22,306 bases of DNA, from assembly GCA_038230555.1 (NCBI GenBank), contig JBBRMZ010000065.1:1-22306 (forward strand), given 5' to 3'. Shown one piece after another: positions 1-22,306 of the stretch (position 1 is the stretch's first letter; every line of letters begins with the position of its first letter). The DNA comes from Chitinophagales bacterium (GTDB lineage Bacteria; Bacteroidota; Bacteroidia; Chitinophagales; Saprospiraceae). The notes under the pieces are model-generated. The model ran no database searches. It had not been told where the DNA came from and worked only from the letters and a program-made list of their open reading frames with translations. The position numbers and the translations under genes are program-made.

Positions 1-1051
1 CAGTTTTGGCGAGCTGGACATTGCGGGCGGCGTCCGTTACGACATGAGAAATTTTAATAACGACGCGCTATATACCAAAACAGGTTTGACCGGATTTGAC
101 CGTCCGGTACAGAATACGACCGGCGCGGATTATCATTTCTCCAAAAACGAGCATACGTATAGCGGCTTGTCCGGCAGCCTGGGGTTGACCTATAATTTTT
201 CTTCCGCTTTTTCTTTGAAAGCGAATATTTCAAGAGGGTACCGCGCGCCCAACGTTATCGAAATTACGGGCAACGGCATCCATCCGGGAACCAATACTTA
301 TCAGATCGGCGATCCCAATTTCCAGCCGGAGTTCAGTTTGCAGGAAGACCTGGGAGGCGCGTATACGTCGAAATATTTTTCCGGAAGCCTTAGTATTTTC
401 AACAACCACATCGACCATTATATTTATAACCAAAAACTGGTCGGCGCAAACGGAACGGATTCGGTCATAGTAGCGGGCAATCAGACCTTCCATTTTGAAC
501 AAGGTTCCGCGCATTTATACGGCGGCGAACTTAGCCTGGACGTGCATCCCATTTCTTCCATCCATTTTGAGAACAGCCTGTCTGTCGTTTACGGGAACCT
601 CGAAAACCAGATCGCAGGCATCGAGGGGGATAGCGCCAAATATTTACCTTTTATTCCTCCTTTTCACGGAACGTCCGAATTACGCTATACCAAAGAATTC
701 AACTCGACGAAGATTTCCAATTTTTTTATCTACGGCCAGTTAGCCTATTACGCCGCTCAAAACCGGGCGTTTTTGGCGTATAACACGGAAACGCCTACGC
801 CGGGTTATACGCTGACCAACGTCGGACTTGGCGCCGCTTTTAAAAGTCAACAGCTTGGCAAAATAAACGCTTCTATCCTGGTCGCGAACCTGTTCGACGT
901 TGCTTACCAAGATCACCTGAGCCGGTTGAAATATTTTGAACCTTATCCCAACAATTTTACCGGTCGGAACGGTATTTATAATATGGGCAGAAACGTGAGT
1001 TTTAAAGTGGTTTTCCAGTTTGATCACGAGCGGAAGAAAAGCGCTCAATAA
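1..1051 (+). CDS. TonB-dependent outer-membrane receptor, C-terminal part (5' end outside window)
   Basis: The reading frame (frame 2) is open to the window start; SFGELDIAGGVRYD precedes the first Met of the listed ORF. The sequence has a beta-barrel-like alternating pattern. Receptor-type C-terminal strands are present (NISRGYRAPNVIEI, GRNVSFKVVFQF). Confidence 0.85.
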   Translation, partial: SFGELDIAGGVRYDMRNFNNDALYTKTGLTGFDRPVQNTTGADYHFSKNEHTYSGLSGSLGLTYNFSSAFSLKANISRGYRAPNVIEITGNGIHPGTNTYQIGDPNFQPEFSLQEDLGGAYTSKYFSGSLSIFNNHIDHYIYNQKLVGANGTDSVIVAGNQTFHFEQGSAHLYGGELSLDVHPISSIHFENSLSVVYGNLENQIAGIEGDSAKYLPFIPPFHGTSELRYTKEFNSTKISNFFIYGQLAYYAAQNRAFLAYNTETPTPGYTLTNVGLGAAFKSQQLGKINASILVANLFDVAYQDHLSRLKYFEPYPNNFTGRNGIYNMGRNVSFKVVFQFDHERKKSAQ

Positions 1052-1185
1052 TTGCGCGCTCGTTTTGCATCTTATTAATTTTTCCGGGAATGGCTACCGG
1101 CAGGCGCCGGTCGCCATTGTTTTATTGAGAAATAACGTTTATAGCGTATCTTTGATTTTTATTTACCTCCTTAGAAAAATATTTT

Positions 1186-1734
1186 ATGTTCATCAAGTTT
1201 TCAGCGTCGGCGACGGTTTTATTATTGGCCGGTATTGTTTTTTTATCAGACGGATGTAAGAAAGTGGAAACGGCGATAGCCGGCATTCCAACCCCTACTA
1301 CTTTGCAACTGCAATTTACAACGGGAGGTAAAACGACTGTTTTTAATTATCGGAAAACCAGCAATGGAGTCGTTGCCGACACCATTAAAGTTCCCCGCAG
1401 TACTGCATACACCGGCAAAACGGTGGTTTTAGATACTACCCAAAATCCGGCGGCCGATCTGACACAAGTCTACGCCATTCCAAACAAAAGAGACTTTATT
1501 GTGATATATACATTTGATCCCGGCACGCTACCCGTTAAAATGGAAGCTGCCCCTTCCGACGTAGACGATCTGGGGTACTCCTTCGGTCAACTTTTTACTT
1601 TTAATTCTTTTCTGGGCGCTTCCGGGACGGTCAATGTGCTGGTAAAATATAAATCGGATAAGCGGATCGCCGATCCTTCGCAGTCTGGCGGAACAGTATT
1701 GATCAATGCGACTTTTCCATTAAAAGTGTTATAA
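1186..1734 (+). CDS. hypothetical lipoprotein downstream of the TonB-dependent receptor
   Basis: N-terminal signal peptide ending in Cys (LLLAGIVFLSDGC). Same strand as the receptor, 135 nt downstream. No family recognised. Confidence 0.6.
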   Translation: MFIKFSASATVLLLAGIVFLSDGCKKVETAIAGIPTPTTLQLQFTTGGKTTVFNYRKTSNGVVADTIKVPRSTAYTGKTVVLDTTQNPAADLTQVYAIPNKRDFIVIYTFDPGTLPVKMEAAPSDVDDLGYSFGQLFTFNSFLGASGTVNVLVKYKSDKRIADPSQSGGTVLINATFPLKVL

Positions 1735-1855
1735 TCGTTCTATATTATAGATTTTCGCGGTTTTATCGTAACTTGCACCCGTTAGAAATCGTTTAGCTAT
1801 TTTATTTATATCACAGCCTAAGCGTCGGCTGTTAAGGACGCGTATTTATATTCAA

Positions 1856-4117
1856 ATGACAAGAAAGAGAAGAAGCGGCAAAAAAAGCGAAAATAAACTC
1901 TCCACCGGAACCCTTCAAAAAGCAATCCTTCAACTTTTCCAGGAACATCCCGACAAGCGTTATACCGCCCGCCACATCATCGAGAAACTCGGAATTAATA
2001 ACAATAAGGATTCTATTAACTACGCGCTGGAGCAGTTGGAACTCAACGGACAGCTCGTTGCGGCCTCCAATTGGGACAAAACGCCTGAAATTGTGGAAGA
2101 AAACGGCGCGCAGAACGGAGCCCTTGTCGCAGAACGGAGCGAAAGACCGCGAAGAACGGAGAGGCCCGACCGAACCCGAAAAAAAGAGAGCGAGCATGAC
2201 ACGCCGCGCGCTACTTACATGGGAACGGTCGACATGGCCCGAAGCGGCGCCGCATATATCGTCTGCGAAGGGCTGGAAGCGGACGTCTACGTTCCCTCTA
2301 AATTTCTAAACGGCGCGCTGCACGGCGACAAAGTGAAAGTAGCGGTCTTCACCGCGCGGGGCAGGAAAAAACCCGACGGCGAAGTGATGAAAATATTGGA
2401 ACGGGCCACTGAACATTTTATCGGCACAATCCACTTATCCCACAAATACGGCGTTGTGTTACCGGACCGTCCGGGCGTCGGCGACGTATACGTGGAACTG
2501 CCGGACACGATGGAGGCCGACGACGGCATGAAGGTCATCGTCCGCATCACCAAATGGCCCAGCCGCACCACTCAAAATCTGACCGGCGTGGTAACGACTG
2601 TTTTGGGCGAACCAGGCGGCAGCGATATGGCGATGAAAACCATCCTCATCAACAACGGCTTCAATATTACTTTCCCGGAAGCGGTGATCGAAGAGTCGGA
2701 GAAAATATCGGAAGAGATCACTGCTGAAGAAATCGCCAAACGACGCGACTTCCGCGACGTGACGACGTTCACCATCGACCCTATAGACGCCAAGGATTTT
2801 GACGACGCGCTTTCCATTAAAAAACTTGACAACGGGAACATTGAGATTGGCGTTCACATTGCCGACGTATCGCATTACCTGACGCCGCATACGGCGTTGG
2901 ACAAAGAAGCGTATTTGCGGTCCACCTCCGTTTACCTCGTGGATCGCGTCTGCCCGATGCTGCCGGAAAAACTCTCCAACGGCCTTTGCTCGCTGCGTCC
3001 GCAGGAAGAAAAACTCACTTTTTCGGCGGTATTCGAACTGGACGAAGAGGGCAAGGTTGTCGACCGGTGGTTTGGCAAGACGGTGATCTTTTCCGACCGC
3101 AGGTTCGCTTACGAAGAAGCGCAGGAGATTCTTGAAGCCGGCGAAGGCGATTACTCGTCCGAATTGATCCTGCTGAACCAATTAGCGCATAAACTCCGCA
3201 AAAAAAGATTCGCCCACGGAGCGATTAATTTTGAGACTGACGAAGTGCGTTTCAAGCTGGACGAGCACGGCGTTCCCATAGAGGTCTACATTAAAGAGCG
3301 GAAGGACGCCCACATGCTGGTCGAAGATTTTATGCTTTTAGCTAATAAAGAAGTGGCCGGTTTTATGATGAAAAAACCGCCGCCGGAAGTTCCGTTTATT
3401 TACCGAGTGCACGACCTGCCAGACATGGATAAGCTCCGCAATTTCGCTTTGTTCGCTTTAGAATTAGGAATTAAGATAGATCTGGGAACGCCTAAAAGCA
3501 TCGCTAAATCCATTAACGCCCTGATGAAAAAGTCAGAAAAGGACGAAAGCCTGAAATTGCTGACGCCTTTAGCGATCCGGTGTATGGCCAAAGCGGATTA
3601 TAGCTCCAACAACATCGGCCATTACGGATTGGCTTTTGAGAATTATTCTCATTTTACTTCGCCCATCCGAAGATATTCCGACGTGATTGCGCACCGGATT
3701 TTAGAAAAAAATCTGGGTAAAGCTGAAGTCCGGGTCAATAAAGATGACTTGGAAGAACAGTGCAAACATATTTCTAAACAGGAGCGCAAAGCGGTCGACG
3801 CTGAACGGGAATCCACCAAATACAAACAGGTGGAATACATCAAAACCCGTATCGGCGAGGTATTTGACGGCTACGTTTCCGGCCTGATCGAAAGGGGATT
3901 ATTTATTGCCCTTACTGAGAGTCAGTGCGAAGGAATGATTCCGTATGAAAGAATGGGCGAACCTTACGAACTGGATCCGTCCCGCCTGAAGGCGCGCGGC
4001 GTCCGCAGCGGAACCATTTATAAAATGGGCGACTTTGTAAAAGTAAAAATATTGGGCGCCGATCTGGAAAAAAAGCAGATTGAAATGGAGATTCTTTCCA
4101 AAGTTAGCGTCGGATAA
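1856..4117 (+). CDS. rnr: ribonuclease R (RNB-family 3'-5' exoribonuclease)
   Basis: RNB catalytic motifs (FTIDPIDAKDFDDALS, IGVHIADVSHY, YLVDRVCPMLPEKLSNGLCSL). C-terminal S1 domain (GEVFDGYVSGLIERGLFIAL). Basic linker after the N-terminal winged-helix-like region. Confidence 0.95.
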   Translation: MTRKRRSGKKSENKLSTGTLQKAILQLFQEHPDKRYTARHIIEKLGINNNKDSINYALEQLELNGQLVAASNWDKTPEIVEENGAQNGALVAERSERPRRTERPDRTRKKESEHDTPRATYMGTVDMARSGAAYIVCEGLEADVYVPSKFLNGALHGDKVKVAVFTARGRKKPDGEVMKILERATEHFIGTIHLSHKYGVVLPDRPGVGDVYVELPDTMEADDGMKVIVRITKWPSRTTQNLTGVVTTVLGEPGGSDMAMKTILINNGFNITFPEAVIEESEKISEEITAEEIAKRRDFRDVTTFTIDPIDAKDFDDALSIKKLDNGNIEIGVHIADVSHYLTPHTALDKEAYLRSTSVYLVDRVCPMLPEKLSNGLCSLRPQEEKLTFSAVFELDEEGKVVDRWFGKTVIFSDRRFAYEEAQEILEAGEGDYSSELILLNQLAHKLRKKRFAHGAINFETDEVRFKLDEHGVPIEVYIKERKDAHMLVEDFMLLANKEVAGFMMKKPPPEVPFIYRVHDLPDMDKLRNFALFALELGIKIDLGTPKSIAKSINALMKKSEKDESLKLLTPLAIRCMAKADYSSNNIGHYGLAFENYSHFTSPIRRYSDVIAHRILEKNLGKAEVRVNKDDLEEQCKHISKQERKAVDAERESTKYKQVEYIKTRIGEVFDGYVSGLIERGLFIALTESQCEGMIPYERMGEPYELDPSRLKARGVRSGTIYKMGDFVKVKILGADLEKKQIEMEILSKVSVG

Positions 4118-4130
4118 AGTTTTTAAAAAT

Positions 4131-4158
4131 GATGAATGATGAATGATTATAATTCATC
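4131..4158. repeat. short heptamer repeat (GATGAAT x2.4) plus 7-bp hairpin
   Basis: GATGAAT GATGAAT GAT starts 13 nt after the rnr stop. GATGAAT(4138-4144) pairs with ATTCATC(4152-4158). Confidence 0.6.
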
Positions 4159-4184
4159 CGCTACTAATATTCTCTCTTAAGGCA

Positions 4185-4229
4185 CAGCCTGATTTTCAAC
4201 CTGTTGAAAGTTAGGCTGTTTCTTTTAAG
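4185..4229 (+). terminator. candidate rho-independent terminator of rnr between convergent genes
   Basis: Composite hairpin: CAGCCT(4185-4190)/AGGCTG(4213-4218) and TTTCAAC(4194-4200)/GTTGAAA(4203-4209), followed by the T-rich run tttcttttaag. It overlaps the 3' end of the minus-strand GNAT CDS. Confidence 0.55.
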
Positions 4230-4711
4230 ATCATAGAGATATGAGGGATATTATCTTCGAGGTATCCCTCTCCTACCGCCTCGAATCCGAGGGCGGTATA
4301 AAATTTTATTAAATAAGTCTGCGCGCCGATCTTCACGGGATCGTTCGGATAGAGCGCTTTAATTTTCCGAATACTTTCCTCCATCAATATTTTCCCTAAT
4401 CCTTTACCGCGCGCCGAGGGGTCGGAGACCACTCTGCCGATCGAAGCATAGGCTTCGTAGGAAATTCCTTTTGGCAATAATCGCGTGTATCCAAGTAATT
4501 TTCCGCTTTCATCCCGCAATGTCAAATGATAAGCATTCAGGTCTTTTCCGTCAAGGTCCTGGTAAACACAGTTCTGTTCCACGCAAAAAACCTGCATCCG
4601 CAGGGCGAGTATTTCATATAACTCTACGGACTTTAATTGACCAAAATGGGCGCAATGAAAGTTAACCTCTTCACCTTTATCAGTCGTTTTGCTATTTTGA
4701 AGGGCTGCCAT
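4211..4711 (-). CDS. GNAT family N-acetyltransferase, ElaA-like
   Basis: ElaA-type block LRMQVFCVEQNCVYQDLDGKD and acetyl-CoA binding loop RGKGLGKILM. Confidence 0.85.
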   Translation of the reverse strand: MAALQNSKTTDKGEEVNFHCAHFGQLKSVELYEILALRMQVFCVEQNCVYQDLDGKDLNAYHLTLRDESGKLLGYTRLLPKGISYEAYASIGRVVSDPSARGKGLGKILMEESIRKIKALYPNDPVKIGAQTYLIKFYTALGFEAVGEGYLEDNIPHISMILKETA

Positions 4712-4840
4712 ATTTTTTACCTTTAAATTCGTAAAATTATGTCCATCTTTGTTTCCATACTATGCGAAAGCCCGGGCCAAAACAAAATATTCGACGGGCA
4801 AAAATATAAAATAATCCGTCTATCTATTATTTAATTCCTC

Positions 4841-5206
4841 ATGGCGGCGCACAATGATACGGGCAAACAAGGCGAAGCGTTAGCTACGGAATTCCTGCGC
4901 GCGGCGGGCTATGAAATTCTGGAACTTAACTGGCGTTCGGGCAAAGCGGAGTTGGACATTATCGCACGGGAAAAAGAAACGCTTATTTTTATTGAAGTTA
5001 AGACCCGTAGTTCGGCCTGGTTCGGCGCGCCGGAAGAATATGTCACGCCTAAAAAAGAAAAACTGATGTGGCGGGCCGCCGGGGCTTATATGGAAAAAGT
5101 TAGCCACGAGTGGGAGGTCCGGTTTGATATAATCAGCATTATTCTTCCTAAAAATAATCCGCCGGAGATCGTGCATTTTAAAGACGCTTTCTTTTTTAAA
5201 GAATGA
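4841..5206 (+). CDS. YraN family (UPF0102) endonuclease-like protein
   Basis: GEALATEFLRAAGYEILELNWR...ELDIIA...LIFIEVKTR...RFDIISI is the typical YraN layout. Size is 121 aa. Confidence 0.85.
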   Translation: MAAHNDTGKQGEALATEFLRAAGYEILELNWRSGKAELDIIAREKETLIFIEVKTRSSAWFGAPEEYVTPKKEKLMWRAAGAYMEKVSHEWEVRFDIISIILPKNNPPEIVHFKDAFFFKE

Positions 5207-5325
5207 TGGCGTTTAATTTAAATGGGAATAGTAGCAGGCGTCATACTGCGCTATGCAATTATTGCCGGCGAAGCCGGCTCTGAATTTTGACTAAATGATT
5301 ACAGCGATTATTTCCATTTAACTAC

Positions 5326-5631
5326 TTAATGCCGGCGGTAATACATCAAAATAAATCCAAACAAAGTAATTAATCCCGTCAAAACGCTGGCCATTCGGAT
5401 CGAATAATGGATATGGCTGACGAAAGTAGCGATCTCTGTTTTGAATTTTGGGTATTTTGGGTAGATTTCCTGTTCCATTTTTTGCCGGTTGAAAATATGG
5501 CTTGCGCCAAACTCCACGCGGTTTTGTTCGAGGATGCGGTATAGCCGGAACACTTTTACCCGGAAATAAACATTTACGAATAAGGCGGCGGCAAACAAAC
5601 CGAGCACAATTGAAATTAGGAGAATATACAT
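5326..5631 (-). CDS. small hypothetical membrane protein (two hydrophobic helices)
   Basis: N-terminal hydrophobic segment (ILLISIVLGLFAAALFVNVYF) and C-terminal hydrophobic segment (MASVLTGLITLFGFILMYY). Preferred over the overlapping 5318..5704 ORF, which starts inside a heptamer repeat array. Confidence 0.5.
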   Translation of the reverse strand: MYILLISIVLGLFAAALFVNVYFRVKVFRLYRILEQNRVEFGASHIFNRQKMEQEIYPKYPKFKTEIATFVSHIHYSIRMASVLTGLITLFGFILMYYRRH

Positions 5632-5640
5632 TAAAATAAT

Positions 5641-5704
5641 GGTAAATTATAAAGGGTAAAGGGTAAATTTTGAATGGTAAAGGGGTAAATTGTAAATGGT
5701 ACAT
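5641..5704. repeat. degenerate heptamer array (GGTAAAT family, about 9 units)
   Basis: ggtaaat tataaag ggtaaag ggtaaat tttgaat ggtaaag g ggtaaat tgtaaat ggtacat. There is a single C in 64 nt on the + strand. Confidence 0.75.
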
Positions 5705-5715
5705 GATTGGGCGCT

Positions 5716-6807
5716 TTAGCGGGGGAGTTTAAGCAGGACTTCCGTTGCGCCCCAGCCATATTTTTCTATCCAGTTGTTTGTAAATTTCAGGACTTCCGTA
5801 TTCCGGCGGAGGCGGGCGGCTACGCTGTCTTTCAGTCTGCCTGTACCGACGCCGTGGATGATATAGACTTTCGGAACGCCAAGCCGGACGGCTTTTTCTA
5901 AGAACTGGTCGCAGGCGCGCATTTGGATCTGTAGAATTTCTCCGGCGCTTAATTTGCCCGGCGAATCGTGTAGGGCTTCGATGTGCAGGTCGATTTCGTT
6001 GACAAAAGCGGCGTATTCCCCAACGTTGGCGATGGGGTCGTACCAGTGCGCTTCTTTTTCTGGCTCCGGTTGTTGTTTCTTTTTAGCGAGCGATTTAGTA
6101 TACGTTTTCAGGTCGCTTTCCTGGGCGGGCGCCTGTTTCAGTTCTTCCCATAAAATATACAGGTGCGCTTCTTTGAGCGGCGTTCCCAAAGGGATCAGGT
6201 TCTTAAAAAAAGACTGCGCTTTTATTTTAAGGGCTTTTTCCATCCATTCCCCCGAACTGTCGGTATAAACGGGCTGAACGCGGGTCATGGTCTCCGGCAG
6301 ATCGTTTAGGTCGTCCCAACCCATTTCTGCTACTAACGTCAAGCCGGAGGTCTTCATACTGCCTTCTTTGTCGGTTTGCAGTTTTCCGCGCAGCGAGAAT
6401 GTAAAATCGTACAGGACGTCGAAGGGCGTATCGTTATACAGGTATATTTTATACTTGTCTACTGAAGCGTCGGATTTACGGACGGGTTCGAATAAGAGTT
6501 GAAAACCGGTATAAAAAACTTTCACTGCGGGCACTTTCTTTTCCGGTATCGCGGGCGTTTTTGGCCGGACGCCGGGGGACTGCGCACTTTCCGTTAACAG
6601 GGGTTTTTTTGAAGTTGGGGCCGTATAGCCCTGCGAAATGGAGACAGGCGCGGGCGGTTTGGCTTCTATAATATCCTCTTCAAAAGCGGGAATTTCCATA
6701 TTGACGCCTTCCAACAGCACCATGACTATCCCGCCGCCTAGTTGCGCGGTTATGGTTCCCTGGTCGGGGGTATACAGAAATTTTATTTTTGTTCCTATTT
6801 TTAGCAT
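5716..6807 (-). CDS. Smr (MutS2-like small MutS-related) domain protein
   Basis: C-terminal Smr domain: EIDLHIEAL...KVYIIHGVGTGRLKDSVAARL...WGATEVLL. Confidence 0.85.
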   Translation of the reverse strand: MLKIGTKIKFLYTPDQGTITAQLGGGIVMVLLEGVNMEIPAFEEDIIEAKPPAPVSISQGYTAPTSKKPLLTESAQSPGVRPKTPAIPEKKVPAVKVFYTGFQLLFEPVRKSDASVDKYKIYLYNDTPFDVLYDFTFSLRGKLQTDKEGSMKTSGLTLVAEMGWDDLNDLPETMTRVQPVYTDSSGEWMEKALKIKAQSFFKNLIPLGTPLKEAHLYILWEELKQAPAQESDLKTYTKSLAKKKQQPEPEKEAHWYDPIANVGEYAAFVNEIDLHIEALHDSPGKLSAGEILQIQMRACDQFLEKAVRLGVPKVYIIHGVGTGRLKDSVAARLRRNTEVLKFTNNWIEKYGWGATEVLLKLPR

Positions 6808-6893
6808 GATGGAATTTACCTTAGGGTTACAAAGATAAACTACTGTCGACAGATAAAATAATTCAGGCTGTTTTTCCAGTATTTCTTTCTTTA

Positions 6894-6928
6894 AGTAGCT
6901 ATTAGCTATTAGCCGTTAGCTATTAGCT
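6894..6928. repeat. heptamer array ATTAGCT x5 (agtagct attagct attagcc gttagct attagct)
   Basis: Read directly from the sequence. It lies about 90 nt upstream of the Smr gene start, in the divergent spacer. Confidence 0.85.
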
Positions 6929-7221
6929 TTTAATTCATTGACTATGAACAAATTATAAAAATAATAACCGTGTTTATTTTTATAAAAGTACTTATTCTCC
7001 CAGACGCTAAAAAAATAATTCAAGACGTCCCGCAAAAAACCCTGTCTGAAAGTGGGTTATTACCCTGGAAAAATCTTCTTTTCAAGATAAAACCGACGGC
7101 GGACGCCTGGGCAAGGATTTATCCCGTCCTCTATCGCTAAATTTTTATCTTTGCCCATCCTAAAACGCCCGAGGGCTAACAAACACCTACAATTATTACC
7201 CTTTCAACAATATCTCTTTAC

Positions 7222-7860
7222 TTGAACCTTCGTTGGAAAATAGCGCAGGCTGCCGAAATCCGGTGGTGGCGCAGGTATCTCGGCTCTAAAGATCCGGTTG
7301 CATATGCCGCATGGAAATCGGCTTATTGGAAAAATTTCCTTGAAAAAACGGGCGTTGTTATTGACGGAAAAGATAAAATACTCGACGCAGGCTGCGGTCC
7401 GTCTGGGATATTTATGATTTTTCAGTCCAATTTCGTCGACGCCGTAGATCCTTTGCTGGAACAATACGAGCAAAGTTTGCCGGGTTTTAAGAAAGCAAAT
7501 TTTCCAAATACCCGCTTTTATACCCTTCCCTTAGAGCAGTTTGATTCCTCTGAATCTTATAATGTTGTTTTTTGCCTGAATGCCATTAACCACGTAGACG
7601 ACCTTGATAAAAGTTTTGACGCGCTGGTCGGCTCTGTCAAAAAAGGTGGAACCCTGGTGGTTTCCATTGACGCCCATCACTCTGATTTTTTAAAGAAAAT
7701 CTTCCAGGCGGTTCCGGGCGACATTCTTCATCCACATCAATATGGGCTGGAAGAGTACCGGCAAATGTTAATCCAACGCGGTTGTCGCATGGAGCGAACA
7801 ATTTTGTTTAAAAAAGAGTTTATCTTTAGTTATTACGTGTTAGTCGCCCAACGAATTTAA
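7222..7860 (+). CDS. class I SAM-dependent methyltransferase
   Basis: Motif I ILDAGCGPSG and post-I/II acidic residues. The TTG at 7222 is the first start-type codon after the in-frame stop at 7177-7179, so the start is uncertain. Confidence 0.75.
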   Translation: MNLRWKIAQAAEIRWWRRYLGSKDPVAYAAWKSAYWKNFLEKTGVVIDGKDKILDAGCGPSGIFMIFQSNFVDAVDPLLEQYEQSLPGFKKANFPNTRFYTLPLEQFDSSESYNVVFCLNAINHVDDLDKSFDALVGSVKKGGTLVVSIDAHHSDFLKKIFQAVPGDILHPHQYGLEEYRQMLIQRGCRMERTILFKKEFIFSYYVLVAQRI

Positions 7861-7861
7861 T

Positions 7862-8263
7862 ATGCCCAGCAGCCCCCTTACTACCTTAACGACCAGCGGC
7901 GTGAAAATTAGCGTCGAAACTTTTTACCAAGAGGAATATTCCCGTCCGACGGAGCAAAAGTATGTCTTTGCATACCGGATCATCATTGAAAACAGCAATT
8001 CTTCCGCTATTTGTCTACTTCGCCGTCATTGGTATATTCAGGAAACCGGCGGATCGATCAAGGAAGTTGAGGGAGAGGGCGTTATAGGCGCTCAGCCGGT
8101 TATTCAACCCGGCGAATCTTTCGAGTATATTTCCTGGACCCACCTGTTAACCGATTTTGGAAAAATGCATGGCGACTATACGATGAATAATATGGAAAGC
8201 GGTAAAAATTTCACAGTCCAAATTCCAGAATTCATGCTGGTTGCGCCGTTTAAATTAAACTAA
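7862..8263 (+). CDS. apaG: ApaG (DUF525) protein
   Basis: ISVETFYQEEYSRP...YVFAYRIIIEN...LLRRHWYIQETGG...VEGEGVIGAQPVIQPGESFEYIS is the ApaG fold signature. The ATG lies 1 nt after the methyltransferase stop. Confidence 0.9.
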   Translation: MPSSPLTTLTTSGVKISVETFYQEEYSRPTEQKYVFAYRIIIENSNSSAICLLRRHWYIQETGGSIKEVEGEGVIGAQPVIQPGESFEYISWTHLLTDFGKMHGDYTMNNMESGKNFTVQIPEFMLVAPFKLN

Positions 8264-8317
8264 ACCAGAATTTAACGAGCTTAAGCCCACCCCTTTCGTC
8301 GCCGCCAAAAAGAAATT

Positions 8318-8863
8318 CTAATTTCTTGATTTTCTTCCAAAGTAGATAATCGCTTTAGCCTGATGTTTCTCCAGCGTGAAAGTTAAACCATTCGACGCGC
8401 GGATGGCAAGATCGTCGTCATTATCGTTTTGATCGGCTTTAGCAATTTCGGTTAAAAATAAGGAGACGTCCTGATCGGACAAACGACGGGTATTAAATTC
8501 CGGATGGACCTGGGTATTTGCATAAACAATAAGCGTGGGCAGGTAATTTTCCGCAGCATTGGTAGAAGGGAAAAAGTCGACATTCGAACGATGAATAAAT
8601 TCAACCGCATGGTTATTCATTTTCCGCATCATTAAAGGAAGACGGTGAAACGAGCGAACGGTATACCGGGACGAGTCACCGAAGTTCTTATAAAGGGTAG
8701 CGCCCGTTTCGGGTTTTACTTCCGTCAAAATAAAGGGACTACTCGCCTTAATCTGCAACGGCCATCTATAACTGATAGAAGTTAAAAAGCCGGATGGAAT
8801 AAAAGAGGCCGCCTGAACCTGAAAGGCAAATAAAAACATCGTGAATAAAATAGAATATTTCAT
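8318..8863 (-). CDS. hypothetical secreted protein downstream of the TetR gene
   Basis: Start moved to the internal Met giving a clean signal peptide MKYSILFTMFLFAFQVQA. No family recognised. An operator-like palindrome lies 41 nt upstream. Confidence 0.55.
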   Translation of the reverse strand: MKYSILFTMFLFAFQVQAASFIPSGFLTSISYRWPLQIKASSPFILTEVKPETGATLYKNFGDSSRYTVRSFHRLPLMMRKMNNHAVEFIHRSNVDFFPSTNAAENYLPTLIVYANTQVHPEFNTRRLSDQDVSLFLTEIAKADQNDNDDDLAIRASNGLTFTLEKHQAKAIIYFGRKSRN

Positions 8864-8903
8864 TTTAATTTCGTAGAACTGAAGGGTAACCAATTATTAT
8901 TAA

Positions 8904-8917
8904 ACAGACAAGTCTGT
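8904..8917. promoter_or_regulatory. candidate TetR operator (perfect palindrome ACAGAC-AA-GTCTGT)
   Basis: Perfect 6+2+6 inverted repeat between the TetR stop and the start of the secreted-protein gene. A 16/17-identical copy lies upstream of the TetR gene. Confidence 0.5.
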
Positions 8918-8936
8918 ATTAAATTCGACAAAAAAA

Positions 8937-16159: not shown

Positions 16160-16768
16160 ATGAAAATATTCTGCATCGGTCGCAATTATGCCGAGCACGC
16201 TAAAGAGCTGAATAACGCCGTTCCCGAACTGCCAATTATTTTTATGAAGCCGCCGACGGCTCTGTTGCTGGAAAACAAACCGCTGTATTATCCCGAGTTT
16301 ACCCAGCATCTGCATTATGAACTGGAGGTCGTGCTGCGGGTCTCTAAAAACGGCAAACATATTGAAGAACGGTTCGCCCGCAAATATTACGATCAAATCG
16401 CTTTAGGGATAGACTTTACCGCCCGCGATATTCAGGATCAATTAAAAGCCAAAGGTCGCCCCTGGGAAATCGCTAAAGGTTTTGACGGTTCGGCAGCGTT
16501 AAGCGCGTTTACTCCATTGGAACAGTTTGACCTTGCCAATATTCGTTTTCAATTAAAAAAGAACGGAGAAGTCGTTCAGTCGGGCGAGACTAAGTACTTG
16601 ATTTTTTCTTTCGACTACCTGATCCATTATATTTCTTTGTATTTCACGTTGCAACAGGGGGACGTCATTTATACGGGGACGCCTGCGGGGGTTGGGCCGG
16701 TTCAGACGGGAGATCGTTTAGAAGGGTTTTTAGAGGACCGGTTGTTGTTGAGTTGCGAAATTAAATAA
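16160..16768 (+). CDS. fumarylacetoacetate hydrolase (FAH) family protein
   Basis: MKIFCIGRNYAEHAKE N-terminus, HYELEVV, FDYLIHYIS and GDVIYTGTPAGVG motifs of small FAH-family hydrolases/isomerases. Confidence 0.9.
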   Translation: MKIFCIGRNYAEHAKELNNAVPELPIIFMKPPTALLLENKPLYYPEFTQHLHYELEVVLRVSKNGKHIEERFARKYYDQIALGIDFTARDIQDQLKAKGRPWEIAKGFDGSAALSAFTPLEQFDLANIRFQLKKNGEVVQSGETKYLIFSFDYLIHYISLYFTLQQGDVIYTGTPAGVGPVQTGDRLEGFLEDRLLLSCEIK

Positions 16769-16779
16769 TCTATTTTATC

Positions 16780-17159
16780 TTATTTCAATATGCCCAGTCG
16801 AGGAGAATTTACCAGCAGTTGCATCTGATGAATCGCAATTTCGTTTAATTTTGTTAGCCGCTCCGGCTTGGATAAACCCATCTTAATAAACTCCGCTTTT
16901 AGATTTTTAAGAGATTGAAGCCTGCTTCTTTTTTAACCTCCTCGAATTGCACGAGGTTAAAATCCGGATTATTCAATATTTCCCAAACTCCAAGAAACTG
17001 AACGGTATCTTTATTTCTTATCCAGTTTGCAATAACGTCGGCAGGCGAATCTTCATTAAATTTTTTAGCAATATCTGTTAATGAAAAATACTCGTCCTGA
17101 GCGGCGACGGAAAATAAACTAATTTCGTTACCATCAACGGTTATTGTCTTTTTTGTCAT
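16780..17159 (-). pseudogene. KilA-N domain protein, internally deleted and frameshifted remnant
   Basis: The 86-aa ORF (16899-17159) matches only the N-terminal third of Bacteroidota KilA-N proteins (YFSLTDIAKKF...IANWIRNKDTVQFLGVWEILNNPDF...EAGFN). It stops where the conserved core should follow. A different frame (16780-16896) reads AEFIKMGLSKPERLTKLNEIAIHQMQLLVNSPRLGILK*, which resembles the usual C-terminal tail. Confidence 0.65.
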
Positions 17160-17335
17160 ATCTCATAGTTTTCTTTGCGTAAAAATAAGCAATGCATTAA
17201 AACTACCAACTAAAATGAATATATTCCTAAGATTTTTTGTGTTACTTTGAATTCGGTTCAACGCGTATACAGCAATCCATCTTGAAATACTTCTAAAATT
17301 TAAACTTGCCAGCCTCTCCCCGAACCCTCGGCGTC

Positions 17336-17410
17336 TTCAGCAAGCCCCGAATCGAAGCCTTTAGCGACGGCGTCTTCGCCATTGTCGTAACGCTGCTGGT
17401 TTTCGAATAG
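17336..17410 (+). pseudogene. orphan fragment of a TMEM175/DUF1211-type membrane protein gene
   Basis: It translates to FSKPRIEAFSDGVFAIVVTLLVFE*, the signature first helix (RxEAFSDGVFAIxxTLLV) of DUF1211/TMEM175. There is no start codon upstream in frame and a stop follows immediately. Confidence 0.5.
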
Positions 17411-17545
17411 CTATCGAAGAAAAGCAGAACGAAACGGGCTTTTTTTTGTTGAACTCAAATTCTGCGACGGTTGAACAGACCGCTCTGCTATAAGCGCCGT
17501 AAGCGGCGCGAAAAAGTTTACTCCTTCACCTTAATACTTTACTTT

Positions 17546-18196
17546 ATGCAAATCACCATTATTGGCGCAGGCGCCGGTATCTCGAACGCCGTCGCCCGTT
17601 TGTTTGGCGGGCAGGGCTTTTCCGTGGGCCTTATTGCGCGCAACGAAGAAAAACTGACCGTTGAAGCGGCGGCTTTAAACGCTTTAGGCGTCCGGGCCGC
17701 GTACGCCGTCGGCGACGCGGGCGACGGAACATCGCTGCGCGCGGCGTTGGATAAAATAGCCGGAGAACTGGGGCCGGCCGACATCGTTTTATATAACGCG
17801 TATACACGGGCGTTTAAGGGGATCGAAAAAGAGACCTGGGCGGGCGTGCAGGAACAAATGAACGTCAACGCGGGGGGCGCGTTTCATCTGCTGCAATATT
17901 TGCTTCCGAATATGAAAGCGGCCAACGCGGGTAAACTATTTTTCACCGGCGGCGGTCTTTCTCTTGCTCCGCAGCCGAATCTTATCGGTCTGGGCATGGG
18001 CAAGGCGGCGTTGCGCAATTTGGTTCACGGCGTGGCGGGCGGGCTGAAAAACAGCAACGTGCATCTTGCCACCGTTACCGTTTGCGGTTATGTGAATGAG
18101 AAAGACCCGAAATATAATCCGAACGCTATCGCTGCGGAGTTTTGGAAATTGTATCAACAGCAGCCCGGCGGGTTTGAAACGGAGATTGTTTATTAA
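17546..18196 (+). CDS. SDR family NAD(P)-dependent oxidoreductase
   Basis: Start moved to MQITIIGAGAGISNAVA, a Rossmann G-x-G-x-G-type motif at the N terminus. NAYT and later G-rich segments are present. The gene is visibly more GC-rich than its neighbours. Confidence 0.8.
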   Translation: MQITIIGAGAGISNAVARLFGGQGFSVGLIARNEEKLTVEAAALNALGVRAAYAVGDAGDGTSLRAALDKIAGELGPADIVLYNAYTRAFKGIEKETWAGVQEQMNVNAGGAFHLLQYLLPNMKAANAGKLFFTGGGLSLAPQPNLIGLGMGKAALRNLVHGVAGGLKNSNVHLATVTVCGYVNEKDPKYNPNAIAAEFWKLYQQQPGGFETEIVY

Positions 18197-18272
18197 CCGT
18201 CGCCTTTTTCAACTAATATATTGATTTGCAAGTAACTCTATAATTTTAACAGGCGCGCTTGCCGCTTATATA

Positions 18273-18325
18273 AAAATCCATATTTGCAGAAAACGTCTTT
18301 CCTGCGAATGTGGATTTTCTTATTG
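18273..18325 (+). terminator. long hairpin terminator after the SDR gene
   Basis: 17-bp stem AAAATCCATATTTGCAG(18273-18289)/CTGCGAATGTGGATTTT(18302-18318). Its two non-Watson-Crick positions are G-U pairs only when transcribed from the + strand. It is followed by TTTTCTTATT. Confidence 0.6.
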
Positions 18326-18581
18326 GCAGGAAACGGGTTTTCTGTACGTTAGTAAACGAGTAATGCATCTCTATTGGGGGAACCTATTTCCACCGCGCTG
18401 CGCCTGATTCAGGATATTAAATAACTACATATATAGCGCACAAACAGAAAGGCTACAAACGCGACCGGGTCTTTATTTTTGAGGATAATGCGCAGATCTT
18501 TGAATAGGATTCTTTGCCGCTTTGGCAATCGGTTGGCTTCTTTTCTCTTCCGTTCACTTTAGGTATTTTTCATCTGCGGCT

Positions 18582-18675
18582 TAGGTATGACTCAGATTGG
18601 GGGATTATTCTGACCTTACCTAAGTATGACTCAGGTATGGCTTTGGTCTGGCTTTGATGGGTTATTCAGACCTTA
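18582..18675. repeat. pair of composite direct repeats (TARGTATGACTCAG ... GGGWTTATTC(T)GACCTTA)
   Basis: TAGGTATGACTCAG 18582-18595 and TAAGTATGACTCAG 18621-18634. GGGATTATTCTGACCTTA 18601-18618 and GGGTTATTCAGACCTTA 18659-18675. An internal 11-bp pair, GGCTTTGGTCT/GGCTTTGATGG, lies at 18639-18660. Confidence 0.7.
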
Positions 18676-18682
18676 GTTATAC

Positions 18683-18715
18683 GTGACTTATATGTGCCTT
18701 ATATGTGACTTGAGG
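18683..18715. repeat. three tandem 11-bp units GTGACTTATAT / GTGCCTTATAT / GTGACTTGAGG
   Basis: Read directly from the sequence. The end of the block (GCCTTATATGTGACTTGAGGGG) is 18/22 identical to GGCTTATATGCGACTCGGGGGG at 11068-11089. Confidence 0.75.
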
Positions 18716-18930
18716 GGTTTTTACAAAGGCGTAGTACGGTTTGTATAAGGGTCATATAAGGCTTATTTTATAAGGCTTATTATGGAGTCAGTCAGGTAGC
18801 CGAGGGGGAAAGTTTAGGTTTTATTATTTGTGCGAGGTCAAACTTAGGAAGGGAAGTTTATTCTTTTATTGATTGTGCATAACTTGTTGAAATATTTTTA
18901 TAAAAGAATTTAAAATATTATTTATTTTTA

Positions 18931-18959
18931 TTGACAGAGTTGTGTTATATCATTATATT
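18931..18959 (+). promoter_or_regulatory. sigma70-consensus-like promoter TTGACA-17-TATATT
   Basis: TTGACA 18931-18936, exact 17-nt spacer, TATATT 18954-18959. The same -10 region also reads TAtaTTTG (18954-18961), which fits the Bacteroidota -7 motif TAnnTTTG. The region is AT-rich, so a chance match is possible. Confidence 0.35.
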
Positions 18960-19308
18960 TGCAATTATATGAGAAAGCAATATATTCAATGTTGTAAAAA
19001 CGAGTGTTTTCTCTATGAAATATATCTCCATTCTTGCTCTTGCTTCCGCAGCATGTTTTCGATTGGGTGAACGTCTGCCGTTTCCTTCTACCTTTTATTT
19101 ATTGGGGCAGTCCGACGGCTGGTCGTTACGGATCCGCAATGCTTAATATAAGGACTGTCATTGTCCAAATGAGTATGCCTTATTTTCACCCTATACGTTA
19201 CGAAGAATGGGGAGCACGATACCTTGTCAATTTATTTGTTTCTATATCTGAAAAGTAAATGGAATCTCCTGCACGTGAAAATTAGACCATATTACCTGAC
19301 AAAAATTC

Positions 19309-19337
19309 TTGACAATACAAAATAGATAACGTATAAG
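19309..19337 (+). promoter_or_regulatory. sigma70-consensus-like promoter TTGACA-17-TATAAG upstream of the nuclease-helicase gene
   Basis: TTGACA 19309-19314, exact 17-nt spacer, TATAAG 19332-19337, about 88 nt before the ATG at 19425. Two further TATATTTG motifs lie at 19361-19368 and 19382-19389. Confidence 0.4.
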
Positions 19338-19424
19338 TTATATGTTATTTGTAAAAGAAGTATATTTGTATGCGTATAATATATATTTGAATTACATTTT
19401 ATTTAATGCAGCACCATACTAACT

Positions 19425-21266
19425 ATGTTTAGCAGACTAATTCCTTCGTGGGAACACATTAATAACTTCAAGCAACCGCTGACAGAAGGAGAAAATTATT
19501 TACTTAAATTCTTAGACGAACATTTAAAGAAAGACGAAACTTTCCAAGAAGGCGGAGAATTAACAAAATATAACGGTTGGTTAATTTTTATTCAGCCATT
19601 TTTAAATGGCATCCGACCAGACTTAATTGTATTTAATCCAAACATAGGTGTACAAATAATAGAGGTAAAAGATTGGAATTTATACAATTATAAGTTTGAA
19701 AAAAACAAGCTAGATAAGTGGGATTTTTATGTGACAGACAATAAAGGTAGCTATCCAATAAAATCACCTGTTAAGCAAGTTGAATATTATAAAGAACAAT
19801 TAATAGGTCAATTGATACCACAAATTGGCGAGGAAATAGATAAAAACGTAAAGCAGTACGGACTAATTAAAACATCAATCTATTTTCATAAGGCTACGAC
19901 AAAACAGGTGCAGGAACTTTTCGAAAACCAAAGTAAGAACTATCCTTATTTTCCTGTATTTGGTAGAGATTCTTTGTTAGCTACAAACTTGCGGCAAATT
20001 ATTCCAAACAGTTATTTGACTGAAAGTATTTATTGGCCCAAAGATTGGAATAAAGAAATTTTATTTTGGCTTAATCCACCATTTCATTCACTTGAACAAG
20101 GAACTAAGCTCGTGTTAAATACATATCAAAAGAAATTTGCCGAACCACAAAAAGGGCATTACAGAGTAAGAGGTGTTGCAGGTAGTGGCAAGACACAAGT
20201 ATTAGCCTTCCGAGCAGGGAATCTTGCTTCGCAAGGCTACCGAGTTTTAATACTTTCGTTTAATATTACCCTTTGGCATTACATAAGGGATATGGTACAA
20301 AGAAGTCCTTTTAGTTTTAGTTGGGATAGATTTACTTTTAGACACTTTCATGGGTTTTGTAAAGACATACTAAATGAGTTTGGGGAAAACTGGCCTACAG
20401 AAAGTGGGGATGATGAAGAAACCTTTAGAGAAATTGTTCCAAATAAAGTTCTTAAAGCTATTCAAAAAGGTACATATGAAAAGTATGATGCAATTTTTAT
20501 TGACGAAGGCCAAGATTATTATATTGAATGGTATAGTATGCTTTGTCGGTTTTTGACACCCAGGGATGAAGTGGTCGTCGTTTGTGACAAAAAACAAAAT
20601 ATTTATAATCGTGAAATGGAATGGCTTGATAAAAGACGAAGCGGAGTAGAAAAATTTGGAGATTGGATAGAATTAAAAACTATCGTTAGGCTTCCAGAAA
20701 AAATTGCGGGGATAACAAAAATATTTAGCGAGAAGTTCAATCTAAATCAAGACGTAAGAGTTGAAAAGGTTGAACGACCAGACCTTTTTACTCAATACGA
20801 AGAACATTCAATGTGGCTAAATGTAGAACAAAAAGAATGGCTTAATAAAGTTAACGAAAGCTATGAAATTATTAAAGAAAATGGTACTTCAAAACATGGT
20901 TCTGATATGGTAATATTGGTGCCTGACAAAAATTATGGTTTTGCATGCGTAAACCTTTTTGAATTAACAAAAAATGTGAAAGTCAATCACGTATTTGAAA
21001 ACGAAGAAGAAAAACGTTATCATAAACATAAGAAGTCATTTTGGATGGGGGACGGTAGATTAAAAATATCTACGATACATAGTTTTAAAGGGTGGGAAGT
21101 CCTAAATGTAATTTTATTTATACCTGAAAGCTATTACGGCGCAGAAGATGCATATGACAAAATCGTTTATACTGCGATGACGAGAACACGGCAAAATTTA
21201 ATAGTAATAAATGCAAACAGAAGGTATTGGGAATTTGGCGATGGATTATCTAAATCATGGAGATAA
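19425..21266 (+). CDS. NERD / PD-(D/E)xK-like nuclease domain fused to an SF1 (UvrD-like) helicase
   Basis: N-terminus: TEGENYLLKFL ... RPDLIVFNPNIGVQIIEVKDW, a D66...E80-x-K82 restriction-endonuclease-like motif in a NERD-type context. Helicase core: Walker A GVAGSGKT (250-257), Walker B IFIDEGQDY (357-365), motif III-like CDKKQNIY, motif V-like STIHSFKGWE, motif VI-like VYTAMTRTRQNLIVI. The gene is visibly AT-rich relative to the core genes. Confidence 0.85.
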   Translation: MFSRLIPSWEHINNFKQPLTEGENYLLKFLDEHLKKDETFQEGGELTKYNGWLIFIQPFLNGIRPDLIVFNPNIGVQIIEVKDWNLYNYKFEKNKLDKWDFYVTDNKGSYPIKSPVKQVEYYKEQLIGQLIPQIGEEIDKNVKQYGLIKTSIYFHKATTKQVQELFENQSKNYPYFPVFGRDSLLATNLRQIIPNSYLTESIYWPKDWNKEILFWLNPPFHSLEQGTKLVLNTYQKKFAEPQKGHYRVRGVAGSGKTQVLAFRAGNLASQGYRVLILSFNITLWHYIRDMVQRSPFSFSWDRFTFRHFHGFCKDILNEFGENWPTESGDDEETFREIVPNKVLKAIQKGTYEKYDAIFIDEGQDYYIEWYSMLCRFLTPRDEVVVVCDKKQNIYNREMEWLDKRRSGVEKFGDWIELKTIVRLPEKIAGITKIFSEKFNLNQDVRVEKVERPDLFTQYEEHSMWLNVEQKEWLNKVNESYEIIKENGTSKHGSDMVILVPDKNYGFACVNLFELTKNVKVNHVFENEEEKRYHKHKKSFWMGDGRLKISTIHSFKGWEVLNVILFIPESYYGAEDAYDKIVYTAMTRTRQNLIVINANRRYWEFGDGLSKSWR

Positions 21267-21943
21267 AACAGCGTGTAACATTGTGCTTTGTGTGAGTGAA
21301 GCGGATAAACTACAATTTAGCTATTTGCAAATTATAATATAATACTGCACAAACTCGGACAGACATTTAAGGTAATAAAGTTTGCCTTTAAACCTCTACA
21401 TTCTGTCAAATATGGAAAAAAGTTCATTCGGTACACAAGGCTACTTTTACAACGAAAGTCGCTTTGGAGGCGCTGAAAGTGCAAAGAGGATTTTCACAGA
21501 TTGCGGATCATTAAAGTCTAAATACAAATCAGGTTGTCGATCATCAGAATATCATTGTCGAAAGACTGGCCAGTCTTTACGGAGCGATTTTGGCACACGT
21601 AAAATATGAACACATTTATATATACGTGTATGAAAATGGAAAAGACTTACATTAGGGCCTGACACAATTTATCGACTTGTTTGCTATAAGCGCTGACGTT
21701 AGATGCTGAATTATTGAACGTCCCATACGGGGTTTAATCAAAAAAACGATTATCTTTGTTCAAGCGGTTTTTATCTTACTTTCACCCATTATTTGTCCGA
21801 AGTATGGAGAATGCTACAAAACATCAGCAATATGCGATCATTGGACTTCAGTTGTGGGCAGACGAAATGCTAATTCCCAAACTACAGCAAGCATTGTTCG
21901 TTAGCAGCAAGCTTATTGCAACCACTCAATGAATTGAGGGTAT

Positions 21944-22306
21944 ATGAGTTTAGAGACCAAATCACAACAGTTAAAAGACATTATTGCTACCTATAACGCT
22001 GACTGGCTCCTAGGTGACCTTTCTGCGCTAATACATGCTGGTAGAGAAAGAGCTATTGACCAATTAGGAGAGTTGTCTTCTCCTCAACGGCAGTTATATT
22101 ATCTAGCGGGGCTAAATATAAGTTCAGACCCAATTAATGGACTTGACGTAATGTTTACTCATGAAAAATGGAACTCAATTGTAACTTTACTCAATGAAAT
22201 TGAAGCGGAATATGACAAACTATTCTTTCCTGCTAAACCTGAAGAAGTGAGGTACTCCCCATTCTTAGGACAAATTTCAACTAAAACTAAGGTGGAGTCA
22301 ATGTGA
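21944..22306 (+). CDS. hypothetical protein (120 aa), no family recognised
   Basis: ATG preceded by GAGGG 6 nt upstream. Plausible amphipathic helical sequence. The stop codon is the last three bases of the window. Confidence 0.4.
   Translation: MSLETKSQQLKDIIATYNADWLLGDLSALIHAGRERAIDQLGELSSPQRQLYYLAGLNISSDPINGLDVMFTHEKWNSIVTLLNEIEAEYDKLFFPAKPEEVRYSPFLGQISTKTKVESM

Follow-up and report, generated by a model that had tools for sequence, protein, structure and literature searches.

The window, a stretch of 22,306 nucleotides from a Chitinophagales bacterium, carries near its right end a single gene predicted to encode a NERD-type PD-(D/E)xK nuclease fused to a short SF1A helicase of the UvrD/PcrA type. 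It is most likely a horizontally mobile, self-contained nuclease-helicase that defends its host by attacking the DNA of phages or plasmids and does so as a single protein. In the literature we found no experiment on the NERD-UvrD family. The open reading frame is intact from its ATG start through its stop codon and encodes 613 amino acids. The initial annotation had described a single chain of this length with an N-terminal nuclease and a complete SF1 helicase, and the open reading frame list, Pfam and motif location agree with it, placing RPDLIVF at residues 64-70 (D66), IIEVKDW at 78-84 (E80, K82), GVAGSGKT at 250-257, IFIDEGQDY at 357-365, CDKKQNIY at 387-394, STIHSFKGWE at 549-558 and TAMTRTRQNL at 583-592. 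Four Pfam families (NERD, UvrD-helicase, AAA_19 and UvrD_C_2) score above their gathering scores on the protein, and the AlphaFold model of the whole chain has a pLDDT of 85.2 and a pTM of 0.79. The gene is not a chance reading frame, since it has 1120 homologues, and an alignment of 65 sequences (54-84% identity) shows little or no variation at the catalytic residues of either domain; full-length homologues are 54-89% identical to the protein. The features of the gene are as follows.

19425..21266, plus strand: NERD-UvrD fusion gene (open reading frame list, translation, homologues, PADLOC C3a187, AlphaFold model)
19425..20114, plus strand: N-terminal domain, residues 1-230, a NERD-type nuclease core with a conserved linker (Pfam, conservation, domain model)
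19620-19622, 19662-19664 and 19668-19670, plus strand: codons of D66, E80 and K82
20115..21263, plus strand: SF1A (UvrD/Rep/PcrA-type) helicase core, residues 231-613 (Pfam, profile against PDB, motifs, Foldseek)
20172-20195, plus strand: Walker A, residues 250-257
Further helicase motifs, plus strand: Q (LNTYQ, Q235), Ia (SFNITLWHY), II (DEGQD, 360-364), III (DKKQNIY), IV (R422), V (STIHSFKGWE) and VI (TAMTRTRQNL)

The nuclease assignment comes from Pfam NERD (PF08378), which covers residues 48-136 at 29.2 bits against a gathering score of 22.1, and from conservation: all 65 homologues share D66, K82, E23 and Q118-x3-Y122, and conservation of E80 is at least 90%. The linker part of this domain holds the conserved residues W215, P218, P219 and H221. 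Modelled alone, residues 1-230 reach a pLDDT of 89.4 and form a helix (21-33), strands at 53-56, 67-71 and 75-82, a second helix (115-130) and a further strand (148-154). The top Foldseek matches of this model in the PDB are PD-(D/E)xK proteins (XisH, the Can2 nuclease, EndoMS/NucS, N.BspD6I, McrC and SfsA), none of them significant (best E 0.077).

In the motor part, PF00580 (UvrD-helicase) scores 48.9 bits against a cutoff of 23, PF13245 and PF13538 likewise exceed their cutoffs, and Walker A and B, Q391 of motif III, R422 of motif IV and R587 of motif VI are invariant. A plain sequence search of the PDB gave no match; the family profile, run against PDB sequences, matches PcrA, GajB, UvrD and Rep only. 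Foldseek with the whole model returns SLFN11, UvrD, Upf1, RecD2 and Dda at E values of 1e-15 to 1e-10 with TM of at most 0.47, so that SF1A and SF1B are not told apart by this search. With a length of only about 383 residues, the helicase part leaves no room for a 2B domain, and in the model no inserted domain lies between motif IV (R422) and motif V, save a short low-confidence loop at 440-460. Judged from the secondary structure of the model, the helicase appears to lack 2B and to depart from the four-subdomain SF1A layout. The NCBIfam equivalogs of UvrD, PcrA and RecD score 13-25 bits against cutoffs of 310-1144, far too low for the protein to be considered an ortholog of any of these housekeeping helicases.

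Among characterized systems, the best functional analogue is Nhi (with Millman's Nhi-like). Nhi of S. epidermidis (SERP2475) is likewise a single chain, of 606 residues to 613 here, with an N-terminal PD-(D/E)xK site whose residues are placed almost alike (D72/E85/K87 in Nhi, D66/E80/K82 here) and a conserved "PF" linker and Q motif ahead of an SF1 P-loop helicase; both stand alone, are patchily distributed and move horizontally. The helicase of Nhi belongs to DUF2075 (PF09848), has as its closest predicted structural homologues Dda, Upf1 and DNA2, all of them SF1B, and shows bipolar activity, whereas the helicase here carries the UvrD-type SF1A motifs DExQD and DxxQxIY, and the protein lacks the C-terminal glyoxalase-like domain. 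The initial annotation had likened the layout of the protein to that of the Nhi type, but membership of the Nhi family is not supported, because the protein fails the PADLOC Nhi/AbiO models which genuine Nhi proteins match and its helicase is not DUF2075. SERP2475 and its Lacinutrix and Vibrio homologues, used as positive controls, match these models at 1e-157 to 1e-188; for the window protein Nhi/AbiO is not among the 25 best PADLOC matches, so that any match would have E > 0.0017. BLASTP against SERP2475 gives E 0.13, and PF09848 reaches 14.2 bits against a cutoff of 24. When the profiles of the two are compared, the probability is only 80% (E 1.3e-5), and the aligned part takes in the linker and the first half of the helicase core. 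By the PADLOC models, lactococcal AbiO and Nhi are one family.

The best PADLOC match of the protein is PDLC01087, C3a187 "NERD+UvrD" (E 1.6e-79, 266 bits), which aligns residues 3-599 with positions 2-546 of a 559-position profile. The NERD-UvrD family is thus already catalogued computationally, and the suggestion that the protein could be an undescribed variant has to be withdrawn as far as the architecture is concerned. C3a187 stands for Cas type 3 Associated cluster 187, with Dole_0738 as its example, and was described from three members adjoining type III-A/B modules, for which a Cas3-like role was proposed (Shah et al., 2018; PMC6546367); UvrD and NERD have also been listed among putative CRISPR auxiliary genes (Altae-Tran et al., 2023). 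Together with the full-length match, these reports are the grounds for reading the gene as an accessory effector of type III CRISPR-Cas, performing processive helicase-nuclease degradation after Cas10 targeting and either orphaned here or serving a cas locus elsewhere in the genome. We give this reading very little credence. The 22.3-kb window has no cas gene and no CRISPR-type repeat array, none of the genes or most frequent neighbour families listed around 46 close and 18 distant loci is a cas family, Pfam finds no CARF or SAVED sensor domain in the protein, and the C3a187 association itself comes from three genomes. The window protein shares with C3a187 its homology over the whole length, its NERD plus UvrD architecture and its similar size; but where the cluster was defined from three cas-adjacent genes, the window gene and the relatives examined are cas-independent single-gene cassettes in restriction-modification (R-M), Abi and toxin-antitoxin islands.

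Gabija, Hachiman and a type III CRISPR accessory were rejected as identities for the gene, their partner genes being absent. The resemblance to the helicases of Gabija and Hachiman that had been noted is not supported beyond a generic UvrD-like core. GajB does have such an SF1A core, is among the closest solved structures by profile (E 2.4e-8), and many PADLOC GajB models match weakly (at most 42 bits) over parts of the core only; unlike the window protein, GajB lacks a nuclease domain of its own, and its partner is GajA, an OLD ATPase-TOPRIM protein. No GajA-like reading frame exists in the 16.8-22.3 kb interval, and none recurs near the relatives. HamB is an SF2 helicase, whereas the window protein is SF1; no Ham model is among the PADLOC matches listed for it, and the HamA (DUF1837) partner is missing. 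AddA and RecB also join a UvrD-like SF1A motor covalently to a PD-(D/E)xK nuclease and process DNA during translocation, and RecBCD also degrades phage DNA. Compared with them the domain order is reversed here, the size is about half and partner subunits are absent; the nuclease is Pfam NERD and not the RecB family, and the gene is not a conserved core gene and matches no NCBIfam equivalog. Another defence-associated protein with N-terminal NERD and C-terminal helicase is the partner of UG34 reverse transcriptases (Mestre et al., 2022), the PADLOC "RTasNERD-Hel". The match to it is weak and restricted to the helicase (E 8.5e-6), and the window has no adjacent reverse transcriptase.

The surroundings of the gene are as follows.

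16899..18196, no strand: mosaic left border of the variable region, with a KilA-N remnant, a TMEM175 remnant and an SDR gene (Pfam, composition)
16899-17159, minus strand: KilA-N remnant (Pfam E 5.4e-7, profile positions 12-62 of 107; GC 0.35)
17306-17407, plus strand: TMEM175 N-terminal remnant (Pfam E 2.6e-6, profile positions 1-20 of 88)
about 17549-18196: high-GC SDR gene (GC 0.56)
18197..19424, no strand: ORF-poor, AT-rich upstream spacer, 1228 bp, GC 0.36 (open reading frame list, composition)
19361-19368 and 19382-19389, plus strand: two TAnnTTTG elements, 64 and 43 nt 5' of the ATG (pattern in sequence)
21267..21943, no strand: ORF-poor, AT-rich downstream spacer, 677 bp, GC 0.37 (open reading frame list, composition)

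What the initial annotation had noted of this locus stands: the gene is far more AT-rich than the core genes (GC 0.331 and GC3 0.262, against 0.39-0.53 and 0.40-0.61 in the 14 core genes of the window), more than 600 bp of ORF-poor DNA flank it on either side, and the KilA-N and TMEM175 remnants are both real by Pfam. Across 26 loci, NERD-UvrD genes have a GC of 0.29-0.39, compared with 0.28-0.50 for their host flanks. Neither spacer contains an open reading frame of at least 76 codons, and no co-oriented neighbour occurs within 0.7-1.2 kb of the gene. From what is generally known of Bacteroidetes promoters, the two TAnnTTTG elements are candidate Bacteroidota-type -7 boxes for a monocistronic transcript; matches in a sigma-70 promoter scan were not enriched over shuffled sequence. 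The upstream spacer gave no Rfam family, tRNA or bounding repeat and resembles none of the sequences that flank the homologous loci, and no intrinsic-terminator-like site was seen at 21267-21943. There is likewise no tRNA and no direct or inverted repeat bounding the gene, and Rfam at gathering score found nothing, the flanks giving sub-threshold miRNA noise only. Next to the gene lie remnants only and no known defence gene, which counts against a defence role. The gene itself is a horizontally acquired one in a Bacteroidota-type chromosome, and it marks everything from 16.8 kb up to where the contig ends as variable DNA of horizontal origin.

That the gene has no recognisable partner, as had been noted, is borne out by a neighbour survey of 46 loci. 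The further suggestion that it belongs to a system reaching beyond the window finds no support: homology stops at the borders of the reading frame, no neighbour is present in more than 5 of the 46 loci, and the source contig, apparently 22,385 nt long, would run out some 80 nt past the window, about 1 kb downstream of the gene. In blastn, 19 loci resemble the window only within about 19420-21281, DNA homology to relatives ending by about 21281, which is the behaviour of a cassette. Looked up as exact sequences, neither the 613-residue protein nor the FAA hydrolase encoded nearby gave a match. The downstream orf120 was rejected as a partner, being present in no related locus. Its product, in which no domain is recognised, copies a hypothetical protein of at least 237 residues but diverges from it, or is cut short, at the C-terminus.

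Clustered at 50% identity, the family has 990 clusters that reach E<=1e-30; almost all of the best 150 have a length of about 590-650 residues. Identity is 59-82% in Ignavibacteria, Flavobacteriaceae and Bacteroidales and 70% in Campylobacteraceae, and a Chloroflexota metagenome-assembled genome has a relative with a partial match at 62%; by these comparisons the family has spread between phyla as a cassette of one gene, to which no partner is consistently linked. The extensions of longer relatives mostly lack a Pfam match, the exception being a single fusion with a C-terminal TBP-TOTE conflict-system domain (P0223). A phage origin was rejected, since the viral scan and PHROGs matched the helicase core only. 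The best viral matches are UvrD-like 3'-5' helicases aligned across about 400 columns, PHROGs gave no full-length match, and IMG/VR holds a single relative, partial and 31% identical.

The homologues occur in defence and mobile-element settings. In a qualitative survey, type I R-M operons and genes for Abi, TIR, retron and toxin-antitoxin proteins repeatedly surround or adjoin them. Among 118 neighbour reading frames from 31 metagenomic loci, the commonest Pfam families are HsdR domains, retron-type reverse transcriptases, TIR and AAA_15. Individual homologues adjoin AbiEii (L016), lie near AbiJ (L010), near an AAA_15/21 ATPase (L012) or near SocA/Panacea and Peptidase_U49 (L014). Genomic position is variable across the 46 loci. 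We consider it unlikely that the protein works in DNA repair, recombination or replication restart for the host or for a mobile element (for example in AddA/RecB-like end processing) and is not an immune effector, although NERD and UvrD-type modules do occur in repair proteins, several distant relatives (23-33% identity; 18 distant loci surveyed) lie among housekeeping genes, one homologue adjoins an ImuB/DnaE2 mutasome cassette, another follows a split UvrD-like gene, and two have a resolvase, IS91 and an integrase nearby (L018/L019). Against a repair role stand the variable position, the patchy cross-phylum distribution at 59-82% identity, the foreign composition, the low scores with the UvrD, PcrA and RecD equivalogs and the repeated embedding in R-M operons.

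This embedding raises a further alternative. PrrC and RloC are embedded in hsd operons, where the R-M complex keeps them latent until a phage blocks restriction and so sets them free. No neighbour of the family recurs more often than HsdR (5 of 46 loci); one homologue is inserted between hsdM and hsdS/hsdR (L015), others adjoin hsdR and HEPN_AbiU2 (L017), lie near hsdMSR and a PIN protein (L024) or within an hsdR-hsdS-GmrSD-SLFN_AlbA-hsdM ... DUF4062 ... TIR cluster (L020), and two more are in or beside hsd clusters (L002, L040). The gene could thus be a module dependent on a variable partner, in particular a type I R-M system in the manner of PrrC or RloC, and here a functionless orphan. This is quite improbable: most of the 46 loci, the window included, have no hsd gene within 4 kb, defence genes often nest in hsd loci with no functional coupling, and the window gene is intact with all catalytic residues present.

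As a one-protein defence, the NERD-UvrD protein would act through its motor, which may load on single-stranded or 3'-tailed DNA and, with the polarity of SF1A, translocate 3'->5' with ATP. It would feed DNA to, or position, a Mg2+-dependent NERD nuclease, and the nuclease would cut invading DNA or its replication intermediates, in much the way that Nhi does, or as a small-scale AddA/RecB with reversed domain order would. By analogy, candidate cues for telling self from non-self are free DNA ends, as for GajB, or phage SSB-coated replication intermediates, as for Nhi. A bolder proposal, which we hold to be possible though doubtful, is that the NERD-UvrD proteins, with about 10^3 clusters at 50% identity, are a widespread family of stand-alone immune effectors which has been overlooked because the sole model for it in databases is entered under CRISPR accessories. 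Its mechanism would be distinct from that of Nhi, a 2B-less SF1A motor tracking 3'->5' on invader ends or replication intermediates and driving the NERD nuclease, and certain genomes would have coupled it to their type I R-M operons, where, like PrrC, it would act as a back-up once restriction has been blocked.

If validated, a common one-gene nuclease-helicase defence would join the catalogue of immune systems, the C3a187 model of PADLOC would be re-labelled and annotation tools would no longer miss hundreds of loci. It would also mean that the solution of a nuclease fused to an SF1 translocase arose more than once, with SF1A here and an SF1B-like DUF2075 helicase in Nhi. Because it is small (613 residues, no partner), the NERD-UvrD protein would be an easy system in which to ask how a helicase-nuclease discriminates invader from host DNA.

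The NERD-UvrD gene is real and intact, an uninterrupted open reading frame (window ORF list and translation) that encodes 613 aa, and it is very probably functional. Pfam places NERD at residues 48-136 and UvrD-helicase, AAA_19 and UvrD_C_2 across residues 231-595, each above the curated cutoff, and the nuclease and helicase motifs quoted in the initial annotation all lie at the residues assigned to them there. Across 65 homologues with 54-84% identity, D66 and K82 of the PD-(D/E)xK triad are invariant and E80 nearly so; invariant too are E23, which lies in the first helix, and Q118-x3-Y122, part of the helix following the strands. Going by its motifs (Q motif LNTYQ; P-loop GSGKT; Ia SFNITLWHY; DExQD motif DEGQD; DxxQxIY motif DKKQNIY; IV R422; V STIHSFKGWE; VI TAMTRTRQNL), the helicase carries an SF1A signature, and the only PDB sequences matched by the family profile are PcrA, GajB, UvrD and Rep. 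The 383-aa helicase appears to leave no room for a 2B domain, and the predicted structure contains none. An orthologue of UvrD, PcrA or RecD was ruled out using NCBIfam equivalog profiles. Elsewhere, among the core genes, a UPF0102 (YraN-like) housekeeping protein (4841-5206) scores 22.1 bits, equal to the NERD gathering threshold; this small PD-(D/E)xK protein is unrelated.

The last part of the window holds the following features.

16899-17159, minus strand: KilA-N remnant
17306-17407, plus strand: TMEM175 remnant
17549-18196: SDR (short-chain dehydrogenase) gene, GC 0.56 and GC3 0.63, above every core gene
19425-21266, plus strand: NERD-UvrD gene, GC 0.331 and GC3 0.262
21944-22306: orf120, 120 aa, its TGA exactly at the window end

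The 14 core genes upstream, including those for a TonB-dependent receptor, RNase R, BamD, RpoZ, CoaBC, DUF4835 and FAA hydrolase, have GC of 0.39-0.53 and GC3 of 0.40-0.61, and as a set they point to a chromosome of probable Bacteroidota type. The AT-richness first noticed by eye is borne out by GC3. The two neighbouring gene remnants are confirmed as well, and so are the ORF-poor flanks of more than 600 bp, with no ORF of at least 76 aa in 1228 bp upstream or 677 bp downstream. The SDR gene lies between the AT-rich remnants and the NERD-UvrD gene and looks like a separate horizontal acquisition. Since the remnants, the high-GC SDR gene and the AT-rich NERD-UvrD gene differ in GC, the whole region from ~16.8 kb onward is a compositional mosaic. 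Repeats are also found elsewhere in the window. Arrays of 7-nt units (AATGGTG, AATGGTA, AATGAGG, AATGATG; 14-nt super-period) at 14929-14990 and 15949-16116 fill both intergenic regions flanking the DUF4835 gene, one beginning directly after the stop codon of CoaBC and the other after that of DUF4835, and a 21-nt periodic repeat of 4-5 copies (11684-11788) lies in overlapping opposite-strand ORFs, 11677-12063 (-) and 11680-12048 (+), and may encode a repetitive protein.

The initial annotation had allowed for a system continuing past the window end. This is not supported: orf120 and the DUF4835 protein are recorded on a 22,385-nt contig, so the source contig appears to stop ~80 nt beyond the window and a scan of it in full would add nothing further, and orf120 was rejected as a partner, since a domain search found none in it and it was not seen beside the NERD-UvrD homologue in any related locus. 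Its near-identical relatives are 192-237 aa long and diverge past residue 102, and therefore orf120 is probably frameshifted, truncated or hit by a contig-end error.

A homologue search recovered 1120 proteins, nearly all of the best 120 being ~613 aa in size, and an exhaustive profile search (E<=1e-30) gave 990 clusters at 50% identity, most of 590-650 aa. Relatives with 59-82% identity occur in Ignavibacteria, Flavobacteriaceae and Bacteroidales, one in Campylobacteraceae has 70%, and a Chloroflexota MAG gives a partial match at 62%. When the window DNA is compared with 19 loci, similarity starts within 5 nt of the ATG and stops within 15 nt of the stop codon, and the GC of the gene stays at 0.29-0.39 in host flanks of 0.28-0.50; in both respects it acts as a stand-alone, single-gene mobile cassette. 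IMG/VR is essentially devoid of the family, and PHROGs holds no full-length match. One 878-aa relative, P0223, carries two C-terminal TBP-TOTE domains (PF22721, E 4e-36), a fusion that ties the module to TOTE conflict systems; Pfam found no match in the ~200-aa N-terminal or ~250-aa C-terminal extensions of other relatives.

The homologues reside in defence islands, as seen in the 11 loci with precomputed Pfam annotation.

L015: hsdS-hsdM-[gene]-hsdS-DUF3800-hsdR, within a type I R-M operon
L020: hsdR-hsdS-GmrSD-SLFN_AlbA-hsdM-HSDR_N-[gene]-DUF6946-DUF4062-x-TIR
L017: following hsdR and HEPN_AbiU2
L024: 2.7 kb from hsdM-PIN-hsdS-hsdR
L016: AbiEii two genes away
L010: near AbiJ
L012: near an AAA_15/21 ATPase
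L014: near SocA/Panacea and Peptidase_U49
L023: near HigB and an SMC-like AAA_15 protein
L018 and L019: amid resolvase, IS91 and integrase

Among 118 neighbour ORFs of 31 further metagenomic loci, the commonest families are HsdR domains, retron-type reverse transcriptases, TIR and AAA_15/21. The neighbourhood survey proposed at the outset thus finds defence and mobile-element genes recurring (R-M, Abi, TIR, retron-type RT), and we consider stand-alone defence the probable role of the gene. An enzyme of repair or of a mobile element, for which the resolvase, IS91 and integrase surroundings might speak, is an unlikely reading, the gene being repeatedly embedded in R-M operons. The L015 homologue (GCA_965661945.1, 10001-11842), between hsdM and the second hsdS of an R-M operon that includes DUF3800, occupies a place reminiscent of prrC in the EcoprrI locus; a PrrC-like module coupled to R-M is still less likely. 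When 221 neighbour ORFs of 46 loci were clustered all against all, the most frequent neighbour was HsdR (5/46), with HsdM in 3/46. No conserved partner gene emerged from these 46 loci, in agreement with the initial annotation.

By far the best PADLOC match is PDLC01087, "C3a187 / NERD+UvrD" (E 1.6e-79, full length); the remaining matches (GajB models, RTasHel, RTasNERD-Hel) are weak, with partial helicase coverage. The architecture is therefore already modelled in a defence database, and the suggestion of an undescribed variant is not supported. C3a187, a name from Shah et al. (2018, PMC6546367), stands for "Cas type 3 Associated" cluster 187, with 3 members (example Dole_0738), which these authors suggested might equip type III systems for helicase-nuclease action in the manner of Cas3. 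This label does not fit the genomic behaviour of the NERD-UvrD genes: no cas families occur among neighbours in the examined homologue loci, and the top neighbour families listed for another 18, more distant loci include none either. Of the readings considered, that of a type III CRISPR accessory is the least credible.

The initial annotation had also likened the layout of the window protein to that of Nhi-type proteins. The layout matches, the size is similar, and even the D...ExK triad falls at nearly the same place; family membership fails. The genuine Nhi proteins used as controls (SERP2475 and the Lacinutrix and Vibrio homologues; supplement, Bari et al., bioRxiv 10.1101/776245) match both PADLOC models, Nhi and AbiO, with E-values of 1e-157 to 1e-188, whereas neither model is among the PADLOC matches listed for the window protein, which gives E 0.13 against SERP2475 by BLASTP. 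Profile-profile comparison gives 80% probability (E 1.3e-5), in an alignment limited to the linker and the first half of the helicase core. The Nhi helicase is DUF2075 and shows bipolar unwinding, and the structural homologues predicted to be closest to it (Dda, Upf1 and DNA2) all belong to SF1B; in the window protein PF09848 is below cutoff. The window protein is outside the Nhi family, at most a remote relation whose motor belongs to another class. As a separate observation, PDLC02372 (Nhi) and PDLC02350 (AbiO) are matched about equally by genuine Nhi proteins (1e-140 to 1e-188), and thus a single family seems to go by two names, Nhi in staphylococci and AbiO in lactococci.

Whereas the architecture, the conserved active sites, the cassette nature and the residence in defence islands are observed here, the mechanism of stand-alone defence is a proposal modelled on Nhi. 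The SF1A motor would hydrolyse ATP and travel 3'->5' along DNA that is single-stranded or tailed, and the NERD domain would cut the translocated DNA in a metal-dependent manner, the targets being invading phage or plasmid DNA or replication intermediates. GajB, which senses DNA termini, offers one analogy, and RecBCD/AddAB a further one. The 2B domain of Rep/UvrD is described as regulatory and dispensable for unwinding, and its absence here suggests an intrinsically active motor with control from elsewhere, perhaps from the W215-PP-H221 linker, which is conserved, or from the nuclease domain.

A search of the available literature found no experimental work on NERD-UvrD proteins, and single-chain nuclease-helicase defence as a kind has been established by Nhi. 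The family is already catalogued computationally, and the useful point is the mismatch of its CRISPR-accessory label with its genomic behaviour; the gene is a good and cheap candidate for validation, if an unsurprising one to specialists.
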